Origin: an uncultured Chloroflexota bacterium
Lineage (GTDB): Bacteria; Chloroflexota; Dehalococcoidia; Lucifugimonadales; CAJXCD01
Assembly (NCBI GenBank): GCA_913051545.1
Contig: CAJXCD010000002.1
Location: 152,220-216,219, forward strand
Length of the DNA stretch: 64,000 nucleotides
Direction: 5' to 3'
Shown: piece by piece, positions 1 to 64,000 of the stretch
Numbering within the stretch: the first letter of the stretch is position 1
How the letters are laid out: the number at the start of each line of letters is the position of its first letter
Notes under the pieces: generated by a model
The model's database searches: none
What the model was told of the DNA's origin: nothing
What the model saw: the letters and a program-made list of their open reading frames with translations, nothing else
Translations under genes and position numbers: made by a program

Positions 1-1
1 C

Positions 2-694
2 AACGTGCCGTTTATGGCCGGCTCGTCTTTGCCAGTTACTAGCCGAACTCCCGAATTGGAACATGAGATTGGCACTGATATACAGGCGGCCCTATCTATG
101 GGTCATTTTAATTCTTACGTGAATGGACTTGAGTCTTACGGTTTTCACGGTTTAGAAGCATTGCAGTGTATGGTTGAACGTCGTTATGGAGGAGAAACAG
201 GAGTATCATCTGTGCATTGTATAGAGGGTAAAGAAGTGTGGGAAGCAGGAGAATCTGGGTTGTGGCCTCGAGATTTAGCTGATGAAGTGGAATTACGTAT
301 ACAGGATAGATCATCAGGTAGCATAGAAGATAATTGTGTTAATCCTGCTGTATTCATGATCGAATATTTGGATGGATTTAAAGCTGCGACCTTGATGCTG
401 GATGGTCATCTCAAAGGTTTTGGTTATTCGGCACGTGTTAACGATGAAATAGTTAGCACTGGTTTTAATCAAAACTATTCTCGGCATGAATCTTTTACTT
501 ATCAATGTCTCAATTTAGAGAAAATGTTTTTAACAGGTCAACCTCAATATCCAGTAGAACGTACGCTGCTGGTTAGTGGGATGATGGATGGGTTGATGGA
601 GTCCAGATTTCGAGGGCATGTACCTGTTGAAACTCCTCATCTGAATATCGAGTATTCTCCACCGGAAGATATACCTATTAGGCCATCGGGATAG
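2..694 (+). CDS. conserved hypothetical protein, C-terminal part (5' end outside window)
   Basis: The reading frame is open to the window edge (track ORF 5..694, stop TAG 692-694). It is long and not overlapped by a better ORF. I cannot name any motif with confidence. Confidence 0.5.
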   Translation, partial: NVPFMAGSSLPVTSRTPELEHEIGTDIQAALSMGHFNSYVNGLESYGFHGLEALQCMVERRYGGETGVSSVHCIEGKEVWEAGESGLWPRDLADEVELRIQDRSSGSIEDNCVNPAVFMIEYLDGFKAATLMLDGHLKGFGYSARVNDEIVSTGFNQNYSRHESFTYQCLNLEKMFLTGQPQYPVERTLLVSGMMDGLMESRFRGHVPVETPHLNIEYSPPEDIPIRPSG

Positions 695-710
695 TTTTTA
701 AATGAGCCGT

Positions 711-1547
711 CTATATGTAATTTCTAGGTTTGAATGGAAATTTTAGTCTTCGAATAAATCCGGGAGATTGTGACTTGGATGTTTCTTTTAACGGTTCCGG
801 TTTAGGAACAAAAGGTATTTTCATTAAAGCATAGAGTTTGTAAGCCTGTAAAAGAATCCTAATTTCGGTTAGCAATACAGTCCTGCTTATCTTCCAAAAG
901 GACAGAAAAAGATTCCAGTTGTTTAGAGGTATTTCATTAGCGATATAAGTTGTAGATATAACGCATTGTTCTTCTTGATAAAGATTAATTTGTATTTCCA
1001 TTCCAGAGTCAGAATACGAAAATTTGAAAGTGTAATTGTCCTTTCTTTCAATGAATGGTGAAACGTGGAACCGTTTTTTATGAGTGAACTCAGTAAGACC
1101 AGAGTCGAAGTCATTGCCTGAATGAAGAAAATAGATATGTGATTCGCCATACGTATTACTTACTTCCACAGCAGCAGCTAGAACTCTTCCTGTATCACTA
1201 ACTCGGAAAAAGAATGAAGCAGGATTAAAAGAGTATCCAAGTAGAGAGGGCGTTGTTATTAGTAACATAGAGTCAGAGTCAGAGAAACTGTGTGATGATC
1301 CGAAAAGGTCAGCAATTTTTTTTATGATGCTTCTTTTTGAAGCGTCGATATATAACCAGTCTTTTATAGAAAATAGTCCGAACTTGTTGTGAGATATTAA
1401 GTAAGGTAGGTGATCTGATTTTGATAAGTCATCTAGGTCTAAAAGTAGCATGCAGTGATTGTAAGTAAAGCTATGTACTTTTGGTACAAAACGTGTGTGA
1501 TTTAATTTGCCTGTGAGTATTGATGATTTCAAACGATTGCCTGTCAA
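711..1547 (-). CDS. DUF1365 family protein (lipid-modification cluster member)
   Basis: The N-terminus LTGKLNHTRFVPKVHSFTYNHCMLLLDLDDL matches the DUF1365 pattern (G.v.H.R..P..H.F.Y....LDLDEL). It overlaps the upstream FAD oxidoreductase gene by 4 nt, which suggests translational coupling. Confidence 0.8.
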   Translation of the reverse strand: MTGNRLKSSILTGKLNHTRFVPKVHSFTYNHCMLLLDLDDLSKSDHLPYLISHNKFGLFSIKDWLYIDASKRSIIKKIADLFGSSHSFSDSDSMLLITTPSLLGYSFNPASFFFRVSDTGRVLAAAVEVSNTYGESHIYFLHSGNDFDSGLTEFTHKKRFHVSPFIERKDNYTFKFSYSDSGMEIQINLYQEEQCVISTTYIANEIPLNNWNLFLSFWKISRTVLLTEIRILLQAYKLYALMKIPFVPKPEPLKETSKSQSPGFIRRLKFPFKPRNYI

Positions 1548-2791
1548 AACTTTCCTATGGTGTCGGCGACCATTTTCCCGGAAACGAATGCGTCTTCATG
1601 AAAGCCATATCCAAAATAGGAGCCACAAAAGCGAATCGTATTGTATTGATTCAGAACTTTAAAATTGTTGTAGTTAAGTGTTTGATCGTGATTAAGTATT
1701 GGGTGATTATATTTAGTTTTGTATAGTGTATTTTCTTCGGATGGATTTGGATATGGATTAATCGTCACAAAAAATTCGGAACTTGTTTGGAGTTGTTGTA
1801 GGCGGTTCATGTAGTATGTTGTGAATGAGTGAGGGCCAGAATGAGTATCTACATTTATCACATTCCATGACGCCCACACTCTCTTGTTATTGGGCATTAA
1901 AGACTTATCGATATGTAGGAAGGCGTCGTTTTCAGAATACTCATATGTGGATAATATATCTGATAACCTTTCAGGAAAATGTCTAGTAATCTTTAGGGCC
2001 TCATCAGCGTGAGTAGCAATAATTGCTACGTCGAACTCTTGTTCTTCTAGCGCTGCAGATTCTATAACGGCTTTTTCATTTATCGATTTAACGGAAGTTA
2101 CATCAACATTAGTGTAAATTCGACCTCGGAAAATTGATGAAAATTGGTTTATGTAATTCCTGCTAGCTCCTCGTATAGTGAGCCACTGCGGTCGATTCTT
2201 GATATTCAACAACCCGTGATTAGAGAAAAACTGCATGAATGTTGAGGCTGGTATATGTGCAGCATATTTTCCGTCACATGACCAAATAGCAGATGCTATT
2301 GGTACGAAGTAGTTATTTATGATATCTAAGGGGCAACCTATTTTGGTTAGTAAGTCGACGATATTTATCCCGACACTTAGGTGTTCACCTGAATGTTTTT
2401 CCAATAGCTTGGAGTATTTGTATATATTAAATAGGCGGTGAATATGGCTTGCAGATGTTATAGATTTCAGGCTTGGGAAGAGCCCACCTATTGTTCCAGC
2501 ATACTGTATTGCTTTCGACATGTTGGTGTAGGAAAAAGACATGTCTGACCGGTGATTTTCCACGTTGAGTTCCTGTAAAAAATGAAAGAAATTAGGATAA
2601 TTTCTTTCGTTGTAAACAATAAAGCCGGTATCTATGGATACTGTATTACCTGCAGGGTCTTGGGTTGTGATGGTATTTGAGTGTCCGCCAATGACGCTTC
2701 TTTTTTCTATCAGTGTGACTTCGTGTTTATTGTGTAAGTGGTAAGCGGCAGATATTCCAGATATTCCGGCTCCTACAACGGCTATACGCAT
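1544..2791 (-). CDS. NAD/FAD-binding oxidoreductase, COG2907 / amine-oxidase-like
   Basis: N-terminal Rossmann motif MRIAVVGAGISGISAAYHL...EVTLIEKRSVIGGH, followed by DTGFIVYNERNYPNFFHFL, typical of COG2907 proteins. It sits next to DUF1365 and CFA-synthase genes, the conserved arrangement. Confidence 0.8.
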   Translation of the reverse strand: MRIAVVGAGISGISAAYHLHNKHEVTLIEKRSVIGGHSNTITTQDPAGNTVSIDTGFIVYNERNYPNFFHFLQELNVENHRSDMSFSYTNMSKAIQYAGTIGGLFPSLKSITSASHIHRLFNIYKYSKLLEKHSGEHLSVGINIVDLLTKIGCPLDIINNYFVPIASAIWSCDGKYAAHIPASTFMQFFSNHGLLNIKNRPQWLTIRGASRNYINQFSSIFRGRIYTNVDVTSVKSINEKAVIESAALEEQEFDVAIIATHADEALKITRHFPERLSDILSTYEYSENDAFLHIDKSLMPNNKRVWASWNVINVDTHSGPHSFTTYYMNRLQQLQTSSEFFVTINPYPNPSEENTLYKTKYNHPILNHDQTLNYNNFKVLNQYNTIRFCGSYFGYGFHEDAFVSGKMVADTIGKF

Positions 2792-2796
2792 TTTGG

Positions 2797-3891
2797 TCAG
2801 ATGTCCTGGTTTTTGAATAGGTAATTCATTAGATGCCAGTCATTACCTTCGTTATATTTGAATAGTTCTGAACAAGCTAGTAGAAACAGTTTATATCTAT
2901 TTATTAACACCATTGGATGGGTAGGGTGATTGGATTTTTGTATCTTACGGACTAGATTTGATTTATTTGATTCTAGAGTGTTAAGCCAAGCCTCTAGTGT
3001 TAGATGATAGTTGATACCAGACTCAGTCCACGATTTTATCATTGATAGAGGTGAAGGGATATCTTTGTAAAATCCGTCATATGGCATCATTCCGCCAGTG
3101 AAAAAATGACGCGATAACCAGGAGTGTTCAATGTCATCAAACATGTGAGGATGCGTCTTATGTGAGAATACCTGTATAAATAATTTCCCATTTGGATTTA
3201 GCCAATTTGAAACATTTCCCATTAGCTGTTTCGTATTTCTAGTGTGTTCAAACATTTCTATCGATATAATCCTGTCAAACTTCTTAGTTATATCAAGTTT
3301 GTTAATGTCACACTTTATGACTCTCAAATTCTCTATGTTCCTCTTATTGCTGACCGACTCAATGTATTCCTTTTGCGTGGAAGAATTGGTTACAGATGTT
3401 ACCTGAGAGTCGTGATATTTCTCTGCTAGATATAGAGACATAGAGCCCCACCCTGCACCTATATCCAGAATCTTTTGGTCATTATGTATATCAGCTCGCG
3501 ATTCATAAGTGGCTAATGTTTTGTCGTCCGCATCATCAAGATCTTGGCAGTTATCATTCCAATAAGATCCACTGTATTTCATGCGAGTGCCTAATATTGT
3601 TTTGAAAAATTCTGTGGGTACTTCATAGTGTTGAAGATTAGCCTCGTCAGTATTTATTGCTAAATGTCCGGTGGTACATTTGTTTCTGAAAATCGATCTG
3701 ATACTTTCGATTTGATCAGCGTTAAGCCTAGAGATTTTACGGGCATACTTTGTGATGCTTAGCTTGACTAAAAGACGCATTAAGGCATTAGGTAACAACC
3801 AGTTGTCTATTACAGGTTCATACCACATTTGCTGATTTCCTAAGTAACAGTTGAAGATCATCGATGTATTTTGCTGCGAATCCCCCTTCAC
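2797..3891 (-). CDS. SAM-dependent methyltransferase, cyclopropane-fatty-acyl-phospholipid/mycolic acid synthase (CMAS) family, paralogue 2
   Basis: SAM motif ILDIGAGWGSMSLYLAEKY, FDRIISIEMFEH, and the C-terminal YKLFLLACSELF pattern of CMAS enzymes. The annotated start overlaps the upstream gene by 74 nt. Alternative in-frame ATGs at 3861 and 3828 reduce that overlap. Confidence 0.8.
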   Translation of the reverse strand: MKGDSQQNTSMIFNCYLGNQQMWYEPVIDNWLLPNALMRLLVKLSITKYARKISRLNADQIESIRSIFRNKCTTGHLAINTDEANLQHYEVPTEFFKTILGTRMKYSGSYWNDNCQDLDDADDKTLATYESRADIHNDQKILDIGAGWGSMSLYLAEKYHDSQVTSVTNSSTQKEYIESVSNKRNIENLRVIKCDINKLDITKKFDRIISIEMFEHTRNTKQLMGNVSNWLNPNGKLFIQVFSHKTHPHMFDDIEHSWLSRHFFTGGMMPYDGFYKDIPSPLSMIKSWTESGINYHLTLEAWLNTLESNKSNLVRKIQKSNHPTHPMVLINRYKLFLLACSELFKYNEGNDWHLMNYLFKNQDI

Positions 3892-5026
3892 AATAACTGA
3901 AGTAGTAATAAAAACGTCTTATGTCTTTAGTAGAAAAGCCTAGGCGTAATATATCGTTTGATGAGTCTGTAAGATTGTTCCTCCATATTCGTAGGGTCTG
4001 TTCATAGTGTTTTCCTATAGATAAATTGTCTTGTATAACAAAATTATTTGCGTAGCATGCGGACTCAGTGATTGATGACATTGACGGCAACATCCCTCCA
4101 GGGAAAATGTATTTTTGGATATAATCGCAATTTTTTCTGTACGATTCATATCGTTCGTCTGGGATAGTGATGACCTGGATTGATAATGTCCCATCTTCAT
4201 TCAACAGAGAATCGCATTTTCGAAAGAATTCTTTAAGTCCGGTATGACCTACTGCCTCTAACATTTCCACGGAGTAGATTTGGTCAAAATTACCCTTTAG
4301 TGTTCTATAATCTTGGAAAAGAATCCTGATCCTATCGCTGAGGCCAAGTCTGTCTACGAGTTCAGTGCAGTATTCGAACTGGCTTTTTGATAAGGTGACC
4401 CCGGTACCCTCACAGTTGTATTCCTGCACTGCCTTGGTTAGCAGCCCTCCCCACCCGCATCCTATATCTAAAATGTGAGACTTGTCATGGATGTTGCTTT
4501 TAGAAAGAAGTAGCCTTATTTTTTCATCTTGCGCTTCAGACAGGTTAGTTTTATCAGTTTTAAATACAGCGCATGAATAAGTCATCGATGGGTCTAAGAT
4601 CTTTTGAAAAAATTCGTTACTGAGATCATAATGGTCTCTTATATTTCGTTTTGACCAGTATATGGAATTTTTTGATTTAATCTGCTGGACAAATTTTGAA
4701 TACAGTTTTACCGGCAGAAGATTACCGATTGAAATATTGGTGCCGTTCAACCTGTTTTGAGAGAGTTGTTTGAATAAATTAGGTAGGTCATTGCAATTCC
4801 ATTTTTCATTTAAATAGGCCTTTGCAAAACCAAGATCGTAACCTGTTGCTAAATCTACGAAAAAAGACCAATCTAGAACTTCCATATTTGGGGTAAGCGC
4901 GTCTTGTTTTCCCGAGAGGTGTATTTGACGTTTATCTGGAAGTGTTATTGAGGCGTTAAGACCTTTAAAATGCTTTATGACGCTTTTATAAATTAGTTTT
5001 CCGAGCGCTTTGGAGAAGAATTTCAA
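3818..5026 (-). CDS. cfa: cyclopropane-fatty-acyl-phospholipid synthase-like SAM methyltransferase, paralogue 1
   Basis: It aligns by eye with E. coli Cfa: HYDLSNEFFQKILDPSMTYSCAVF, ILDIGCGWGGL, FDQIYSVEMLEAVGH, YIFPGGMLPS, FYYYFSYCEGGF. Confidence 0.85.
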   Translation of the reverse strand: MKFFSKALGKLIYKSVIKHFKGLNASITLPDKRQIHLSGKQDALTPNMEVLDWSFFVDLATGYDLGFAKAYLNEKWNCNDLPNLFKQLSQNRLNGTNISIGNLLPVKLYSKFVQQIKSKNSIYWSKRNIRDHYDLSNEFFQKILDPSMTYSCAVFKTDKTNLSEAQDEKIRLLLSKSNIHDKSHILDIGCGWGGLLTKAVQEYNCEGTGVTLSKSQFEYCTELVDRLGLSDRIRILFQDYRTLKGNFDQIYSVEMLEAVGHTGLKEFFRKCDSLLNEDGTLSIQVITIPDERYESYRKNCDYIQKYIFPGGMLPSMSSITESACYANNFVIQDNLSIGKHYEQTLRIWRNNLTDSSNDILRLGFSTKDIRRFYYYFSYCEGGFAAKYIDDLQLLLRKSANVV

Positions 5027-5084
5027 CTATCACCTCTATGTAATTAACAGTTTGGGAATATAACCCGTCTAGTTTCGGTAATGG

Positions 5085-6176
5085 TCAGTTAATTCCACTA
5101 CTTATTTTGCCCTCGGGTTTATGCAGTAAACCTTCAAGATGCATCTTTTTACTCGCCCAAGATTTAATTATCATTTTTAGGCGATACTCAGCATTTTCCA
5201 CCAAACTATTAGGGTTATGGATTTCTTCTGTTTTCAGGCCTATCTCATCCATAACGATTTCTCCGACTATTCCGTAACCACCGTTGATATGTTCAATGGC
5301 TTTTGAAAGAATATGATTTGGAAGGTAAGAAATGAAGTTTTGCTCACTTTTAGAAGCATAGGTGGTTAGTAGCTTACCCAAGCTTTTCCTGTCTCCCAAT
5401 ACTTCGTATATATGTTTAATAATTCTGTGGAGTAATTCAGTTACGTTGCCATTCATTTTGGGTAGCCATTCCTGCGTTTTAGCTTCTATGTGCTTAACAG
5501 GTGGAATATGGTTAGCGGGCATTTCAAAATTCATAGTTGCAAGGATGATCTCTTCTATCAGGGAAGGGTCTGATTCAAGCTGTATAGCGGTCATGTTCCG
5601 AAACTGTATTGTATGAAGAGCTTCTCTACCCTTAACTTTACTTACAAGCTTTGAAGCATCGCTTCCGGTTGGGAAGAATCCTCTTTGCAGCTCATACCAG
5701 TAATCAGTTACACATTCTTGTATTAGTCCGTATGTCGTGAGGCTTGTTGGATGGAACCCAGATGAATGACTTACGTGGTACTCTGACTGTTGTATCGCAT
5801 CTCTGATGCTTTCATCTAGTCTGTATTCATCTATTCCAAAATCCATAAGAATTGTTTTAAATGGCTGTGCGTGTCCCATCTCATCTGGTTCCCAGAAGTT
5901 CTTAACGTAGTTGGATAGCCAATGTGCGTTATGGTTTCTGGCTCCAGTCATGTACGTTTCAGAGTACTGGTCTGTTAAAGATTCTGTTATTAATGACAGC
6001 CTGAAAATATCTACGATTTCATCTTGTGTCATTTCGGTGTGCGAGGCTATTTTATCGAGCGATATTTTCTCTGCTGACAAATTCAATTCGCCCTGTGGTA
6101 TCGTCTGCAGCTTTGGGATTTGGTCCTCGACGTATTGTTCAAGAATCCGAGTGTGTACTGATCTTTTATCGTTCAT
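5085..6176 (-). CDS. ferritin-like di-iron protein, acyl-ACP desaturase-like
   Basis: Two E...EXXH units: LITESLTDQY ... WEPDEMGH and LIQECVTDYW ... KGREALH. These parallel the acyl-ACP desaturase pattern (MITEEALPTY ... AEENRHG; FQERAT ... DEKRHE). The assignment is at family level only. Confidence 0.5.
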   Translation of the reverse strand: MNDKRSVHTRILEQYVEDQIPKLQTIPQGELNLSAEKISLDKIASHTEMTQDEIVDIFRLSLITESLTDQYSETYMTGARNHNAHWLSNYVKNFWEPDEMGHAQPFKTILMDFGIDEYRLDESIRDAIQQSEYHVSHSSGFHPTSLTTYGLIQECVTDYWYELQRGFFPTGSDASKLVSKVKGREALHTIQFRNMTAIQLESDPSLIEEIILATMNFEMPANHIPPVKHIEAKTQEWLPKMNGNVTELLHRIIKHIYEVLGDRKSLGKLLTTYASKSEQNFISYLPNHILSKAIEHINGGYGIVGEIVMDEIGLKTEEIHNPNSLVENAEYRLKMIIKSWASKKMHLEGLLHKPEGKISSGIN

Positions 6177-6192
6177 TATTAAGATATAAATT

Positions 6193-6732
6193 CTACAAAT
6201 TAAACTTTGGGAATTTAGAGACCCAGATTATTCCATCCAGAACAAGACAATGAAGTGTAATGTAGGTTAGTCCTGTTAGGACGAGGTATTTATGGAATAG
6301 CGAAGTGTCCTTCGCTATATATATATAGAAAACCACTACAGTCAGTGAAACTAATGACAGGGCCGTTATCCATAGAGAGCTAACAGTAACAAACCACCAT
6401 AAAGGTTGCTGGGTTTTTATATAGGCGATAGTTGCAGGCATCCAAAAAGTAGCAGAGATCAGGAAAAAAGCGCATATAATACCCAATGTATAAGTACCTA
6501 AGAAGTCAGAGAATACGTCAGCATATTTAGATATTACAGAAAAGCAGAAAGCGATATATCCGATCGCAGCAGGTAACATTGATACTGTAAAGATCGTTTT
6601 CCACGATCCTTCCACTCCTCCCCATAATGCCGCCCTGGACTCAGGATATAGTGCTATGCAGATTGCATAACTAGAAAGTACTGAAATCCCCCCTAATATA
6701 TTTACAAGAACAAAAACCTGCGTACCGGACAT
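6193..6732 (-). CDS. polytopic integral membrane protein, unknown function
   Basis: 179 aa, almost entirely hydrophobic, with about 6 predicted TM spans. An AGGAGA RBS lies upstream of the ATG. It is the first gene of the minus-strand lipid operon. Confidence 0.6.
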   Translation of the reverse strand: MSGTQVFVLVNILGGISVLSSYAICIALYPESRAALWGGVEGSWKTIFTVSMLPAAIGYIAFCFSVISKYADVFSDFLGTYTLGIICAFFLISATFWMPATIAYIKTQQPLWWFVTVSSLWITALSLVSLTVVVFYIYIAKDTSLFHKYLVLTGLTYITLHCLVLDGIIWVSKFPKFNL

Positions 6733-6801
6733 TCGATTCTCCTAATTGGATACAAAGACGATACATATTCACGCAAGCGACGACTACCATACACTAATTA
6801 T

Positions 6802-6842
6802 TAATATAATACAATAATTATGACGGTAATTGTGTTATATTA
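6802..6842. promoter_or_regulatory. inverted repeat TAATATAATACAAT-N13-ATTGTGTTATATTA, candidate operator in a divergent promoter
   Basis: The arms 6802-6815 and 6829-6842 are reverse complements at 13 of 14 positions. The repeat lies in the ~190-nt region between the divergent starts at 6732 (-) and 6924 (+). The background is AT-rich, so a chance match is possible. Confidence 0.35.
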
Positions 6843-6923
6843 CAACATGATGGTTTATAGTGTTGACACTGGGGCACATATTAAAGGACGTAAATAAGTT
6901 TTCTGGTGGTCAGGTTTTTGAAC

Positions 6924-8381
6924 ATGAAAATATTTATTACAGGAGCTACAGGGTTCATAGGTCGGGCACTAGTGGCCCATTTTCTTTCTAAAGGATATTT
7001 GATTACCGCTTGGACCCGGGATGTATCCAGAGCCAGGGACATGTTGGGGGAAGGAGTCCATCTAGTTCCAATAGATGTATCTGATGAAATTCTTCGTCAG
7101 GAGATCGAATCTTCAGACGCCGTGGTTAATCTAGCTGGTAGAGCGATAGTTGGGGTGAGGTGGAACAAAAATGTTAAAGAGGAAATTTATTCCAGCAGGG
7201 TAGGTCTGACGAAAAGGCTAGTCCGTGAGATGAAACTCTGCTCCAGGCAACCGAAGGTTTTGATATCTGCTAGTGCAGTAGGTTACTACGGTGACCGTGA
7301 TTGGGATGAACTGGTAGAACGGTCTTCCGGTGGCACAGGATTTTTGTCTGATTTATGCAGAGACTGGGAACAAGCAGCACTAGATGCAGAAGGTTCAGGC
7401 ACTAGGGTATGTACGATGCGATTTGGAATTGTGTTGGGGAGAGAGGAAGGTATATTAAAACAAGTAACTCCTTCATTTCAGTTAGGTTTGGGTACGTATA
7501 CCGGCACAGGAAAGCAATGTGTACCTTGGATACATATAGACGACATTGTACTAATTATAGGTTTGTGCTTAAGGAATGGTAGGATTTCGGGACCAGTTAA
7601 TTGTACCTCTCCAAATCCAGTTAGTTCATTAGTTTTTTCCAGAACCCTTGGTGCTTTGACTCCCGCTAAGATGTACATCGGTATCCCATCCGTATTACTT
7701 GGTTTACTTTTCGGAGAAGGTGGAAATGTTCTCACAAATAGTCAGAATGCTTTACCAGCTAAACTAATAGACCATGGATACGAGTTTGAATTTCCTAGCC
7801 TATACGATGCGCTTTGGGAGGAGTTTAATTATGAGCACGTTTCTATCAAAGAGGTAGAATCTGAAACTGCTGCAGCCAATCGTGATTCAGCTTTAGTTCC
7901 AAAAGGGCAGTATGAACTTCGAACAAATGTGGAATTAAATGCTCTCCCAAAAGAGACTTTTTCTTTCTTCTCCTCACCTCTTAATTTAGGTATCACAACA
8001 CCATCGTGGATGAGATTTCGAATAATAAATATGCCTGTACAGATTGATAAAGACTCTCGTATTTTATACAAAATCAGCCTTGGATTTGGAATTCTTAGTC
8101 TACGATGGACTACTCGAATATTAGACTGGAACCCAGACGAATCATTTACAGACGTTCAAGAAAAAGGTCCTTATAACCTGTGGTTCCATCAGCATCGTGT
8201 AATTGGGACAGATAAAGGGACTTCAATAATGGAAGATCGCGTAATTTACAGTGTTCCATTGGGTATATTAGGAAAATTAACACACATGGTATTTATCAAA
8301 GGGATTTTAATTCGTATATTCAACTACAGAAGAAAAGTCATCCGTCAGATATTTTGTTCTGAGGAAATCAGAAGGCAATAA
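6924..8381 (+). CDS. TIGR01777/YfcH-type NAD-dependent epimerase-like domain fused to a C-terminal SRPBCC (cyclase/dehydrase-like) ligand-binding domain
   Basis: MKIFITGATGFIGRALV Rossmann start, so I prefer ATG 6924 over the track GTG 6906. The C-terminal ~160 aa (W..RILDWNPDESFTDVQEKGPYNLWFHQHRV...MEDRVIYSVPLGILG) has the SRPBCC pattern often fused to YfcH homologues. Confidence 0.75.
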   Translation: MKIFITGATGFIGRALVAHFLSKGYLITAWTRDVSRARDMLGEGVHLVPIDVSDEILRQEIESSDAVVNLAGRAIVGVRWNKNVKEEIYSSRVGLTKRLVREMKLCSRQPKVLISASAVGYYGDRDWDELVERSSGGTGFLSDLCRDWEQAALDAEGSGTRVCTMRFGIVLGREEGILKQVTPSFQLGLGTYTGTGKQCVPWIHIDDIVLIIGLCLRNGRISGPVNCTSPNPVSSLVFSRTLGALTPAKMYIGIPSVLLGLLFGEGGNVLTNSQNALPAKLIDHGYEFEFPSLYDALWEEFNYEHVSIKEVESETAAANRDSALVPKGQYELRTNVELNALPKETFSFFSSPLNLGITTPSWMRFRIINMPVQIDKDSRILYKISLGFGILSLRWTTRILDWNPDESFTDVQEKGPYNLWFHQHRVIGTDKGTSIMEDRVIYSVPLGILGKLTHMVFIKGILIRIFNYRRKVIRQIFCSEEIRRQ

Positions 8382-8382
8382 C

Positions 8383-9270
8383 TTGGTTACTATAGAAAAT
8401 AGTCTCATTAATAAACTGACTAGACGTTTGACGGAGGGGCTCAGGTCAGGTGATCAAAGGCAGTGTCTATATGTGATCGATGAGGCCCTAGACAGTAGAT
8501 TTAGCCCTGGAATTATATACACGAATATCATCTCCCCCGCTAATGTGGAGATAGGAAATCTGTGGCACAAAGGACACATATCTATTGCACACGAACACGT
8601 ATCAACCCAGATTTCCATGAAATTACTTGACCATGTCTTGGATAAGTCCACTAATTCTTTACCAAATGGTCTAAGTGCGATAGTTACTTCTGTTCAGGGA
8701 GACGGACATTGCTTGGGGGCTAAGATGATGTCAAATTTACTGTCCTTAGACGGATGGAAGGTATTTTACTTGGGTGAAAATACTCCTGCAGATGATATTG
8801 CGAGGCTGGTAATTGAAAGTGGATCCAAGGTTGTAGCTCTTTCAGTAACACTGGATAGAAACATCAAAAATGCCATATTTTCTATAGAGGTTCTTAAAAA
8901 TTTAATCGATCCACCTTTAGTTGTATTGGGTGGAGCTGCTATATCTGAAAACTTACTTGAATTCAACGAAGCTTTGGTTGTGACAGATCCGGTTAGTGCA
9001 GTATATAAGTTAAGAAAAGAATTTTGCATAGGTGCTGAGCACCTAACATTGAATGGGCTGTTGGCTCAGATAGGCATCAAGGTATTTGAAAAGCGTAAAG
9101 CAATTGGTAGGAGTCAGGGGCAACTCGCGGAATTAGCCGGTGTAGATAAAGCTTATATTAGTCTAGTTGAAAACGGGAAACAGAATTTAACTATGGGACG
9201 ATTGCTTAGGATAGCACAGGCTCTGGATATTAGTGTATCTGATCTCTTAGAAACATCCAGTAATCTGTAG
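8383..9270 (+). CDS. cobalamin-binding (CarH-like B12 module) transcriptional regulator with C-terminal XRE-family HTH
   Basis: B12-binding cap with W61-x9-E71-H72 (NLWHKGHISIAHEH). Rossmann B12 domain with D107-x-H109-x-x-G112 (GDGHCLG) and LGENTPADDI. C-terminal HTH_3-like segment KRKAIGRSQGQLAELAGVDKAYISLVENGKQNLTMGRLLRIAQALDISVSDLL. The TTG start lies 1 nt after the upstream stop. Confidence 0.8.
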   Translation: MVTIENSLINKLTRRLTEGLRSGDQRQCLYVIDEALDSRFSPGIIYTNIISPANVEIGNLWHKGHISIAHEHVSTQISMKLLDHVLDKSTNSLPNGLSAIVTSVQGDGHCLGAKMMSNLLSLDGWKVFYLGENTPADDIARLVIESGSKVVALSVTLDRNIKNAIFSIEVLKNLIDPPLVVLGGAAISENLLEFNEALVVTDPVSAVYKLRKEFCIGAEHLTLNGLLAQIGIKVFEKRKAIGRSQGQLAELAGVDKAYISLVENGKQNLTMGRLLRIAQALDISVSDLLETSSNL

Positions 9271-9324
9271 CTCACAGAACTTCAAGAGAGTTGAAATATT
9301 AGTATAAGGGAAGAAACTCTGCGG

Positions 9325-9801
9325 TTAAGTATCTATAGAAAGTATGGTTTGTAGTGATGGGACTCTACCACTTCTTTTCCAGACCAAATTCCCATTAGTA
9401 TCGAATACGATAAATATAGGTGTAACGTTCGCGTTATATTTTTTGCGTACGTACTTTCCTATTTCAGAGCCGATATCAAATCTAACGACTACATACTCAT
9501 CGCCTAGTTGATTCTCTAGCCTGTCCACGGCAGGCTTGGCCGAGAGGCATGCCACTCAGTAATTTGAGTACAACTCAAGTAAAACGGGTTTTCCAGACGT
9601 TAAAACATTATCTAACTCGACTATGCTGGAAATACTACTGGAAGTGGTAGATCCAATTATTTGGAATGAGGTTATAGATATGAATGTAATTGAAACTGCA
9701 ATTATCGTCCATTTAAGTTCGAATGTCCTCCAGGTTGCAAATGTTACGATTAGCAGGATTAGCAATCCTGTCACTATCGATGAGTATTGATTGATGAACA
9801 T
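9325..9801 (-). CDS. membrane-anchored thioredoxin-fold protein with in-frame TGA at the redox motif (candidate selenoprotein, UxxC)
   Basis: Track ORFs 9556..9837 and 9325..9555 abut in the same frame and are separated only by TGA (9556-9558). Joined, they read GKPVLLELYSNY-U-VAC-LSAKPAVDRLENQLGDEYVVVRFDI...TPIFIVFDTNGNLVW, a thioredoxin beta1-CxxC-alpha1 layout. The N-terminus is hydrophobic. ATG 9801-9799 overlaps the upstream stop (TAATG), and an alternative ATG lies at 9837. Confidence 0.65.
9514..9546 (-). other. candidate bacterial SECIS hairpin downstream of the UGA
   Basis: The minus-strand RNA from +13 to +45 after the UGA is CUCU-CGGCCA-AGCCUG-CCGUGGA-CAGGCU-AGAG. It has a 6-bp upper stem (AGCCUG/CAGGCU), a 7-nt apical loop containing GU, and a 4-bp lower stem (CUCU/AGAG) with an asymmetric internal loop. 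I folded it by hand only. Confidence 0.45.
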
Positions 9802-10544
9802 TATTTGCCCCAAGTGGAGAAAAATTCTGGCCCCCATCGCCGAGCCAGTAGAATCGTTTTCCTGGAGTAAGAACCATATGGTGGAGCAGTTTGACTATCT
9901 ATCCATGATTCAGCAGCATCCAGGGTTGGTAATTCGGTTATGGAAACTTTGTGCCAGTCTGTTTGCGGACTCATCAAATGAAACTCTTCGAAACTCATGA
10001 GTCTATGGGTCTTTGCACTGCGGCTACAACGGTCTAAGTATTCACTATCTCCTCGATCCTCAGGACTAGTGAAGGAATGTTCAGGGAGTAACCTTGAAAA
10101 CATCAAAACAAGTACGCTATTTTTATCCTCACGTATATGAGGCAGATTGTTTGGATCAATGGTATTTTCTGTTTTAATAATTTTCCGTGGGTGTGTGACT
10201 AATTGAGAGTGATTGTGTTGGATTGAACGATATGCCAGATGGTATTCATAGTTTCCGTATGAACCGTAGGGTGGCGCCATTTCAGCTTTAATCCATTCTG
10301 TTGCACCGTCTAAGGTGGGGAATTCTATCACCCAGAATTTTTCCCATGATTTTTGAGGACCGAGCAACTTGTACCCTTGGATACCAATCAAGTCATACTT
10401 TTGAACAACTTCTAGCATAAGTTCGACATGAATTCTTTCATATTCCTTTTGGTCGGAACGTGAGACACGATGCCAAGTTGGTAGTCTCCCGCCTTTGAAT
10501 AATACGACCACACTGTTATTAATATTTTGTGTTTTGTCACTCAT
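9801..10544 (-). CDS. hypothetical protein with two tandem DUF1330-like (dimeric alpha/beta barrel-like) domains
   Basis: There is an internal duplication: FWVIEFPTLDGATEWIKAEMAPPYGSYGNYEY and VSITELPTLDAAESWIDSQTAPPYGSYSRKTI. The pattern resembles the DUF1330 C-terminus (vIEFPS.e.A..Wy.SpeY). Confidence 0.5.
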   Translation of the reverse strand: MSDKTQNINNSVVVLFKGGRLPTWHRVSRSDQKEYERIHVELMLEVVQKYDLIGIQGYKLLGPQKSWEKFWVIEFPTLDGATEWIKAEMAPPYGSYGNYEYHLAYRSIQHNHSQLVTHPRKIIKTENTIDPNNLPHIREDKNSVLVLMFSRLLPEHSFTSPEDRGDSEYLDRCSRSAKTHRLMSFEEFHLMSPQTDWHKVSITELPTLDAAESWIDSQTAPPYGSYSRKTILLARRWGPEFFSTWGK

Positions 10545-10565
10545 ATAGCACTATTATAGGTAGTA

Positions 10566-11789
10566 TTATATTTCAAATGGTGTTCTGGGAAATTGCATCA
10601 AGAATTCGGGGATGCCTTCTGTGACACGTATATGGTCACCTAGCGGCACAAACATTTTCCCCGATTCTGGGAGAGAAAACGCTGAGTGCAATACCAGAGT
10701 CATTCCTGGTTTCAAAATAGTATCGTTAGATTCAGATGGGATTGGAATTTCACTGTAGTCTAGACCTATTCCATGTCCTACTCGTCCTCCTTGTAGTTTC
10801 CATCCAAACTCTGAGGATTTTTCGCGTACCGCTTTTGCTATGTCACCGGCTCTTGCGCCAGGTCGTATTGCTTCTAGACCCGCATTCTGGGAGTCTCTGG
10901 CTATACCTGTAATATGTTCTAGGTAGTCCGATGTCTTTCCCATCGAACCAGTGCGATGGCCATGACTCCAGTAGCCTTTATATACAATGTAAGAACATAC
11001 AGAAATCATGTCTCCCTGATTTAGGACTCTTTCATGTGGTTTTATGTCTAGCCTAGTATCTTCCCAAGTTGTTGGGGGTCCTGAAGCCATCCAGTACTTA
11101 GCATGGTCAGCACCTTTTTCCCTAACGACTCTTTCCATTTCAGCAATTATTTCTATTCCAGTCATACCTGGTCTGGCAGTGGACAATAATGTTTCGAAAC
11201 CCAGATCGCCAAGATGTGCAGAATGTCGCATTAAGGCCATTTCATCTGGCTCTTTAGTGGATCTCATATCACCTATGATATCCCTGACACGTTTTAACCG
11301 CCCTCCGAATTCACATACTAGAGATTCATAGAATAGCACTGACATATTTTCAATCCCAACGACACCTACATCTCTATCATTAAGACCATTCAGATTTAGA
11401 ATTTCTTGGGTCGCGCCGCCAAATGTTCGTAGGCTGGATTTTAGATTGGGATCTTTGGTTTTTTCTACTGCGACGGCATTTGGATCAATTGATTGGACGA
11501 GAAGAATGTTTTCAATACACGAAGCATCTGGTATTTGATCTAACATGTAAGGAAGGCCGGCAACAAGTAAAGTCGGTGAACCTTCGGAGGGAACCACGAC
11601 GGCGGAATCAACTATTCGGTCATGATTAGCCCATCCTGACAAGTAGGATACGTGCCCTGTCTGACCCCATTTGTGTTCAGCAGCTGGGGAATATGCAAAC
11701 AGTGCACCGAGTCCTTCTTTCTTTAGGAATGATCGAACCTGAGAGTACCGATTCTCCAGTGTGTGAGATAGAGTCTTATCCGGCGGCAT
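10566..11789 (-). CDS. M24 family metallopeptidase (Xaa-Pro dipeptidase/creatinase-like)
   Basis: The C-terminal pita-bread domain carries metal-ligand context motifs: VCSYIVYKGYWSHGHRTG, GHGIGLDYSE, VLHSAF. The N-terminal domain is creatinase-like. Confidence 0.75.
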   Translation of the reverse strand: MPPDKTLSHTLENRYSQVRSFLKKEGLGALFAYSPAAEHKWGQTGHVSYLSGWANHDRIVDSAVVVPSEGSPTLLVAGLPYMLDQIPDASCIENILLVQSIDPNAVAVEKTKDPNLKSSLRTFGGATQEILNLNGLNDRDVGVVGIENMSVLFYESLVCEFGGRLKRVRDIIGDMRSTKEPDEMALMRHSAHLGDLGFETLLSTARPGMTGIEIIAEMERVVREKGADHAKYWMASGPPTTWEDTRLDIKPHERVLNQGDMISVCSYIVYKGYWSHGHRTGSMGKTSDYLEHITGIARDSQNAGLEAIRPGARAGDIAKAVREKSSEFGWKLQGGRVGHGIGLDYSEIPIPSESNDTILKPGMTLVLHSAFSLPESGKMFVPLGDHIRVTEGIPEFLMQFPRTPFEI

Positions 11790-11904
11790 TTAATTCTCCC
11801 TAAAGATTTGTGCTTAGACTATGGTACCATCCTGACGAATAATAAATTCATCTCAATGGGATTTGTACTAATACATTATTCTGTGGGATTGGGAGGCAGA
11901 AGAA

Positions 11905-12708
11905 ATGGGAGATCGAGTTAGAGGAAAAAGTGTAATTGTCACAGGTGCTGGCTCTGTTGGACCTGGGGTTGGGAATGGTAAAGCGGCAGCTATTCTATAT
12001 GCCAGGGAAGGTGCTGAGGTCATGTTAGTAGATTATAACTTAGAAGCTGCTCGCGAGACGAAGAAGTTAATAGATAGCGAGGGGGGACAAGCATTCGCTT
12101 ATAGAGCTGATGTCAGTGATTCTTCTGAATGTTCTTCAATGGTGGATGAATGTCTTGGTCAATTTGGAAAGGTTGATATATTGCACAACAATGTAGGTAT
12201 AGAGATACCAGGAGGAATCACTGATACATCGGAGTCTGATTGGGATAGGACGCTTGATATAAATCTAAAAAGTGTTTTCCTGTCGTGTAAGTACGTTTTA
12301 CCCCACATGGAGAAACAAGAGGGCGGATCAATAGTCAATATATCATCTATAAACGGCATAAGAACTCTTCCTGCGCTGTCGGGCGCATATGGAGCATCCA
12401 AAGCTGGCATGATCGCTTTGACCAGAGAAATAGCGGTGGAGTATGCACCATGTCACATTAGAGCGAACGCAATATTGCCGGGTATGATGCGTACCCCATT
12501 TGTTGAAGCTTCTCTAACTTCAGCGTGGGGTGGTGATGTTGAGGAGATGATGGGACTTAGGGATGCAATGATACCCATTGGGAAGCAGGGTGAGTCTTGG
12601 GACGTAGCCCATGCTGCGCTTTTTCTAGCTTCCGATGAAGCTAAATATGTGACAGGCACTACCTTAGTAGTGGATGGTGGCTTAACAGGTGCTGTCAAAA
12701 CAGCTTAA
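11905..12708 (+). CDS. short-chain dehydrogenase/reductase (SDR)
   Basis: VIVTGAGSVGPGVGNGKA cofactor motif, NNVG, catalytic S...YGASKAG, and PG..RTP. Confidence 0.85.
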   Translation: MGDRVRGKSVIVTGAGSVGPGVGNGKAAAILYAREGAEVMLVDYNLEAARETKKLIDSEGGQAFAYRADVSDSSECSSMVDECLGQFGKVDILHNNVGIEIPGGITDTSESDWDRTLDINLKSVFLSCKYVLPHMEKQEGGSIVNISSINGIRTLPALSGAYGASKAGMIALTREIAVEYAPCHIRANAILPGMMRTPFVEASLTSAWGGDVEEMMGLRDAMIPIGKQGESWDVAHAALFLASDEAKYVTGTTLVVDGGLTGAVKTA

Positions 12709-12779
12709 ATTGAGTCTGTATTTTTGAGTAACGTCAATCCTGATGGGAAGTAAATTCTTAACTGGGGGATTAGGTATAA

Positions 12780-13544
12780 ATGAGTTTACATACGCGGTTT
12801 AGTTTAGCTACTGAGCTTAATCAGTTAGGTATTGAAGCGGGAGACACAGTTTTTATCCATTCATCATACAAAAGCGTTGGAAATGTTGAAGGAGGGGCTG
12901 CCGGTATTGTATCCGCTATTGAGGATGCCGTTGGTTCTGACGGACTTATCCTGATGCCATCATTTAATTTAGTGGATTACGATGACCGTGCAGGTAGCTG
13001 GAATATAGCTACTACACAATCAACGGTTGGGTGGTTGTCAGAGTACTTCAGAAATATGCCCGGTACGTATAGATCTGACCATTATTCCCACTCTGTAGCG
13101 GCACGTGGTAATAAATCCAAGGAATTTGTGTCAGGGTATAGCAGGGATGGATATAAATCGAATTGGGATATTGAGCCATGGAGTAGACCATTTGGTGCTC
13201 AATCCCCAATGAATATGGCTTACGAAAAATGTGGGAAAATACTTATGTTAGGGGTGGATTATAGATCTTCCACGTATTTACATTTCGTTGAAGCAATCTA
13301 TTGGAACATACTACTGAATGAAAACCCAGATGCTCTGTATCCACTACTTGATCGACCCGCTGTAGGGAAATTTTGGGATCAGCATAAGGAAGTTAACATT
13401 GGTTTAGTGGGCGATGCGGAATGTAGACTTTTTGGTATAAAACCATATGTCCAGAAGGTCTTGAAGGAAGTTTCTGATAACTCCGATCCTTACTGGTTAG
13501 ATTTCAAGCTTGTCCCTGGTACCAGAGACAGGGTATATTCCTAA
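12780..13544 (+). CDS. aminoglycoside N3-acetyltransferase (AAC(3)) family protein
   Basis: LNQLGIEAGDTVFIHSSYKSVGNVEGGAAGIVSAIEDAVGSDGLILMPSF, RSDHYSHSVAARG and ILMLGVDYRSSTYLHFVE follow the Antibiotic_NAT family pattern. Confidence 0.7.
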   Translation: MSLHTRFSLATELNQLGIEAGDTVFIHSSYKSVGNVEGGAAGIVSAIEDAVGSDGLILMPSFNLVDYDDRAGSWNIATTQSTVGWLSEYFRNMPGTYRSDHYSHSVAARGNKSKEFVSGYSRDGYKSNWDIEPWSRPFGAQSPMNMAYEKCGKILMLGVDYRSSTYLHFVEAIYWNILLNENPDALYPLLDRPAVGKFWDQHKEVNIGLVGDAECRLFGIKPYVQKVLKEVSDNSDPYWLDFKLVPGTRDRVYS

Positions 13545-13664
13545 GATGCCGTATTATTCCTTTAGTACCTATAGCTGATTTATTACAACTATATTCATTT
13601 CATTTATTGAAAGCCACAGTATCCGAGATAAGATGTTATTTCCCTTTATCGAAAGGAGTGAGTC

Positions 13665-14822
13665 ATGGAAAAATTTGATGGTTTGAACATGTCTCTTGGG
13701 AGTTTACCTCGTCTGTCCTCTGCAAAGAGTCGTTCTATTAGTGCAGAGAACCCATCTGGCGGCAAAGGCATGGGTGGTCGCGCGACAGAAGGTATCCGTT
13801 TACTGTCTGATTCAATGAGAACTCAGCTTGATGAATGGTATGGTAAAGGGAATTGGCCAGGTGATTTCGACCAGGCTCGTGAATTAGGAATAGGTTGGAA
13901 AGTTGCTCCTAATATAATGATCGGTCCCGGTGAAGTTGCGGAACTAGGCAGGGTAAATGGAAGTGGTGCTATTCAGCATATTTGGATGATGACTGGTAGT
14001 GGCAGTCAGAGGCTCGAAATTTTACGTATCTATTGGGATGATGAGCCAGAACCTTCTGTAGAGTGTCCTTTGGGTGATTTCTTTGCAACAGGTTGGGGTG
14101 GAGGAGGTGAGGTGTCGTCACTTCCTGTATGTGTGAATCCTAAAGGTGGTTTGAATAGTTACTGGCTTATGCCATTTCGACGTCAAGCTAGAATTACTCT
14201 AGAGAATCAAAATGATTGTCCCATAGGTGTTTTCTATCAGATCGATTACACCTTAACTGATGTTCCTGAAGATGCAGCATATTTTCATGCGCAGTTTCGC
14301 CGAGTTAACCCAGTATTATACAAAGATGTTTACACGGTACTCGATGGGGTACGTGGGCAAGGACAATTTGTCGGTGTATACATGTGCTGGGGCTCTAATA
14401 TGTCAGGATGGTGGGGAGAGGGGGAGGCGAAGTTTTACATAGACGGGGATGGAGAATACCCTACTATCTGTGGTACAGGCACTGAGGATTATTTTTGCGG
14501 AGCGGCTGGGTTCGGTCATAATGGTAAGTACACTGAATTTAACACACCATATGTCGGTATGGCACAGGTAATAAATCCCCATGAAAACCACGACTATTTT
14601 GGTAAATCACAGAATAAAATGCGCTTCGGATTATACCGTTGGCATATCGTAGACCCTGTGCGATTCGAAGAGGATTTTCGGATGACGATTCAGGCTCTAG
14701 GTTGGAATGGTAAAATGGTGCCACGAGAGGATGATTTGGCTTCCACAGCATTCTGGTATCAGAAGGAGCCACACACACCGTTCCCAGTTCTGCCAGACAA
14801 GCAATACCTAGCGATTGATTAA
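13665..14822 (+). CDS. DUF2961 / glycoside hydrolase family 172-like protein
   Basis: SISAENPSGGKG near the N-terminus, WGEGEAKFYIDGDGEYPTICGTGTEDYF, and YRWHIVDPVRFE are typical DUF2961 blocks. A GAAAGGAG RBS precedes the start. Confidence 0.75.
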   Translation: MEKFDGLNMSLGSLPRLSSAKSRSISAENPSGGKGMGGRATEGIRLLSDSMRTQLDEWYGKGNWPGDFDQARELGIGWKVAPNIMIGPGEVAELGRVNGSGAIQHIWMMTGSGSQRLEILRIYWDDEPEPSVECPLGDFFATGWGGGGEVSSLPVCVNPKGGLNSYWLMPFRRQARITLENQNDCPIGVFYQIDYTLTDVPEDAAYFHAQFRRVNPVLYKDVYTVLDGVRGQGQFVGVYMCWGSNMSGWWGEGEAKFYIDGDGEYPTICGTGTEDYFCGAAGFGHNGKYTEFNTPYVGMAQVINPHENHDYFGKSQNKMRFGLYRWHIVDPVRFEEDFRMTIQALGWNGKMVPREDDLASTAFWYQKEPHTPFPVLPDKQYLAID

Positions 14823-14865
14823 AAACATCCTGTATCTAAGGTCCGCTATTTTGACTGGTTCCCAA

Positions 14866-14902
14866 AATCCTTTCATTAAATATTGATATGTAACAAAGGA
14901 TT
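14866..14902. terminator. hairpin between convergent genes (possible bidirectional terminator)
   Basis: AATCCTTT (14866-14873) pairs with AAAGGATT (14895-14902). The 21-nt loop is large and there is no clear U-tract, so the evidence is weak. Confidence 0.25.
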
Positions 14903-14930
14903 ATATAGAACTAGTAGCACAACTAGGTTG

Positions 14931-15728
14931 TCAAACTACGGCTGATGATCCACCGTCTACATTTATGGATGTGCCAGTAATATAGCTTGCTCTTTCTGAG
15001 CAAAGAAAAGCAATAACATCACCTGCTTCATGCGTTTCACCGATTCGCCCCAGTGGTATTGAATTGGTTGATGCCATTTCTTCGTACATTTCATTCAGGT
15101 TTAAACCTCGTTCTTTTGCTTCAAGTTGTCTAGCTCCACCCTCGTATTGCCCGGCCTTAACTATACCTACGCAAATCGTATTTATTAGAATATTGTCTGG
15201 CGCATATTCTTTAGATAGTGCTTTCGTGAGTGCTATTCCAGCTGCTCTACTTACAGAAGTAGGCATAGATTTTGCACCCGGTGTTTTACCATGGTGGCTA
15301 GTTACATTTACTATCCTGCCACCGCCGTTTGTTTTCATGTGAGGAATAGCAATTCTTGAACATCGTATAGCGGCCATAAGCTTAAGATCTAAATCGTCCT
15401 GCCATTTTAAATCGTCTACTTTCTCAAAGACTCCAGTTGATGAAACACCGGCATTGTTTACGAGAATATCTATCTTCCCGTATTTTGATAGGGTGGAGGA
15501 GAAGAGTTTTTTGATATCTGATGGTTTAGTTACATCAATCTGAATCGAAGTTACTTGTATCCCAGTAGCAGCTTTTATTTCTAAAGTAGCCGACGCTAAT
15601 CTTTGTAAATTTCTTGCGCATATAATTACAATTGCCCCTTCTTTGACCATCGCCATTGAAGCAGCTTTGCCGATTCCGCTACTGCCACCAGTGACTATAG
15701 CTACTTTATTTTTCAATCCTAAATCCAA
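14931..15728 (-). CDS. short-chain dehydrogenase/reductase (SDR)
   Basis: KVAIVTGGSSGIGKA, NNAG, S...Y(APDN)..., and a classical SDR length of 265 aa. Confidence 0.85.
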   Translation of the reverse strand: MDLGLKNKVAIVTGGSSGIGKAASMAMVKEGAIVIICARNLQRLASATLEIKAATGIQVTSIQIDVTKPSDIKKLFSSTLSKYGKIDILVNNAGVSSTGVFEKVDDLKWQDDLDLKLMAAIRCSRIAIPHMKTNGGGRIVNVTSHHGKTPGAKSMPTSVSRAAGIALTKALSKEYAPDNILINTICVGIVKAGQYEGGARQLEAKERGLNLNEMYEEMASTNSIPLGRIGETHEAGDVIAFLCSERASYITGTSINVDGGSSAVV

Positions 15729-15820
15729 AGTACAATCTTTCCTTTATTCCATTACGGATTTATCAGAATAATAAACCACATTGAGTTTAAATATGTATGT
15801 CAATTGTGTCAAAGATTAGG

Positions 15821-15839
15821 AACTAATTAACAATTAGTT
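15821..15839. promoter_or_regulatory. palindrome AACTAATT-aac-AATTAGTT upstream of the 15958 gene
   Basis: Perfect 8-bp arms at 15821-15828 and 15832-15839, about 120 nt upstream of the ATG in a 229-nt AT-rich intergenic region. It is a candidate dimeric regulator site. Confidence 0.25.
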
Positions 15840-15957
15840 TCTATTTTACATAATTGACTAGGTTGGAAGTGACGAAGTAGAATCCGCGCGACTAATACTA
15901 AATCAGTCAACGTTACTGGTAAAGTAATGATTCTCTCTGCTTTTAGGAGGTTAAGGC

Positions 15958-17553
15958 ATGGCTAAACCACGTATTATGTTCGACCACGATGGTCGTCATC
16001 CTCTTGTATACATGTACGAACCTCCTATGTACAAGGAAGAATTCGAGGCTGCTATAGACGAGCTTGTAGGCACTCCTGTTGAAGCAGTTAATTTAATGAT
16101 TGGTGATATCGGTTCCCTAATATATGATAGCCAAGTTGGTGGGTTGTGGGGGAAGAATGTAGATAAATGGCCTCACTTGGTTTGGGGTAGAGCGAGTCGA
16201 AATTTCAATTCTCTAATTTCCGAAGGTTATGATCCCCTGAAAATTGCATGTGATAGAGCTCACAACAAAGGTATGTTCTTGTATGCCCAACTTCTAGCCC
16301 AACAGGGAGCTAGAGAGCGTAGCTTAAGAGTTTGGGAAGATGATGAATTTTCTCCGGATGATTTTAAGTATGATGTACAGTCGCTTGAAATTGGCGCATC
16401 GGGCGAGGTTGATAAGGAATGGCCAGGGTATCGTTGCCTTGATTTTATGAATGAAGAAGTTCGGTCAAGGACACTTAGCCTAGTAGAGGAGTTAGTAAAT
16501 AATTATTCAATAGATGGTCTGGAGTTGGAATTTTGCTACACGCCATACTATTTCAGACCGGATCAGGTTAAATCTGGATGCAAGGTAATGACCGAGTGGA
16601 TAGCTACTCTTCATGAAATTCTCTCTAGTGGATCCGGGGACAGGGAGTTAGCGGTACAGGTTCCTGCCAATCTTGATGCTAGCTTATCGATAGGTTTAGA
16701 TCTGAATGAATGGATAAAAAGAGGAATTGTGGATGCGATTATCGCTCAGCCATCTGCAGTAGCAGACCCTATGGCAGATTTTAGGCCTTTGCTTAATGCT
16801 TCAAGAGGTACTAATACCAGAGTATTGGCGGCCCTGAAAAGTAGAGTTTCAACCGACAGGATAAATGAGGCTTCGATCGAAATGATGCGTGGCTCTGCTT
16901 GTAACTATTGGGATCAGGGCGTGGATGGTATCTACGTTGCACATTGGTTTGGATACTGGCCCTATACCCCGTCTTTTTATGAAAAACTTCGTGAATTGCC
17001 ACACCCAGACATAATGGCTCCTAGAGATAAACACTACAGGGTTCCAACTGATACTGCTAGGCCTGTATCCCCCTCTATAGTAGCTGATAAGAGTAATTCT
17101 CTACCAGTCAAGCTGGAAATTTCTGCGCCTCATTCGATTGAGTTGATTATTAGTGATGATGTAGAGCGTTGGGATAGTATGGGAATGGTTCATGAGATAC
17201 TTTTGCGGATTCGTTTGGTAGATACTACCGAGCGAGACAAGATCGAAGTTAAACTTAACGGAAATGTGCTGCCTCAAGATACACTTCGAAAGGTAATTAA
17301 TATGTATGCCATGGATGCTCCACAGTACCGCGTCACCGGTGCATGTTGGTATATTTTTAGACTCAGAGATGAGTTTAGGCCTGTAAAGGGAAATAACATA
17401 ATTGAAGTAAATCTTTTGGAGAATGAATCACAAGCTTTCGCCAAGGTGACGTTGAGGGATGTGGAGATGGAGATTAAATATCTTAAGGGAGCGGGATTTG
17501 GACGAGGTACAGTAGATCCAGATCTTGGGTCTTATGAATATGCTACACAGTAA
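15958..17553 (+). CDS. hypothetical protein (possible glycoside-hydrolase-like TIM-barrel fold)
   Basis: 531-aa ORF with a strong RBS (TAGGAGG). The N-terminal block MFDHDGRHPLVYMYEPPM...EAAIDELVGTPVEAVNLMIGD resembles uncharacterised GH-like proteins that I recall from Planctomycetes-type genomes. The fold guess is unverified. Confidence 0.45.
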   Translation: MAKPRIMFDHDGRHPLVYMYEPPMYKEEFEAAIDELVGTPVEAVNLMIGDIGSLIYDSQVGGLWGKNVDKWPHLVWGRASRNFNSLISEGYDPLKIACDRAHNKGMFLYAQLLAQQGARERSLRVWEDDEFSPDDFKYDVQSLEIGASGEVDKEWPGYRCLDFMNEEVRSRTLSLVEELVNNYSIDGLELEFCYTPYYFRPDQVKSGCKVMTEWIATLHEILSSGSGDRELAVQVPANLDASLSIGLDLNEWIKRGIVDAIIAQPSAVADPMADFRPLLNASRGTNTRVLAALKSRVSTDRINEASIEMMRGSACNYWDQGVDGIYVAHWFGYWPYTPSFYEKLRELPHPDIMAPRDKHYRVPTDTARPVSPSIVADKSNSLPVKLEISAPHSIELIISDDVERWDSMGMVHEILLRIRLVDTTERDKIEVKLNGNVLPQDTLRKVINMYAMDAPQYRVTGACWYIFRLRDEFRPVKGNNIIEVNLLENESQAFAKVTLRDVEMEIKYLKGAGFGRGTVDPDLGSYEYATQ

Positions 17554-17658
17554 GTTTATTACGTAATATTTCTGACAAGCTTAATGGGCGAATTTTAGCA
17601 CGAAGATTTTTGGACCAATAACTATAATGAACTAAAGCATATATCCCAGGAGGTAGTC

Positions 17659-18495
17659 ATGAATCAGACATATGATTGTTTACCGACTCTGAATGATACT
17701 CAGGTAATGGAATTTTGCAAGAATGGATTTTTGATGTTGGATGGTGTTGTGTCTGAGGATATAAATCAAAAAACCCTAGAGTATGTAAATGAACATCCCG
17801 GCGGGCAGCCGGTGGAAATTCTTCTGGAGGACTGGTTTTTGGATGGAGTTATAAAAAATCCTGATGCAGCTGGTGCCGTTAGATCCCTTCTAGGGAAGGA
17901 TTTTAGATTACCTAATCTGATGGCCAATCACAGGGTAGAATGCCCTGTGGAAGGACAGGATTGGCATAGAGATGGAGGTTCGAAGTTTGGTCCTGAATTA
18001 CAATATTTGCAAGTTTTTTATTATCCTGAGGTATGTCCTCGAGAAATGGGGCCGACTGAGTTACTTCCTGGTTCCCATTTTTTGTTTTCTACTCCTGGGT
18101 ATATGGGGCATTATGGAAATATAAAGGATTCATATTATGCTGTGGCGTCCGCTGGTTCAATATTTCTGACTATTTATAATATTTGGCATCGTCGTTCAGC
18201 TTCCACGGCCAATGGTATTCGCAACAATCTAAAATACAATTACTGGCGAACCTCACTCCCGGAACGTGACTGGCTAGTGGACCCGAATTTTGATCTAACT
18301 AATGCTGATTGGGCTCTCGGTGGATCTGGAATCAGGGATCAATTTGTGGATGTTGTGGATGCTGCACGGATGTATACTTGGCTGAGAGGGAAATCTGAAT
18401 TTTTCAATCTAATTGGGGGACAGGGTTGGCCGATTGGTCCTCATAGGCATTTAGGTGAAGCTTACGGGATTCCAGAAGGGCTTGAATTGGAATAA
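17659..18495 (+). CDS. phytanoyl-CoA dioxygenase (PhyH) family Fe(II)/2-oxoglutarate dioxygenase
   Basis: The N-terminal FCKNGFLMLDGVV, WHRDG (the H-x-D iron ligands), LLPGSHF, and a distal IWHRR are typical PhyH features. Confidence 0.75.
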   Translation: MNQTYDCLPTLNDTQVMEFCKNGFLMLDGVVSEDINQKTLEYVNEHPGGQPVEILLEDWFLDGVIKNPDAAGAVRSLLGKDFRLPNLMANHRVECPVEGQDWHRDGGSKFGPELQYLQVFYYPEVCPREMGPTELLPGSHFLFSTPGYMGHYGNIKDSYYAVASAGSIFLTIYNIWHRRSASTANGIRNNLKYNYWRTSLPERDWLVDPNFDLTNADWALGGSGIRDQFVDVVDAARMYTWLRGKSEFFNLIGGQGWPIGPHRHLGEAYGIPEGLELE

Positions 18496-18578
18496 ATAGA
18501 GTATAAGTGTTTTGAATTGTATTGAGTTTTTGCTTTGTAGAATTTAAGTTTAATAGTTTTATCTGTAGAGGAGTCAAA

Positions 18579-18899
18579 ATGTTTTTCGAATTCAGAGAGT
18601 ACAGGATTCGTGACGGCAAACGTCAGGAGTGGGTCGATTTTATGGAGAATAAGATAATCCCTTACCAGACATCTAAAGGGATGGTTGTTATTGGGAGTTT
18701 TGTAGGTGAAGAGGAAAGTGATCTTTATTTTTGGATCCGGCGCTTTGAGAGTGAAGAGCAGCGGATTCGTCTCTATGATGCGGTTTATGAATCGGATCAT
18801 TGGAAAAACGTTATTTCTCCGAAGGTGGGAGAAATGATGCTTAGAGAACGTATAGTTGTGACCAGACTGGAACCAACACCAAGATCAGTGATAAGGTGA
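18579..18899 (+). CDS. NIPSNAP family protein
   Basis: MFFEFREYRIRDGKRQEWVDFMENKIIP...LYFWIRRFESEEQR is a NIPSNAP-like pattern. ATG 18579 has a GAGGAG RBS and I prefer it over the track start at 18522. Confidence 0.65.
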   Translation: MFFEFREYRIRDGKRQEWVDFMENKIIPYQTSKGMVVIGSFVGEEESDLYFWIRRFESEEQRIRLYDAVYESDHWKNVISPKVGEMMLRERIVVTRLEPTPRSVIR

Positions 18900-18927
18900 T
18901 TCTCTTATACATATTGCAGGAGAGGCT

Positions 18928-19869
18928 ATGACAACGAAAGTAGGAGTTGGTGAATACAAGTATTCAGTGGCTGTAGATTGGCAAACATTGCCAGATGGGT
19001 ATGAATGGAGCGAAGCTACTTCGGTGGCAGTAGATTCGAAAGACAGGGTTTATGTTTTTAATAGGAGTGATCATCCAGTTATGGTGTTTGATTCGGATGG
19101 AAAGTTCGTTAACTCATGGGGAGAAGGTCTTTTCCCTAGGCCACATGGGATCACCGTCGCTCCAGACGATACCTTGTATTTGGCCGATGATGAAGATCAT
19201 ACTGTCAGGCACTGCACTACTGAAGGTGAAGTGTTATTGACAATTGGTACACCGGGCAAGTCATCGGAATACATGAGTGGAGACCCATTTCATAGGTGTA
19301 CAGACGTCGCATTGGATCCGAATTCGGGAGATCTTTATATAGCTGACGGGTATGGAAATGCCAGGGTGCATAAGTATTCTCCGGATGGCAAGTTACTTTT
19401 TTCGTGGGGTTCTCCTGGGACTGATCCAGGAGAATTTAATATTGTTCATAACATAGCAACCGACAAAGATGGATATGTGTATGTTGCCGACAGAGAAAAC
19501 CATAGAGTACAGGTTTTTGACTCTAATGGGAGGTATGAGACTCAGTGGGTTAATCTTCATAGACCATGTGCACTCTATATATCCAAATCACAAGAATTCT
19601 TGATAGGGGAGTTAGGTGCCGGTATGTCAGTGAACAGGTATCTTCCCAATATAGGGCCTAGAATTTCCATATTGGATTCTAAAGGACGATCCCTTGCGAA
19701 ATTGGGGGATGGTTTCGGATTTGATCCGGGTCAGTTTATTGCTCCACATGGTATATGTGTTGATTCCAGCGGAGCTATATACCTTGCTGAAGTTTCACGT
19801 ACAAACATGAGGAATCTGGGTGAGGAAGCAGACGACATACGTAGTTTACATAAATTGACGCCATGTTAA
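18928..19869 (+). CDS. NHL-repeat six-bladed beta-propeller protein
   Basis: Repeated blades of the form P.GIAVD..g.vYVADr.NHRVQVFD..G (for example YVYVADRENHRVQVFDSNGRY). There is no signal peptide. Confidence 0.8.
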   Translation: MTTKVGVGEYKYSVAVDWQTLPDGYEWSEATSVAVDSKDRVYVFNRSDHPVMVFDSDGKFVNSWGEGLFPRPHGITVAPDDTLYLADDEDHTVRHCTTEGEVLLTIGTPGKSSEYMSGDPFHRCTDVALDPNSGDLYIADGYGNARVHKYSPDGKLLFSWGSPGTDPGEFNIVHNIATDKDGYVYVADRENHRVQVFDSNGRYETQWVNLHRPCALYISKSQEFLIGELGAGMSVNRYLPNIGPRISILDSKGRSLAKLGDGFGFDPGQFIAPHGICVDSSGAIYLAEVSRTNMRNLGEEADDIRSLHKLTPC

Positions 19870-19933
19870 TGATCACTTCGTAAATATCAGGTAAATAAGG
19901 CTTGAAAATTGAACTCATTTTACTATTCCTACT

Positions 19934-20116
19934 ATGAATCTTAATAATAGAGGACGAGAGGTGTTTGTATATCTGGCAACCATTGCGGTTACCACTACTA
20001 TTGCTGTTGTTTTAACGAGCTTGTTACTTGGCGGGGAAAATTACATTATAAGTATATTTGGCGGTATATTTATCGGTTACTTAAGTGCTACGTATTCTTT
20101 GCGAAAGAAACGTTAA
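19934..20116 (+). CDS. small membrane protein (2 TM), hypothetical
   Basis: 60 aa with two hydrophobic segments and a basic C-terminus (LRKKR). No homology is recognisable. Confidence 0.35.
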   Translation: MNLNNRGREVFVYLATIAVTTTIAVVLTSLLLGGENYIISIFGGIFIGYLSATYSLRKKR

Positions 20117-20173
20117 TCTATACCTTTATGCACTTATAACTGAAGCGTTATTCCAAGTTTAGAGATAATTACA

Positions 20174-21331
20174 TTAGTGTGAATTATCGGCGGGAACTAT
20201 GTCATCATTTATAGGTTCGGACACACTTGAATTTGATAAACTCTCGCTACTGCTCCACTCTTTGTAGAAATATTTGAACACATCTCGTGATACCGCTGCA
20301 AGAGGGACTGAAATAATTACACCGAAAAGGCCTGCGGCTTCACTTCCCACGACTAGTACAAGCATTATAATTATCGGATGCATTTGAACTGCGTGGCCTT
20401 GTATTCGTGGTACTAGTAGAGTGTTTTCGATCAACTGAATACCAAGATATAGAGATAGGACCAACAAAATCTTCTCGGGTGAGGATGCAAGTGTTACTAA
20501 AATACCTGGCACTGCGCCAAGCAGTGGACCTACAACAGGTATTAGTTCAGTGACCCCAGCAACTAGACCCAAAAGAACAGAAAATTTAATTCCTAGAAAA
20601 TAAAGTCCTACCGATACGACTGTACCTACAATTACTCCTAGCGTTAGCTGTGCTCTGATGTAGGAACCTAGAACACGATTAGTTATATCGATGATGTTTT
20701 TGGCATGTTTTTGAGATTCTGACGGCATGATAGCGTAAATCTCTTTTGTAGCTGTTTCTCTATCTTTCAGTAAGTAAAATAGCATGAAAGGTACAATAGC
20801 TAATCCGATGACAGTGGTGAACGTATTTGTTACGGTACCTAATGTTTTTCCTATTATGGATGTTCCTGCATCGATAAGAATTGCCCCCTGATCTTCAAGA
20901 ATTTCTTCTATTTGAATTCTCACATCAGCTGGTATTTTGTCTGTGTACCAGTTATTCCAGTTCTCGACTGTTTGCCTTGCATCTTCGAAAAGTACTGGAA
21001 TTTCATTAATGAACTCAGAAGCTTGTTTAAATGCAGGAGGTACCACCACAGCAAGGGATCCAGCAAGTATAGTTAGGGCCAGAAAATAAATAACTGTTAT
21101 TGATCCTACTCTAGTCCCATGTGGCCATTTTGGGTTCCACGGAAAACAATTTTCTAATATCCTGACTGCAGGGAAGAGAAGGTAAGCCAAAATGGCGCTT
21201 ACTGCTAGAGGTAACAGCGCTCCTCGGGCCATTATCACAAGGACTACTAATATTACTAATCCTGATATAACAAGGAGCAGTCTATTTCTTCGTAATTTAG
21301 AATTTGCGTTTATCTTGGAATCCAAGGTCAT
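20174..21331 (-). CDS. AI-2E family transporter (PerM/UPF0118)
   Basis: About 8 TM segments. The C-terminal half carries the typical LIPVVGPLLGAVP...GIQLIENTLLVPRI motif. Confidence 0.8.
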   Translation of the reverse strand: MTLDSKINANSKLRRNRLLLVISGLVILVVLVIMARGALLPLAVSAILAYLLFPAVRILENCFPWNPKWPHGTRVGSITVIYFLALTILAGSLAVVVPPAFKQASEFINEIPVLFEDARQTVENWNNWYTDKIPADVRIQIEEILEDQGAILIDAGTSIIGKTLGTVTNTFTTVIGLAIVPFMLFYLLKDRETATKEIYAIMPSESQKHAKNIIDITNRVLGSYIRAQLTLGVIVGTVVSVGLYFLGIKFSVLLGLVAGVTELIPVVGPLLGAVPGILVTLASSPEKILLVLSLYLGIQLIENTLLVPRIQGHAVQMHPIIIMLVLVVGSEAAGLFGVIISVPLAAVSRDVFKYFYKEWSSSESLSNSSVSEPINDDIVPADNSH

Positions 21332-21347
21332 TCTCCGATGGTAGACG

Positions 21348-22283
21348 TTATCCCTTTGTAATTATACCGAGTTCGTTTAAATACTGGTTCAGATTATTTA
21401 GATCTGATTCTGTTGGAGAAATTCCGGGCGCTCTCGTAGCACCTCCTGATAGTCCTATCATATCCATTGCAGCCTTATGTAATCTGTGTCCGAATTGTTG
21501 TCTAAGTAATTCTATAGGGCGTAGTGTTTTTTGAATTTTCATGACATTGTGAAAATCTTTTTCTTGGGCAGAGTTCCACATAGTAAGTAGCTGATTTGGT
21601 AGGTAGTTAGCCAGACTAGATGTAAGGGCGCCGGCACCCATTAAGAGAAAGCAAGGGGCTAGTTGATCCGAGCCGGCTCCGGCAATGATTACCTGGTTTC
21701 CGACTTCTCTGACCAAGTGTTCAAACTCGTCCATATTTTCACTTTCTTCTTTCAAGGCTAGCATGTTTGGTAAATCTGATAATCTGCGCACCGTGTCAAC
21801 ATCCACCGTGTTATCTATTCTAAACGGCATTATCCCAATCTCAATTGATTTAGATATAGTAGAATAAAATTCAATTACTGATTGTCGATCTGTACCTACA
21901 GATTCGCTGGGGAATAAAAGAACGCCATCTGCTCCTGCTTCTTCCATTTTGCGTGATGTATTCACACATGATTCGGTATCACCAGTCACTCCTGCAATAA
22001 CGATAATCTTTCCAGAAGCCTGTTCGGAAGTAGTACGTACTACTTGAAAGTGTTCTTCTTCATTAAGGTGCCATAATTCTCCGACACCACCACATGTTAC
22101 TACTACAGGTATATTTGCCGTGACCCAGGAGTTTACATTACGTTTGATACCTTCTTCATCAACAATAGTTTTACCATTGTTGTCTATAAAAGGTGTTATT
22201 GCGAAAACTTGAATACCCTTGCTTCTTCGTCGTGTTTCTTCTATTTTCAAGTTAAAGTTTCCTTCCAACAAAAATAATCGCAT
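21348..22283 (-). CDS. dihydrodipicolinate synthase/N-acetylneuraminate lyase family (class I aldolase) protein
   Basis: VFAITPF..., GGVGELWHLNEEEH, GADGVLLFP, and the candidate Schiff-base lysine in LALKEES. Confidence 0.7.
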   Translation of the reverse strand: MRLFLLEGNFNLKIEETRRRSKGIQVFAITPFIDNNGKTIVDEEGIKRNVNSWVTANIPVVVTCGGVGELWHLNEEEHFQVVRTTSEQASGKIIVIAGVTGDTESCVNTSRKMEEAGADGVLLFPSESVGTDRQSVIEFYSTISKSIEIGIMPFRIDNTVDVDTVRRLSDLPNMLALKEESENMDEFEHLVREVGNQVIIAGAGSDQLAPCFLLMGAGALTSSLANYLPNQLLTMWNSAQEKDFHNVMKIQKTLRPIELLRQQFGHRLHKAAMDMIGLSGGATRAPGISPTESDLNNLNQYLNELGIITKG

Positions 22284-22386
22284 ACGATATAATCATCAGA
22301 GGTTACATCATATGTATTTCTTTTTCATCTCACTGTAATCTTAGAGAGCATGAAATTTCGGTGAATTAAAAACAGGAGCTTTAACT

Positions 22387-24024
22387 ATGAATGGTGTAGA
22401 TGCAGTAGCAGAGATATTAAAGAGAGAGGGTACAGAATTCTTAGCCTGTTATCCTGCACAGAGGATGATTGATGCTGCTGCAAAGCTTGATATAACACCA
22501 ATACTGTGTCGGCAGGAACGTATGGGGATGGCTATTGCTGATGGGTTTAGCAGGATTACCAGTGGAAGTAGGATCGGAGTTTTTGCTATGCAACATGGTC
22601 CTGGCGCAGAAAATGCATTTCCCGGTGCGGCTCAGGCATTTTCAGAAAATGTTCCAGTGCTAATCATACCAGGAGCAGAGGCAACTACCAGGAGTTTCGT
22701 AGAACCCAATTTCAGTTCTGTAGAGAATTACCGTAATGTTACTAAATGGCGGGCTGAAGTTAATCATGTCGAAAGAATACCCGAATTGATGAGACGTGCT
22801 TTTTATCAGTTGCGTACAGGGAAGCCTGGACCTGTACTTGTGGAACTTCCTAGGGATATATGGGATGCTGAACTAGAAGGGGAATTGGATTATGTACCGG
22901 TCAGAGGCAATCTTGTCAGACCAGATTCTGACGAAATCAGGGAAGTAGCATCCGTGTTATTGAAGGCAGAGCATCCCGTTATTCATGCTGGACAGGGATG
23001 TCTTTATGCTAATACTTGGAATGAGCTGCAGGAAATAGCTGAACTTCTTCAAGCACCTGTGATGACAACGATGCAAGGCAAGAGTTGTTTTCCTGAAAAT
23101 CATCCTCTTTCATTGGGATCGTCAGCAGTATCTACTACAAAAGCAGTGCATCAGTTTGTAAGTAATTCAGATTTGATTTTTGGGATAGGGTGTAGTTTCA
23201 CCAAGACGAACTATGGAAAGGCTATCCCTTCAGGGAAGATAATAGTTCATAGCACTAATGATGCCAATGATATAAATAAGGATATCGCTGCAGATTATGC
23301 TTTATTAGGTGATGCAAAGTTAGTACTAACTGATCTGATATCCCAAATAAAACTTCAGTCAGGCGATGCCGGACACACTAAGACTAGGAATATAGGTCCG
23401 GAAGTCCAACGTTTGAAGCGTGAATGGTTAGGTGAATGGATGCCTAGGCTAACTTCAGATGAAACACCGATAAACCAGTACAGAATCATCTGGGATTTGA
23501 TGAATAATGTAGATAGAGCAAACACTATAGTTACACATGACGCCGGTAGTCCCAGGGATCAGATAGTTCCTTTCTGGGAATGTGTTGCGCCTCGTACGTA
23601 TATGGGATGGGGTAAATCCACTCAATTAGGATATGGCCTTGGTATAATTATGGGAGCTAAATTGGCTGAACCTGACAAGTTGTGTGTCAACATGATGGGA
23701 GATGCCGCTATTGGTATGGTGGGCATGGATATTGAGACTGCGGTTCGTAATAAGATTGGCATACTTACGATAGTATTTAACAACGGTATGATGTCAATAG
23801 AGCACGACCATATGCCATATTCCGCTCAATCTCACGACACGTTGAGCGTAGGAGGAGATTACAGGAAGGTTGCAGAGGGTCTTGGAGCATGGTCACTAAG
23901 AGTGGAGAAACCAGATGATTTTCTACCTGCATTGGATCAGGCGATACAGATCACAAAGACCGGTCAGCCTGCTCTTTTGGACTGTATATGTAAAGATAAC
24001 ATTGAGTTTTCAAAGTATTCTTAG
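22387..24024 (+). CDS. thiamine-pyrophosphate-dependent enzyme (acetolactate synthase-like family)
   Basis: The N-terminal Pyr domain (GVDAVAEILKREGTEFLACYP..., HGPGAENAFPGAAQAF) and the C-terminal PP domain (MMGDAAIGM...NNG) are present. The length of 545 aa fits. Confidence 0.8.
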   Translation: MNGVDAVAEILKREGTEFLACYPAQRMIDAAAKLDITPILCRQERMGMAIADGFSRITSGSRIGVFAMQHGPGAENAFPGAAQAFSENVPVLIIPGAEATTRSFVEPNFSSVENYRNVTKWRAEVNHVERIPELMRRAFYQLRTGKPGPVLVELPRDIWDAELEGELDYVPVRGNLVRPDSDEIREVASVLLKAEHPVIHAGQGCLYANTWNELQEIAELLQAPVMTTMQGKSCFPENHPLSLGSSAVSTTKAVHQFVSNSDLIFGIGCSFTKTNYGKAIPSGKIIVHSTNDANDINKDIAADYALLGDAKLVLTDLISQIKLQSGDAGHTKTRNIGPEVQRLKREWLGEWMPRLTSDETPINQYRIIWDLMNNVDRANTIVTHDAGSPRDQIVPFWECVAPRTYMGWGKSTQLGYGLGIIMGAKLAEPDKLCVNMMGDAAIGMVGMDIETAVRNKIGILTIVFNNGMMSIEHDHMPYSAQSHDTLSVGGDYRKVAEGLGAWSLRVEKPDDFLPALDQAIQITKTGQPALLDCICKDNIEFSKYS

Positions 24025-24037
24025 GCGCACTTTATGC

Positions 24038-24457
24038 TTACGGTTCAACAAATTCAATCAATATCCCGTCAGGGTCGTATGCACACACAACCCACTGCGC
24101 ATCTTTAGGATTTAGGGGTTCTGAAAGGAACTCTACGCCTTTCGTAGTCAAGTTTGAATAAACAGAATTTATGTCATCCACGAACAAGGTTATCCATCTG
24201 ACTCCGGACTTAAAATAGGATGTTCCTTCCCTGGGGGGGGTCTGTATCTGCATTAATTTTATTAGAGTATCACCTGCTTTGAGTCTGACTTGTCGGAATC
24301 CGCCAGGGGCTAGTCCTGACTTAATAGCAATTTCGTCTGATATTCTTATCTCCTCAACGACTGGAAGACCTAGAGTATCCCTGTAGAAGGTTATAGAATC
24401 TTGAAAATTGCTACAAACAATTCCTATGTCTACGTTCGACCTGTTGATTTTTACCAA
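24038..24457 (-). CDS. VOC (glyoxalase/bleomycin-resistance/dioxygenase) family protein
   Basis: 139 aa with paired beta-alpha-beta-beta-beta modules: DIGIVCSNFQDSITFYRDTLGL ... AYDPDGILIEF. Confidence 0.7.
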   Translation of the reverse strand: MVKINRSNVDIGIVCSNFQDSITFYRDTLGLPVVEEIRISDEIAIKSGLAPGGFRQVRLKAGDTLIKLMQIQTPPREGTSYFKSGVRWITLFVDDINSVYSNLTTKGVEFLSEPLNPKDAQWVVCAYDPDGILIEFVEP

Positions 24458-24491
24458 TTAGTTTCCCTGGGTGTCCACAGGATACTAGTAT

Positions 24492-25208
24492 TTATGGGTA
24501 AACGTTTTGGAACCCGTCTGTTTCAGGTTTAGGGTTCCTGAAGAGCATGCTCTTCACTTTACCATCTTCGTCTATATACCAGCTGTAACTACCAGTACCA
24601 GATAGGCTATTGTCAAGGGATGCTGACGCAGGTACTTCGGTGAAATAGCCCCTTTTAACCAGCATATCCATATCTATAAACCAGTCCCTACTGTCAACTA
24701 CGTACTCAGTATTTTTTACATTAACGACAGTGGTGGTCCAGTGGTCAATATTTAAGTTAGCGGATACGTCACCGTGGTATAGGGGAAGTTCACCTGGCGC
24801 CCTTTCACCATTTCCATCGCCGTCAACCCACGAAGGTGTCGCACTTTGGTCTTTGCCTGAAGTAGGATTGCTTTCAAGAGTTCCTAGTGTAGTAATTACA
24901 TCATTTCCTACATCCGATAATTTTAGGTTGTTGGCAATACCTCCATTTGCTAGAGCGTAGTTTGGATGAATTCCTAAAGTTACTGAATCATAGGATTGTC
25001 TCTGGTTAACCACTTTTGGAGGGTAACCTGCAAGATAGACATTAACTTTGGTAGTGATTAGCTTTCTATCAATTTCATACTTTTGTTCACTTGACTTAGG
25101 AAGAATATTAGGAACCGTAAAATATACGACTATACCTATAATTATCAATGCCACTACGACCATTAATTTGACTGTGCCAGATGCTTGATTTAGTACTTGT
25201 AACATCAT
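24492..25208 (-). CDS. N-terminally membrane-anchored secreted/exposed protein, unknown function
   Basis: A single N-terminal hydrophobic span (KLMVVVALIIIGIVVYF) is followed by a Gly/Asp/Asn-rich soluble domain. A G9 tract ends 3 nt upstream of the ATG. Confidence 0.5.
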   Translation of the reverse strand: MMLQVLNQASGTVKLMVVVALIIIGIVVYFTVPNILPKSSEQKYEIDRKLITTKVNVYLAGYPPKVVNQRQSYDSVTLGIHPNYALANGGIANNLKLSDVGNDVITTLGTLESNPTSGKDQSATPSWVDGDGNGERAPGELPLYHGDVSANLNIDHWTTTVVNVKNTEYVVDSRDWFIDMDMLVKRGYFTEVPASASLDNSLSGTGSYSWYIDEDGKVKSMLFRNPKPETDGFQNVYP

Positions 25209-25211
25209 ATA

Positions 25212-25220
25212 CCCCCCCCC
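25212..25220 (-). repeat. homopolymeric G9 (C9 on the plus strand) tract in the Shine-Dalgarno position of the 24492..25208 gene
   Basis: The minus strand reads GGUUGGGGGGGGGUAU-AUG. It is unusual in an AT-rich genome. Confidence 0.9.
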
Positions 25221-25332
25221 AACCTTTTAAGGTATACCTATTGTAAAATTAAAGCGTAGTGTAGCCATCATCGTCTTTATATGTCAAACAGGTAACTAAC
25301 TTAGTAACGTAAATTGAAGAATTGAATTAAGA

Positions 25333-26205
25333 CTATAGACCATAGAATTCGATAGCATTATCTTTAAATAGACGATCTTTTTCATATGAGTTTATTTGGC
25401 CTATGGAGTCTTCCATCAATTGATATGTTTCATCGTAGGTATTCGTCACGGAAGATATTGGCCAATCGCTACCCCAAATCAATTTTTCAGTGTCAAATTC
25501 GGTCATGATATGTTGTACAAATGGTTTTATATCTTCTGAGGACAAAGGTTTAATAGTTGTATTTAGGAATTTTGACATATCCTGTGACCTGGGAGACAGC
25601 GACATTTTACAGTATATATTGGTATTTTTTGCCAAATATCTCATCGACTCCGTCCACTTTTCTTTGTCGGATTGGTAGAGCATATCCGGTTTAGCCATGT
25701 GTTCTATAATCCCTCTTAGGTCTGGATTTTCTTCACACAACTTTAATACATCCTCTAGATGATGTGTCTGTATCAAAAATTCAAAAATACATCCAATGTT
25801 AGATATGACTGATAACCCATTCTTGATTGATTCTTTGCTCAAAAAGGCAGGATCATCGTTTCCTTCGAACCTCATTCGAACGCCTCTGAATTTCGGATAC
25901 AAACTCCAAAATCGAATTTCTTCTTCTAGCTCTGGGTTTTCCAGATTAGCCCATGTTATGAAGCCGCTAATTGCTTCAGATTCCTCTGCCATATCAGCCA
26001 GACCCTGGTTCTCTTGATGAGATTCACCGGCTTCTACGACTATAAAAGAATTTACATTAGTGTTCTCAGGTGCTGAGAGGAGATCCCCCGGTTCAAATGA
26101 TCTGAATAAAGGACCAAGTTCTGGTTTTATCCAGGTCTTACCAGATATACCAAGTTTCCATAGATGGCAGTGGCTATCTATTATTTCCACATTTTTTGTG
26201 ATCAA
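25333..26205 (-). CDS. amidohydrolase 2 family metal-dependent hydrolase (LigI/lactonase-like)
   Basis: The N-terminal IIDSHCHLW metal-binding motif, a ~290-aa TIM-barrel length, and the C-terminal GSDWP motif. Confidence 0.7.
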   Translation of the reverse strand: MITKNVEIIDSHCHLWKLGISGKTWIKPELGPLFRSFEPGDLLSAPENTNVNSFIVVEAGESHQENQGLADMAEESEAISGFITWANLENPELEEEIRFWSLYPKFRGVRMRFEGNDDPAFLSKESIKNGLSVISNIGCIFEFLIQTHHLEDVLKLCEENPDLRGIIEHMAKPDMLYQSDKEKWTESMRYLAKNTNIYCKMSLSPRSQDMSKFLNTTIKPLSSEDIKPFVQHIMTEFDTEKLIWGSDWPISSVTNTYDETYQLMEDSIGQINSYEKDRLFKDNAIEFYGL

Positions 26206-26216
26206 TATACTATTTC

Positions 26217-26900
26217 TTAATAAAAAAGTTTTTCGATACCTTCACGAGTTGCTGACTCTCCTGACACGTATTTAAAAAAGTCTTCCTCATAACTTTTTAT
26301 GCGGGCGGCTTCTTCAGATAATTTATCAGCAACACTAAACGGTATGTTAACAATACCATTTTCGTCTCCGTGCAGGAGGTCACCGCTATTAATCTCTAGG
26401 CCCCCAACTCTTACTGGAATATTGAATTCAAGCTTATATATATTTCCATGAGATACAACTACCCCTGGTGAGAATACATGGAATCCTGGTGCATTTTTTT
26501 GAATTCCTGCTAGATCCCTGACACCGCCATCCGTAATTACTCCAGTTGCCCCTAGTGACTTCAACGCTGCGCAAATCATGTCTCCAAAGAAACAAGATCT
26601 TAGATTGTCATTACCTACATCTTTAGCTACTATGATAACTGGTTTTTGCGATGCCATTACTGCATCGAAAGAGTCACCTATTCTTGAATCTTGACGTGGT
26701 CTTGATGTTGTACTATCCATCGTGCAAGTGACGGCGAATCCAACCATTGGGGGCAGGGTAGGGAATTGACATTTTAATTCCATTGAAGCGTAGCCCTCAG
26801 TTCTGTCCCTGACATTAAAAGATTCAATTGCGTTAGAGATCGTAGCACTGTCAAAATTTGCCAATTCATTCAATGTACTTTGATATAGGTCTTTACTCAT
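26217..26900 (-). CDS. RraA family protein / 4-hydroxy-4-methyl-2-oxoglutarate (HMG/CHA) aldolase-like
   Basis: ATISNAIE, and FFGDMICAALKSLGATGVITDGGVRD, the RraA/aldolase signature region. Confidence 0.75.
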   Translation of the reverse strand: MSKDLYQSTLNELANFDSATISNAIESFNVRDRTEGYASMELKCQFPTLPPMVGFAVTCTMDSTTSRPRQDSRIGDSFDAVMASQKPVIIVAKDVGNDNLRSCFFGDMICAALKSLGATGVITDGGVRDLAGIQKNAPGFHVFSPGVVVSHGNIYKLEFNIPVRVGGLEINSGDLLHGDENGIVNIPFSVADKLSEEAARIKSYEEDFFKYVSGESATREGIEKLFY

Positions 26901-27056
26901 TTCCTAGTGCATCTCCTTTTGTTTCTCAATCGGTCTGGTCGGACATTTCTCAGAATGTTTGCCTGTAAGAATACACGTATATCACATTTCATATCAATTT
27001 GTTAAAAATTTTCTGTACTACTGTGATAATATGCTCTCAAAAGGAGGCCTGATCAC

Positions 27057-27281
27057 ATGTACAAAGTAGGAGTAGTAGCACTATTAATAGGAGTAGCTAT
27101 TCTGGCCTCTTATTGGGTTATTGCAGTGATGTCAGCAGTGTTTTTTGAAGACGAAGTTCCTATTCTGATAAAAATTGCTATTCCAGCAGTATTCGTAGGG
27201 TCCGCTCTTTTATTTATCACTACGATTCGTGACAGGATGCGCGATAAGAAGAAAGAAAATTTCAAGGAGGTGAAATATTGA
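27057..27281 (+). CDS. small membrane protein, hypothetical
   Basis: 74 aa with 2 TM segments, an AAAGGAGG RBS, and a 4-nt overlap (TTGA) with the downstream YbjQ-like gene. Confidence 0.5.
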   Translation: MYKVGVVALLIGVAILASYWVIAVMSAVFFEDEVPILIKIAIPAVFVGSALLFITTIRDRMRDKKKENFKEVKY

Positions 27282-27592
27282 TTTTCTCAACTACAGATAC
27301 CATTGAAGGTCGTAAGATAGTTGAAGTGGTGGGCGTTATCAGTGCGAGTACTGTACGTGCCCGCAACATTGGGAGAGATATAACAGCAGGGTTTAGGAAT
27401 ATTGTTGGCGGCGAAGTTTCTGAATACACTTCACTTATGGCCCAATCTCGAGAAGAAGCCTTGCAGAGACTTCAGTCTGTAGCCGAATCCAGGGGCGCCA
27501 ATGCGGTGGTAGGAATGCGTTTTATGACATCGATGATTGCTCAAGGTTCAGCTGAGATTCTCGCTTACGGTACGGGTGTGGTGATAGAGTGA
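27278..27592 (+). CDS. YbjQ/UPF0145 family protein
   Basis: TTDTIEGRKIVEVVGVISASTVRARNIGRDITAGFRNIVGGEV..Y......R.EAL.RL...A...GANAVVGMRF matches the UPF0145 pattern across its full length. Confidence 0.8.
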   Translation: MIFSTTDTIEGRKIVEVVGVISASTVRARNIGRDITAGFRNIVGGEVSEYTSLMAQSREEALQRLQSVAESRGANAVVGMRFMTSMIAQGSAEILAYGTGVVIE

Positions 27593-27668
27593 TATTCCTT
27601 CAATTGCTTCGATATGATACAACAACGACTACTTTACACAATGTGAAAGTGAGTCGATTCCGGACATA

Positions 27669-29123
27669 GTGAAACTTCTATTTTTTGATGACTCTCAATT
27701 TTGGTCGAAACACAATCTTGTCCGCAAACTTGGATCTCCAGATCTAATCCCTGAAGCCACAATTTTAGATCCCAATGCTGAACTGGCTTTTGCATACCCC
27801 ACTGTTTTTCCTAACGAGGATACTGGTGGGTGGAGATGCCTTTATCAAGGTTTATTGTCAGGCGGGAATAATTTGAGCGGTCACCCATCCATAGTTCCCG
27901 GAATTAGTCATTTCGCTGCATGTGTGGCAGATAGTGATGATGGAATGTACTGGACTTTTCCTGATTTATCAGCCAGTGTTCCAATTGCAGAGAGACGTAT
28001 TCCTAATCAGGTGGAGCCTGCTCTCTGGGACATGTTCGGTGAATGGGGACCATCATATTATGATGAGAACGCACAAAACCCTGAAGAGCGCATAAAGGGT
28101 TTTGTGTGTAAGGGTCATGGTCCTAGCACAGGTATTAAGGATTCATGGATAGTAACATCTCCCGACGGACTCAAATGGTCAGGAGATTTGAACAGTCCTA
28201 GGTGGCATCCTTACGGAAGCGATCCAACAGTGTCAGCTTTTTGGAGTGATCATCGTGAAGCTTACATTTTAATTATTAGACCAAATAATGGCGACCGGCG
28301 GATAGCAGTTATGGAAACCAGCGACTGGAAAGAGTTTTCAAGACCGGAGTTGGCCCTTTGGACGGATTCATTGGATCCAGACTTAGCAGAAATATATGGT
28401 ATGCCATCGTTTCCTTACGGAGGCATTTATATTGGACTGGTGTGGCTTTACAGGGTACCGCCCCTGAGTGAGGAGTATGGCAAATTTACCGCTGGCCGAA
28501 TCGATTGCCAATTGGCATACAGTTATGATGGGTTGCACTGGAACCGCTCTTTACGAAATAGTTTCATACCTAACGCGAGTCCAGGAGAGGTTGGGTTTGG
28601 GTGTATCTTGCCTTCGAGCATGATTCTGACTGATAACGAAATTCGGTTTTATTCTTCTGCTTCTATTCCAGAGCATGCTGTTTATGATGACTCTTTGGGG
28701 TTGAATAATGGGGCTATTCTTATGCATCGTATGAGAATAGACGGGTTTGTGTATCTGGAGTGTCCCGGCGGTGTTTCGTATTTCAGGACAAGAGCTATGT
28801 TGATAGAGGGGCCTAAACTTTTCCTAAATGCTAAGGTGCCAAATGGTGAAATTAAGGTTGAGATTACAGATTTGGAAGGAACACCCATAGAAGGTTACGG
28901 TTTGGATGATTGCACACCATGTACCGTAGACTCGATATCGTGGGAACCACGGTGGAAAGATGGCAGAAATCTGGAAGATATACGAGGGAAAGCTGTTCAG
29001 TTAGGTATAAGTTTTAGAGGTGGGCAGTTGTATTCTATAAGTGGTGAGTTCCAGATGATGACTGCGAAAGAGGGAATGCGTTATGTTTCCTTCGGTACAC
29101 CCCCAGATCCTAAGAATTGGTAG
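27669..29123 (+). CDS. hydrolase-like beta-propeller + C-terminal beta-sandwich protein, paralogue A
   Basis: It shares an architecture and blocks with 33930..35390 and 41785..43284: FDD near the N-terminus, SDDGMYWT, and C-terminal RIDGFVYLE followed by a sandwich ending in a ...L.ISF...LYS pattern. No signal peptide. The fold assignment is an inference. Confidence 0.5.
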   Translation: MKLLFFDDSQFWSKHNLVRKLGSPDLIPEATILDPNAELAFAYPTVFPNEDTGGWRCLYQGLLSGGNNLSGHPSIVPGISHFAACVADSDDGMYWTFPDLSASVPIAERRIPNQVEPALWDMFGEWGPSYYDENAQNPEERIKGFVCKGHGPSTGIKDSWIVTSPDGLKWSGDLNSPRWHPYGSDPTVSAFWSDHREAYILIIRPNNGDRRIAVMETSDWKEFSRPELALWTDSLDPDLAEIYGMPSFPYGGIYIGLVWLYRVPPLSEEYGKFTAGRIDCQLAYSYDGLHWNRSLRNSFIPNASPGEVGFGCILPSSMILTDNEIRFYSSASIPEHAVYDDSLGLNNGAILMHRMRIDGFVYLECPGGVSYFRTRAMLIEGPKLFLNAKVPNGEIKVEITDLEGTPIEGYGLDDCTPCTVDSISWEPRWKDGRNLEDIRGKAVQLGISFRGGQLYSISGEFQMMTAKEGMRYVSFGTPPDPKNW

Positions 29124-29174
29124 ACTTTCTAGTGAACGTTTCTGTAAGACATAAATAATTGTTGAAGGAAGTAT

Positions 29175-29921
29175 TTACCTCCTTGATTGAAGTTTGGCCA
29201 GTAACCTTAGTATTTCAAGATAGAGCCATACTAATGTAACCATTAAACCAAGAGCAGCCCTCCATTCCATGTACTTAGGTAATCCTTTTTCTGCTGCTTC
29301 CTCAATGAAATCAAAATCCAGCACTAGGTTTAAGGAAGCTATTACTACAACGAATAAACTGAATCCTATGCTGAGTAATGAGCTGTTGTTGATGTCCATA
29401 ATTGGCATTTGCCCCATGCCGAACATCGACATAAAAATACTGACTAAGTACAGTATAACTATTCCGCCAGTAGCCGCTCCTACCATGAGTTTGAAATTTT
29501 CTGTAGCTTTAATTATTCGTGATTTATACGCGGCTAAAAGAGAGAAAAATATTCCAGCGGTCAGTACGATAGCCTGGGTAACAATGCCGTCGTACATTAG
29601 GTTAAACAAGAATGAAATACCTCCCAGAGCTGCACCTTCGAACACAGCGTACAGGGGAACAGTTTTGGGTGACCATTGAGGTTTGAACATAGTAACTATC
29701 ACTAAAACCAAACCAACCAGAAAGCCGATTATCATAAAAGCTAATATTTCAAAAACGTATGTAACCACCCCTGAGGTTAATAAAATTAACAGGCTGATGA
29801 TAGTCTTGTTAACGGTTCCGTCAATCGTCATTACATTTTCAGTGGCTTCATAATTACCTGAAAACGTTTTCGCGGAAAGTACAGGGTTGCCTGATCGTAA
29901 CGTCATATGACTGTTTCGCAT
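29175..29921 (-). CDS. Bax inhibitor-1/YccA family membrane protein
   Basis: 7 TM segments, an N-terminal SGNPVLS... segment, and a basic C-terminus (KLQSRR), typical of BI-1-like proteins. Confidence 0.7.
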   Translation of the reverse strand: MRNSHMTLRSGNPVLSAKTFSGNYEATENVMTIDGTVNKTIISLLILLTSGVVTYVFEILAFMIIGFLVGLVLVIVTMFKPQWSPKTVPLYAVFEGAALGGISFLFNLMYDGIVTQAIVLTAGIFFSLLAAYKSRIIKATENFKLMVGAATGGIVILYLVSIFMSMFGMGQMPIMDINNSSLLSIGFSLFVVVIASLNLVLDFDFIEEAAEKGLPKYMEWRAALGLMVTLVWLYLEILRLLAKLQSRR

Positions 29922-29970
29922 TTTTAAATCCTACTTGTTTAAGCGCATACTTAGGGTTAGTTTATTAAGT

Positions 29971-30762
29971 TTATACTAACTTTATTAAGGCGTTATCATC
30001 AACGGGGTTTAGGGGCGTAAAATCTCGATTGTTCTGATACCACGGTCGATCGTCCTTCTTACAAGCGTTGGTGACAGCATTGTAGTTCAGGTACATAATG
30101 GCTCTTCGCCATGGAGATACGTTATTAGAGGACCCGTGTACAACATTACAGTGTACTAACGCTACGGATCCTGCCGGTCCAATAAGTGGTTCAATCCCGT
30201 TGGATTGCGCAAGTTTTTCTAATACTGCACTGTCTATATGATGTAATTCATATCCTTGTCCTTTTGCATCATCGTGAAGTTTAGAATCAAGCAAGCCGTA
30301 GTGTTGAGATCCAGGGACGACGAGTAGTGGAGACGTCACCGCATTGCAGTCATCTATAAAAACAGATGCCATAATGCATTTTGATTCCGGCATTCCATCA
30401 ATTAGGTGCCAAGGAGGAAAATCCTGATGCCATTCCCATCCCCCTCCAGTACCAAATCCTGGCTTGGGATTCAGCCTACTCTGGTGGAGGTATATATCAT
30501 CTTCTAAGAGTTGTTTAATTGGTTCTAACATTCGAGGAAGTAAAGACAACAGTCGGAATTCTTCTGCGTAAGTATGAGCACCAAAAGCTAACCTGGCAGT
30601 AGTTGGATCTCCCTTTTCTCTTACCACTTCAGGCCCTTGTCTAGACAGTATTGTTGGTATCGACTGTTGAAGAATTGAGACTTCTTGTTTATCTAGAAGA
30701 CTTTCAAATAATATAAAGCCACGATTGTTGAACTCTTCAATTTGGGATGATTTGAGTTTCAT
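29971..30762 (-). CDS. PhyH-superfamily Fe(II)/2OG dioxygenase, ectoine-hydroxylase (EctD)-like
   Basis: The N-terminal QIEEFNNRGFILFESLL, and WEWHQDFPPWHLIDGMP. The latter matches about 10 of 17 positions of the EctD signature F-x-WHSDFETWH-x-EDGMP. The distal His lies in LVHCNVVHGS. Confidence 0.7.
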   Translation of the reverse strand: MKLKSSQIEEFNNRGFILFESLLDKQEVSILQQSIPTILSRQGPEVVREKGDPTTARLAFGAHTYAEEFRLLSLLPRMLEPIKQLLEDDIYLHQSRLNPKPGFGTGGGWEWHQDFPPWHLIDGMPESKCIMASVFIDDCNAVTSPLLVVPGSQHYGLLDSKLHDDAKGQGYELHHIDSAVLEKLAQSNGIEPLIGPAGSVALVHCNVVHGSSNNVSPWRRAIMYLNYNAVTNACKKDDRPWYQNNRDFTPLNPVDDNALIKLV

Positions 30763-30793
30763 AGTTTTCTCGTTGGCACAGTGCTTATCAGAC

Positions 30794-31837
30794 TTATTCT
30801 ACAATAATGGGTAAATTAGTTTTGATAGATTCAAGTATTGACAAAACACTGGATAGCGATTTGGCAGCGTCACTACTAGTGACTGCAGGATCTGAGCGAC
30901 CAACAATAACATCGCAGAAATGATCTAGTTGATTTACAAGGGGGTCGCTTCTTTTGACTGAAATCTCCGATTTTTCCATTGGATATTGCCATCCGGCTAA
31001 TTTCATATCAGGGTAATTCCAGAATTCCATGGTTGGAAATGCCAGTGATCCTTGTGTACCAAAGAAATAGTAGCAATCCTTATTGGTGTGGAAATAGTAA
31101 GGGTTTTCATGAGTTGTGGATTCATATGACCACGGTGAAGATGCTGAATCTGATGCGATTATAGATGCTACTACCCCATTTTTGAGTGACACGGATATGT
31201 TCAAAGAGTCTTCGACTTCTAGATTTCGTGTATTTGAGCTCGCCTGAGCATATACCTTAGTGATGTCTCCACAAATAAATCTGAGTATATCGATTTCGTG
31301 GATTAAATTTATTAGTACTGGTCCTCCTTCAGGTCTCTTTGTACGCCACTCTTGATCGAAATATTCTGATGGTTTAAGTAGCGTCCATATCATTGAGGCA
31401 GCCACAAGTTTTCCTAGCTTTCCGCTTTGGATAACCTCTCTCGCCTTCATAACTAAAGGACTGTGTCTTCTATGATGACCGATAAGTATTTTGATTCCAG
31501 AATCGTTTTCTAGTCTGATGATATGACGTGCAGACTCAATATTGTCAGCTATAGGTTTTTCGATCAGGACATGAACGGTGTATTTTGCACATATTTCCGC
31601 TATGGAAGCGTGTTGCCCGTTGGGAGTAGCAATTATTGCTCCTTCTGGTCTTTCGTTCTTAAGGAGGTCAGATATACTTTCGTAGAAGGGTACGCCTAAT
31701 TCATCAGCTAAGCGTTTGTTTTCCGGGTTAACATCACAGATGCCAGCAAGCGAACACTTGTTGCTGTTTGTTATAGTTTCCGCATGTTTTCTGCCTATTA
31801 AGCCAGCACCGATGACGGCTATTTTTACAGTCGTCAA
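30794..31837 (-). CDS. Gfo/Idh/MocA family NAD(P)-dependent oxidoreductase
   Basis: VKIAVIGAGLIGRKHAE Rossmann start, an EKP motif (VLIEKPIA), and 347 aa. The start codon is TTG. Confidence 0.8.
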   Translation of the reverse strand: MTTVKIAVIGAGLIGRKHAETITNSNKCSLAGICDVNPENKRLADELGVPFYESISDLLKNERPEGAIIATPNGQHASIAEICAKYTVHVLIEKPIADNIESARHIIRLENDSGIKILIGHHRRHSPLVMKAREVIQSGKLGKLVAASMIWTLLKPSEYFDQEWRTKRPEGGPVLINLIHEIDILRFICGDITKVYAQASSNTRNLEVEDSLNISVSLKNGVVASIIASDSASSPWSYESTTHENPYYFHTNKDCYYFFGTQGSLAFPTMEFWNYPDMKLAGWQYPMEKSEISVKRSDPLVNQLDHFCDVIVGRSDPAVTSSDAAKSLSSVLSILESIKTNLPIIVE

Positions 31838-31926
31838 CTTCGTCCCCGCATTCTACGATGGTTTAAGGATAAGTTTTCCTGTAAGTAAGGCATGACATAT
31901 TGAGACATGTGCTGTTTTACAGTTAT

Positions 31927-32787
31927 TTAGTCCCTTACCCAGTGTCTCATTAAGGGTTTGACATTCTTAGGTAATCGATTGAAGATTTCTGTAGAGATTG
32001 GGGCTACTTCATTTTCTTGTGCCTGTGGTTCTATCACCATTCTTTGACGTTCATCCGAACCTGGCATTAGTACATCTAGATTTAGCCACCATGGGGCGTA
32101 CCGCACAGCTAAGCCAACTCTAGGACTTTCAGTAGTGTTTGCAGATGTGGCATGCCACAGGCGGCTGTCAAACATAAGTACGTCGCCTGAATTCCCAGTT
32201 ACGTTAATTTCATCAGGGTGTACCAAATTAGGATCTAAATCGTTGTCCCCCGTTGGATTGTCATTAAATGTGTGGCTTCTTGGTACAACTAGCGTTCCAC
32301 CATTTTCTTTGCTGAAAGGGGACAACATCCAGATGGTTGTGATGTGTGCTATAAAATCAGGGTATGGGGAAGGAATATGACCTGCAGTTTTTTGATTGAA
32401 AGGCCAGTCTGAATGCCATCCTCCCCTGGCATTGCCAGGCATGTTGATTATTGAAGTTGTGTATGATATCCGGACATGAGGACCAAGAATCGAATCTACT
32501 GTACCTAAAATATTAGGGTGAGGCAGGTATTTAGCGAAGGACTGGTCGTGCGCAAGCAGACCCTTGGTTGCACTTACATCGCTAGGTAGGAAGGTGCTAA
32601 CGCTATTTGCGCCTTTTTTGACTGCCTTATCATTGTCTTCATAGCCACTACTTGTTCTTAGTGTAGTTTTTAGTACGCTGTCCCTGACATCGTCTACTTC
32701 CCCTGCAGGGATAACAGAAGGTATCACGCACCAACCCTCATCAATCACCTGTCGCATAATATTTTTAGTGTTCAAATTATTCCCCAT
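31927..32787 (-). CDS. phytanoyl-CoA dioxygenase (PhyH) family protein
   Basis: VIDEGWCVIPSVI, GWHSDWPF (H-x-D), VVPRSH, and RLWHATSANTTESPRVG. Confidence 0.75.
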   Translation of the reverse strand: MGNNLNTKNIMRQVIDEGWCVIPSVIPAGEVDDVRDSVLKTTLRTSSGYEDNDKAVKKGANSVSTFLPSDVSATKGLLAHDQSFAKYLPHPNILGTVDSILGPHVRISYTTSIINMPGNARGGWHSDWPFNQKTAGHIPSPYPDFIAHITTIWMLSPFSKENGGTLVVPRSHTFNDNPTGDNDLDPNLVHPDEINVTGNSGDVLMFDSRLWHATSANTTESPRVGLAVRYAPWWLNLDVLMPGSDERQRMVIEPQAQENEVAPISTEIFNRLPKNVKPLMRHWVRD

Positions 32788-32878
32788 ATAAAATTACTTA
32801 TTATTTATATTACATTATAATTCCAAAGATTATAGAATGCCACGAAAATGGCTGTAATGAAAGGTTTGGCATTACAGG

Positions 32879-33874
32879 ATGCAGTTTATCTGCAAAAATT
32901 GTAATCAGCGGATGAAATCACAGGATGTGGTTGGTGCTGGTAACGGTACCATGTATGTCTCATCATTTTGTGCCAAATGTGGTGGGAGATTTACACTATT
33001 GTCCAATCAGGGAGAGACCCTCTTCCTTAAGGCTGTTAATGCTGGTCCTTCCGGGCAAGAATTGATGTCACGGGTTTTAGAACAGGCACAAGCGACTCTT
33101 CCATTGGCTGTTGATCAGTCGAATTCAGATATCCTGAATACTGGGGTTAACTGGGAGGATATTAGAGATGAATGGATTCGTATTTACCCTGGGAAATATA
33201 CTATGGGATCACCTGAGTCTGAGCCGGGCAGGGAAATTGACGAATTCCTACATGAAGTACATATTAGTGGAAATTTTCTACTTGGTAAATGTGTTGTTAC
33301 TCAGGGTCAATGGGAATCGATTATGGGGACAACTCCCTGGATAGATGGAGGTATGCTTTCTAGTAATCCCGCCATGCCCGCTGTATTTGTGTCATGGGAA
33401 GACACACAACGTTTCATAGAGAAACTTAATGGTAGTGAGGGAGGTAACTTTTATAGACTTCCCACGGAAGCTGAGTGGGAGTATGCTTGCCGAGCAGGGA
33501 CAACTTCGATGTGGTCTTTTGGGGAAGATCGACATATTTTAGGAAACTATGCCTGGTACGTCGAAAGTGAATCCAAGATGGAAGACCAGTATCCGAGAGA
33601 AGTAGGGACTAGAATTGCTAACCCCTGGGGTCTGCATGATATGCACGGTAATGTATGGGAGTGGTGTCATGATGTTTACGACCATGATTACTACTCTAGA
33701 TCTCCTTTAGTAGATCCGAAAGGCCCAGAGGGATCAAGTAAGTCACCGAGAGTTGTTAGGGGTGGGTATTACAGGTATTTCACGAGGCACTCCAGATCAG
33801 CCTCAAGAAACGCAAGGGATCCTTTTGAAAGGCACAGATCCGTGGGATTCAGACTAGTGAAAAATATAATCTAG
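32879..33874 (+). CDS. formylglycine-generating-enzyme (FGE/SUMF1)-family domain protein with N-terminal zinc ribbon
   Basis: N-terminal CKNC...CAKC (CxxC-x28-CxxC). The FGE-sulfatase domain blocks are GKYTMGSPESEPGR, VSWEDTQRFIEKLN, YRLPTEAEWEYACRAG, NPWGLHDMHGNVWEWCHD, RVVRGG and VGFRLV. Confidence 0.8.
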   Translation: MQFICKNCNQRMKSQDVVGAGNGTMYVSSFCAKCGGRFTLLSNQGETLFLKAVNAGPSGQELMSRVLEQAQATLPLAVDQSNSDILNTGVNWEDIRDEWIRIYPGKYTMGSPESEPGREIDEFLHEVHISGNFLLGKCVVTQGQWESIMGTTPWIDGGMLSSNPAMPAVFVSWEDTQRFIEKLNGSEGGNFYRLPTEAEWEYACRAGTTSMWSFGEDRHILGNYAWYVESESKMEDQYPREVGTRIANPWGLHDMHGNVWEWCHDVYDHDYYSRSPLVDPKGPEGSSKSPRVVRGGYYRYFTRHSRSASRNARDPFERHRSVGFRLVKNII

Positions 33875-33929
33875 TACCGTAATTTAAAGAGGATATCATT
33901 ATGCAATTAGATGGATTAGGAGGGATATT

Positions 33930-35390
33930 ATGATACTACTTGCAATTGACGATTACTCACTTCAATTCAGGCGAAACCTGTGCTATTACATGTCTAAGCC
34001 AACTGTAAGGAAAGAGCCAGTATTACAACCCAGTAAAGATAGTCCAAAAGCGCCTGACAGACAGGTTGCTAACTTTTACGGAACTGTTTTATATGATGAA
34101 GGTAAGTATCGTATGTGGTATTACGGCATGAATGAAGTTCTGCCAATCGCTTATCAGACCAGTATGATTTGTTATGCTGAGAGTGATGACGGCATCAATT
34201 GGACTAAGCCGAATCTTGGACAGATAGAATGCAAGGGTAGTTCAAATAATAATGCTATATATTTTCCAGGCATACAAAGTCCGGGTGCATGTGTCATTAA
34301 AGATGAAGATGATCCTGATCCCCAACGTAGGTACAAATTAGTATATGATCCACTGCAGGAAAAAGGTCCCATAAGAGATAGTTTCGGGGTTCCTGTATCA
34401 ACACTAGCTACAGCAACTAGTCCTGATGGTATCAACTGGAAGTTGGGATCCGGTTGGCCTATAGATGTCTTTTCGGAACTTTCCTCTTTCTATAAGCATG
34501 AAGGTATGTACTATGTGCATGGTCAAGGTATCTTTTCAGGTGGAGGAGAGGGTGGCAGCGAAGTTGGTAGGCAGGGATACTTGTGGGTCTCTCCAGATTT
34601 TGAGAACTGGGTTCAAGGCTGGGCTGAAGCATTTACACTGCCTGAACCATCGGATCCAAATAAGAGAGGTTATGAACACTCATACGACCAGGTTCATTTA
34701 GGAATTGGAGCAGCCAATTTCGGTAATGTCCAGGTTGGTCTGTTTGGTCGTTGGCGCCCTGGTAAAGGGGAACCACCTATCCACACACTCAAAGGTATAG
34801 AAGGTGATTTGGGACTTGTAGTTAGTAGTGATGGCATGCATTTTCGAGAACCAGTCAAGAGTCACATCTACATATCTGCCGCTGATTCGTTGGTTACTCC
34901 TCGTGAGGGTAAGGACTATCCTACTATATTGTGTCAGTACAATGGAATATTGAATGTAGGCGATGAAACTCGAATATATCATGGACGGTGGCGAAACGCA
35001 GGTTTGACAGAGGATTATCATACAGAGATAGCCCTTGCTACACTTCCTAGAGACAGGTGGGGTGCATTAGGTTTATTCCCTAAACAGTCTGAAGGTTGGG
35101 TCTGGTCTGCTCCGATTACATTACCTGAAAAGGGTCTCGAAATATCGATTAACGCTGATAATGAAGATCTGTTTGAATTAGAACTTTCAGATTCAGAATT
35201 TCGTCTGATACCTGAATTTTCAGGAGAGAACGCTGGGGTTGTAAATTCAGAGGGAGGAATCGAGTCCCGAGTTTCTTGGTCTGGAGACATATCCAGAATT
35301 GCAGGGTCTGAAGTTAGGATTAAGATCAACATGGCTGCTAGAGATAATCTACAACCTAAACTGTATGCGGCATATGTCAATGGGCAATAA
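33930..35390 (+). CDS. hydrolase-like beta-propeller + beta-sandwich protein, paralogue B
   Basis: LAIDDYSL..., KYRMWYYG, YAESDDGINWTKPNLGQIECKGSSNNNAIYFPG (nearly identical in paralogue C), and a C-terminal sandwich ending EVRIKINM...LYAAY. Confidence 0.55.
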   Translation: MILLAIDDYSLQFRRNLCYYMSKPTVRKEPVLQPSKDSPKAPDRQVANFYGTVLYDEGKYRMWYYGMNEVLPIAYQTSMICYAESDDGINWTKPNLGQIECKGSSNNNAIYFPGIQSPGACVIKDEDDPDPQRRYKLVYDPLQEKGPIRDSFGVPVSTLATATSPDGINWKLGSGWPIDVFSELSSFYKHEGMYYVHGQGIFSGGGEGGSEVGRQGYLWVSPDFENWVQGWAEAFTLPEPSDPNKRGYEHSYDQVHLGIGAANFGNVQVGLFGRWRPGKGEPPIHTLKGIEGDLGLVVSSDGMHFREPVKSHIYISAADSLVTPREGKDYPTILCQYNGILNVGDETRIYHGRWRNAGLTEDYHTEIALATLPRDRWGALGLFPKQSEGWVWSAPITLPEKGLEISINADNEDLFELELSDSEFRLIPEFSGENAGVVNSEGGIESRVSWSGDISRIAGSEVRIKINMAARDNLQPKLYAAYVNGQ

Positions 35391-35415
35391 TTCTACGATA
35401 TATGGTTCATAAATA

Positions 35416-37506
35416 ATGTCTACTCAAAGACGGTCAGTGTCAGAGATTTTTGATCTTGTCGAGACAGGGTCTATTGATACCATAGCAGGATCTGGATATA
35501 GCGTGGATGTACCAGCTAAAGAGGCTGATGCAGGCTGGCCTCATGGTGTTGTTAGATTGCCTGATGGGGATATCATAGTGTGTGACAGTGTTGCACATAG
35601 GCTATGGAGAATTGATCAGGAAGGGATACTCCGTGCATTTGCAGGAGATGGAGTCCCAGGTTGTAACGGCGATGGGGGCCCAGCAGTTGAAGCCCGATTG
35701 TATATGCCGCATGATATTTATGTAGACAATAAGGGTAATGTATACGTTGCTCAAATTGGCGATTATGGGACTACCTATGTCGACAATACAATTCGACGCA
35801 TCGATTATGAGACAGGAATAATTACCCGTATCGCAGGTTCTGGCAGGGCAGGTTTTGGTGGCGATGGAGGACCAGCTCTAAACGCTGAATTCCATATCAC
35901 GTGTGGTGTGGCAGCAGACGAACGTGGTAACGTTTTTGCTTGTGGCAAATCTCACAATAATGTCAGAAAGATTGATGCGGAAACCGGTGTTATAGAAGCT
36001 TTTGCAGGCGATCCTGGTAACAGAGCTGGATTTAATGGTGATGGGTTACCAGCACTCGAATCAGTTTTCAGTGGTCCTGAGCATCTGGCTTTTGATTCTC
36101 AGGGTAGCCTTTATATATGTGACAACGATAATAATCGTATCAGGAAACTAGACTCTGATACGGGCATAGTTACCACAGTTTTAGGTAATGGTCAGGCATC
36201 TTCTAGCGGTGACGGAGGTTTGGCTACTGAAGCTAGTACGAATAAGCCTGATGCCCTTTGCATAGATTCGAATGACAACGTTTACGTAGGTGAAGTACAA
36301 GGGTTTAGGATCAGGAAGGTGGATGCCGCGACCGGAGTCGTTAAAACACTTGTCGGAAATGGTGTGCCAGGATGGGGAGAAGAAGGCAAACTAGGTTCTG
36401 AGACCAAAACAAATGCTATAGAAGCCGGTATATGGGCGGATGACGATGGAACTGTATTGTGGGGGGACGCATCGGGTCGGCTTCGTCAATACGATAGTGT
36501 CACTGAGTTAGTAACTACGCTTTTTGGTGGAACTACCATTCATGATAATGAATCTGCGCAAAAAGCTTACCTGTGTATACCAACAGCAGTGGCCTTGAAT
36601 TCATTAGGGGATATATACATTGCAGACACAAAGAGCCAGAGAATTAGGGTTGTGGATGCAAAGACTGGTTTAATTCGTACGATTGCTGGCAACGGAGCCA
36701 GGTGTTATGGAGGTGATAATGGCCCTGCTACAGAAGCATATATAGGAAATCCCAGTGATATCTCTTTAGATAGTCAGGAACGGGTTGTTTTTGTAGACGG
36801 CATAGGTCAGAGGTTGCGCAGAATTGATAGAGACGGTGTGATTACCACAGTGGCTGGTGTAGGTGAAGCATCTGGTCGTGGAATCGGAGGGCCGGCTTCA
36901 AGTGTTAGTTTTTTCAGTCTGAGGTGTTTCGAACATGGCTTAGACGATGATATGTATGTTGGTGACGGAATAGGTCTTATAAGTCGGATTGATAAAAAAA
37001 CAGGTCTGATACAACAGATTTCCGGTGATGGTGTACATGGATATTCCGGTGATGATAGGTCAGCCTTAAATGCACGGATAGGTATACCTTCTTCGATAGC
37101 CGTTGATTTAGATGGCAACGTCTATTTTACAGACAGTTCATATCATGTTGTGAGACGCATAGATACGAACGGGATTATCACGACCTTGGCTGGGACAGGG
37201 GAAGCCGGATGTTCTCCTTCCGGTACCGCAGCGAGTGATGCCTTGTTATATAGACCGCAGGGGATTGCGGTTAACGCAGAAGGCAGGATATGCTTTTCAG
37301 ACACATTTAACAACAGAGTTTGTGAAATAACCTCGGATGGGATATTAAACACTGTTGCAGGGAGTGATACTCCAGGAGATTTTGGTGACGGATCGTCAGC
37401 TATTTATGCTGGACTGAACCGCCCAACCGGATTAAGATTCCATGGTCTGGAGATACTGCTTTTATGTGATAGCCTGAATAACCGTGTCAGATGTATTAAA
37501 TTGTAA
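35416..37506 (+). CDS. NHL-type repeat protein, about 12 blades (probable double beta-propeller)
   Basis: About 12 repeats of AG.G..G..GDGGPA..A.l..P..i.vD..GNvYvaD..n.RIRkID..TG.i.T. No signal peptide. Confidence 0.75.
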   Translation: MSTQRRSVSEIFDLVETGSIDTIAGSGYSVDVPAKEADAGWPHGVVRLPDGDIIVCDSVAHRLWRIDQEGILRAFAGDGVPGCNGDGGPAVEARLYMPHDIYVDNKGNVYVAQIGDYGTTYVDNTIRRIDYETGIITRIAGSGRAGFGGDGGPALNAEFHITCGVAADERGNVFACGKSHNNVRKIDAETGVIEAFAGDPGNRAGFNGDGLPALESVFSGPEHLAFDSQGSLYICDNDNNRIRKLDSDTGIVTTVLGNGQASSSGDGGLATEASTNKPDALCIDSNDNVYVGEVQGFRIRKVDAATGVVKTLVGNGVPGWGEEGKLGSETKTNAIEAGIWADDDGTVLWGDASGRLRQYDSVTELVTTLFGGTTIHDNESAQKAYLCIPTAVALNSLGDIYIADTKSQRIRVVDAKTGLIRTIAGNGARCYGGDNGPATEAYIGNPSDISLDSQERVVFVDGIGQRLRRIDRDGVITTVAGVGEASGRGIGGPASSVSFFSLRCFEHGLDDDMYVGDGIGLISRIDKKTGLIQQISGDGVHGYSGDDRSALNARIGIPSSIAVDLDGNVYFTDSSYHVVRRIDTNGIITTLAGTGEAGCSPSGTAASDALLYRPQGIAVNAEGRICFSDTFNNRVCEITSDGILNTVAGSDTPGDFGDGSSAIYAGLNRPTGLRFHGLEILLLCDSLNNRVRCIKL

Positions 37507-37511
37507 AGGTT

Positions 37512-38432
37512 TTAAACCCATCCCAGCTTCTTCATAGCAGTTCTAAGGATTTCTATTTCAGATTCATTTAAAGGTTCTGTGGGTAGTCTTGGTGGCCCAG
37601 ATGGATGTCCGACTATATCCATCATGCCCTTTGCAAGTCTATATCCACCTCCTGTTTTACTGGTCTCTGCTGAAACGGCTGCGAATGTACTCGAGATTCT
37701 GTCCTTGAGTTCCTGTGCTTCTTCGTACTTTCCAGATTCAGCTAGATCCCATACTTTCAATTCATCAGCAGCATATGCAGGAGCGAAAGCACTCACGGTT
37801 CCTTTTCCGCCGTTTTTGTGGCATCTTACGGTCTGTCCTGAATTGTCTATAACATTGAATATGTGTGAAAATTCAGTCATCTTGTCGTACCCATCAGCAT
37901 CCGGGTAATTCCACTTCACGGCCGCAACGTGTTCGGCGTCTTCTAATTTAAGCATGGTATCCGGCTCAATGGGGGCGCATCCAAACCAGAAAGTGTTATA
38001 GATCATTATGCCTATGTCAATTGCATCTGAAATCATGGTGAAGTGTTTAACGTACTGGTCTTGATTCGGGGCGTGATTATAGGGCAATTCTATCTGCAGA
38101 CTTTTTGCACCTAGGTCCTGCGCTTTTTTCGCATCTTCTATGGTCCTAATGGTGTCTTTGGATTGCAGTCCGCACATTATATTTGCATCAGAACCTGCAG
38201 TTTTAACTACTCTATCGAGTAGGCTTGGCCATTCACTCTCTGACAGGTCTGGGCCCTGACCCCAGGCGGAGCAGAGTTTGATCATGGAGCGGCTTGTTCC
38301 AAGTCCAACCGACAACCACCATTGCGTCAACTCTTCAGCTGTTTCGAGGTCAAGTTTGTAGTTGTCATCAAACGGGGTAGGAACTGCTACGGACACCCCT
38401 CTCATTATCTCTTTTAATTCGCTTCGATTCAT
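37512..38432 (-). CDS. dihydrodipicolinate synthase family (class I aldolase) protein
   Basis: GVSVAVPTPFDD..., GAKSLQIELPY, and the candidate catalytic lysine in VAAVKWNYP. Confidence 0.7.
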   Translation of the reverse strand: MNRSELKEIMRGVSVAVPTPFDDNYKLDLETAEELTQWWLSVGLGTSRSMIKLCSAWGQGPDLSESEWPSLLDRVVKTAGSDANIMCGLQSKDTIRTIEDAKKAQDLGAKSLQIELPYNHAPNQDQYVKHFTMISDAIDIGIMIYNTFWFGCAPIEPDTMLKLEDAEHVAAVKWNYPDADGYDKMTEFSHIFNVIDNSGQTVRCHKNGGKGTVSAFAPAYAADELKVWDLAESGKYEEAQELKDRISSTFAAVSAETSKTGGGYRLAKGMMDIVGHPSGPPRLPTEPLNESEIEILRTAMKKLGWV

Positions 38433-38624
38433 TGATGTTTCTCCTGTAAATTATGTTCTAGGAAGGTATCACTATATATATTCCAATACAAGGTGTTGTA
38501 CTGGCAAAACAGTGATACAATCCCACAAATTTGTTAATAGATGCTCATAAGGCTGGGGACATAATTTATATAGACTACTTGCGAATATGATAAGTAGATC
38601 GATGTTTTATTCAGGGGTAAAGGA

Positions 38625-39416
38625 ATGCTTACTAATTATCAGAAAGATCACTTTGACTCGTTTGGTTTTTTGGTTTTGAAGAGCGTGTTTTCTTCTGACG
38701 AAATTCAATCTATCAGGGAGGCCTCTCTAGATGTTATTAGGCAAGAAGGTGGTGAGAGAGGTTTATCAGGAGAACGATATGCTTTAATGGGATTTATGGA
38801 GCGCCATCCAAACCTCTATGGTTTGGTAGACGACGATCGCATTCACGAAATTCCTGAAACCCTACTCGGATCCGATTTTTTTCTGAGTTCCACTGATGGA
38901 CATATAAGGAGTGGGGATACTCCATGGCACGGAATAGATCTTGAAACTTATGCCGGAACTTATTCAGAACGACCCAATGTCCGAGTATGTTTGTACTTTG
39001 ACGAGTTGAACAAAGAAAACGGTGCACTACGGGTGATACCTGGTTCACACAAGAGACCGTTTGCCGACTCTCTCCAAGGTTTATCGAAATTAGAAAATGA
39101 ACCTGATTACCCCCTCTTTGGAGTCAAGCCTCAGGATATGCCATGTACAGTTTTAGATACTAAACCAGGTGATGTTGTAATTTTTACTGAAACTGTTTTT
39201 CATGCCTCATTCGGCGGATCTGCACGGTTGCAAATTACAGCACAATTTGGGGCAAGTCCAGTTTCAGATGAGGAAATTTTACATTTAAGGGAACTTCATG
39301 ACGAGTTTAACTGGTCCCTACATCCAACTGAGTCTTACATAAACAGTGACAGACCCAGGATACGCAGGATGGTGTCACCTCTAGTGGAGATGGGATTTAG
39401 TTCGCTGCCTGTTTAG
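38625..39416 (+). CDS. phytanoyl-CoA dioxygenase (PhyH) family protein
   Basis: FDSFGFLVLKSVFS, a WHGID region, LRVIPGSHKRP and VFHASFGG. Confidence 0.7.
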   Translation: MLTNYQKDHFDSFGFLVLKSVFSSDEIQSIREASLDVIRQEGGERGLSGERYALMGFMERHPNLYGLVDDDRIHEIPETLLGSDFFLSSTDGHIRSGDTPWHGIDLETYAGTYSERPNVRVCLYFDELNKENGALRVIPGSHKRPFADSLQGLSKLENEPDYPLFGVKPQDMPCTVLDTKPGDVVIFTETVFHASFGGSARLQITAQFGASPVSDEEILHLRELHDEFNWSLHPTESYINSDRPRIRRMVSPLVEMGFSSLPV

Positions 39417-39532
39417 AGTGAAATTATTAGCTTGGAATTAGTACGGACAGGGATCTATTCATAGCTTCAGGTACCTTATCGGTACACAAAAATAAAATTG
39501 ATCTTACACTGGATTTCGATTTAGGAGCATAT

Positions 39533-40444
39533 ATGGGTATTAAATTTGGTGGTATAGAATCCGGTGGTACGAAATTTGTGTGTGCTATAGGATCAGGTCC
39601 CGACGACTTGACGGAAGTAAAAATCATACCTACAGGTAAGCCTGACGAAACTATCAGTGAAGTGATCGAATTTTTTGATCCGTTCAATTCTAATGATTCT
39701 CTGGAAGCGATCGGGATATCCAGCTTTGGGCCATTGGATTTAGACCATGATTCAGCAACTCACGGTTATATAAAAGCCACGCCTCATAGAGAAACAGCTA
39801 AAAAAGATTGGGTGGAAATAGACTTACTAGGTCCTATTAAAAGGGCGATAAATGTCCCTATAACACTGGATACTGATGTAAACGGAGCCGCTATAGGTGA
39901 ACATAGGTGGGGAGCAGGAAATGGATATGACAACCTCATCTATATAACAGTGGGAACTGGTGTGGGCGGTGGTGCTATTGTTAATGGTCGTATTGCTCAC
40001 GGTTTGATACATCCTGAGATGGGGCATATGAGAGTCCCTCACGATTGGAAAGCTGATCCATTTCCAGGCAGATGCCCATTTCACGGAGATTGCGTTCAAG
40101 GATTAGCAAATGCTCCTGCGATTGAAGAGCGATGGGGTGCGAGGTGCGATGAGTTACCTGATGATCATCCGGCATGGGATTTAGAGGCATATTATCTTTC
40201 CTTAATGGTTTCCAATCTCGTTTTTTCTCTATCTCCTGAGATTCTTATTTTGGGTGGCGGCGTGATGCAAAGAAATCAATTGATCACAAAAATACAGGCA
40301 AATGTCAGTAAATTTTTAGGGGGATATGTCCAGTCAGATAGAGTGATTAATAACATTGACTCATTTGTGGTTCTTCCTGGTTTGGGATCTATGTCAGGTG
40401 TACTGGGAGGTATCGCAATGGCTCAAGATTTAGTCAGGGATTAA
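39533..40444 (+). CDS. ROK family sugar kinase, fructokinase-like (GmuE/Mak type)
   Basis: The N-terminal GGIESGGTKFVCAIG, DTDVNGAAIGE, GTGVGGG, and the zinc motif HPEMGHMRV...CPFHGDCVQGL, typical of ROK fructokinases. Confidence 0.75.
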   Translation: MGIKFGGIESGGTKFVCAIGSGPDDLTEVKIIPTGKPDETISEVIEFFDPFNSNDSLEAIGISSFGPLDLDHDSATHGYIKATPHRETAKKDWVEIDLLGPIKRAINVPITLDTDVNGAAIGEHRWGAGNGYDNLIYITVGTGVGGGAIVNGRIAHGLIHPEMGHMRVPHDWKADPFPGRCPFHGDCVQGLANAPAIEERWGARCDELPDDHPAWDLEAYYLSLMVSNLVFSLSPEILILGGGVMQRNQLITKIQANVSKFLGGYVQSDRVINNIDSFVVLPGLGSMSGVLGGIAMAQDLVRD

Positions 40445-40529
40445 ATGGAATCAAATTGAGTATATGCTTCAGCTGCTAATTTATTGAAATTCCGGGCATA
40501 GGACGCAGTTACAAATTTAGGAGATAATA

Positions 40530-41750
40530 TTGTCTGAACAGGATCTGAAATCTAATACGAAATCACCTTTGTCATCACTAAAAATAATTTCTTTTGAGCA
40601 GTATGGTGCTGGTCCCTGGGGTACTATGCATTTGGCAGATATGGGTGCAGAAATCATTAAGGTAGAAGATCCGTCCACAGGTGGTGATATAGCTAGACAT
40701 GTTCCGCCTTATACTTCAGGTGATGATAGTCTGTATTTCCAGAGTTTTAATAGAAATAAGAAAAGCATAACGTTGGATATGAGACATGAAGAGTCAGTAT
40801 CGATTCTCCACCGTCTTGTTAAGTCAGTCGATGGTGTCTTTAACAATTTAAGAGGGGATATTCCCTCGAAATTGGGGTTGGATTATGAATCACTTGGTCC
40901 TGTTAATCCCTCTATAGTGTGTTGCTCGCTTTCTGCTTTTGGAAACACTGGGTCTAGATCTTCTGAACCTGGATACGACTATGTTATGCAGGCGTATGCA
41001 GGATGGATGAGCATAACAGGCGACCCTGAATCTCCTCCCCAAAAGGCTGGTCTTTCACTGGTTGATTATAGTGCCGGAGTTTTAGCATCTTTGGGTATGA
41101 TGGGTGCTATTTTCAGAGCCAGAGAGTCTGGAATAGGCTGCAATGTAGAATTGTCTCTATTTGACAATGCAATATCACATCTTAGCTATATTGGAACATG
41201 GGCGTTAACCAGCGGATACGAGCCACGCAGATGGCCCGATTCGGCTCATCCATCACAGGTGCCATCACAGTCTTTACCAACGAGTGATGGGTGGATTGTA
41301 ATTATGTGCGCCAAAGAGCATTTTTTTCGAGAACTCTTGGATGTATTAGGATTAACTAAACTTGAGAATGATTCGAGGTTTCAAAGTTTTAGTGGCAGAC
41401 TCGAGAATCGGCAGGAGTTGTCCTCTATTCTGAAAGAGGTTACCGTGACGAAGACTACATCAGAGTGGATCAATTTAATGAAAGGTAGAGTGCCTTGTGG
41501 TCCAGTTAATACAGTTCAGCAGGCACTATCGGATCATCAAGTAGAAGAAGATGACATGATAATCGAATCTGAGCATCCAACTCTTGGCTCCGTTCGTCAT
41601 ATTGCCGGGCCAATAAAATTTCGGGATGGTATCACTTATACCCACACCTCTAGTCCTTCTCTAGGGGAGCATACGAGTCAGGTGTTGAGGGATTATGCTG
41701 AGGCTACAGGCGATGAGATTAATGAGTGGAAATCTCGGGGCTTAATTTAA
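40530..41750 (+). CDS. family III CoA-transferase (CaiB/BaiF)
   Basis: LKIISFEQYGAGPWGTMHLADMGAEIIKVEDP..GD, then FNRNKKSITLD. 406 aa with a TTG start and a TAGGAG RBS. Confidence 0.8.
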   Translation: MSEQDLKSNTKSPLSSLKIISFEQYGAGPWGTMHLADMGAEIIKVEDPSTGGDIARHVPPYTSGDDSLYFQSFNRNKKSITLDMRHEESVSILHRLVKSVDGVFNNLRGDIPSKLGLDYESLGPVNPSIVCCSLSAFGNTGSRSSEPGYDYVMQAYAGWMSITGDPESPPQKAGLSLVDYSAGVLASLGMMGAIFRARESGIGCNVELSLFDNAISHLSYIGTWALTSGYEPRRWPDSAHPSQVPSQSLPTSDGWIVIMCAKEHFFRELLDVLGLTKLENDSRFQSFSGRLENRQELSSILKEVTVTKTTSEWINLMKGRVPCGPVNTVQQALSDHQVEEDDMIIESEHPTLGSVRHIAGPIKFRDGITYTHTSSPSLGEHTSQVLRDYAEATGDEINEWKSRGLI

Positions 41751-41784
41751 CGTACTTGGAATACGCTTAACAGGAGATATTATT

Positions 41785-43284
41785 GTGATAAAAATAGGTT
41801 CCAGGCGGGAACTATTTATTGATGAAATTTTGATTGATCGTTTAGATAATGTTTCATTCAAATTTCATGAACCGATCCCAGCTGGTATAGCTGTGAAGTA
41901 CGACCTTTCACATGAGAGCTCAATAGCCTTTTATACTACTGTTATTAAGGACAACGATCTGTTTCGAATGTATTACCGTGGCACTAACCTCGCATTTAAC
42001 CCCACCAAATTTCCTGATGACCACCTTCTCCCTTCCGGAACTTTTTATGCGGAGAGCACTGACGGAGCTAACTGGACTAAGCCCGATCTTGGAATTGTTG
42101 AAGTGAGAGGATCAAAACATAATAATGCGATTTTTCCTAGCATACCCGTGTATCCGTTTGGTCCATTTGTAGATGCCAATCCAACCGCTCATCCGGAGCA
42201 ACGGTACAAAGCTGTTGCCAGACACGTTGGTGGTTCGTTGAGACATCTTATGGCATATGCTTCTTCTGATGGCATCAATTGGAATCTGATGCAGGAAGAT
42301 CCAATAATAATGAATACGCTAGATAACAACTTTGATTCTCAAAATGTAGCCTTTTGGTCGGAAGCGGAAGGCTGCTATGTAACATATATGCGTTACATGT
42401 TAAATGGAATACGCTCTATCTCGAGAGCAGTGTCATCCGATTTTCTTAATTGGTCTGACCAGACACCTATGATGTACAGCGATACGGGAACTACTATGCC
42501 TTCTCAACACCTTTACACTAATCAAACCCAGGCATATTTTAGGGCACCTCATATTTATATCGCTATGCCGGCCAGGATTTTCTTTGGTAAAAGGCTACTT
42601 TCTCATCAACAGGCTGTGCTGTATAAAGAAGAGGTAGAGCCTATATCAGGGGGAGCTGGAGATGTGTCAGATGGAGTTTTCATGACATCTCGTGCCGGAG
42701 AGACTACCTACAATTTTCAATTCAGAGAGAGTTACGTAAGGCCAGGCATTGGTAGTAACAACTGGACGTCTCGTTCAAATTATCCTGCCGCAGGTATTGT
42801 ACAGACGGGACCGGATGAGATGTCCCTGTATGTGCATAGACAGTATGCGCTCAAGAGTGCCCACTTGCAGAGAATGACTCTCAGGTTGGATGGATTCGTA
42901 TCTCTGAATGCAAAATATGACCAGGGAGAGATAATTACAAAGACACTTACTTTTAAAGGTAGATATTTAGAAATAAACTATTCGACGAGTGCGGCTGGTT
43001 ATATAAGGATTGAGTTACAGGATGCCTCAGGTAAGACGATACCTGGTTACAGTTTGGAAGACAGTCCCTATATCATAGGTGACGAAATTTCCCGCAAGGT
43101 TGGATGGGATATTGCTGCTGTTCGTGAGCAGGATACTGACAGCGAGTCTGCATACAATGAAGGTCCTATTATTCGTGAACGCCCGAGTGATATTAGCCAT
43201 TTGGCTGATGTACCAGTTAGAATTCGTTTTGTTGTCAAAGATGCCGATCTGTACTCATTAAAATTTTGTGATAGTGACGAATAA
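41785..43284 (+). CDS. hydrolase-like beta-propeller + beta-sandwich protein, paralogue C
   Basis: RRELFIDEILIDRL, LFRMYYRG, YAESTDGANWTKPDLGIVEVRGSKHNNAIFPS, C-terminal RLDGFVSLNA, and a sandwich ending VPVRIRFVVKDADLYSLKF. Confidence 0.55.
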   Translation: MIKIGSRRELFIDEILIDRLDNVSFKFHEPIPAGIAVKYDLSHESSIAFYTTVIKDNDLFRMYYRGTNLAFNPTKFPDDHLLPSGTFYAESTDGANWTKPDLGIVEVRGSKHNNAIFPSIPVYPFGPFVDANPTAHPEQRYKAVARHVGGSLRHLMAYASSDGINWNLMQEDPIIMNTLDNNFDSQNVAFWSEAEGCYVTYMRYMLNGIRSISRAVSSDFLNWSDQTPMMYSDTGTTMPSQHLYTNQTQAYFRAPHIYIAMPARIFFGKRLLSHQQAVLYKEEVEPISGGAGDVSDGVFMTSRAGETTYNFQFRESYVRPGIGSNNWTSRSNYPAAGIVQTGPDEMSLYVHRQYALKSAHLQRMTLRLDGFVSLNAKYDQGEIITKTLTFKGRYLEINYSTSAAGYIRIELQDASGKTIPGYSLEDSPYIIGDEISRKVGWDIAAVREQDTDSESAYNEGPIIRERPSDISHLADVPVRIRFVVKDADLYSLKFCDSDE

Positions 43285-43310
43285 GGATTAAAAAATTTAG
43301 GAGAGATAAA

Positions 43311-44327
43311 ATGGATGCAAATACACCCACCTCTAAAATATCGTCAGATAGTTTGTCTGGGTTGGTCAACTTTGGAGACACAGACCTCTTGGTTTCAAAA
43401 TATTGTCAAGGTACTGCATTTGGTGTTCTAGGCAGATCATCAGACAATCCAGAAGGACAAAAAGTTCTAGAGTATTGTCTGGATGTAGGTGTGAATTTCT
43501 TTGATTCCTCCAACGGATACGGCTGGGGTGGATCTGAGATAACACTTGGAAAGGCTGTCAAGAATAGAAGGGCAGAAGCTATTATTTGTACCAAAATCGC
43601 TCCATATGAAATGCCAGATACGGAGGACGGGGATCCTATACCTGCAAAATACACAGCTGAATTTTTAACGAGTCAACTGGATGGAGCGCTTACCAGACTG
43701 GATACAGATTACATCGATTTATATATGCTTCATCATCCTATAAAGGACGTTCCATACGAGGATGTGGCACAAACTTTGGATTCTATGGTTAAGTCAGGCA
43801 AGATCCGCTACTGGGGAGTATCTAACAAGGATTCTAAACAGCTTTTGAAACTGATGGATGTATGCAGAGACGGCGGATACTATACCCCTGTGGGTTTGGA
43901 AAATTGCTACAATATTGCTAATACTCCTCAGGGTGACGAACTGTTTCCGGCCCTACTTCGTACAGGGTTAGGGTTTTTAACTTGCAGACCCCACCTTGGC
44001 GGTAATTTATTCCCTAAAGATGAAGATGTCAGCCCTGAGACACCTGCAGGCAAGCTTATTTCCACAATCGAGGAGGTGTCTGAAGAAATTGCAAAGCCTG
44101 TGACTCAGGTTTGTATAGCTTGGTCACTGTCCAATCCATCTATAACCTGTATATTGACCTGTTCTGAGAGTGAGGCACATGTAGATGACAATCAGGCGGG
44201 GACTACTCTCGAACTTCCTCAGGAAGCTCTAGACAGGCTTAGTTTGGCGAGTAAAACTTATACTGATCATAAACTGACCACACACGATCATCTGAATGGT
44301 CGATGGGTAAAAAAAGACGCGGAGTAA
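43311..44327 (+). CDS. aldo/keto reductase
   Basis: GVNFFDSSNGYGWGGSEITLGKAV, ICTKI, and IDLYMLHHP...IRYWGVSN, all AKR signature regions. Confidence 0.8.
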   Translation: MDANTPTSKISSDSLSGLVNFGDTDLLVSKYCQGTAFGVLGRSSDNPEGQKVLEYCLDVGVNFFDSSNGYGWGGSEITLGKAVKNRRAEAIICTKIAPYEMPDTEDGDPIPAKYTAEFLTSQLDGALTRLDTDYIDLYMLHHPIKDVPYEDVAQTLDSMVKSGKIRYWGVSNKDSKQLLKLMDVCRDGGYYTPVGLENCYNIANTPQGDELFPALLRTGLGFLTCRPHLGGNLFPKDEDVSPETPAGKLISTIEEVSEEIAKPVTQVCIAWSLSNPSITCILTCSESEAHVDDNQAGTTLELPQEALDRLSLASKTYTDHKLTTHDHLNGRWVKKDAE

Positions 44328-44375
44328 ACTTTCATCGATAGCTTAGTTGCTATCAGTCGAATCTTGTCGTTCTGT

Positions 44376-45293
44376 TTAGTCTAGGAATACAGGCTGTGTC
44401 CATGCCATTCCGCCAGATGATGATAAGACTGTGGCCCTCACATACCCTTCATTCCCAGTAGGACAGTACGAAGGAGTCAACCCGTCACATTGCTTTAAAA
44501 TTTTTCCGTCAAGACCACTGAAAGTTGTTTCATATACGAAATCGATACTCTGGTTTATCTCGATTTCCAGTCCGGTTTCTGACATCTGTAAGTCAAGAAA
44601 TTCCACACCGGTAGAGGCATAGAAGTTACCTGTGGACAGAGAATCTACTATAGCTTCCTTAGTCAATTCTTCGGCTCGTACAAATACCCATCCACGGCCG
44701 GGGTTGCTCATTTCATAGCTGAAGTCGTGGTAGTTATGCGAATCGTCCGAGGCTACTCCAAAAATAGTTTTTCCAGAGGTTAGTACCTTGTCCCATATAT
44801 CCGCCACACTTGGTTTCCCTGCTCCGCCAAGATTATTGGATAAGGGGTGACCGTTGAATATTTCCAACAGGCTGGCATTTTCTAACTGCTTAATTATGTT
44901 GTGATCGAATGCCCAGAAAAAATTCGGATGATTTATTGAGGCGATACCACCGGCTTCTCGGATAGCATCTACGTTAGCTTGTAAAGTGGAAAGAATATCT
45001 CCTGCATCTATTGGCTCTACCACTCGAGAGATACCTATGCCATTTATGTGTACGGGTACTGTCCCTCCCAGGATACTGGTAGTAACCTCTTCTCCTGGGA
45101 TCATTATCGGTCGAGTAACATTTTCGTTGCTGGATCCATACTCCAGGAGTGTTAGGTGGTTATGGTCGCTCAGTACCAAAAAGTCATAATCATGTTCCCT
45201 GTACCACTGGGTGACAAATTCCGGATCAGAATCTCCGTCTGATTCGTTCGTGTGTGTGTGGATGTTTCCTTTGTACCACTTAGGCTCGCCCAT
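44376..45293 (-). CDS. PHP-domain metallohydrolase (CehA/McbA-like)
   Basis: The N-terminal WYKGNIHTHTNESDGDS motif, then VLSDHN, INHP and SDDSH histidine clusters. Confidence 0.7.
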   Translation of the reverse strand: MGEPKWYKGNIHTHTNESDGDSDPEFVTQWYREHDYDFLVLSDHNHLTLLEYGSSNENVTRPIMIPGEEVTTSILGGTVPVHINGIGISRVVEPIDAGDILSTLQANVDAIREAGGIASINHPNFFWAFDHNIIKQLENASLLEIFNGHPLSNNLGGAGKPSVADIWDKVLTSGKTIFGVASDDSHNYHDFSYEMSNPGRGWVFVRAEELTKEAIVDSLSTGNFYASTGVEFLDLQMSETGLEIEINQSIDFVYETTFSGLDGKILKQCDGLTPSYCPTGNEGYVRATVLSSSGGMAWTQPVFLD

Positions 45294-45509
45294 TATTTTC
45301 CAAACCTCACATTTCGTATTGGTCTACCCTGAGGACTAGACTGGTTCTTAGACATATTACAGTATTGATACGTTAATTGATTCCTTTCGTTGCGTAAATA
45401 CCGCAATATTATCGTTAATCCAGATAACGATTTGGAATTCCTATTTCCAGATGGTAGTATCCTACATATACACGATACCATCCAAAAATCCTCCTAGGTC
45501 CTAGTAGAT

Positions 45510-47558
45510 ATGATAAAAGGATTTGGCACATTTATCGTTGTCTTAATGGTTATCGCTGCAACTGTTACGGTTACCAGGTTTAGCGATGATATCGTTTCGG
45601 CCTTTACCAGCTGGACAGACTCATCCGCACAAGTCCCTGGCTTGATACCTTTCCAAGGGGTCCTAACGGATTCCTCAGGCAATCTGGTAGAAGATGATAA
45701 TTATACCGTGGCCTTTGCGTTCTATTCAGTTGGTACAGGGGGGATATCCCTATGGTCGGAAACACAGGTAGTTAGTACTACTTCAGGAATATTCAGTGCA
45801 CAACTTGGAAGTATAAACTCTATTACTCCATCTACCGTCGCATCAGACGAATTATGGTTAGGAATTACCGTGGAGTCTGACCCTGAAATGACTCCGAGAC
45901 AAAGGGTAGGCAGTGCAGTATACGCTTTAGTTGCCGGGCAACTGGCTAATCCTAAAAACCCTGAAATAATACTTAGTCACGACGGAATTATGAAGCAGAG
46001 TATTACCTGCTCTACACCTAGAAATACCCTGGTTGTATGGGGTTCAGGTTTCGAGTCGGGCGAAAGTATAATTGTTACGGCCATCGGTGGCGGACCTGAC
46101 GGAAGTGACGCAGACATACTAACTACTACAGCTGACTCTAACGGCACTTTTATGGTTCAAGGATCATCTTCAGCGTCAGCAATACCCTGCACGTCATCTG
46201 GGCTTCTTACGGTTAAAGCGAGTGGGGATAAGGGAAATGTGTCGAGTATCCCGGTTTTAATATCAGCTACTCCAACCCCTGGTCCGACCGCTACTCCTAC
46301 TGTTACTCCAATTCCAGTAGCAGTGACAGTGAGCCCTACACCTATACCTAACACTACCGTAAATAGCCAGATACTAACGGAGGATACAACTTGGGGATTA
46401 ACGGGTAGTCCTTACCTCGTGAAAGGTAATGTACGTGTAGATGAGGGCGTGACATTAACAATTGAGCCTGGAGTGGATCTACGTTTCAACCCAGGTGTTT
46501 ACCTGGATATTTTAGGAACCATCCAAGCGGTTGGGACTCCAAGTCAGCAGATAACTTTTGAGTCTCAAGTTAACAATTATAGCTCATGGTGGGGAGGAAT
46601 ATGCTTTCAGGATCAGAGTACTGACTATGAGTACTCTACAACTACTCCTGTTGGAAGCATCATAAAGTATTCTATTATTGGAGTAGGAACGGAAGGTGGT
46701 CAATGTAACAATGGGTATTTGATTGGAATCGATAGTTCCTCTCCCAAGATATCCTATAGCCAAATCGCATTAGGACCTATGGCAATTGGGGTTCTAGGAG
46801 ATGCCTCTCCTATTGTCACAAATAATACCTTCTTTCTTCCGAATGATCATCCCGACATTGTTAAAGGGATTCATCCAGTATATATAGACAAGTTTTTTTA
46901 CAGTAATACCATTCACATACAAAATTCCGGAGACTACTCAGCTGGCGGAACCCCCGTTAAGGCACAGGTTACTAATAATGTCGGCATTGGACAAATCATT
47001 GTCAATGCAGGTGCCACTAATAGCATTGTTAAAATATCAGGCAACACTATTTTTAGTCCGCAAGGTGAGCCTGGATTGGTGATTACGTGTGGCGAAGGTT
47101 TTTATATCTCAGGAGGAGCCTCATGTGATATAGAGGTCTCTTCAAACACTATTCAGCCATTTTATAATGGTGACAATGGTACTGGGATTTGGTTGAGAGG
47201 AATCTCTGCCAAACACCCGGGAGATTTTTCGTTTACGGATAACGTTATTAAAGACTACTCCACTGGGATATCAATAAGTTATGTTTCTAAGGATGCAGAA
47301 GCAAGAGAATATTTTTCCGAGATGGCATCACAAATAGCAGCAATAATCCCCTTAATTTCAAGGACTGATTTTATAGGTGTTACATCTGCTGTCGTGCTGA
47401 ATAATGTAGATAGCTCGGTTACTATTCCGGTATCTGACAGTTATTGGGGTACTACAAATCTCGAAGAAATATCTGACATGATTTATGACAATCTAGATGA
47501 CTTTAACTTAGGTACGGTTCAGGTTGTTAACCCGGTTTCATCGCCTGTAAATCAGTAG
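45510..47558 (+). CDS. large membrane-anchored/secreted surface protein: tail-fibre-like N-domain, PT-rich linker, parallel beta-helix-like region
   Basis: N-terminal signal/anchor FIVVLMVIAATVTV. IPFQGVLTDSSGNLVEDDNYTVAFAFYSVGTGGISLWSE...GIFSAQLG...PRQRVGSAVYA is a block common in tail-fibre-like surface proteins. The linker is TPTPGPTATPTVTPIPVAVTVSPTPIPNT. The repeated NNTFF/GNTIF/SNTIQ/DNVIK turns suggest a right-handed beta-helix. Confidence 0.6.
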   Translation: MIKGFGTFIVVLMVIAATVTVTRFSDDIVSAFTSWTDSSAQVPGLIPFQGVLTDSSGNLVEDDNYTVAFAFYSVGTGGISLWSETQVVSTTSGIFSAQLGSINSITPSTVASDELWLGITVESDPEMTPRQRVGSAVYALVAGQLANPKNPEIILSHDGIMKQSITCSTPRNTLVVWGSGFESGESIIVTAIGGGPDGSDADILTTTADSNGTFMVQGSSSASAIPCTSSGLLTVKASGDKGNVSSIPVLISATPTPGPTATPTVTPIPVAVTVSPTPIPNTTVNSQILTEDTTWGLTGSPYLVKGNVRVDEGVTLTIEPGVDLRFNPGVYLDILGTIQAVGTPSQQITFESQVNNYSSWWGGICFQDQSTDYEYSTTTPVGSIIKYSIIGVGTEGGQCNNGYLIGIDSSSPKISYSQIALGPMAIGVLGDASPIVTNNTFFLPNDHPDIVKGIHPVYIDKFFYSNTIHIQNSGDYSAGGTPVKAQVTNNVGIGQIIVNAGATNSIVKISGNTIFSPQGEPGLVITCGEGFYISGGASCDIEVSSNTIQPFYNGDNGTGIWLRGISAKHPGDFSFTDNVIKDYSTGISISYVSKDAEAREYFSEMASQIAAIIPLISRTDFIGVTSAVVLNNVDSSVTIPVSDSYWGTTNLEEISDMIYDNLDDFNLGTVQVVNPVSSPVNQ

Positions 47559-47563
47559 GAATT

Positions 47564-48319
47564 ATGGGACTGTTATTTACACCGATTCACTCCAGGTACA
47601 TTCTAATATTGGTAATAGCACTTTACGCAGTAGCTGGGATCAGCACATATAAAGATGATGTCTTTGGATTTGGGTCTACTCTAAAATTACCGTCCTCCTC
47701 ATTCTCTTCAGCTTCAGGGGCGATGTCTTCAGAAACATACGGTATGATTGCAGAGTTAGGAGCAGTAGGATTTATAGGTAGCGCTCAAAGCTCGAATTAC
47801 TCAATACAGATGGGCATTTCTTCAACCCATACGAATGCCAGGCCGGGAGTAATAAACCATTTTCCTGTCGCCTATTCGCAGACCGTAAGTACTACCTCTG
47901 GGACGCCAATTACTATTACTCTTACGGGTTCTGACATAGATGGAGACACCCTTGGCTGGGGAATTGAAACGCCTGTCAATGGAGGCTCAATTTCATATAA
48001 AGCTATGTCAGAAACAACTAATACCATCGATGTGGTATTCACGCCCTCGGTAGGGTTTGTTGGTATGGCGAGCTTTGTATTTAATGCTACCGACGGATCA
48101 TTAAACAGTAAGAGTGCAATAGTTAAAATTAACGTTCTTCAGGCTCCAACTCCACTGCCATCTAATGTGGTAGTTCCAGAAACGACTCCAACACCTGTAC
48201 CTAACGTATGGGATGCTCCCAGCATGTCTGGCTGGGGTTTTGCAGCGCTTGTTGCTGGAATGTTTTTAACTATAGTTTTACTAGCGCGATTACTACCTGA
48301 AAATAGGCGTACCGTATAA
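47564..48319 (+). CDS. surface protein with cadherin/Ig-like domain, PT linker and C-terminal TM anchor (sorting-signal-like tail)
   Basis: N-terminal TM segment. The Ig/cadherin-like block is NHFPVAYSQTVSTTSGTPITITLTGSDIDGDTLGWGIETPVNGG...FVFNATDG. It is followed by PTPLPSNVVVPETTPTPVP and the tail PSMSGWGFAALVAGMFLTIVLLARLLPENRRTV. The start lies 5 nt after the upstream gene. Confidence 0.6.
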   Translation: MGLLFTPIHSRYILILVIALYAVAGISTYKDDVFGFGSTLKLPSSSFSSASGAMSSETYGMIAELGAVGFIGSAQSSNYSIQMGISSTHTNARPGVINHFPVAYSQTVSTTSGTPITITLTGSDIDGDTLGWGIETPVNGGSISYKAMSETTNTIDVVFTPSVGFVGMASFVFNATDGSLNSKSAIVKINVLQAPTPLPSNVVVPETTPTPVPNVWDAPSMSGWGFAALVAGMFLTIVLLARLLPENRRTV

Positions 48320-48439
48320 CCTCCAAGACCTATTGACTGTATGGTGTATACAAGCGGTTAGGTATGTGCTATAAACAGGTCGTTTTATGATGCGTATAGC
48401 ACCAGAAAATATAATAAATGAAATTAACATCTCTTTAAT

Positions 48440-49414
48440 ATGAATGTAAAAGCCTCTAAGCATTCTGAGACGGTTGGGATAGTTACAGTGGTAGGCGCTG
48501 GTCTGATGGGACAGGGGATTGCTCTTCAGTTTGCGCTTCATGGATTCAAAGTTCATTTGCACGATACCTCTACTGAAATTCTGGATAAATCTATAGTTGC
48601 CATTTCGGATAATTTACGACTGTTGAGTGGTATGGATATGGCAGATGGCTCAGATATACCGGCCATTCTAGATAGGATAACTGCTGACGTATCCCTAGAA
48701 AAATCGTTAAATGGTTCTGATTTGGTAATTGAAGCAGTGTATGAGGACTTGGATTTAAAACGAAGTATTTTCGCTGATTTAGATGAATTGGCTCCAGTCC
48801 ACACAATATTTGCCAGCAATACATCTTCTTTTATGGCCAGTCAGTTGGTGACAAATTTAACCGCTCGAGATAGGGTTCTGGTGGCTAATTGGTGGAACCC
48901 TCCGTACCTACTGCCATTAGTAGAGGTTGTGCCTGGTCCTGATACTTCACAGAATTCAACAGATATACTGTGCAAGCTTCTTAAACAAGCAGGAAAATTT
49001 CCTGTCGTATTGCAAAAAGAGTCACTGGGATTTATTGGCAATAGATTGCAGTTTGCTTTGCTGAGGGAGGCAATATCTCTAGTAGAAAGTGGTGTGGCTA
49101 CTGCTGAAGATGTAGATAGAGTTGTTACGTCTAGTTTTGGTCGTCGACTGGCAGTGGCAGGACCATTTGAAGTGTTTGATATTGCGGGATGGGACACAAT
49201 TTTACATATTATTGATGAACTGTTTCCACATATAGAATCATCTAAAATGTCTCCAGACACAATACGGAAAATGGTGGAAACAGGAGATTTAGGAGTTAAA
49301 TCGGGTAGGGGGTTTTATACGTGGGATGAAGATACGATATCTGATCGCAGATCACAGATTTCTGAAACCTTGGCCGCTCTCGGACGTTTGGATGATGCAG
49401 TCAACAATAAGTAA
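48440..49414 (+). CDS. 3-hydroxyacyl-CoA (3-hydroxybutyryl-CoA) dehydrogenase
   Basis: VTVVGAGLMGQGIALQFALHGFKVHLHD, SNTSS, NPPYLLPLVEVV and GFIGNRLQFALLREA are typical HBD/FadB N- and C-domain motifs. Confidence 0.85.
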   Translation: MNVKASKHSETVGIVTVVGAGLMGQGIALQFALHGFKVHLHDTSTEILDKSIVAISDNLRLLSGMDMADGSDIPAILDRITADVSLEKSLNGSDLVIEAVYEDLDLKRSIFADLDELAPVHTIFASNTSSFMASQLVTNLTARDRVLVANWWNPPYLLPLVEVVPGPDTSQNSTDILCKLLKQAGKFPVVLQKESLGFIGNRLQFALLREAISLVESGVATAEDVDRVVTSSFGRRLAVAGPFEVFDIAGWDTILHIIDELFPHIESSKMSPDTIRKMVETGDLGVKSGRGFYTWDEDTISDRRSQISETLAALGRLDDAVNNK

Positions 49415-49443
49415 ATTTTGGGGTGATAGATAAGGGGGATTTC

Positions 49444-49875
49444 ATGATAAATGCTATGCACCACACCGGATTTGTAGTTAAAGACATCGAAAAATCCGTG
49501 GCGTTTTACAGGGATGTAGTAGGTCTTCAAGTTGTAGACAGGTTTCAGCGGGTGGGAGACGCTATTGACCAGGTAGTCGGGTATCAATCTGCAAAGTTAG
49601 AGATTTGCACATTGAAGGCTGAGGGTGATCACATACTAGAGCTGATAGAGTACGTTAATCCTCCTTCTGGGCCACGGCTCACTGAGGAGCGGAGCGTACT
49701 TGGAGGTACACACCTGTGCATGCATGTAAGCGATATAGATGAGACCTTCAAAAAATTTACGTCTAACGGTGCTATTAAGATGAATCCTCCTGCCGAACTG
49801 GTAAAAGGGAGGAAGGCTTGCTATCTTCAAGATCCGGATCATAACTGGATCGAATTACTAGAACTTTCGACGTGA
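49444..49875 (+). CDS. VOC family protein (glyoxalase I/methylmalonyl-CoA epimerase-like)
   Basis: HHTGFVVKDIEKSVAFYRDVVGL ... GTHLCMHVSDIDETF ... LQDPDHNWIELLE. ATG 49444 has an AAGGGGG RBS and I prefer it over GTG 49423. Confidence 0.75.
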   Translation: MINAMHHTGFVVKDIEKSVAFYRDVVGLQVVDRFQRVGDAIDQVVGYQSAKLEICTLKAEGDHILELIEYVNPPSGPRLTEERSVLGGTHLCMHVSDIDETFKKFTSNGAIKMNPPAELVKGRKACYLQDPDHNWIELLELST

Positions 49876-49922
49876 GGTAATAGAAATCAGTTGAAATTCT
49901 GTGTATAGGAAAGGTTGGCATA

Positions 49923-50915
49923 TTGGAAAAAGTAGTAGTTTCTTCAATGTTATACGATGAATCTTCCCGATGCGTACAGATTTTACGGGATTACGGGTTT
50001 GATGTCAGATTACTTGGTAACCAGGAATTTTCTGATGGATTTTCTACCGAAGAGGAATCAATTAATCTTTTACAGGGTGTGTCAGCTGTTGTAGCAGCTG
50101 GTGAAAGATACACTGAGAATGTATTTTCCTCCCTCCCGGATCTTAAAGTCGTAGCCAGGCTAGGCGTCGGTTTTGATAGGGTTGATACGGAAGCTGCTAC
50201 TAAATATGGGGTAGCAGTTACGATCACACCAAATGCCAATCACGAGTCAGTTGCTGAACATTCCATGACCTTGATGCTTGCTGTAGCTAGGCGAGTGCTG
50301 AAACTAGATAGAGCTGTGCGTGAACGTAATTGGATTAGGGAAGCTGGATTGCCTGTTCGAGGTTCTACGTTGGGTATAGTTGGTTTAGGCAGAATTGGTA
50401 GAAGTTTGGCCTTAAGGGCCATCGGAATGCGGATGAATGTAGTAGCGACCGAACCTATGCCTGATAGAGAGTTTGTTGATAGGCAAGGTATTAAATTGTT
50501 AGAACTGGACGATCTTCTTGGTGTCTCGGATTTCGTAAGTTTAAATTTGCCACTTAGTGAAAAAACTACAGGGCTAATTGATGCAGGTAAGATAGCAAAG
50601 TTTAAAAAAGGTGCAGTGTTGGTAAATTCGTCTAGAGGCGGAATTGTGGTTGAGTCAGAGTTGGCTCAGGCTTTGAAGTCTGGTCATATAAGCGGCGCTG
50701 GCCTTGACGTTTTTGAGAATGAATTGACAGATAAGGAAAATCCTTTATTTGACCTTGATAACGTCGTTTTGTCACCTCATGTGGCGGGTAATGATACTCT
50801 TGCAATCCAAAATATGAGTATAGATGCGGCGCAGTACATCATTGATCTTCATGAAGGTAAATGGCCCTATGAAGCTGTAATTAACGGTGATGTTAGGACT
50901 CAATGGCGGTGGTAG
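49923..50915 (+). CDS. D-isomer-specific 2-hydroxyacid dehydrogenase (PGDH/glyoxylate reductase-like)
   Basis: The NAD motif GIVGLGRIGRSLALRA, ARLGVGFDRVD, NSSRGGIVVE, and SPHVAG (the catalytic His region). Confidence 0.85.
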   Translation: MEKVVVSSMLYDESSRCVQILRDYGFDVRLLGNQEFSDGFSTEEESINLLQGVSAVVAAGERYTENVFSSLPDLKVVARLGVGFDRVDTEAATKYGVAVTITPNANHESVAEHSMTLMLAVARRVLKLDRAVRERNWIREAGLPVRGSTLGIVGLGRIGRSLALRAIGMRMNVVATEPMPDREFVDRQGIKLLELDDLLGVSDFVSLNLPLSEKTTGLIDAGKIAKFKKGAVLVNSSRGGIVVESELAQALKSGHISGAGLDVFENELTDKENPLFDLDNVVLSPHVAGNDTLAIQNMSIDAAQYIIDLHEGKWPYEAVINGDVRTQWRW

Positions 50916-50998
50916 TAGGTTTTTAAAAATTTCAGAATTTTGGCCTAAGTGTTTAACTGGCGATGTTTGGTTGCGGGATGAATAGTTGAACACTCCTA

Positions 50999-51039
50999 TT
51001 CAGTAGGATATTATTCGGTGTGGATAATATCCTACTGAA
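50999..51039. terminator. perfect 16-bp-stem hairpin (TTCAGTAGGATATTAT-N9-ATAATATCCTACTGAA); terminator or regulatory/REP-like element
   Basis: I paired the bases by hand and all 16 positions are complementary, with a 9-nt loop. It lies 84 nt after the dehydrogenase stop and 39 nt before the DUF1800 ATG. There is no trailing T-tract. Confidence 0.4.
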
Positions 51040-51078
51040 CGGGCTAATTGATATCAGGTATGGAGAGGAGACTTTGGT

Positions 51079-52470
51079 ATGTCGAAATCAGATCTTCTTC
51101 TAATGTCACATCTTATGAGGCGCGCCGGTTTTGGTGCGACCAGATCAGAGTTAGAGGAACTAGTTTCACGTGATTACAGTGAAGTTGTTGAAGAACTCCT
51201 TCATCCTGAAAAGGCACCTTTGGAAGACGAGGATTTGCTTGACAGGTATTGTGTTGGGGAAGCCATAGGTGATTGGTCCGGCAAGTGGATTCATAGGATG
51301 GTTAATGGAAAACGGCCTTTGTCAGAAAAGATCGGTCTTTTCTGGCATCAGGTGTTTGCCACTGGGTGGTTTAAAAGTGAACATCACCCAACCATGTTTA
51401 ATCAGATTGAAACTTTCAAATCGGTGGGACTCTCTAACCTTAAGACGATACTGATGGAGTTGTCTAAGGACCCAGCGATGATTTTCTGGTTAGATAATTG
51501 TGAAAATCATTCGAATGCTCCGAACGAGAATTACGGCCGTGAGCTACTTGAGTTATTTTCTATGGGAGTCGGGAATTACACCGAAGATGATATTAAGATG
51601 GCTGCCCGTGCGTTCACGGGGTGGACTTTCTCGCAACCCCCGCCTCTTTATCCGTATGGTAACTATGCTTCTGATTTTCAGTATCTTCCAGATGACCATG
51701 ATGATAGTGAAAAAACTTTTTTGGGTGAGACAGGAAAGTTTAACGGCGAAGATATAATCGACATAATTGTTGAGCAACCGGCTACAGCTAGGTTCATATC
51801 TCGTCACCTATATAACTTCTTTGTAGCTGATGAACCGCAAGTACCAGCCTGGTCAATAGAGCCTCCGCGTGACCCGTCAGCAATAGACATTTTGTCTAAC
51901 GCTTATTTTGAATCTGGTGGAGAGATACGATCGGTATTGAGAGCTATGTTTAACGCAGATTTCTTCAAGGAGGCTGTTTCGGATCGAGTGAAATCTCCAG
52001 TGGAACTCATCGCTAGTACCGTAAAGCTAGTCGGTTCTCATCCGAATCCCTCCTACCATCTATCCAGTCTATCAGCAGCAAGTGGTGCAATGGGTCAAAC
52101 TTTACTGAATCCGCCGACGGTTGAAGGATGGCATACAGGTAAAGAGTGGATTGATGGAGGGGCTTTAACAGAACGGGTAAATTTCGCAGTCAATGAAGTC
52201 TCAAATATTGATAGTCCTGGGGTATCAGATTTTGTATCTAGGATAAGGGGTGAAGGTGACAAGGTATCTCCGGAACAATTTGTGGATAAAAGTTTAGACT
52301 TAGTAGGTCCTTTTAAGGTGACCTCGGAGACTCATCAGGCACTCATGGAGTTCGCTGAGTCTGGAGGAGACTTGAGTTTCGATACTGATGAAGACAATGA
52401 TATAAGTGATGGCAGGATAGTCAGGATGCTTCAATTGATAGTTGCATCAAGGGAATTTCAATTCGCATAG
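51079..52470 (+). CDS. DUF1800 family protein
   Basis: MSHLMRRAGFGAT..ELE, FWHQVFATG, ELLELFSMGVGNYTEDDIKMAARAFTGW and LLNPPTVEGW are typical DUF1800 blocks. It is adjacent to a DUF1501 gene. Confidence 0.8.
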   Translation: MSKSDLLLMSHLMRRAGFGATRSELEELVSRDYSEVVEELLHPEKAPLEDEDLLDRYCVGEAIGDWSGKWIHRMVNGKRPLSEKIGLFWHQVFATGWFKSEHHPTMFNQIETFKSVGLSNLKTILMELSKDPAMIFWLDNCENHSNAPNENYGRELLELFSMGVGNYTEDDIKMAARAFTGWTFSQPPPLYPYGNYASDFQYLPDDHDDSEKTFLGETGKFNGEDIIDIIVEQPATARFISRHLYNFFVADEPQVPAWSIEPPRDPSAIDILSNAYFESGGEIRSVLRAMFNADFFKEAVSDRVKSPVELIASTVKLVGSHPNPSYHLSSLSAASGAMGQTLLNPPTVEGWHTGKEWIDGGALTERVNFAVNEVSNIDSPGVSDFVSRIRGEGDKVSPEQFVDKSLDLVGPFKVTSETHQALMEFAESGGDLSFDTDEDNDISDGRIVRMLQLIVASREFQFA

Positions 52471-52498
52471 AGTAACTATAGGAGAGGTGAAATAGGTT

Positions 52499-53635
52499 AT
52501 GTCAGAAAATTCAAAGCCGCCAGTATTGGTCGTTCTTCAACTATCTGGCGGAAACGATTTCATGAACACTCTGGTTCCGTATAATAACCCCCATTACTAT
52601 GACGCGCGGAAGACGATTGTGATTCCTGAGGAAGATGTCCTGCCAATTAATGACACACTGGGATTCAATCCAAATTTAGCTTCATTTAAAGAGTTGTATG
52701 AAGATGGAGATCTTGCCGTTGTTCAAGGTATTGGATATCCAAATTCCAGTAGATCCCATTTCCGAGCTATGGATATCTGGCACACATGTGAACCAGATAT
52801 AGTGGCGACTGAAGGATGGGTCGGGAAAGCGATCAGAGAGCTAGATCCAGCCAAGAATAATGTTCTCACCGGTGTGAATTTTGGACGAGGTCTGCCTAGG
52901 GCTATGGCAGCCCCTGGTGTGCCTGTTACATCTGTAAACGACCTCGATAACTATGGTCTTCTTACAGGTATTGATTCGAAAGATGACCGCGAGGCTGCAT
53001 TAGATATATTTAAGAGCATGTACGGACCGGCCATGGGGTCGGGTCCAGTAATGGATTATTTAGCACAGACTGGGGAAGACGTTCTGCGTGGATCAGACCA
53101 GCTTAAAACTGTGCCTGCAAATTACCACTCGGACGTCGAGTATGGGAATAGCGCTATCGCTGGAAGCCTCAGGGATGTTGCCCGTGTACACCTTGCTGAT
53201 TTAGGAACTAGAATTTTCTACACTTCTCAGGGTGGCTATGATAACCACGCCACTCAGATGCCTGATCACCCCAAGTTGTTACAAGATCTGTCGCGTGCAG
53301 TTATGGATTTTTTCCAAGATATTAGGGACGCTGGGAGATCTGAAGAAGTAATAATGCTGATATTTACTGAGTTTGGCAGGAGGATGAGGGATAACGGAAG
53401 TGGAACTGATCATGGATCTGGAGGAGGAGCGTTCATAATAGGGGATAGGGTTAATGGCGGTTTGTATTCTGAGTACCCATCCATTGATCCGGCAGATTGG
53501 TTATATGGAGAAGACCTAAAGCATACAATCGACTTCAGAGGGATTTATGGGACTGTATTAGAGCAGTGGTTAGGGGTTGAAGCGGCTCCTGTAGTAGGCG
53601 GTAGTTTTGAGCAGATAACGCCTTTTTCTAATTAA
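52499..53635 (+). CDS. DUF1501 family protein (sulfatase/alkaline-phosphatase-superfamily-like), lacking the usual Tat signal
   Basis: VLVVLQLSGGNDFMNTLVPY, GYPNSSRSHFRAMDIW, GGYDNHA and TEFGRR...NGSGTDHG are DUF1501 blocks. The protein starts directly at the conserved core with no RRxFL leader. Confidence 0.8.
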   Translation: MSENSKPPVLVVLQLSGGNDFMNTLVPYNNPHYYDARKTIVIPEEDVLPINDTLGFNPNLASFKELYEDGDLAVVQGIGYPNSSRSHFRAMDIWHTCEPDIVATEGWVGKAIRELDPAKNNVLTGVNFGRGLPRAMAAPGVPVTSVNDLDNYGLLTGIDSKDDREAALDIFKSMYGPAMGSGPVMDYLAQTGEDVLRGSDQLKTVPANYHSDVEYGNSAIAGSLRDVARVHLADLGTRIFYTSQGGYDNHATQMPDHPKLLQDLSRAVMDFFQDIRDAGRSEEVIMLIFTEFGRRMRDNGSGTDHGSGGGAFIIGDRVNGGLYSEYPSIDPADWLYGEDLKHTIDFRGIYGTVLEQWLGVEAAPVVGGSFEQITPFSN

Positions 53636-53676
53636 TTATTGAATCAGTATATTACGTGCAATTGTAGAGGGACAAT

Positions 53677-54690
53677 ATGACTAGACCGGCAGGACTATTG
53701 AGGGCTGGATATCCGTATGTTAGGACATACGGCATGAGACGCATTACAAATTTTCCGTCGGATTTGGCTATTGGATCTTCTGGCTCTTTATACATACTGT
53801 GTAGGGGTGTTGATGCGATGGTTCGGATCCTGTCTAATGATGATGAGGATATGGGATACATTGGGAGTTTTGGTAAAGGAGAAGGGCAGCTAACTGGTCC
53901 TGTGTCCATACAAATGGATGATAACGAGAATATATATATATCAGATGAAGTATTACACAGGATTACGATACTAGATACAGATGGATCTTACGTAAATTCG
54001 TGGGGTGAGCACGGTAGTGATAAGGGGCAATTTGATAGGCCATCCGGGATTGCACTAGATAGTAATGGCCATGTTTATGTTTCTGATGCTTTTAACCATC
54101 GTGTACAGCAATATACTAAGGATGGTAAGTTCATAAATAGCTGGGGAGTAGAAGGTTCTGGTGAAGGTCAGTTTAATTATCCATGGGGTGTAGCAGTGGA
54201 TGACGAGGGAGATGTATATGTGTCTGATTGGCGTAATGACCGGATCCAAAAATTTACGAACGATGGAGAATTCATTTTTGAATTTGGAGGTTCTGGGAAA
54301 GGGCCTGGTGAATTGCATAGGCCGGCAGGTGTAGAAGTAGATGTAGATGGTGATATATACGTTGCCGATGCAGGGAATGATAGGATTCAGCTTTTCAATG
54401 CAGACGGACGGTACGTAGAGAGATTTTTTGGAGATGCAACGCTGTCGAAACAGGGTCTGGATTACTTAGTTAACAATGCTGTGCCACTTCGTCTAAGAGA
54501 CATGGCAGATTTAGAACCTCAAAAACGATTCAAGAGCCCTAAAGCAGTCAGATTTGATGACAAGACTGGCTGCATGTACGTAGCTGACACGGAATCTTAC
54601 AGGGTTCAGTCTTACCGTAAGGATGTAGTTAGATTGAATGAAGACCAGATAGCTCCATCAATGAGAAATCCTACATTAGCTACGACCTAG
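53677..54690 (+). CDS. NHL-repeat beta-propeller protein
   Basis: The repeats include G.GEGQF..P.GIA.D..G.VYVSD..NHRVQ.Y..DG.F and YVSDWRNDRIQKFTNDGEF. No signal peptide. Confidence 0.8.
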   Translation: MTRPAGLLRAGYPYVRTYGMRRITNFPSDLAIGSSGSLYILCRGVDAMVRILSNDDEDMGYIGSFGKGEGQLTGPVSIQMDDNENIYISDEVLHRITILDTDGSYVNSWGEHGSDKGQFDRPSGIALDSNGHVYVSDAFNHRVQQYTKDGKFINSWGVEGSGEGQFNYPWGVAVDDEGDVYVSDWRNDRIQKFTNDGEFIFEFGGSGKGPGELHRPAGVEVDVDGDIYVADAGNDRIQLFNADGRYVERFFGDATLSKQGLDYLVNNAVPLRLRDMADLEPQKRFKSPKAVRFDDKTGCMYVADTESYRVQSYRKDVVRLNEDQIAPSMRNPTLATT

Positions 54691-54746
54691 TACTAGACTA
54701 TATTTTGTGAGAATTAGTATCTGATAATACAGTAATTACTATGTAG

Positions 54747-55895
54747 TTAATTCTCGTCCAGTATTTTCTTAGATATAATTTCTCGCATCATCTCTGATGT
54801 GCCTGCAGCTATAGTCCAGAGTCTATAGTCTCTAGAGAAGCGTTCAACAGGTGTCTCTCTCATATACCCATAACCACCATGGAATTGAACTGCTTCATAT
54901 GCGACTCGGTTAGCTGCTTCAGTTGAGAATAGTTTAGCCATTGACACTTCTTTTATACAGTCTTTTCCTAACGATAGTTTTGAAGCAGCACTGTAGTTTA
55001 ACTGGCGAGCTGCCTCAAGCTCGGTTGCTAAGTTTGCGACTCTATGTCTTAGAGATTGTCGCTTAGAAAGTACATCTCCAAATGTCTCACGTTGATTCAA
55101 ATATCGAACGCTGTCATTGAGGGCTTGACTTGCTGCTGATACGCTTAGTATTGCCGAGAGCAGTCGTTCTCTTTGGAGTCCAGCAGCTAGTTGATAGAAG
55201 CCTTTGTTTTCTTCTCCTATTAGATTGTCTGAAGTAACTCTAACGTCTTGAAATACTAGCTCTGCTGTATCAGATGACCACATTCCTGTTTTATCTAATT
55301 TGCGACTTACAGTGAGTCCTGGAGTTCCTTTTTCTACTATGAATTGGGATAATTGTTTGTGAATAGGTCCTGTGTTATTAGTTCTTGCTGATACGAAATA
55401 TAAGTCTCCATATACGCCGTTAGTAATAAATGTTTTAGTTCCATTAATTAGCCAACCTGAGTCATCTTTTTGGGCTGTTGTTTGGTAAGCTGCCATGTCT
55501 GATCCGACATTTGGCTCCGTTATTGCCAATGCACACACTTTGGTACCTTGGACTATATCTGGAATAAACCTTTTCTTCTGTTGAGTGGTTCCTAAATTTG
55601 ATAGCCAGGGTGATGACATATCTGTGTGTACCACTACACTGAATGCTACGCCTCCCGCTCGGCACATTGCCATTTCCTCAGCCAATACTATGGACATCCA
55701 TAGGTCTGCACCAGATCCACCATATTCTGTGTCGAACTCTATTCCGAGAAATCCCAATTCACCCATTTGTCTAAATAGGTTTCTTGGTATCTCACCATTA
55801 GTTTCCCACTCGTCTACATTAGGAACTATTTCTTCCTGTACAAACCTTCGAATATTTTGTCGAAAAAGCTCATGTTCTTCTCTGAAAAAATCCAT
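54747..55895 (-). CDS. acyl-CoA dehydrogenase
   Basis: FREEHELFRQNIRRFVQEEI, CALAITEPNVGSD, GTKTFITNG and QFHGGYGYM, with the C-terminal IAAGTSEMMR motif. Confidence 0.9.
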   Translation of the reverse strand: MDFFREEHELFRQNIRRFVQEEIVPNVDEWETNGEIPRNLFRQMGELGFLGIEFDTEYGGSGADLWMSIVLAEEMAMCRAGGVAFSVVVHTDMSSPWLSNLGTTQQKKRFIPDIVQGTKVCALAITEPNVGSDMAAYQTTAQKDDSGWLINGTKTFITNGVYGDLYFVSARTNNTGPIHKQLSQFIVEKGTPGLTVSRKLDKTGMWSSDTAELVFQDVRVTSDNLIGEENKGFYQLAAGLQRERLLSAILSVSAASQALNDSVRYLNQRETFGDVLSKRQSLRHRVANLATELEAARQLNYSAASKLSLGKDCIKEVSMAKLFSTEAANRVAYEAVQFHGGYGYMRETPVERFSRDYRLWTIAAGTSEMMREIISKKILDEN

Positions 55896-55951
55896 TATTT
55901 ATCCGTTCTTGCGAAAATAATTTAAGTCTGAAAGTTTATTGATGACAAGTT

Positions 55952-57583
55952 TCATTTGGATTTGTTATCAATTCTCCTAAGCTCAGATCTTCGTATTTTC
56001 CCGCTTATAGTTTTAGGTAGATCTGATAGAAATTCTATTTCTCTCGGGTATTTATACGGGGCCGTCACTCGCTTGACGTGTTCTTGGAGTTCCACTACCA
56101 GTTCTTGAGATTCTTTGTTTGTAGATGCCAGTACAACGAAAGCTTTTACTATGGATCCACGAAGCACATCATCTTTGCCAATTACCGCGGCTTCAGCAAC
56201 GGCTGGATGTTCAACGAGTGCTGATTCAACTTCAAACGGCCCTATACGATAAGACGAACTGATTATAACGTCATCTGCTCTTCCCACAAACCAAAAATAT
56301 CCATCTTCGTCTTGGCTACAAAGATCTCCAGTGAAGTACCAGTCTCCTCTAAATGAAGTAGCATTAGCTTCGTTATTTTCCCAGTATCCAGGAAATAATC
56401 CGACTGGTCTTTGTGGATTCGTTCTGACTGCCAATTCCCCCTCTGTACCTGGTGGTAGTTCAATTCCATCTTCGTCAACTATGGCCATGTAGAATCCTGG
56501 TGCTGTTACACCCATGGAGGCTGGTTTGTGTTTCATTCCAGGAAATGTAGCTGCCAATAACACAGTTTCTGTTTGTCCGTACCCCTCCCATATATGATGG
56601 CCTGTGCCATCCTGCCATGATTCAATTACTTCAGGATTGACAGCTTCCCCAGCACCAACACAATGCCTAAGTGCTTTCGGATTATATTTATGCAGGTTGT
56701 CTTGGACGAGCATTCGGTACGCTGTAGGTGGTGCGAAGAAAGTACTTATCGGGTATTTCTCGAACATACGCATGGTAGATTCTGGATCAAATCTTCCTCT
56801 CTGGTCCCAGATGAATATGGCAGATCCCATGTTCCAGGGTGCGAATAGTGCTGTCCACGCGGCCTGTGCCCAACCAGTATCAGATAGTGTCCAGTGTAGG
56901 TCAGATGGATTGTTGTCTAACCAGAATTTGCCAGTTATTACATGCCCTATAGGATATGAAGAATGAGTGTTCATAACCATTTTGGGGAACCCTGTGGTAC
57001 CAGAAGTGAAATACAATACCAAAGGATCAGATGAAAGATTTTGTGGGTTTTCGAGGTTTGGTGACGCAGATGTCAGTAAATTTTCATATTCGAACGGACT
57101 TGTGGTTTTACCTATAACTACGATGTGCCTAAGTGAAGGGCAACGGCTACGTACAGATTCTATCTTGTCCAGATTGTCTGCATCAACTATAGCTATAGAG
57201 CTTTCAGAAACATTGATTCGGTACTCTATATCTTTTGGTGTGAGTAGAGTTGTGCCAGGTACGGGAACTGTCAGTGACCTCATGCATCCCAAGAATATTT
57301 CCCACCATTCCACGAGCCGAGGCAGCATAACAAAAATTTTGTCACCTGGTTTCGCTCCAAGTCCAGTTAGCATGTTGGCTACTTTACGTGAACGCTTTCC
57401 AAATTCACTAAAAGTTACTTCTCTTGACTCGCCGTTATCAGAAACCCAGACCATAGCAATCTTATTGGGGTCATCACCCCACTTGTCGAATACTTCATAT
57501 GCCCAGTTGTATCTTTCTGGAACATTCAATTGAAAGTCTCGGTATGTCTTTTTGTAATCCCCAATTTGGTAGTAAGAATTCAT
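55952..57583 (-). CDS. AMP-dependent acyl-CoA synthetase/ligase (medium-chain ACS-like)
   Basis: The AMP-binding motif YFTSGTTGFPKMV, then EGYGQTE, YFTGD, GRADDVI and the C-terminal PKTISGKIRR. Confidence 0.9.
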   Translation of the reverse strand: MNSYYQIGDYKKTYRDFQLNVPERYNWAYEVFDKWGDDPNKIAMVWVSDNGESREVTFSEFGKRSRKVANMLTGLGAKPGDKIFVMLPRLVEWWEIFLGCMRSLTVPVPGTTLLTPKDIEYRINVSESSIAIVDADNLDKIESVRSRCPSLRHIVVIGKTTSPFEYENLLTSASPNLENPQNLSSDPLVLYFTSGTTGFPKMVMNTHSSYPIGHVITGKFWLDNNPSDLHWTLSDTGWAQAAWTALFAPWNMGSAIFIWDQRGRFDPESTMRMFEKYPISTFFAPPTAYRMLVQDNLHKYNPKALRHCVGAGEAVNPEVIESWQDGTGHHIWEGYGQTETVLLAATFPGMKHKPASMGVTAPGFYMAIVDEDGIELPPGTEGELAVRTNPQRPVGLFPGYWENNEANATSFRGDWYFTGDLCSQDEDGYFWFVGRADDVIISSSYRIGPFEVESALVEHPAVAEAAVIGKDDVLRGSIVKAFVVLASTNKESQELVVELQEHVKRVTAPYKYPREIEFLSDLPKTISGKIRRSELRRIDNKSK

Positions 57584-57613
57584 TTATAAGAACCTCTATA
57601 GTGGGCGGCTAGC

Positions 57614-58714
57614 TCAGGATATATTTACCAATTCTGACAATATTGAACTGCGATGTTGGTCTAGTTTTGGAGCTATTGCGATCGGAGCAACTATTGAAGA
57701 TGAGACCTTAAAAGGCTGCGATAAATATTTATTAATACCTAATTCTACGAATGAACCTCTATCTTTGAAATGTGGAGAATCAAAGACTTCAGATAATTTT
57801 GTGACTCGGGCTGCAGGAACATCAGCTTTGATTAGAAGGGTTTCCCACTCTTTTGCTGATTTTGACTGAAACACGGTAACTAAAAGTTCACGTATATATT
57901 TGGCTTTCTTCAATCGATCTTCGAATATAAGATCGGACACATGAGATATATCTGCAGATTGGCAGAAATTTTTCCAGAAGTGATTTTCGTGCACTATGCC
58001 TAGACTTACCCATTCGCCGTCTGCGCACTGAAAAACTCCATAATGGGGTATGTAGGTTACATTCGGACTTCTGTCACTATCATCTGTTCCTATGCGACCA
58101 ATTTCAAGTCCTAACAGAGATAGAGCGGAGTCAGTCATAGATAAATCTAAGTAAGTACCAACACCTGAATCTTTAAGGCTCACTATTCCTGACAGTATTG
58201 CTATTGTTGCATACAGCCCCGAAGCTAGGTCTGATACTAGTATTGGTGGTGCATTGGGTATTGATCCAGTCATTGATTGGACATCTATATAACCTGATTT
58301 TGACAGATAGTCTATGTCATGTCCTGGTCTGCTTTTCCATGGTCCGTCCTGTCCAAACCCAGAAATAGAGCAATATACCAATCGTGGATTATATGAGGAA
58401 AGTGTATCGTAGTCGGCTTTTAGACGTTTTGATACACCAGGTCTAGATCCTTCTATAATTATGTCTGATTTACCGGTTAGTTTGGATAACGTGGAGTGTC
58501 CTTCGTTGGTTTTCAAATCTAACTCTATACTTTGTTTACCACGGTTAAGTGACTCGAACATTCCCGGGCTATGTCTCAGAGGGTCACCACCAGGTGGTTC
58601 TATCTTAATGACTTTGGCTCCGAGGTCGCTAAGTATCATCGAACAGAATGGACCAGGAACGTTTGTTGTGAGGTCTAAGACCGTGAGGCGCTTTAGTAAT
58701 TTTGTATCAGTCAT
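57614..58714 (-). CDS. family III CoA-transferase (CaiB/BaiF)
   Basis: LTVLDLTTNVPGPFCSMILSDLGAKVIKIEPPGGDP, LNRGKQSIELDL and GHDIDY. Confidence 0.85.
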   Translation of the reverse strand: MTDTKLLKRLTVLDLTTNVPGPFCSMILSDLGAKVIKIEPPGGDPLRHSPGMFESLNRGKQSIELDLKTNEGHSTLSKLTGKSDIIIEGSRPGVSKRLKADYDTLSSYNPRLVYCSISGFGQDGPWKSRPGHDIDYLSKSGYIDVQSMTGSIPNAPPILVSDLASGLYATIAILSGIVSLKDSGVGTYLDLSMTDSALSLLGLEIGRIGTDDSDRSPNVTYIPHYGVFQCADGEWVSLGIVHENHFWKNFCQSADISHVSDLIFEDRLKKAKYIRELLVTVFQSKSAKEWETLLIKADVPAARVTKLSEVFDSPHFKDRGSFVELGINKYLSQPFKVSSSIVAPIAIAPKLDQHRSSILSELVNIS

Positions 58715-58730
58715 ATAAAGTCTTTTTTTA

Positions 58731-59948
58731 TTATTGGTTAATCACATCATCTATACTACGCTTAGTTTCGTCAGAGAGTTTTTGAGCAGATGACACCGTT
58801 AGTATACCTACCAGAGTAGCAGTAGTTATACCACATATTAACAAGGTTGTTGTGGCTCCTATACCTTCAGTCATAGTTCCCATCATTAATCCACCAATTG
58901 CGCTGGATCCCCAACTTAATTGGTGGATACTCATGACCCTTCCTCTAAACTTATCGGACACCAGGCTTTGGACAAGAGTATTATTAATGGTTCCAAACAC
59001 TACGCTTAATCCACCAATTAATCCGATTGCAGCAATGGATCCTGGGAACCAACTTATTTGAGAAAATACAGCGAGACAGAGGCCAAATCCTATACCAGTA
59101 GATATCTGAGTTGGGATAGAGTTTTTTACATTACCAAAATATGCAAGCATCACCATACCCAATAAACCTCCGATTCCGGAACTAAGCTGCAGATTTAAAA
59201 AGTATTGGACATTACCTTTAGCAATTATTGGTAAAAGTGTTCCAAATGAGGATCCGAATATCCCTGTTGTTATCCCAGTTAGTATAAGAATCAATATTGG
59301 TTTATTTTCAAATATGTAGCGTAGTCCATTCAGCAAGTCTTCTATGGGTCGTATATTTCCTTTTATATAGACCTGTTTGATGGGTTTCATACGGAGCAAC
59401 ATGAAGACTGTTCCGATGTATGATGCCCCCACCAAAAAAAATAGACCTTCAATACCGAATATTCCTATTATTGGTCCGGATATGGAAGGTCCAATAACAT
59501 TAGCTCCACCCATTAAGAATGAGTACATGACTATGGCATTTAAAAGGTGCTTTGCAGGTACTAAATTAGGTACTATAGCCTGTCTGCTAGGTATGTCGAA
59601 TGCTACAAGAATCCCATATGTCGTAGATAAAAATATGAGGTGCCAGGGTTGTATCAAGTCATAATGAATTATTACCGCTGTGATCAGTGCTAAAACGGCA
59701 AATGTTGCACGACTATAAGTTACAAGTTTTAGGCGGTTGATCCTGTCTGCTAATACGCCCCCCCACATAGATAACAGAAGCATCGGCCCTGAACTAGATA
59801 AGGTAAGTAGTCCCAGCATAAATCCAGATCCAGTCATGCTATGCATAAGCCATAGGTGCCCAGCTAAAAGAGCCCATATTCCAATATTTGAAAATGCGGC
59901 TCCTATCCAAAATAGGCGGTATTCTCTGTATTTCAGGGAGGTAAACAT
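58731..59948 (-). CDS. MFS transporter
   Basis: About 12 TM segments. The N-terminus YREYRLFWIGAAFSNIGIW and the GGVLADRINR loop are typical of the MFS (EntS/MFS_3-like) family. Confidence 0.8.
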   Translation of the reverse strand: MFTSLKYREYRLFWIGAAFSNIGIWALLAGHLWLMHSMTGSGFMLGLLTLSSSGPMLLLSMWGGVLADRINRLKLVTYSRATFAVLALITAVIIHYDLIQPWHLIFLSTTYGILVAFDIPSRQAIVPNLVPAKHLLNAIVMYSFLMGGANVIGPSISGPIIGIFGIEGLFFLVGASYIGTVFMLLRMKPIKQVYIKGNIRPIEDLLNGLRYIFENKPILILILTGITTGIFGSSFGTLLPIIAKGNVQYFLNLQLSSGIGGLLGMVMLAYFGNVKNSIPTQISTGIGFGLCLAVFSQISWFPGSIAAIGLIGGLSVVFGTINNTLVQSLVSDKFRGRVMSIHQLSWGSSAIGGLMMGTMTEGIGATTTLLICGITTATLVGILTVSSAQKLSDETKRSIDDVINQ

Positions 59949-60205
59949 GCCTTATACATGATATGACAATTATGAATAAATGGCAGATTATAGATCCTTA
60001 ACATATATTACTAATATTACAACTTGATTGGGTTAGCTGAAGTACCTTATTGCACTGATTGACCCTAGATATGACTCAGTGTTACACTCTGCGCTGTTTC
60101 GTCGGGCTTTCAGCTTGGTGTGTTCGCGTTATTCTGTGACGATTTTATTGCAGTATATGTACATGCCACTTGCAGTAAAATTCTAGATAGGAGATTAAAT
60201 ATCTT

Positions 60206-62257
60206 ATGGCCTATAGGCTTGCTGTAGACGTTGGTGGTACATTTACGGATCTGGCGTTATATAATACTGATACAGGTACCATTGAATTTGGTAAAACCCC
60301 TTCCACGCCAACCAACCAGGCAATAGGTGTTACAAATGGAATTAATGATCTCGTAAAACAGTATAAATTCCAGGCAAAATCTATCAATTACCTGATTCAC
60401 GGCACTACAGTTGCGACCAATGTTTTACTTCAGCGTTCTGGCGCACGTACAGCTCTTATAGTCACTAAGGGGTTTAGGGATGTACTGCAGATAGCTAGAC
60501 AAGACAGACCTCATTTATACGACTGGCGTGAGCGTCGTCTACCTCCTTTAGTTCCTCGCAATCTAAGATTTGAAGTAGATGAACGTGTGAGATATACGGG
60601 TGAAATCTTAACTCCCCTAGATAAAGATGATGTTCGTTCGGTGATTGCTGAGCTTAGAGGCATGGATGTAGAGGCAGTGGCGGTATGTTTGTTACATTCT
60701 TACGCTAATCCTGAACACGAAAAATTTATTGGTGATGCACTGAATGATGGGCTACCTGGTATTCCAATATCTCTGTCACACGAAGTCTTACCTGAATTTA
60801 AAGAGTACGAACGGATGAGTACGACAACAATTAATGCTTATGTCTCCCCCAGTATGGGTCTCTACTTAGATGGTCTTCGCAAGAGAGTTTCTGAAATGGG
60901 TGTTTCATCCGAGGTATACCTCATGCAATCGAATGGAGGCACAACTTCAGCTCAAGTTGCTATTGATAAACCAATTCACACGATTCTTTCTGGTCCGGCT
61001 GCTGGTGTCATAGGAAGTGTTGCGTTGTCTAATGCGGCAGGGGAATTAAATACCATTTCAGTTGACATGGGCGGTACTAGCTTCGATGTCTGTCTGTCGT
61101 ATCAGGGTGAAGTACGGCGTTCCAAGGAGAGCGAGATAGATAATTTGCCCATAAAGGTTCCAATGGTTGATATACATACCCTTGGTGCCGGCGGTGGAAG
61201 TATAGCCTGGGTGGATCCTGGTGGGGCACTTAGAGTTGGACCTCAGAGTGCTGGAGCAGACCCTGGCCCCGCCGCATACGGTAAGGGAGGTAAGGAAGCT
61301 ACCGTAACTGATGCAAATTTGGTTCTTGGAAGATTGAACTCGGACAGTTTCTTAGGTGGTCGTATGGCTCTTGATATCGCTCTCGCAAAAGATGCAATCA
61401 TGTCAAAGATAGCGGATCCTCTCAGTTTAAGTTTGTATGAGGCCGCAGAAGGCATTGTACGAGTGGTTAATGCGAGTATGATGAAAGGCATAAGAGTTGT
61501 TTCTGTAGCTAAAGGTTATGACCCCAGAGAGTTTAGCTTAATTGCGTTTGGAGGAGCTGGTCCTCTTCATGCTGGTGAACTTGCTACAGAACTTGATATG
61601 CCTAAAGTACTGGTTCCTCTAGCTCCGGGAGTGACTTCGGCAGTTGGTTTATTGATGGCAGATTTAAGACATGATTATGTCAGAACCGTTTTGAAAGGTG
61701 GAGACAGTGTAACTACGGGTGAATTAAATTCTTTGTTTTATGATATGGAGAATGACGCGATTTCTCAGATGAAGGGTGAAGGTTTTGGTTCAGGAGAGAT
61801 TACCCTATTGAGAGTTGCAGACATAAGGTATGTTGGACAAGGATACGAATTTGAAATTCCAGTAGGTAATGACAAAATAGGAAGCGATCAACTCAAGGAT
61901 ATTTTTGAAAGATTCCATGATGCTCATAAAGGGTTATACGGTTATTCAAATCCTGAAAATCCAGTGGAGATTGTAAATATCAGGTTGGTGGCACTGGCAG
62001 AAACGTCAAGACCTGATTTAAGTCCAAAACGAATAGAGAATGCAACAGATCCTTCTAAAGCCGTTGTTGATCAGCGACCAGTGGTGTTCAGTGGAGATGC
62101 TGTTTCAACAGGAATATACGATAGAACTCGATTGGCGCCTGGTGATCTTATAAATGGACCGGCAGTTATAGAGCAGTTAGATTCCACAACCGTAGTATGG
62201 CCGCATCAGACTGCCCGGGTTGATGAGTACTCAAATCTTATATTGGAGGCAATCTGA
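60206..62257 (+). CDS. hyuA: hydantoinase/oxoprolinase family protein, A subunit (N-methylhydantoinase A/acetone-carboxylase-beta-like)
   Basis: The N-terminal YRLAVDVGGTFTDLAL, then HGTTVATNVLLQR, SVDMGGTSFDV and AFGGAGPLHA. 683 aa. Confidence 0.85.
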   Translation: MAYRLAVDVGGTFTDLALYNTDTGTIEFGKTPSTPTNQAIGVTNGINDLVKQYKFQAKSINYLIHGTTVATNVLLQRSGARTALIVTKGFRDVLQIARQDRPHLYDWRERRLPPLVPRNLRFEVDERVRYTGEILTPLDKDDVRSVIAELRGMDVEAVAVCLLHSYANPEHEKFIGDALNDGLPGIPISLSHEVLPEFKEYERMSTTTINAYVSPSMGLYLDGLRKRVSEMGVSSEVYLMQSNGGTTSAQVAIDKPIHTILSGPAAGVIGSVALSNAAGELNTISVDMGGTSFDVCLSYQGEVRRSKESEIDNLPIKVPMVDIHTLGAGGGSIAWVDPGGALRVGPQSAGADPGPAAYGKGGKEATVTDANLVLGRLNSDSFLGGRMALDIALAKDAIMSKIADPLSLSLYEAAEGIVRVVNASMMKGIRVVSVAKGYDPREFSLIAFGGAGPLHAGELATELDMPKVLVPLAPGVTSAVGLLMADLRHDYVRTVLKGGDSVTTGELNSLFYDMENDAISQMKGEGFGSGEITLLRVADIRYVGQGYEFEIPVGNDKIGSDQLKDIFERFHDAHKGLYGYSNPENPVEIVNIRLVALAETSRPDLSPKRIENATDPSKAVVDQRPVVFSGDAVSTGIYDRTRLAPGDLINGPAVIEQLDSTTVVWPHQTARVDEYSNLILEAI

Positions 62258-62258
62258 A

Positions 62259-64000
62259 GTGAAAACTAAAGCGGTAGATCCCGTTACATTAGAGGTGATG
62301 AGAAATGCCTTCTATTCAATAGCAGATGAAATGATTGCTGCTTTAATAAGAGCAAGTTACTCTACCAATATAAAAGATCGAAGGGATACTTCGTGTGCTA
62401 TATACACTGGTACGGGTGAAGTAGTAGTAGTTGCTCAAAGTGAAATTGGCACACCATTACATCTGGGGACCATGCATTCGGCAGTATTGTCAGCTATGGA
62501 GGTTTACCCATTTGATAAGTTGGAGCCTGGTGATGCAATTGCTTACAATTCCCCATATCCAGCTGGTCCGGGTCATCTTAACGATCTTTGTCTTATATCG
62601 CCAATTTTCTATAAAGGTGACCTAATAGCGATTACAGCTAATCAGGCTCATCATGTGGACATGGGTGGGTTTGCGCCTGGATCAATGCCATTTGGTGTGC
62701 GGGAAATATATCAGGAAGGACTTCAGATACCTCCTGTCAAACTTTTTAGAAATGGAGAGATTGATCCTGAATTATGGGCAATAATTGCTGAAAATGTTAG
62801 ACCAAGAGTTGAAGTTAGAGGAGACCTGTTAGCCCAGTTTGCAGCGAATACTGTTGGTTCAAGAAGGTTGGGTGAAATAGCTGATAAATATGGCATGGAA
62901 ACGGTCAGTATGTACTTGGACGAGATGCTTAATTATTCTGAGCGCCGAATGCGTGCAGCCTTGGCATCGATTCCAAAGGGGAAATACTATTATGAAGATG
63001 TAATGGAAGGGGATGGTGTAACTGAAGATTTTTATACTATACGGGTAACGGTGGAAGCTAATGGAGAAACAGTTAAGGCAGATTTTACTGAGAGTGATGA
63101 TGCATGCCTTGGTCCCTTAAATTGTCGTTGGCCATCAGTAGCAGCTAGTGTGTATTACGTCTTGAAAGGAGCACTTGACCCTGAACTTCCGCCAAATGCT
63201 GGTGCTTACAGGCCAGTAGAAGTTGAGGTACGTAAAGGGAGTTTATTATCTGCTGAATATCCTCAAGCCGTTTGTAACGCCAATATAGTAACTACTCAAC
63301 GAATTGTAGATGCTCTCCTAGGAGCGTTATCCCAGGCGATTCCGGATAAAGTGCAAGCAGCCTCTTCCGGGACTATGAATTTACTGAATATTGGTGGTGT
63401 AGACCCACGCAGTGGCACGTATTACAACTATATAGAGACCTACGCTGGAGGCCAGGGTGCTAATCCTGATGATGATGGAATGGATGCCGTACAAAATCAT
63501 ATGACTAATACTCGCAATGCTCCAGTGGAATCTATAGAAACTGCCTATCCATTAATAGTAGAAGCATATGAACTCATTCCGCACTCAGAAGGGCCTGGTA
63601 GAAATAGAGGCGGAGTTGGTCTCAGGCGAAAGGTTAAAGTTGAAGCAGATGAGGTTCAAATAACACTCAGTTCTGATAGAGCAAAAATTCAGCCATGGGG
63701 TCTTTTTGGTGGGTCGCCTGCCGCTACTTCTAGCTGCACTATAATTTCTCCCGACGGTAAGTCTGAACGTCTAAGGTCTAAAGTTACCACTAGGGTGGAA
63801 AAAGATCACGTCATAGTTAACGAGACATCAGGAGGTGGAGGGTGGGGTCCATCTAATGAGCGTGACCCTGAACTGATTAGGCGGGATGTTGTAGCCGGTT
63901 TGGTATCTATTCAGAGAGCCAAAGACGATTATTCAGTTGTTATTGAGGGTAGTACTTTCGATATTAATTGGGGAGAAACAGAGCGTTTACGCGGAGGCCA
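62259..64000 (+). CDS. hyuB: hydantoinase B/oxoprolinase family protein (3' end runs off the window)
   Basis: It is absent from the ORF track because no stop occurs before the window end. GTG 62259 lies 1 nt after the hyuA stop. My translation reads VKTKAVDPVTLEVMRNAFYSIADEM...NQAHHVDMGG...TSGGGGWGPSNERDPELIRRDVVAGLVSIQRAKDDYSVV, typical HyuB N- and C-terminal blocks. I checked the frame at two points. Confidence 0.85.
   Translation, partial: MKTKAVDPVTLEVMRNAFYSIADEMIAALIRASYSTNIKDRRDTSCAIYTGTGEVVVVAQSEIGTPLHLGTMHSAVLSAMEVYPFDKLEPGDAIAYNSPYPAGPGHLNDLCLISPIFYKGDLIAITANQAHHVDMGGFAPGSMPFGVREIYQEGLQIPPVKLFRNGEIDPELWAIIAENVRPRVEVRGDLLAQFAANTVGSRRLGEIADKYGMETVSMYLDEMLNYSERRMRAALASIPKGKYYYEDVMEGDGVTEDFYTIRVTVEANGETVKADFTESDDACLGPLNCRWPSVAASVYYVLKGALDPELPPNAGAYRPVEVEVRKGSLLSAEYPQAVCNANIVTTQRIVDALLGALSQAIPDKVQAASSGTMNLLNIGGVDPRSGTYYNYIETYAGGQGANPDDDGMDAVQNHMTNTRNAPVESIETAYPLIVEAYELIPHSEGPGRNRGGVGLRRKVKVEADEVQITLSSDRAKIQPWGLFGGSPAATSSCTIISPDGKSERLRSKVTTRVEKDHVIVNETSGGGGWGPSNERDPELIRRDVVAGLVSIQRAKDDYSVVIEGSTFDINWGETERLRGG

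Follow-up and report, generated by a model that had tools for sequence, protein, structure and literature searches.

CarH and the class I LitR proteins of Thermus, Myxococcus and Bacillus are AdoCbl-dependent photoreceptors that repress carotenoid genes. In 2017 Romine et al. reportedly described a further B12-dependent, light-sensitive regulator, PhrR of Halomonas, with a predicted regulon of photolyase, folate and cfa-type lipid genes; its MerR architecture sets it apart from the regulator described here. Photocobilins (SasPcob, 8J2W/8J2X; AbDPcob, 8J2Y; PMC10979010) are also proven to be light-responsive, and combine a B12 module with a biliverdin-binding globin-like domain and control of enzymes.

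Lipid genes are under related forms of control elsewhere. The sigma-E/ChrR singlet-oxygen regulon of R. sphaeroides and R. palustris comprises ufaD-ufaO (RSP1091-1087), ufaM and fufM; the functions of UfaD, UfaO, UfaM and FufM are established, UfaO being the DUF1365 protein RSP1090 (PMC7380195). In Pseudomonas, class II LitR proteins (PplR/PmlR) act with short LOV proteins, and light induces a cluster of ufaM, SDR and FAD-oxidoreductase genes, ufaM by 25-33-fold; the cluster also has the photolyase gene phrB (PMC9758184). Light control of such a lipid module is already known, via LitR/LOV and via sigmaE/ChrR, and the Pseudomonas case makes the concept less new than a preliminary description of the present DNA implied.

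Layout and conservation of the locus

We analyzed a 64-kb stretch of DNA (the window) whose organism is present in a Tara surface-water sample; the closest gene relatives of the cluster are found in SAR202/Dehalococcoidia. Six co-directional genes occupy the minus strand (6732..711) and a pair diverges from them on the plus strand (6924..9270), separated by a 191-nt spacer (Table 1). The ORF coordinates agree with the divergent layout of six and two genes first described. The spacer length given there, ~190 nt, also stands, public gene calls starting the YfcH fusion at ATG 6924, but the AT-richness is mild: GC content is 33.5%, where the cluster has 38.5% and the window 42%. Packing is tight: the start of the DUF1365 gene and the end of the FAD oxidoreductase gene overlap by 4 nt, the second methylase in the public gene call (start at 3828, 343 aa) has an 11-nt overlap, gaps of 58 nt and 16 nt occur at the 363-aa and 179-aa genes, and 1 nt separates the YfcH fusion from the regulator.

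Table 1. Features of the divergent locus (positions in the window).
Feature	Position	Strand	Size and basis
DUF1365 protein	711..1547	-	278 aa; Pfam
FAD-dependent oxidoreductase, Amino_oxidase/COG2907 type	1544..2791	-	415 aa; Pfam
Second SAM methyltransferase, CMAS superfamily	2797..3828	-	343 aa in public gene call; ORF to 3891
Cfa/UfaM-type SAM methyltransferase	3818..5026	-	402 aa; Pfam CMAS
Orphan soluble protein, predicted di-metal carboxylate enzyme	5085..6176	-	363 aa; ligands and predicted fold
Polytopic membrane protein, first gene of minus-strand operon	6193..6732	-	179 aa; hydrophobic segments
Divergent control region	6733..6923		191 nt
Candidate operator palindrome	6831..6844		conserved in orthologous spacers
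Extra half-site ATAATACA	6806..6813		inverted-repeat search
YfcH-type atypical SDR with C-terminal START/SRPBCC domain	6924..8381	+	485 aa; ORF opens at GTG 6906
B12-XRE regulator	8383..9270	+	295 aa; Pfam

We assessed linkage in the 18 closest genomes of the regulator's clade (SAR202/Dehalococcoidia), 15 of which could be judged for the lipid operon. The YfcH-SRPBCC fusion lies directly upstream of the regulator in all 18, and the lipid operon is kept in 12 of the 15. The complete eight-gene layout is found at loci L001-3, L007, L008, L011, L013, L016, L018, L020, L021, L027 and L081, and its recurrence in independent genomes, at protein identities of only 39-57%, shows that the arrangement is not due to chance. 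Linkage of regulator and lipid operon is conserved, not universal: L004-6, L012 and L015 have lost the lipid operon and retained the regulator pair, and L095/96 carry the lipid operon without the regulator and without a clear palindrome. The linkage originally proposed thus stands for the closest clade, and fails as a general rule given these losses and the different neighbors of distant regulators.

A B12-XRE regulator

The regulator joins an N-terminal CarH-like cobalamin-binding module (four-helix bundle and Rossmann domain) to a C-terminal Cro/C1-type HTH (Pfam B12-binding_2, 6.4e-13; B12-binding, 7.8e-12; HTH_3, 5.3e-13). Taking the motif set of the CarH cobalamin-binding domain as defined in PMC9304148, we found all CarH-defining motifs (Wx9EH, DxHx2Gx41SxTx26GG), as W61-x9-E71-H72 and D107xHx2Gx41SxTx26GG184, so that the proposal of a CarH-like B12 photoreceptor gains the support of the full motif set at the sequence level. 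The two-part module, Wx9EH, the His after Trp and the classic lower-ligand motif are all shared with CarH, the residues aligning one to one with W, E, H and H of the T. thermophilus protein. Wx9EH contacts the adenosyl group and separates the photoreceptor CarH from the B12-independent CarA (PMC9304148); all 18 close homologs have it, as do 51/57 distant ones. The best solved relatives are proven B12 photoreceptors, CarH and SasPcob (8J2W/8J2X), photocobilins matching the B12 module best (2e-18), although the window regulator has no biliverdin-binding globin-like domain and its output is an HTH.

As with CarH, the regulator adjoins putative photoprotection genes, and a candidate operator lies over promoter elements. 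CarH differs in having an N-terminal MerR winged helix, the reverse domain order, in binding tandem 11-bp direct repeats (nnnnTnnACAn; PMC9304148) where the candidate operator here is a 14-bp palindrome, and in targeting crt genes where the putative targets here are lipid genes. Because the XRE domain and palindrome replace MerR and direct repeats, the oligomer and DNA geometry of CarH are not simply transferable. Pseudomonas LitR is likewise MerR-type, and unlike the window regulator it has no functional B12 domain and relies on a separate LOV protein for light input. These features suggest a new kind of vitamin-B12 light-sensor regulator, with a C-terminal XRE instead of an N-terminal MerR domain.

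The same protein could instead sense cobalamin availability, matching expression to cofactor supply by binding DNA with or without B12, light having no physiological role. In the distant clade CobS lies directly downstream of the regulator in 10 loci and CobT/DBI_PRT in 9. Distant members adjoin such unrelated genes (cobS/cobT, an RND pump, Zn-ADH) and no lipid genes, so that B12 sensing could be the ancestral role, and some genomes of the close clade have labels from aphotic depths (L027 “505m,” trench MAGs). We nevertheless consider a pure supply sensor improbable, as the photoreceptor-marking Wx9EH is intact in the window and in 69/75 family members, AdoCbl in Wx9EH-type binding is intrinsically photolabile, B12 is neither used nor made by any of the eight genes of the locus, and the organism occurs in surface water.

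The divergent control region

The spacer holds promoter-like elements in both directions and a 14-bp palindrome, TGTGTTATATTACA (family consensus TGTRYTATARTACA), which has no other match in the 64-kb window. The palindrome occurs once per locus, always in the divergent spacer, in 17/17 distinct orthologous loci, across lineages with protein identity of only 40-57%; 12/17 spacers contain the 8-mer ATAATACA, a count that did not exceed 6 in shuffles. In the window it includes, for the plus strand, an extended -10-like TGnTATATT; it also shares bases with the -35-like TTGTAA of a promoter-like site on the minus strand (6845-6817). The idea of a shared divergent control region is thus upheld by a conserved palindrome over both candidate promoters. 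The extra half-site forms with 6829-6842 a 14-nt inverted repeat (6802-6815/6829-6842, 93% complementary in a repeat search). Most SAR202 loci likewise have a half-site ahead of the palindrome, at a distance of 6 nt compared with 17 nt in the window, and in SAR202 loci it covers a minus-strand -10-like TATTAT. At L017 an MMPL gene is inserted, and the palindrome is still in the spacer shared with the lipid operon.

Because a perfect extended -10 (TGnTATAAT) lies inside the palindrome, its conservation may in part reflect that of a promoter. In the extreme case the 14-mer would be a strong extended -10 promoter only, the true operator, if any, lying elsewhere. The textbook TGYTATAAT within the motif would fit this, as would the single copy in the window against a chance expectation of 4.7 for the degenerate pattern. 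We find it doubtful, since symmetry continues past the -10 hexamer into the invariant outer triplets, TGT and ACA, and extends to 18-20 bp in L016, L018 and L023. Distant-clade regulators beside unrelated genes moreover have a related AT-rich palindrome, differently spaced, just upstream within their GC-rich genomes.

It is similarly unlikely, in our judgment, that the regulator controls its own operon only, the lipid operon being an adjacent, independently expressed neighbor in some lineages. The palindrome is closer to the plus-strand promoter and contains its -10, genomes that have lost the lipid operon still have pair and palindrome, and L095/96 have that operon alone. Yet the divergent layout is kept in 12 genomes, and spacer lengths go down to 76-94 nt (L001), so that a bound oligomer would cover both promoters. 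The overlap with the minus-strand -35-like hexamer in the window and the additional half-site over the SAR202 minus-strand TATTAT also argue for control of both operons.

Proposed regulation

What we establish directly here is the gene content, the motifs and folds, and the conservation of synteny and palindrome; that the regulator binds its cofactor, responds to light and represses, and which lipid is made, we infer. We give an even chance to the reading that an uncultured surface-ocean bacterium here carries a self-contained regulon for photoprotection, in which light relieves B12-XRE repression and furan-type acyl chains are made. In the dark, the regulator would bind adenosylcobalamin via its CarH-like module, oligomerize, and occupy TGTGTTATATTACA and the nearby half-site through its C-terminal XRE helix-turn-helix. 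As this site covers the plus-strand -10 and the minus-strand -35 and spacer, both divergent operons would be repressed. Light would photolyse the Co-C bond and take the regulator off DNA, allowing transcription of the yfcH-SRPBCC-regulator operon, which would be autoregulated, and of the six-gene lipid operon. This suggests that light may switch on membrane protection directly. In Rhizobium and Burkholderia, homologous lipid modules adjoin sigma-E/ChrR genes, so the earlier proposal that one regulatory input was exchanged for another is sound.

The lipid enzymes and their proposed product

The four core enzymes correspond to those of the furan-fatty-acid module of proteobacteria, with 26-40% identity to counterparts in sigma-E/ChrR-flanked plasmid clusters. 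The 278-aa protein is DUF1365 over its full length (1.2e-55), is 26-31% identical to DUF1365 genes of the ChrR-linked clusters L091 and L092, and is by sequence a probable counterpart of UfaO, the O2-dependent furan-ring-forming enzyme. The FAD oxidoreductase (Amino_oxidase, 2.9e-20; NAD_binding_8, 5.9e-16; COG2907 in the Tara annotation of an identical protein) is 33-37% identical, full length, to those preceding DUF1365 in L091 and L092, and is the likely counterpart of the fatty-acyl desaturase UfaD. The 402-aa methylase (CMAS, 2.4e-84) is 31-34% identical to the methylase after DUF1365 in these clusters; its best solved relatives are CFA synthases (5z9o, 6bqc, 7qos), and it scores under the NCBIfam cfa equivalog cut-off (257 vs 400 bits). 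The second methylase (CMAS, 1.9e-37), 28% identical to the first, is closest among solved proteins to plant coclaurine, pavine and tetrahydroprotoberberine N-methyltransferases (6.5e-55), CFA synthases being well behind (2e-21). In L091 and L092 the second methylase, adjacent to DUF1295, shares 33-40% identity with it. We place the window protein in a coclaurine-N-methyltransferase-like CMAS branch, as a candidate FufM-like second methylase. Two methylases had been read as a sign of a more elaborate product; both types also occur in ChrR-linked proteobacterial clusters, and their presence is no such sign.

The window shares with the sigma-E/ChrR regulon the FAD oxidoreductase, DUF1365 protein and CMAS methylase, as well as an operon-encoded SDR and small membrane protein, and with the Pseudomonas LitR cluster the ufaM-type methylase, SDR and FAD oxidoreductase. 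Unlike the sigma-E/ChrR regulon, it has no adjacent sigma-E/ChrR genes and no DUF1295, its YfcH-START fusion replaces the classical SDR, its membrane protein is unrelated, and it has an extra orphan di-iron enzyme. No photolyase phrB was seen among the genes flanking the cluster.

By analogy with the R. sphaeroides/R. palustris pathway, the substrate would be membrane phospholipid acyl chains. A cis-monoene would be methylated by the Cfa/UfaM-like methylase, converted to a conjugated diene by the UfaD-like enzyme, closed to a furan ring by O2 insertion through the UfaO-like protein, and given a second methyl by the CNMT-like methylase. The di-iron protein, absent from some relatives, would be accessory, most likely supplying or repositioning the double bond. 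Supporting roles, perhaps in lipid handling or reduction, would fall to the membrane protein and the SDR-START fusion. In 2005 White et al. reportedly found furan fatty acids in Dehalococcoides phospholipids.

The product could also be another modified lipid, for example an acyl chain with a cyclopropane ring or a mid-chain methyl branch, or a non-acyl lipid that is methylated or oxidized, the CNMT-like methylase and di-iron enzyme acting on a different substrate. The 402-aa methylase, below the cfa cut-off, is UfaM-like rather than a proven ortholog, and RSP1089, the R. sphaeroides methylase at the equivalent operon position, is dispensable for furan fatty acid synthesis (PMC7380195). The second methylase is nearest to alkaloid N-methyltransferases, the di-iron fold is also common to R2lox and aldehyde-deformylating oxygenases, and DUF1365 chemistry is established in two proteins only. 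Such a product is a real but lesser prospect: the translationally coupled UfaD-like/UfaO-like pair and a CMAS methylase are the set sufficient for 9M5-FuFA (PMC7380195), and in proteobacteria singlet-oxygen regulators are linked to the same four enzymes.

Accessory proteins

The YfcH fusion (TIGR01777, 2.4e-86; Epimerase, 1.7e-24; DUF1731, 8.6e-13) has a C-terminal domain for which the window protein gave no Pfam, NCBIfam or PDB sequence match. Its free-standing homologs carry an SRPBCC annotation, with a Polyketide_cyc match in 3/16, and the AF2 model (pLDDT 85.5) has helix-grip topology, with 355 Foldseek matches in the PDB at E<=1e-3 to START, PR-10 and PYL proteins. The model thus points to a START/SRPBCC fold of the lipid-binding type, and the SRPBCC guess is borne out by homologs and predicted fold rather than by sequence search.

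About five hydrophobic segments mark the 179-aa protein; none of its 272 representative homologs has a Pfam family, and it has no profile similarity to DUF1295, DUF2177, DUF3429 or the 176-aa hypothetical protein of proteobacterial clusters. The 363-aa protein has zero sequence matches in Pfam (FA_desaturase_2 included) and NCBIfam, and none in the PDB (phmmer E>0.1). Its ~40 homologs are all in marine or SAR202-type assemblies, and six di-iron ligands are invariant (E65, E99, H102, E154, E185, H188), in an E...ExxH...E...ExxH pattern spaced similarly in stearoyl-ACP desaturases and R2-like ligand-binding oxidases. The AF2 model (pLDDT 78; >90 across residues 50-190) best matches the ivy (2UW1) and castor (1AFR) stearoyl-ACP desaturases in Foldseek (probability 1.0, TM only ~0.5), followed by the R2-like oxidases. 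We predict a ferritin-like di-metal carboxylate enzyme with a stearoyl-ACP-desaturase-like fold, as had been guessed; ligands and predicted fold agree on a relationship invisible to sequence search. At L016 an AhpC/TSA peroxiredoxin gene is inserted in the lipid operon, in keeping with the photoprotection reading.

Cluster architecture

ORF analysis and domain searches bore out the divergent two-operon layout of the preliminary description. The minus-strand lipid operon is closely packed, with junctions of +16, +58, -11, +5 and -4 nt from 6732 to 711, and faces a plus-strand pair encoding a YfcH-type SDR and a B12-binding regulator. On identical contigs, public annotation has the second methylase beginning at 3828 (343 aa) and YfcH beginning at ATG 6924, so that 191 nt separate the two operons; the GC content of this spacer is 33.5%. 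SAR202/Dehalococcoidia MAGs hold the closest relatives of all eight genes (39-57% identity), and proteins identical to the window's occur in Tara Oceans assemblies, including one surface (SRF) sample, and on a 226-kb NCBI contig.

Features of the cluster and of homologous loci from other genomes or contigs (L handles; coordinates are those of the window or of the locus named)
Feature	Where	Coordinates	Strand	Matches and remarks
397-aa protein, C-terminal portion	Window	5-694, extending upstream beyond the window	plus	No Pfam family
DUF1365 protein	Window	Last gene of operon, ends 711	minus	PF07103 1.2e-55; 26-31% identical to reference-cluster DUF1365
FAD oxidoreductase	Window		minus	Amino_oxidase/COG2907; 33-37% identical to reference-cluster FAD oxidoreductase
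Second CMAS-family methyltransferase, 343 aa (364-aa version also compared)	Window	2797-3828	minus	33-40% identical to reference 342/366-aa methylase
First CMAS-family methyltransferase, 402 aa	Window		minus	31-34% identical to reference 405/410-aa methylase
363-aa protein	Window	Second gene, operon 6732-711	minus	Di-iron ligands and fold
179-aa protein	Window	First gene, operon 6732-711	minus	About five hydrophobic segments
Second half-site	Window	6806-6813
Palindrome TGTRYTATARTACA	Window	6831-6844
YfcH-type SDR	Window	From ATG 6924	plus	TIGR01777 2.4e-86, DUF1731; ~180-residue C-terminal extension
Regulator, 295 aa	Window	Starts 1 nt after YfcH-SDR end	plus	B12-binding_2, B12-binding, HTH_3
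147-aa protein	L001-L003	10902-11345		No Pfam match
Decayed lipid operon	L004-L006	7600-8420
Lipid-gene relics	L012	About 8262
Lipid-gene relics	L015	7492-8380
AhpC/TSA peroxiredoxin	L016	7304-7783	minus
MMPL-family transporter, 790 aa	L017	6128-8500
Solitary di-iron gene	L093	8001-9083
Five-enzyme operon	L095/L096	8001-13380
Distant-clade regulator neighbour	L028	11011-14115
Distant-clade regulator neighbour	L037	11140-12225
Distant-clade regulator neighbour	L038	11003-11785
Distant-clade regulator neighbour	L041	8308-9426
Distant-clade palindrome TATGTTGTATATTAATAACATA	L037	About 9946-9967

Regulator

CarH photoreceptors have been defined by Wx9EH together with D/ExHx2G/P-x41-SxT/V-x22-27-GG; Wx9EH makes contact with the adenosyl group and has been lost from CarA, which is B12-independent; a His commonly follows its Trp (PMC9304148). 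Our regulator carries both elements. In its four-helix bundle the first reads W61-HKGHISIAH-E71-H72, with the His at H62; the second, the classic B12 motif with its lower axial His, runs D107-G-H109-CL-G112, 41 residues, S154-V-T156, 26 residues, G183-G184. In an alignment with T. thermophilus CarH they fall opposite their CarH counterparts. Among homologues the W and E of Wx9EH are invariant and the H nearly so, and the motif recurs in 18/18 close and 51/57 distant relatives. Among solved structures the regulator is closest to the photocobilin SasPcob (8J2W/8J2X) and to CarH, and not to methionine synthase or corrinoid proteins.

CarH and the window regulator have these cobalamin motifs in common and differ in output: CarH has an N-terminal MerR domain and tandem direct repeats, whereas the window regulator has a C-terminal XRE domain and a palindrome as its candidate operator. 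Its sole DNA-binding domain is HTH_3, C-terminal of the B12 module (PF01381, 5.3e-13, residues 236-288, above the 23-bit cut-off), with C.AhdI and SinR among its PDB relatives; no N-terminal MerR winged-helix domain was found in the protein. In place of the CarH-type operator of 3-4 tandem 11-bp direct repeats (nnnnTnnACAn), the conserved element here is a 14-bp palindrome with one half-site. By its domain order, with a Cro/C1 HTH at the C-terminus and not MerR at the N-terminus, the regulator is not strictly a CarH/LitR family member.

Scanning one genome per species gave 167 relatives of the regulator, the best 80 of which are almost all from Dehalococcoidia/SAR202, a few being from other phyla; the highest identity in any species-representative genome scanned was 47%. 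Experiments have shown that MerR-type CarH/LitR, AerR-type antirepressors and photocobilins sense light by means of B12, and the literature also holds more complex putative B12 photoreceptor architectures without functional characterisation. In the literature searched we found no description of the B12-XRE architecture, nor any paper that connects SAR202 to B12 photoreceptors or to furan fatty acids.

Control region

The palindrome TGTRYTATARTACA, a candidate operator, is common to all 17 distinct spacers, which cannot otherwise be aligned between lineages. Its matrix reaches 19 bits or more at a single site in each ~20-kb locus; because the matrix derives from these very sites, the score shows specificity, not discovery. 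An unbiased exact k-mer count found ATAATACA in 12/17 spacers; shuffles reached 6 at most. The palindrome occurs once in the window, and taken by itself the degenerate pattern is no rarer than expected by chance; it is therefore conservation of position, and not the counts, that makes the case. Within the window, 98 nt separate the palindrome from the start of the membrane-protein gene and 79 nt separate it from the YfcH ATG, and the second half-site forms an inverted repeat with the palindrome region.

One main rival is that the palindrome is a promoter only. It contains a plus-strand extended -10-like TGnTATAAT and shares bases with TTGTAA, the -35-like hexamer of a promoter-like site on the minus strand, and its conservation may therefore in part be promoter conservation. 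Symmetric invariant outer triplets, reaching 18-20 bp in three close-clade loci (L016, L018, L023), argue for a candidate protein-binding site. A generic promoter and terminator scan gave fewer promoter-like sites than in shuffles, so we used such sites for position only.

Distant-clade regulators, in GC-rich Dehalococcoidia, have a conserved AT-rich palindrome of their own, TATGTTGTATATTAATAACATA, located 20-80 nt ahead of the start of the regulator gene (loci L036-L084, for example L037, L060 and L067). Its spacing differs from that of TGTRYTATARTACA; a palindrome of the close-clade type lies ~100 nt upstream in a few distant loci (L044, L049, L055). These upstream palindromes would fit autoregulation by the B12-XRE family.

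Conservation of linkage

We compared the eight window proteins with all retrieved loci by tblastn; the close clade comprises 18 genomes, with regulators 38-47% identical. The YfcH-SRPBCC gene lies directly upstream of the regulator on the same strand in all 18. Fifteen have flanks long enough to decide on the divergent lipid operon, and 12 of these have it, ten of the 12 operons including the di-iron gene (L014 and L017 are without it). The operon is absent from the other three (L012, L015, L023). Metagenome contigs show both states, complete in L001-3 and reduced to the plus-strand pair in L004-6. From these counts we conclude that linkage is strong in one clade and tightest between the regulator and YfcH-SRPBCC, the lipid operon being optional. 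The proposed tie between regulator and lipid genes thus stood inside one clade but proved not to be obligatory for the lipid operon: besides the three genomes without it, one lineage found via the di-iron gene (L095/96) holds a five-enzyme operon near which neither regulator nor YfcH nor a clear palindrome occurs. A main rival is that the regulator controls the plus-strand operon only.

In L012 and L015 short fragments of the genes for the membrane protein and the di-iron protein persist, and in L004-L006 the lipid operon has decayed to such relics; YfcH-SRPBCC, regulator and palindrome are intact in all five. The L095/L096 operon has the order di-iron/methylase/methylase/FAD/DUF1365, is without the membrane protein, and adjoins MetE-like and MsrB genes. 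In L093 a solitary di-iron gene sits beside an alpha/beta hydrolase.

Beyond the close clade, 62 more distant loci have no lipid genes within 10 kb, L072 excepted. Regulators there neighbour an AcrB-type RND pump (14 loci), CobS (10), CobT/DBI_PRT (9) or a divergent Zn-dependent alcohol dehydrogenase (15), a pattern suggestive of a regulon for B12 homeostasis or detoxification in the distant branch. The cobS and cobT neighbours favour another main rival, that the regulator senses B12 and not light, as do deep-water labels on some genomes. Some genomes with a complete locus (L027, SAG label '505m'; L010/L011/L081, OSU_TB/BB MAGs) bear labels pointing to an origin below the photic zone, and these labels stand as a caveat to the light-sensing reading.

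Lipid enzymes

In the furan fatty acid pathway UfaM makes 11Me-12t-18:1, not a cyclopropane. UfaM (a CMAS methylase), UfaD (RSP1091, FAD enzyme) and UfaO (RSP1090, DUF1365) turn phospholipid vaccenate into the furan fatty acid 9M5-FuFA; a second methyl group is added by FufM (RPA0924), just 26% identical to UfaM, and RSP1089 (402 aa), RSP1088 and RSP1087 of the same operon are dispensable (PMC7380195). As references we took two annotated plasmid clusters, from Rhizobium tropici and Burkholderia anthina. Both adjoin sigma-70-family sigma factor and ChrR-type anti-sigma genes and hold a FAD oxidoreductase, DUF1365 and a ~405-aa CFA-family methylase, and in both a second methylase of 342-366 aa adjoins DUF1295. 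The predicted lipid enzymes of the window pair specifically with their counterparts in these ChrR-linked clusters.

As a DUF1365 protein, the last gene product corresponds to UfaO. UfaD is an NAD/FAD-binding, phytoene-desaturase-like oxidoreductase whose gene lies directly before ufaO. The window oxidoreductase, compared here with its ChrR-linked counterparts, has Amino_oxidase and NAD_binding_8 matches, and its gene overlaps that of DUF1365 by 4 nt. The 402-aa methylase, a candidate UfaM, is clearly of the CMAS family (2.4e-84) but falls below the cfa equivalog cut-off; no sequence rule parts UfaM from Cfa. Its nearest solved relatives are CFA synthases. The second methylase matches plant coclaurine-type N-methyltransferases (6.5e-55) ahead of CFA synthases (2e-21). 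Its best relative is 6gkv, a plant benzylisoquinoline N-methyltransferase, well ahead of any CFA or mycolic acid synthase. The two methylases are 28% identical to each other, similar to the FufM/UfaM distance. They had been taken as a sign of a more elaborate product; both types occur in ordinary ChrR-linked clusters, so two methylases are normal for the module and the suggestion falls.

The core of the window operon is, as predicted from these comparisons, the known furan-type module, to which a di-iron protein, an unrelated membrane protein and the SDR-START fusion are extras. A non-furan product of the operon is a main rival. A tuberculostearate-type (BfaA/BfaB) pathway was considered; UfaD/UfaO is the better fit for the DUF1365 and COG2907 pair. 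White et al. are said to have reported furan fatty acids in Dehalococcoides in 2005, so such lipids are plausible in this class.

Accessory proteins

The 363-aa protein, the 179-aa protein and the YfcH C-terminus had no match by sequence in Pfam (even at E<=5), NCBIfam or the PDB, where phmmer returned nothing relevant for the 363-aa protein, and fold or profile methods were therefore needed. The 363-aa protein belongs to an orphan family of ~40 sequences, in an alignment of 26 of which E65, E99, H102, E154, E185 and H188 are invariant. These residues form the predicted E/ExxH/E/ExxH set of ferritin-like di-iron enzymes, spaced nearly as in castor desaturase. An AlphaFold model (pLDDT 78, >90 in the core) has these ligands on a four-helix core with a desaturase-like fold. 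Its top Foldseek matches in the PDB are the ivy and castor stearoyl-ACP desaturases 2uw1, 4v0j, 1oq9 and 1afr (TM 0.49-0.52, probability 1.0, E only ~4e-3), followed by R2-like ligand-binding oxidases. By sequence the protein falls outside FA_desaturase_2 (PF03405; Pfam to E<=5, PDB phmmer). Given the invariant ligands and the fold match, the preliminary description's "acyl-ACP-desaturase-like di-iron protein" is a fair label for fold and ligands, not for sequence-family membership.

The proposed YfcH-SRPBCC fusion was confirmed. Homologues of the C-terminus include free-standing 150-aa proteins annotated SRPBCC (3/16 match Polyketide_cyc), and its model (pLDDT 85.5) has the helix-grip topology beta-alpha-alpha-beta6-alpha of the SRPBCC/START fold, with 355 PDB matches at E<=1e-3 among START, PR-10 and PYL proteins. 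The family of the 179-aa membrane protein has no name and comprises 272 representative clusters, and a Pfam scan of 36 members gave scattered chance matches only. Identity with DUF3429, DUF2177, DUF1295 or a 176-aa hypothetical protein of the proteobacterial clusters was rejected, profile comparison revealing no relation.

Proposed circuit

We suggest that in the dark an AdoCbl-bound regulator oligomer would sit on the palindrome and block both divergent promoters. Light would photolyse AdoCbl and release the regulator from DNA; expression of the SDR-START protein, of further regulator and of the lipid enzymes would follow, and the enzymes would yield methylated furan (or related) membrane acyl chains that quench singlet oxygen and radicals. 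We consider the chances of the whole chain, from light-released regulator to furan-type lipid, to be about even; its regulatory and chemical halves could fail independently. Two variant loci support the proposed theme: a peroxiredoxin inserted between the di-iron and membrane-protein genes in L016, and an MMPL lipid transporter between the palindrome-bearing spacer and YfcH-SRPBCC in L017, which is without a di-iron gene.

A broader reading is more tentative, and we would sooner bet against it. B12-XRE proteins may be an uncharacterised class of AdoCbl photoreceptor-repressors, in at least 167 species-level genomes, mainly Dehalococcoidia, that differs from CarH in its reversed domain order, XRE domain and palindromic operators; the SAR202-type branch would use it to turn on light-dependent synthesis of methylated furan fatty acids, including a new soluble di-iron desaturase-like family.

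The Rhodobacter lipid module is controlled via sigma-E/ChrR, which responds to singlet oxygen (PMC7380195), and that of Pseudomonas via class II LitR with LOV, light inducing ufaM 25-33-fold (PMC9758184). Light or singlet-oxygen control of a furan-type lipid module is already known, as are B12 photoreceptors. B12-dependent PhrR of Halomonas is reportedly a further case of light control of such a module. What appears new is the combination of a CarH-like module with an XRE output in reversed order and a palindromic site, its placement in Dehalococcoidia/SAR202, and the predicted control of a furan-fatty-acid-type module with an orphan di-iron enzyme and an SDR-START fusion. If the broader reading is true, it would mean direct light-driven membrane remodelling in one of the ocean's most abundant heterotroph groups. 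For the uncultured SAR202/Dehalococcoidia the cluster would supply both a specific circuit for responding to light and a predicted antioxidant lipid. The CarH-like module on XRE would be a second, independent route from B12 photochemistry to DNA binding, and its compact palindromic operator would be of interest for optogenetic tools. The cluster also offers candidates for two gaps in the furan fatty acid pathway, the double-bond-forming step that is missing and the accessory genes that have no assigned role.

Genome setting

Scans of the whole window (1-64000) for tRNAs and, at the gathering threshold, Rfam families found no tRNA gene, no Rfam family and no cobalamin riboswitch. The GC content of the cluster (711-9270) is 38.5% versus 42.3% in 9271-64000, a modest difference. 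At position +1/+2 in ~17 close-clade loci, a 147-aa protein is encoded 4 nt after the regulator, followed by a convergent PlsY (G3P acyltransferase); neither follows the regulator in the window. Downstream of the cluster lie genes for, among others, an M24 peptidase, SDRs, an aminoglycoside N-acetyltransferase-like protein and a GH172/DUF2961 protein. At the other end, the gene for the 397-aa protein is convergent with that for DUF1365, with 16 nt between their ends.

Follow-up and report, generated by a model that had tools for sequence, protein, structure and literature searches.

The regulator described here is encoded in a 64-kb stretch of DNA, called the window below. Its gene is the last one of an operon that begins with an SDR gene, and this operon diverges from a second one, whose products are predicted to modify lipids. 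From the far end of the lipid operon to the regulator, the genes are as follows:

711-1547, minus strand: DUF1365 protein of the UfaO type, 278 aa (Pfam DUF1365, 189 bits; UfaO in PMC7380195)
1544-2791, minus strand: FAD-dependent amine-oxidase/phytoene-desaturase-like protein of the UfaD type, 415 aa (profile matches; UfaD in PMC7380195)
2797-3891, minus strand: another CMAS-family methyltransferase, the more divergent of the two, 364 aa (Pfam CMAS, 129.5 bits)
3818-5026, minus strand: CMAS-family SAM-dependent fatty-acyl methyltransferase of the CFA synthase/UfaM type, 402 aa (Pfam CMAS, 283 bits; NCBIfam)
5085-6176, minus strand: predicted di-iron carboxylate protein, acyl-ACP desaturase-like, 363 aa (invariant residues and structure model)
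6193-6732, minus strand: predicted membrane protein, 179 aa, first gene of the divergent operon (conserved position; no family match)
6906-8381, plus strand: SDR of the TIGR01777/YfcH type (Epimerase and DUF1731) with a C-terminal extension of about 180 aa, first gene of its operon (Pfam, NCBIfam)
8383-9270, plus strand: regulator, 295 aa, with a photoreceptor-type module for cobalamin binding and, C-terminal to it, an XRE/HTH_3 domain (Pfam, NCBIfam, PDB, model)

The open reading frame of the regulator starts with TTG, 2 nt downstream of the SDR stop codon; the true start of the SDR gene itself is probably the ATG at 6924. The C-terminal extension of the SDR, of about 180 aa, gave no match in searches of Pfam, NCBIfam and PDB sequences.

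Domain order of the regulator

Three domains are recognised in the regulator:

8422-8634, plus strand: four-helix-bundle cap (B12-binding_2, aa 14-84), with G58-x-x-W61, H62 and E71-H72 (Pfam, 49.1 bits; helices of the structure model)
8674-8946, plus strand: Rossmann-type B12-binding domain (aa 98-188), with G106-D-G-H109 and G131-E-N-T-P135 (Pfam, 45.5 bits)
9088-9246, plus strand: XRE/HTH_3 DNA-binding domain (aa 236-288; Pfam, 49.2 bits)

All of them exceed their Pfam gathering cut-offs (23 bits for B12-binding_2, PF02607; 32.1 bits for B12-binding, PF02310; 23 bits for HTH_3, PF01381), with E-values from 5e-13 to 8e-12, and the HTH_3 match spans positions 3-55 of a profile of 55. The protein opens with the four-helix cap; Pfam detects no MerR or HTH_17 domain in it, and HTH_3 is its sole DNA-binding domain. 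The relatives of the latter in PDB sequence comparisons are C.AhdI, SinR and the 434 repressor. In the AlphaFold2 model, for which 49 family sequences were used as input (mean pLDDT 89.6), a four-helix bundle (helices 2-22, 25-37, 42-62 and 68-88) is followed by a Rossmann domain, then by a linker of lower confidence and an HTH domain of five short helices.

The initial annotation of this DNA had proposed a cap with a W-x9-E-H motif, a Rossmann domain with the lower-axial motif D-x-H-x-x-G and a C-terminal XRE/HTH_3 domain, that is, an order reversed and an HTH class changed with respect to CarH and LitR. This description holds. W61 (TGG, 8563-8565), E71-H72 (GAA CAC, 8593-8598) and D107-G-H109-C-L-G112 (H109 being encoded by CAT, 8707-8709) occur at the residues that it quoted, its HTH string is likewise present, and the domains follow one another in the order proposed, with MerR absent.

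Divergent operons and a conserved palindrome

The SDR gene lies directly upstream of the regulator gene in the window and in all relatives of at least 38% identity with enough flanking DNA. The divergent gene set is kept in most of these loci (L012 and L022 are the exceptions, and the gene for the 363-aa protein is missing in a few), and synteny with the UfaO/UfaD/UfaM-like cluster persists at about 45% identity between the regulators. Three enzymes synthesise furan fatty acids: the SAM-dependent methylase UfaM, the phytoene-desaturase-like flavoprotein UfaD and the DUF1365 protein UfaO (Lemke et al., PMC7380195). In the case of R. sphaeroides, ufaD and ufaO are found within the operon RSP1091-1087, which belongs to the sigmaE-ChrR regulon, the products build up once the anti-sigma factor ChrR is removed (PMC7380195), and singlet oxygen induces this enzyme set. 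Judged by its predicted products, the divergent operon resembles the furan-fatty-acid set, which serves in the defence against singlet oxygen. Its 363-aa protein has no match in Pfam, NCBIfam or PDB sequence searches; E65, E99-x-x-H102, E154 and E185-x-x-H188 are invariant, and the structures nearest to its model (pLDDT 78) are plant stearoyl-ACP desaturases, with TM-scores of 0.55-0.6. On these two grounds we take it to be a di-iron acyl-desaturase-like enzyme, in keeping with the lipid-modifying operon.

More distant relatives of the regulator, at 30-36% identity, adjoin genes for DNA photolyase, TudS-DUF1722 (RudS-like) and SDR-DUF2867 proteins. RudS genes are reported from light-responsive operons together with phrB and LitR (PMC11417400). 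In Pseudomonas, the targets of LitR-family regulators include phrB and ufaM as well as genes for a short-chain dehydrogenase and an FAD oxidoreductase (PMC9758184), and RudS also belongs to the LitR regulons there. The neighbours of the regulator family match these gene types and those of the sigmaE-ChrR regulon (RSP1091-1087), and thus the same kinds of target recur under a different kind of regulator; apart from the regulator class, the SAR202 cluster differs in adding the di-iron desaturase-like protein and a second CMAS paralogue. The examined parts of the window yielded no gene for taking up, making or adenosylating B12, and ten further large ORFs of the window include neither a photolyase nor another photoreceptor. 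A search of the whole window with Rfam at gathering thresholds returned zero matches, and therefore no cobalamin riboswitch.

Between the two operons lie a candidate operator and a weaker copy of it:

6799-6814, minus strand: degenerate second copy, TTGTATTATATTAATA, oriented towards the divergent operon at a distance of 31 bp from the primary site (family matrix)
6830-6845, no strand assigned: candidate primary operator, a 16-bp palindrome, TTGTGTTATATTACAA, over the extended -10-like TGtTATATT of the plus-strand operon (family matrix, 20 bits)

An equivalent palindrome is present at the divergent promoter of every syntenic locus in which the region is available. Its family consensus, TTGTGYTATRRTACAA, wraps a -10-like TATAAT together with the upstream TG, and its left half is similar to a -16 TRTG element. 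Two conserved blocks stand out in the aligned intergenic regions, and which of them holds the better palindrome varies by clade. In 10 of the 15 loci, the next-best site of the region is at a distance of exactly 20 bp, where it coincides with the -10 element of the opposite promoter; in 3 of the 15, including the window, the distance is 31-32 bp. This two-site arrangement suggests a dimer of dimers. It is also the one hint of an altered oligomerisation logic, compared with CarH and LitR, of the kind that the initial annotation had predicted.

The palindrome might instead be an extended -10 promoter, symmetric and active in both directions, in which case the true target of the regulator would lie elsewhere. 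A TGnTATAAT does lie inside the motif, the reverse strand carries a -10-like hexamer as well, and the 20-bp partner is the -10 of the opposite promoter, so that two back-to-back promoters could explain part or all of the conservation; in addition, distant members show the motif weakly or not at all. However, a symmetrised matrix trained on the primary sites (from loci that are related and hence not independent) finds only position 6830, at 20 bits, scoring at least 10 bits in the 64-kb window, which holds dozens of promoters. The outer TTGT/ACAA positions are conserved and the outermost pair switches symmetrically between clades (T..A, A..T, G..C), neither of which is required of a promoter. 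The arms are spaced 10 bp centre to centre, as expected of an HTH dimer, and in L017, where an extra gene has displaced the operon start, the palindrome has moved along with it. We consider it unlikely that the element is a promoter and nothing else, and favour an operator bound by the regulator. In distant members the palindrome is clear in L025, L027 and L043 and mostly indistinguishable from background in the others, and the operator model is therefore limited to the syntenic subgroup.

Further targets in the window were sought by pattern search and with the matrix. Matches at 10561 and 12443 reach 8.6-9.7 bits and are situated within or at the end of coding sequences; for both reasons they are treated as chance matches. 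Additional copies of the motif precede a gene for a 134-aa zinc-ribbon protein in two other loci (L013 and L014), of which the window contains no homologue.

The cobalamin module as a probable light sensor

A signature for light-responsive cobalamin domains, consisting of GxxW, EH, GxxH and GxxxP, has been defined with SignatureFinder, and cobalamin domains that are not photoreceptors do not carry it in full (PMC11796333). All four elements are present in the regulator, as G58-N-L-W61, E71-H72, G106-D-G-H109 and G131-E-N-T-P135. Its top NCBIfam model is the CarH equivalog NF052513, with 81.3 bits over model positions 81-261, which correspond to the B12 part only and fall short of the curated cut-off of 400 bits; the NCBIfam models of corrinoid methyltransferase proteins and MetH reach 31-47 bits. 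In PDB sequence comparisons, the photocobilin SasPcob (5e-18), TtCarH (1e-13) and CtMerR (5e-13) rank above corrinoid methyltransferase proteins and MetH. The alignment with TtCarH pairs W61 with W131, H62 with H132, E71 with E141, H72 with H142 and H109 with H177, which makes H109 the candidate lower axial histidine. Structural comparison with CarH, also proposed in the initial annotation, agrees with this: the model superposes on CarH-type cobalamin domains, and its top Foldseek matches in the PDB are all photoreceptor cobalamin domains (photocobilins, CtMerR and many TtCarH entries). Against CtMerR the target-normalised TM-scores are 0.78-0.84, against the TtCarH domain about 0.8, with rmsd values of 2.6-4 Å; the superposition on the cobalamin domain of CtMerR that gives a TM-score of 0.84 has an rmsd of 2.7 Å.

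Three existing class names were considered. The JGI automatic name points to a corrinoid methyltransferase protein (MtbC/MtaC/MttC), for which the regulator scores 37-47 bits against cut-offs of 215-450; no MT1/MT2-type methyltransferase adjoins the regulator in the window or in related loci. The label was rejected on account of these low scores and of the genomic context. A photocobilin was rejected because the biliverdin-binding globin-like domain is absent: the C-terminal region is HTH_3, and the alignment with 8j2w covers only aa 16-172. The regulator also falls outside CarH/LitR class I, since it has no MerR domain and scores below the curated cut-off. By its signature and by its structural resemblance to TtCarH, it falls under the light-responsive cobalamin domains as defined in PMC11796333, and by its DNA-binding domain it belongs to the XRE family.

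Conservation was assessed in an alignment of 137 members, which are 25-53% identical to the query and typically about 30%. G58, W61, E71, H72, H109, G131 and P135 are each at least 90% conserved. W61 and E71 are described as invariant in the family, and a few members lack H109 or H72. H62 reaches 90% in the SAR202 subgroup and not across the wider family. Most of the HTH recognition region is also at least 90% conserved, and D255-x-A-Y258-I-S260-L-V262-E263-N-G265-K-Q267-N268, in the region of the recognition helix, is nearly invariant.

We propose that the regulator is a photoreceptor based on coenzyme B12 and a transcriptional repressor, CarH-like in its working and built differently, and put the probability of this reading at roughly 0.65. 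The module could, alternatively, report the availability or the form of B12 independently of light. The domains alone denote only a corrinoid-binding fold, the automatic JGI name of family members is 'methanogenic corrinoid protein MtbC1/XRE regulator', and SAR202 includes many deep-water lineages. Against this, the cap has the complete photoreceptor signature, which is absent from non-photoreceptor cobalamin domains (PMC11796333), photoreceptor scores exceed those of corrinoid methyltransferase proteins, and the neighbouring genes are of types concerned with photoprotection and UV repair, with no B12-dependent enzyme or transporter among them. A sensor indifferent to light is, in our judgement, improbable.

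We give a similarly low chance to regulation of the opposite sign, in which a cobalamin photoproduct would be bound after illumination and the protein would bind DNA, or activate, in the light, in the manner of AerR. AerR and PpaA are B12-binding regulators with other logics, and H62 could act as an upper ligand. However, the strong candidate site overlaps the -10 element, which is the position of a repressor, the repression of photoprotective genes in the light would make little sense, and the nearest relatives, by structure and by sequence, are photoreceptors of the AdoCbl type. Finally, it is very improbable that the protein is a cofactor-independent repressor whose B12 module merely oligomerises or binds a partner, like CarA or a class II LitR through which another photoreceptor takes effect: degenerate relatives are known in the CarH/LitR family (PMC9758184; PMC9304148) and a few members here have lost H109 or H72, but both domains of the regulator are complete, conservation of the cofactor-contacting residues at 90% or more over 137 sequences of about 30% identity argues for selection on cofactor binding, and a LOV, BLUF or CarS-like partner gene is never conserved alongside in the syntenic loci.

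Proposed mechanism, known relatives and distribution

As a light-responsive, B12-dependent repressor, the regulator might operate as follows. In the dark, AdoCbl would be held between the cap (W61, E71 and H72) and the Rossmann domain, with H109 as the lower ligand, and would promote oligomerisation. Paired HTH domains would then grip the palindrome over the -10 box, and a weaker partner site, at a distance of two or three helical turns, would allow a dimer of dimers to form. The bound regulator would block two divergent promoters, that of the SDR-regulator operon, which implies autoregulation, and that of the furan-fatty-acid-type lipid operon. Upon illumination, cleavage of the Co-C bond would cause the oligomer to dissociate and both operons to be derepressed, the outcome being light-induced protection of the membrane. 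The regulator thus probably turns on genes for the photoprotection of membrane lipids in the light.

In the AdoCbl-dependent repressors CarH and class I LitR (Thermus thermophilus, Myxococcus xanthus and Bacillus megaterium), the same two-domain module is found, with W-x9-E-H and the lower-axial histidine, and there, as predicted here, the targets are photoprotective and the operator overlaps a promoter. These repressors carry an N-terminal MerR domain, whereas the regulator has a C-terminal XRE/HTH_3 domain and the reverse order, and their regulon concerns carotenoid synthesis, in contrast to the lipid modification predicted for the regulator. The operator of TtCarH is made of 11-bp direct repeats, whereas the one predicted here is a palindrome. 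The closest solved structures, by sequence and by fold, are CtMerR and the photocobilins SasPcob and AbDPcob, which share the signature (PMC11796333, PMC10979010). CtMerR differs in its N-terminal MerR domain. In the photocobilins, as in the regulator, the output domain follows the cobalamin module on its C-terminal side, but there it is a globin-like domain that binds biliverdin, joined in AbDPcob by a diguanylate cyclase, and not an XRE HTH. With XRE/Cro-C1 repressors such as the 434 repressor, SinR, C.AhdI and HipB, the regulator has in common the five-helix HTH_3 domain and, by prediction, a short palindromic target that overlaps a promoter and has its TGT/ACA arms spaced by 10 bp; the difference lies in the part responsible for oligomerisation and sensing, which in the regulator is an N-terminal B12 photoreceptor module.

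An XRE protein with a B12 photoreceptor as its sensor is not described in the literature searched, in which we found neither a characterised B12-XRE regulator nor anything specific on light regulation in SAR202. The initial annotation was aware of no characterised member with this architecture, and in this respect it stands, but the architecture is less exotic than it implied: the family is large, its members already bear the JGI label 'MtbC1/XRE regulator' or other database labels such as 'helix-turn-helix domain-containing' and 'cobalamin-dependent protein', and fusions of light-responsive cobalamin domains to HTH domains at either end were mentioned, in generic terms, in the 2024 in-silico survey made with SignatureFinder (PMC11796333). 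As the modularity of the sensor is already recognised, the architecture is unsurprising in principle.

A wider proposal is more tentative, and we hold its chances to be slightly less than even: the family may form a distinct class of B12 photoreceptor-repressors, with the sensor first and XRE last, acting as AdoCbl-dependent dimers of dimers on a bipartite palindromic operator, and may be the main light switch of SAR202/Dehalococcoidia, which are among the most abundant bacteria of the ocean, tying a light-induced membrane protection of the furan-fatty-acid type to the supply of vitamin B12. Should the regulator itself work in the way put forward above, the abundant, uncultured and marine SAR202 would have a first candidate light sensor for which both regulon and operator are predicted, and their photoprotection would be linked to a vitamin that is scarce and traded at sea, a matter of relevance to B12 photobiology and to SAR202 ecology. 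It would also mean that the light-sensing module of CarH can drive another DNA-binding fold from its other end, which bears on how photolysis is converted into lost DNA binding, and would give optogenetics a compact repressor that responds to green light and whose operator is a simple palindrome of 16 bp. For the conserved lipid-modification cluster, including its unannotated di-iron desaturase-like enzyme, a functional hypothesis is at hand.

The B12-then-XRE order, for which the initial annotation had suggested a survey of metagenomes, defines a conserved family in metagenomes and genomes. A profile search over 1.84 billion representatives yielded at least 150 clusters at 50% identity with the full architecture, nearly all of them matching the whole profile in one stretch, and the members are mostly from SAR202/Dehalococcoidia. 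A word-indexed search retrieved about 48 proteins that are full-length and keep this Pfam order, the named ones being SAR202 or Dehalococcoidia. A scan of one genome per species gave 34 loci, all assigned to SAR202, Dehalococcoidia or Chloroflexota and none more than 47% identical to the query. Sample sources include the TARA surface and deep-chlorophyll-maximum layers. One member, flanked by sulfatase and DUF1501 genes in a genome of 7.9 Mb, shows that the family extends beyond Chloroflexota; it lies about 4 kb from a conventional regulator in which HTH_17 precedes the B12 domains.

The lipid operon and the SDR gene

One unannotated gene of the divergent lipid cluster attracts attention by its degree of conservation, which is the highest among the genes of that cluster.

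Window 5085-6176, - strand: unannotated 363-aa protein with a di-iron ligand set and a structure model

Its product has no sequence matches in Pfam, NCBIfam or the PDB and displays an invariant di-iron ligand set, E / ExxH / E / ExxH. The structures nearest to its model are the soluble stearoyl-ACP desaturases, with TM values of 0.55-0.6. The protein may represent an unrecognised family of fatty-acyl desaturases or oxygenases, encountered to date in SAR202/Dehalococcoidia sources only.

In the SDR gene directly upstream of the regulator (window 6906-8381), translation probably does not start at the annotated GTG (6906), since homologues begin at the equivalent of ATG 6924 (MKIFITGATG). The encoded protein has an additional C-terminal region of ~180 aa (aa 305-491), for which neither family nor PDB matches were found.

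A candidate selenoprotein

Window 9325-9837, - strand: small ORFs of 93 and 76 aa that abut at an in-frame TGA (9556-9558)

Read-through of this TGA would yield a membrane-anchored thioredoxin-fold protein containing ...LLELYSNY-U-VAC-LSAKP, with UxxC at the position where CxxC is expected. A homologue 45% identical to it, found near a regulator relative in another genome (L038 2320-2784, - strand), has an in-frame stop at the matching position. The read-through product is a probable selenoprotein. The stretch 3' of the UGA forms no significant hairpin (z = +0.75), and Rfam gave no match.

Loci of regulator relatives

Additional copies of the 16-bp palindrome, our candidate operator, are found at two of these loci.

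L013 206-221: ATGTATTTTAATACAA
L014 941-956: TTGTATTCTAATACAC

Both are located ~65-80 bp 5' of a gene for a conserved 134-aa zinc-ribbon protein, which closes the lipid cluster at its distal side and may be a further member of the regulon in these lineages; the 64-kb window contains no homologue of this protein.

L043 2154-3044 and 7001-7912: two B12 regulators, 4 kb apart, on the 7.9-Mb contig ctg322092_36x_l

One of the pair shows the conventional order, HTH_17 followed by the B12 module, and the other has the B12 module followed by XRE; an FA_desaturase / amine-oxidase gene pair adjoins them. This large genome probably lies outside Chloroflexota, because the neighbouring genes encode sulfatase, DUF1501 and BNR proteins.

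L029 11662-12846, L038 7189-8370 and L019 1415-2581: conserved protein of ~390 aa

This protein, whose sole family match is a weak one to the DICT domain (23 bits, under the cut-off), repeatedly adjoins photolyase and distant members of the regulator family. In one SAR202 lineage (L001 11691-16897), the regulator is followed at a distance of 3-8 kb by genes for a periplasmic-binding-protein / FecCD / ABC-ATPase transporter, a possible uptake system for corrinoids or iron chelates, and by a gene of the ferrochelatase family.

Follow-up and report, generated by a model that had tools for sequence, protein, structure and literature searches.

A TGA-interrupted Chloroflexota gene as a probable membrane-anchored thioredoxin-fold selenoprotein with a candidate SECIS hairpin

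Gene structure at the locus

The window analysed here is the whole 64,000-nucleotide stretch of DNA, and the locus described lies on its minus strand. In the ORF listing, two minus-strand ORFs, 9556..9837 (93 aa, terminated by TGA) and 9325..9555 (76 aa, opening with GTG), share one frame. Minus-strand translation of 9300-9900 gave SGKPVLLELYSNY*VACLSAKPAVDRLENQLGDEYVVVRF, in which the sole stop was the TGA at 9556-9558. Listing and translation agree with a sequence-only reading of the locus, which had described two same-frame ORFs split by that one TGA.

The ATG at 9799-9801 overlaps the TAA of an upstream ORF at 9801-10544 (TAATG). Homologues share the start M-[FL]-I-N-Q-Y-S with the window gene, and the Tara gene call for the N-terminal half opens there too. 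We take this ATG as the real start; the gene therefore spans 9325-9801, and the TGA is codon 82. The features assigned to the locus are as follows.

9325..9801, minus strand: proposed complete selenoprotein gene, 158 codons plus the TAA stop at 9325-9327, starting at ATG 9799-9801
9556..9558, minus strand: in-frame TGA, codon 82, proposed to be read as Sec, at the nucleophilic first position of U-V-A-C (from homologue conservation and the alignment with Cys forms and PDB structures)
9547..9549, minus strand: TGC, Cys85, the resolving Cys of UxxC (nearly invariant in a 70-member alignment)
9518..9536, minus strand: candidate bacterial SECIS hairpin within codons K89-P-A-V-D-R-L95 (from the minimum free energy (MFE) fold, recodings and covariation)
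9727..9798, minus strand: predicted transmembrane helix 1, residues 2-25 (AlphaFold helix, with hydropathy and the positive-inside rule in agreement)
9649..9717, minus strand: predicted transmembrane helix 2, residues 29-51 (AlphaFold model)
9328..9624, minus strand: thioredoxin-fold domain, residues 60-158, ordered alpha-beta-[active site]-alpha-beta-alpha-beta-beta-alpha (Pfam, AlphaFold and Foldseek)
9418..9420, minus strand: CCT, Pro128, of the T-P motif that precedes strand beta3, matching the thioredoxin cis-proline position (invariant, 70/70)

The minus strand of 9325-9801 is very probably a single gene for a 158-residue selenoprotein, with a candidate bSECIS and a membrane-anchored thioredoxin fold carrying U-V-A-C.

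Conservation of the TGA codon and a candidate SECIS hairpin

In alignments with PDB thioredoxins, the first Cys of WCGPC fell onto the window TGA codon. Together with the TGC for Cys85, this bears out the earlier proposal that the TGA sits exactly at the nucleophilic Cys and that the resolving Cys is kept. The aligned codon was TGA in seven of seven homologous loci checked at the DNA level (L001-L007), which span 30-90% identity. Four of them came from a scan of one genome per species, and belong to a SAR202 MAG (53%), a Dehalococcoidia MAG (45%), an Anaerolineae MAG (30%) and a Roseobacter-binned contig (32%); in each the aligned TGA is followed by x-x-C-L-S-A-K-P-A-V. The nearest genome matches were SAR202/Dehalococcoidia MAGs; judged by these nearest homologues, the host is probably a SAR202/Dehalococcoidia-like marine member of the Chloroflexota. 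The exact C-terminal half of the window gene recurred across public assemblies, in 61 blocks. Its population was represented by six independent assemblies, which differed by 0-3 nt over the gene and kept the TGA in 6/6.

A profile search over 1.84 billion representatives yielded 1462 relatives. Among the best 150 of these, the aligned column held Cys in 98 rows, 'W' in 20 and Ser in 4, while dozens were pieces of ~83 aa ending just upstream of the column or of ~76 aa starting just downstream. P0005 is an example of a Cys homologue (LYSNFCVACLSSKP, E = 1e-53), and named Cys forms exist among Dehalococcoidia MAGs. As many relatives carry Cys, in a CxxC motif, the two forms make up a Sec/Cys pair. 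Cys or TGA is thus present at the column that the sequence-only reading had singled out for comparison.

The balance of the two forms was examined with a metagenome DNA pattern that accepted TGA, TGC and TGT equally. At least 120 stretches matched; in all the DNA examined, 123 matches scored as family members, comprising 114 with TGA, 5 with TGC and 4 with TGT. The pattern left out TGG, so that Trp forms were unsampled, and it demanded K/R-P-x-[VIL]-D. Since this motif overlaps the hairpin described below, Sec is less prevalent than the 114:9 ratio suggests. The 98 Cys rows among the best 150 relatives and the nine TGC/TGT forms among the matches listed place the UGA in alignment with Cys in homologues.

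Selection was estimated against the 90% homologue. dN/dS was 0.13 over codons 1-81 and 0.11 over codons 83-158. The value downstream of the TGA indicates that the part after it is translated and that the gene is not a pseudogene. By TGA conservation and dN/dS, the UGA lies inside an ORF conserved on both sides. Conservation of the TGA is far beyond chance.

Twenty nucleotides downstream of the TGA lies a hairpin, AGCCUG-C-C-[GUG]-G-A-CAGGCU (9536-9518). With positions numbered from the U of UGA, nt 23-30 pair with nt 34-41 around a G-U-N triloop, which in the window is G-U-G at 9526-9528. The apical loop lies 27 nt from the UGA, a spacing that shrinks to 25 nt in the MFE fold. The window copy has a C29.A35 mismatch next to the loop, common to 22 of 106 family copies, and this leaves only six contiguous pairs in its MFE fold. 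That fold closes a 7-nt loop, CCGUGGA, with a 6-bp stem; in the family consensus, eight pairs enclose a G-U-G triloop. The hairpin appears in the MFE fold at −8.6 kcal/mol (nt 21-43), and 77 of 5000 synonymous recodings were as stable (null mean −2.3). The 67-nt region taken whole was no more stable than shuffles (z = 0.64).

Published bSECIS criteria specify an apical loop of 3-9 nt, a stem of 4-16 bp, a G within the first two loop positions, a distance of 16-37 nt from the UGA and an MFE of −7.5 kcal/mol or lower (PMC13188914), and the window hairpin falls within them. It shares with the bSECISearch consensus (PMC13188914, Fig. 2A) a coding-region stem-loop directly after the UGA, the 27-nt spacing, a small loop beginning G-U, an upper stem of 6-8 bp and an energy at or below −7.5 kcal/mol. 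It differs in its family-specific sequence, in having no Rfam model and in the C.A mismatch adjoining the loop. Rfam gave no SECIS match at the gathering threshold, and in permissive mode its sole match at the locus was a chance CRISPR repeat (E = 4.9). These features mark the hairpin as a candidate bacterial SECIS element.

Covariation was measured within the family. A test with 8 sequences was weak (72/500 shuffles), and one with 105 distinct Sec forms was decisive. In the latter, 91.2% of stem cells held standard pairs, compared with 83.4% in shuffles (0/500), and slid registers were just 21-44% paired. Double changes numbered 100 cells against 38.6 expected (0/500 shuffles). Across the 105 Sec forms, pair 27-37 was C-G in 56, U-A in 37, G-C in 6 and U-G in 4; pair 28-36 was G-C in 58, A-U in 39 and G-U in 4; and pair 24-40 was G-C in 61, A-U in 18 and G-U in 7. 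Three of these stem positions, 24, 27 and 36, fall on synonymous third bases, in the Lys, Pro and Asp codons respectively. Of 106 Sec forms, 105 had G31 with U or G after it.

K-P-x-V-D is encoded in the nine Cys forms too, but their stem cells were only 43% paired, indistinguishable from shuffles. Mean hairpin energy was −9.5 kcal/mol for the Sec forms, −2.7 for their synonymous null and −1.8 for the Cys forms, none of which reached −7.5 kcal/mol. Of the 106 family copies, 27 folded less stably than −7.5 kcal/mol across the 23-nt segment. Sec forms nearly always had NGG or CAG as codon 94 (Gly 61, Arg 40, Gln 5), and Cys forms showed no constraint there. With this restriction in one form and freedom in the other, the choice of amino acid at residue 94 is governed by the RNA element. 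A hairpin of bSECIS type, covarying and specific to Sec forms, accordingly lies downstream of the TGA.

These data strongly support a mechanism in which the ribosome reads UGA-82 as selenocysteine; the hairpin would recruit SelB that carries Sec-tRNA(Sec). The element is encoded in the K-P-x-V-D-[R/G]-L codons, where the helix that follows the active site begins, and is kept by covariation of synonymous third positions (Pro, Asp and Lys codons) with their pairing partners. Sec82 would act as nucleophile at the N-terminus of the active-site helix, with Cys85 as the resolving residue. The product has two transmembrane helices at its N-terminus, and the positive-inside rule would place the thioredoxin domain that follows them on the outer side of the cytoplasmic membrane. 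The likely role would be that of a tethered thiol/selenol-disulfide oxidoreductase. Compared with Cys, Sec would offer a more reactive nucleophile for which irreversible over-oxidation is harder.

Other readings of the interruption

Read-through without selenium would take one of two forms: near-cognate decoding of the UGA (as Trp, Cys or Arg) driven by the hairpin, or a Sec gene stranded without Sec machinery. Downstream structures are in general able to stimulate read-through. No selA, selB, selC/tRNA-Sec or selD was found within the 64-kb window or 633 kb of related fragments, screens of the loci with ARAGORN and SelD/SelB motifs gave nothing, and Rfam likewise gave no tRNA-Sec at the gathering threshold; sequences of this size are too short for such an absence to be informative. 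The hairpin, however, fits the SelB-type consensus, with its small G-U apical loop and 27-nt spacing in 105 of 106 members. The codon lies exactly at the catalytic Cys, where Trp or Arg would abolish function, and purifying selection acts on a cosmopolitan gene population. A related lineage is also rich in selenoproteins. Counts of 49 and 46 selenoproteins are given in BSepDB for Dehalococcoidia MAGs (PMC13326102). In the Dehalococcoidia locus L005, the family gene is flanked by a 1-Cys peroxiredoxin and by a second TGA-interrupted gene, of AhpC/TSA type (FYTSSGGGN-[TGA]-T), with a 7-bp hairpin 13 nt downstream of its TGA. The second gene and the BSepDB MAGs lend indirect support to Sec decoding in the lineage. 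A scan of all loci for more TGA-split redox genes with hairpins gave just out-of-frame junk on GC-rich contigs. On balance, we regard decoding without selenium as improbable.

The locus could also be read as two genes, one for a membrane peptide of 81 residues and one for a protein of 76 residues that takes the GTG directly 3′ of the stop as its start codon. Every public annotation on long contigs calls it so. This GTG has no ribosome-binding site, as the sequence-only reading had noted, and no Shine-Dalgarno-like sequence was found upstream. The same reading held that neither half is sensible alone; the C-terminal half indeed lacks both strand beta1 and the nucleophile of the thioredoxin fold. 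Cys homologues are single proteins of 160 residues, and neither the frame nor the junction varies within the family. A two-gene arrangement is thus very unlikely. The public records themselves name the Cys forms 'thioredoxin family protein [Dehalococcoidia bacterium]' and leave the Sec forms as unnamed halves. With the conserved TGA and the covarying hairpin, these halves uphold the initial view of a Sec-decoding gene mis-split by standard ORF calling.

Two further readings trace to apparent Trp residues in the databases. The three homologues given by a word-indexed protein search, at 90, 52 and 44% identity, each show Trp in the aligned column. A TGG-to-TGA pseudogene was first suggested by these records, and was dropped once the DNA showed TGA. 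In the corresponding contigs (L001-L003) the codon was TGA in 3/3 'W' records. All three are table 4 gene calls on contigs of <1.3 kb, and their translation under table 11 fails. The table 4 calls on L002 and L003 read through more TGAs upstream of the true start. The 164-aa 'W' forms occurred only on short ENA contigs (< ~1.6 kb), and fell into the same 90%-identity clusters as truncated calls of 83 aa made on contigs of 141-323 kb. The 'W' in the databases is an artefact of code 4 gene calling.

In its general form, the pseudogene reading supposes a thioredoxin-family gene killed by a TGG-to-TGA or TGC-to-TGA nonsense mutation, for which a single base change suffices and to which the seeming Trp homologues lent weight. 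Against it, the 'W' residues are TGA in the DNA, and the TGA is kept in homologues ranging from 90% down to 30% identity, as well as in 114 metagenome members among the matches listed. The downstream half has a dN/dS of 0.11 with no extra stops or frameshifts, and the hairpin is kept up by covariation. Further disruptions in relatives, which would have pointed to decay, were absent: close and distant relatives alike keep the single TGA and no other. This reading is refuted, and we give it practically no credence.

An alternative code, implied by the ENA/Logan gene calls, would make TGA a codon for Trp (code 4) or Gly (code 25); it is likewise refuted with near certainty by stop usage. Public protein records show W, and all three fail under table 11; ten long window genes, however, terminate at TGA, and reading through them adds just 3-32 meaningless codons. 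TGA is thus an ordinary stop in this genome, which uses the standard code. The code 4 calls on L002 and L003 cross further TGAs, the W forms are confined to short contigs while long contigs give truncated 83-aa calls, and relatives have Cys, rather than Trp or Gly, at the aligned residue.

With the gene taken as an intact selenoprotein gene, it and at least 100 relatives in public assemblies are systematically mis-called as fragments of 81-83 aa and 66-76 aa. The mis-calls sometimes add a spurious antisense ORF, or a false Trp from code 4 on short contigs. No curated model catches the family. A protein HMM combined with a hairpin covariance model would mend the calls, and the mended calls would add a Sec-rich family to selenoproteome counts of abundant ocean Chloroflexota.

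The predicted protein and its family

The joined protein, with U written as C, matched Pfam Thioredoxin (PF00085) over residues 65-145 at 26.8 bits, above the gathering score of 23.5, and the same model matched 67 of 70 family members. An AlphaFold model from a shallow alignment (mean pLDDT 76) had helices at 2-25 and 29-51, a Ser/Thr-rich linker and a thioredoxin-type domain. The domain order was alpha-beta-[79-82]-alpha-beta-alpha-beta-beta-alpha, with residue 82 at the N-terminus of helix 83-99. The best Foldseek matches in the PDB were classical thioredoxins (TM-score to target 0.72-0.80, rmsd ~2.2 Å). Among 70 full-length members S79 and P128 were invariant, and C85, P72 and G137 nearly so. 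From the alignment with PDB thioredoxins, P128 would be equivalent to the thioredoxin cis-Pro. The protein thus combines a thioredoxin fold with the motif at a helix N-terminus and a cis-Pro loop, the cis conformation itself being inferred.

Charge distribution was used to predict topology. Across the 70 members, mean K+R was 2.16 in the six-residue R25-K30 loop between the transmembrane helices and 0.34 in the N-terminal tail, and the stretch after helix 2 was acidic. Under the positive-inside rule, this distribution predicts N-out, loop-in and C-out. The loop between the helices is therefore probably cytoplasmic, with the thioredoxin domain outside the cytoplasmic membrane.

The protein fell short of the curated models for TrxA and for the membrane-tethered families. 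With its Y-U-V-A-C motif it scored 27.4 bits against a cut-off of 96.8 for the TrxA equivalog (TIGR01068); by these sequence scores it is thioredoxin-like, and not TrxA. TlpA/ResA/DsbE-type models gave 15-23 bits against cut-offs of 123-359, and the anchor has two helices. No match was listed to the curated NCBIfam selenoprotein models SaoT, GOS_C (NF045500), HUIPC (NF047660) and VPGUxxT (NF041383). The TsoB model matched faintly (18.8 bits, cut-off 805). Other faint profile similarities were to DsbD-gamma, TlpA and slr1796/TxlA, none reaching a curated NCBIfam cut-off. NF038096, which bears on the membrane-anchored TxlA/slr1796 group, was matched faintly by 9 of 70 family members.

Known selenoproteins occur among the relatives of the TlpA/DsbE-type families, UGC-containing TlpA-like proteins and TsoB being examples. 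The window protein resembles TlpA, ResA, CcmG(DsbE), StoA and DsbD gamma in its membrane-tethered thioredoxin fold, predicted to face outward, and in the faint profile similarity. Its anchor is a two-helix hairpin, whereas that of TlpA/ResA/CcmG(DsbE)/StoA is a single helix. Unlike TlpA and ResA, it has classical thioredoxins as its nearest structures and no ccdA/dsbD linkage.

UxxC selenoproteins of thioredoxin fold have been known since the Sargasso Sea and GOS analyses (PMC1088965, PMC2398784), and these marine surveys substantiate the earlier remark that thioredoxin-like selenoproteins are abundant in marine metagenomes. The bins tabulated there include 'Thioredoxin', 'Thiol-disulfide isomerase-like' and 'Trx-like 1', the last with 321 Sec against 7,880 Cys forms (PMC1088965, PMC2398784). 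The window family shares with the thioredoxin-type UxxC selenoproteins of PF00085 (Treponema denticola Trx and marine bins; PMC1088965, PMC2398784, PMC13188914) the fold, the nucleophilic Sec, the resolving Cys, a bSECIS directly 3′ of the UGA, Cys homologues and an occurrence in marine metagenomes. It differs in having YSN[YF]-U-x-x-C-L in place of W-U-G-P-C, and two N-terminal transmembrane helices. The subfamily of the window protein also seems to be dominated by Sec, and falls far below the TrxA cut-off.

Another bin of the GOS table, 'Trx-like 3', is described as UxxC, marine-enriched and weakly similar to cd02950/TxlA, with 212 Sec against 183 Cys forms (PMC2398784). By that table description, the two have in common UxxC, the marine surface ocean, a high Sec:Cys ratio and weak similarity to TxlA/slr1796. 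'Trx-like 3' is the most plausible bin for the window family, and may be the same family, as compared by description only.

The window gene adds a new and hitherto unannotated member to a known kind of marine selenoprotein. It is also possible, though we hold this only tentatively and think it rather unlikely, that it represents an uncatalogued family, that of a thioredoxin tethered to the membrane and facing outward in marine Chloroflexota (SAR202/Dehalococcoidia and their relatives), with Sec forms far more numerous than Cys forms and residue 94 constrained by the SECIS in the active-site helix. On that proposal, the NGG/CAG codons of residue 94 (Arg, Gly, Gln) would pair with the Pro-90 codon. 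If the outward topology is true, aerobic marine bacteria would have a selenol-based redox enzyme at the cell surface, which would bear on the selenium demand of the ocean and on the preference for Sec over Cys in oxidising surroundings. The family offers a clean case of an RNA element and a protein helix co-encoded by the same codons. Knowledge of Sec decoding itself is unchanged by the finding.

In the window, the gene is flanked by an unknown 247-aa ORF, an M24 peptidase, a B12-binding/HTH regulator and an epimerase, none of them selenium- or redox-related. Across ~120 loci there was no association with ccdA/dsbD or cytochrome c maturation genes, and no conserved neighbour gene, the best families occurring in at most 8; context therefore gives no functional inference. 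The commonest neighbours over the same ~120 loci were MFS transporters (8), a CsoR/RcnR-like repressor (8) and an OsmC-like protein (4).

Misannotation of the gene in public records

Public protein records for loci homologous to the selenoprotein gene (P0001–P0004 and P0006–P0009, among others) were derived from short metagenome contigs, L001–L003 among them, for which the gene callers had selected translation table 4. Under this table, Sec codons are rendered as Trp within full-length 'proteins', and upstream TGA stops are crossed, producing false N-terminal extensions. Such records can disguise a selenoprotein as a Trp-containing family or as a pseudogene. A different error affects the membrane-anchor half of the gene, where public annotations call an antisense ORF in place of the real coding strand:

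Window 9623–9790 (+); L128:9766–9933: 55-aa antisense ORF opposite the N-terminal half of the selenoprotein gene, which encodes the membrane anchor

This 55-aa ORF is almost certainly spurious.

Tandem copies and a second candidate selenoprotein

On two contigs the TGA-containing thioredoxin-like gene occurs as a tandem pair of paralogues, the copies spaced by ~600 nt:

L077:488–559 and 1089–1160: tandem paralogues
L095:9882–9953 and 10486–10557: tandem paralogues

In the hairpins of these copies, the candidate bacterial SECIS elements, CCG (Pro) pairs with CAG (Gln-94), providing a third Watson–Crick type (G-C) at pair 27–37, as numbered from the U of UGA.

On the Dehalococcoidia MAG contig L005, the family gene is adjoined on its downstream side by a second candidate selenoprotein gene, and a further peroxiredoxin gene lies directly upstream:

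L005:9233–9931: 1-Cys peroxiredoxin
L005:10527–10988 (+): candidate selenoprotein, AhpC/TSA (BCP-like) peroxiredoxin, TGA at 10662–10664

Read through, the candidate gives ...VLLYFYTSSGGGN-[TGA]-TRMALGY.... The TGA occupies the position of the peroxidatic Cys, and a hairpin, CTCTCGG-GTA-CCGAGAG, lies 13 nt 3′ of this codon. Together with the family gene, the two peroxiredoxin genes form a small redox cluster.

The family member on contig L007 (JAYTNY010000656.1, from a MAG labelled Roseobacter sp.) also carries both TGA and hairpin, on a contig binned as alphaproteobacterial. The other genome hits of the family are Chloroflexota, and the L007 member would reflect either mis-binning or horizontal transfer.

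Genes neighbouring the selenoprotein gene

Neighbouring genes in the window include:

Window 9801–10544 (−): 247-aa ORF whose stop codon shares bases with the start codon of the selenoprotein gene (TAATG)
Window 6193–6732 (−): 179-aa multi-pass membrane protein, homologue at L001:509–1030
Window 8383–9270 (+): B12-binding/HTH regulator, counterpart at L129:10286–10977

The 247-aa ORF, which had no match in Pfam or NCBIfam, contains two internal repeats, each closed by the motif W-I-x-x-x-x-A-P-P-Y-G-S-Y. It is kept within the same population, while in other lineages the family gene occurs without it as a neighbour. The 179-aa membrane protein likewise matches no family. In the 90%-identical relative L001, the selenoprotein gene is followed after 22 nt by a homologue of this membrane protein (78%), whereas the pair is parted in the window by two genes on the opposite strand (6906–9270). 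The membrane protein could be an ancestral operon partner of the selenoprotein gene; none was seen beside the family gene in more distant loci.

The regulator has an unusual domain order, with B12-binding_2 and B12-binding domains N-terminal to an XRE-type HTH. In L129, an assembly from the same population, gene calling divides it into two ORFs of 144 and 73 aa, suggesting a frameshift or strain-level disruption.

At 8 of about 120 loci (L046 and seven others), a small CsoR/RcnR-like metal-sensing repressor (...RLxRIEGQxRGVxRMLEEDRDCxDILTQ...) is encoded close to the selenoprotein gene and in the same orientation, in six of them downstream at a distance of about 250–300 nt. This neighbour may be a sign of copper or thiol stress in a single subgroup, but is too rare for a link with the selenoprotein gene to be inferred.

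Elsewhere in the window lies a recognisable lipid-modification gene set with no relation to the selenoprotein gene:

Window 711–5026 (−): cluster of DUF1365, an amine-oxidase-like flavoprotein and two cyclopropane-fatty-acyl-phospholipid-synthase-like methyltransferases

Of the methyltransferases, the second has its gene call at L128:15728–16759, equivalent to window positions of about 2797–3828.
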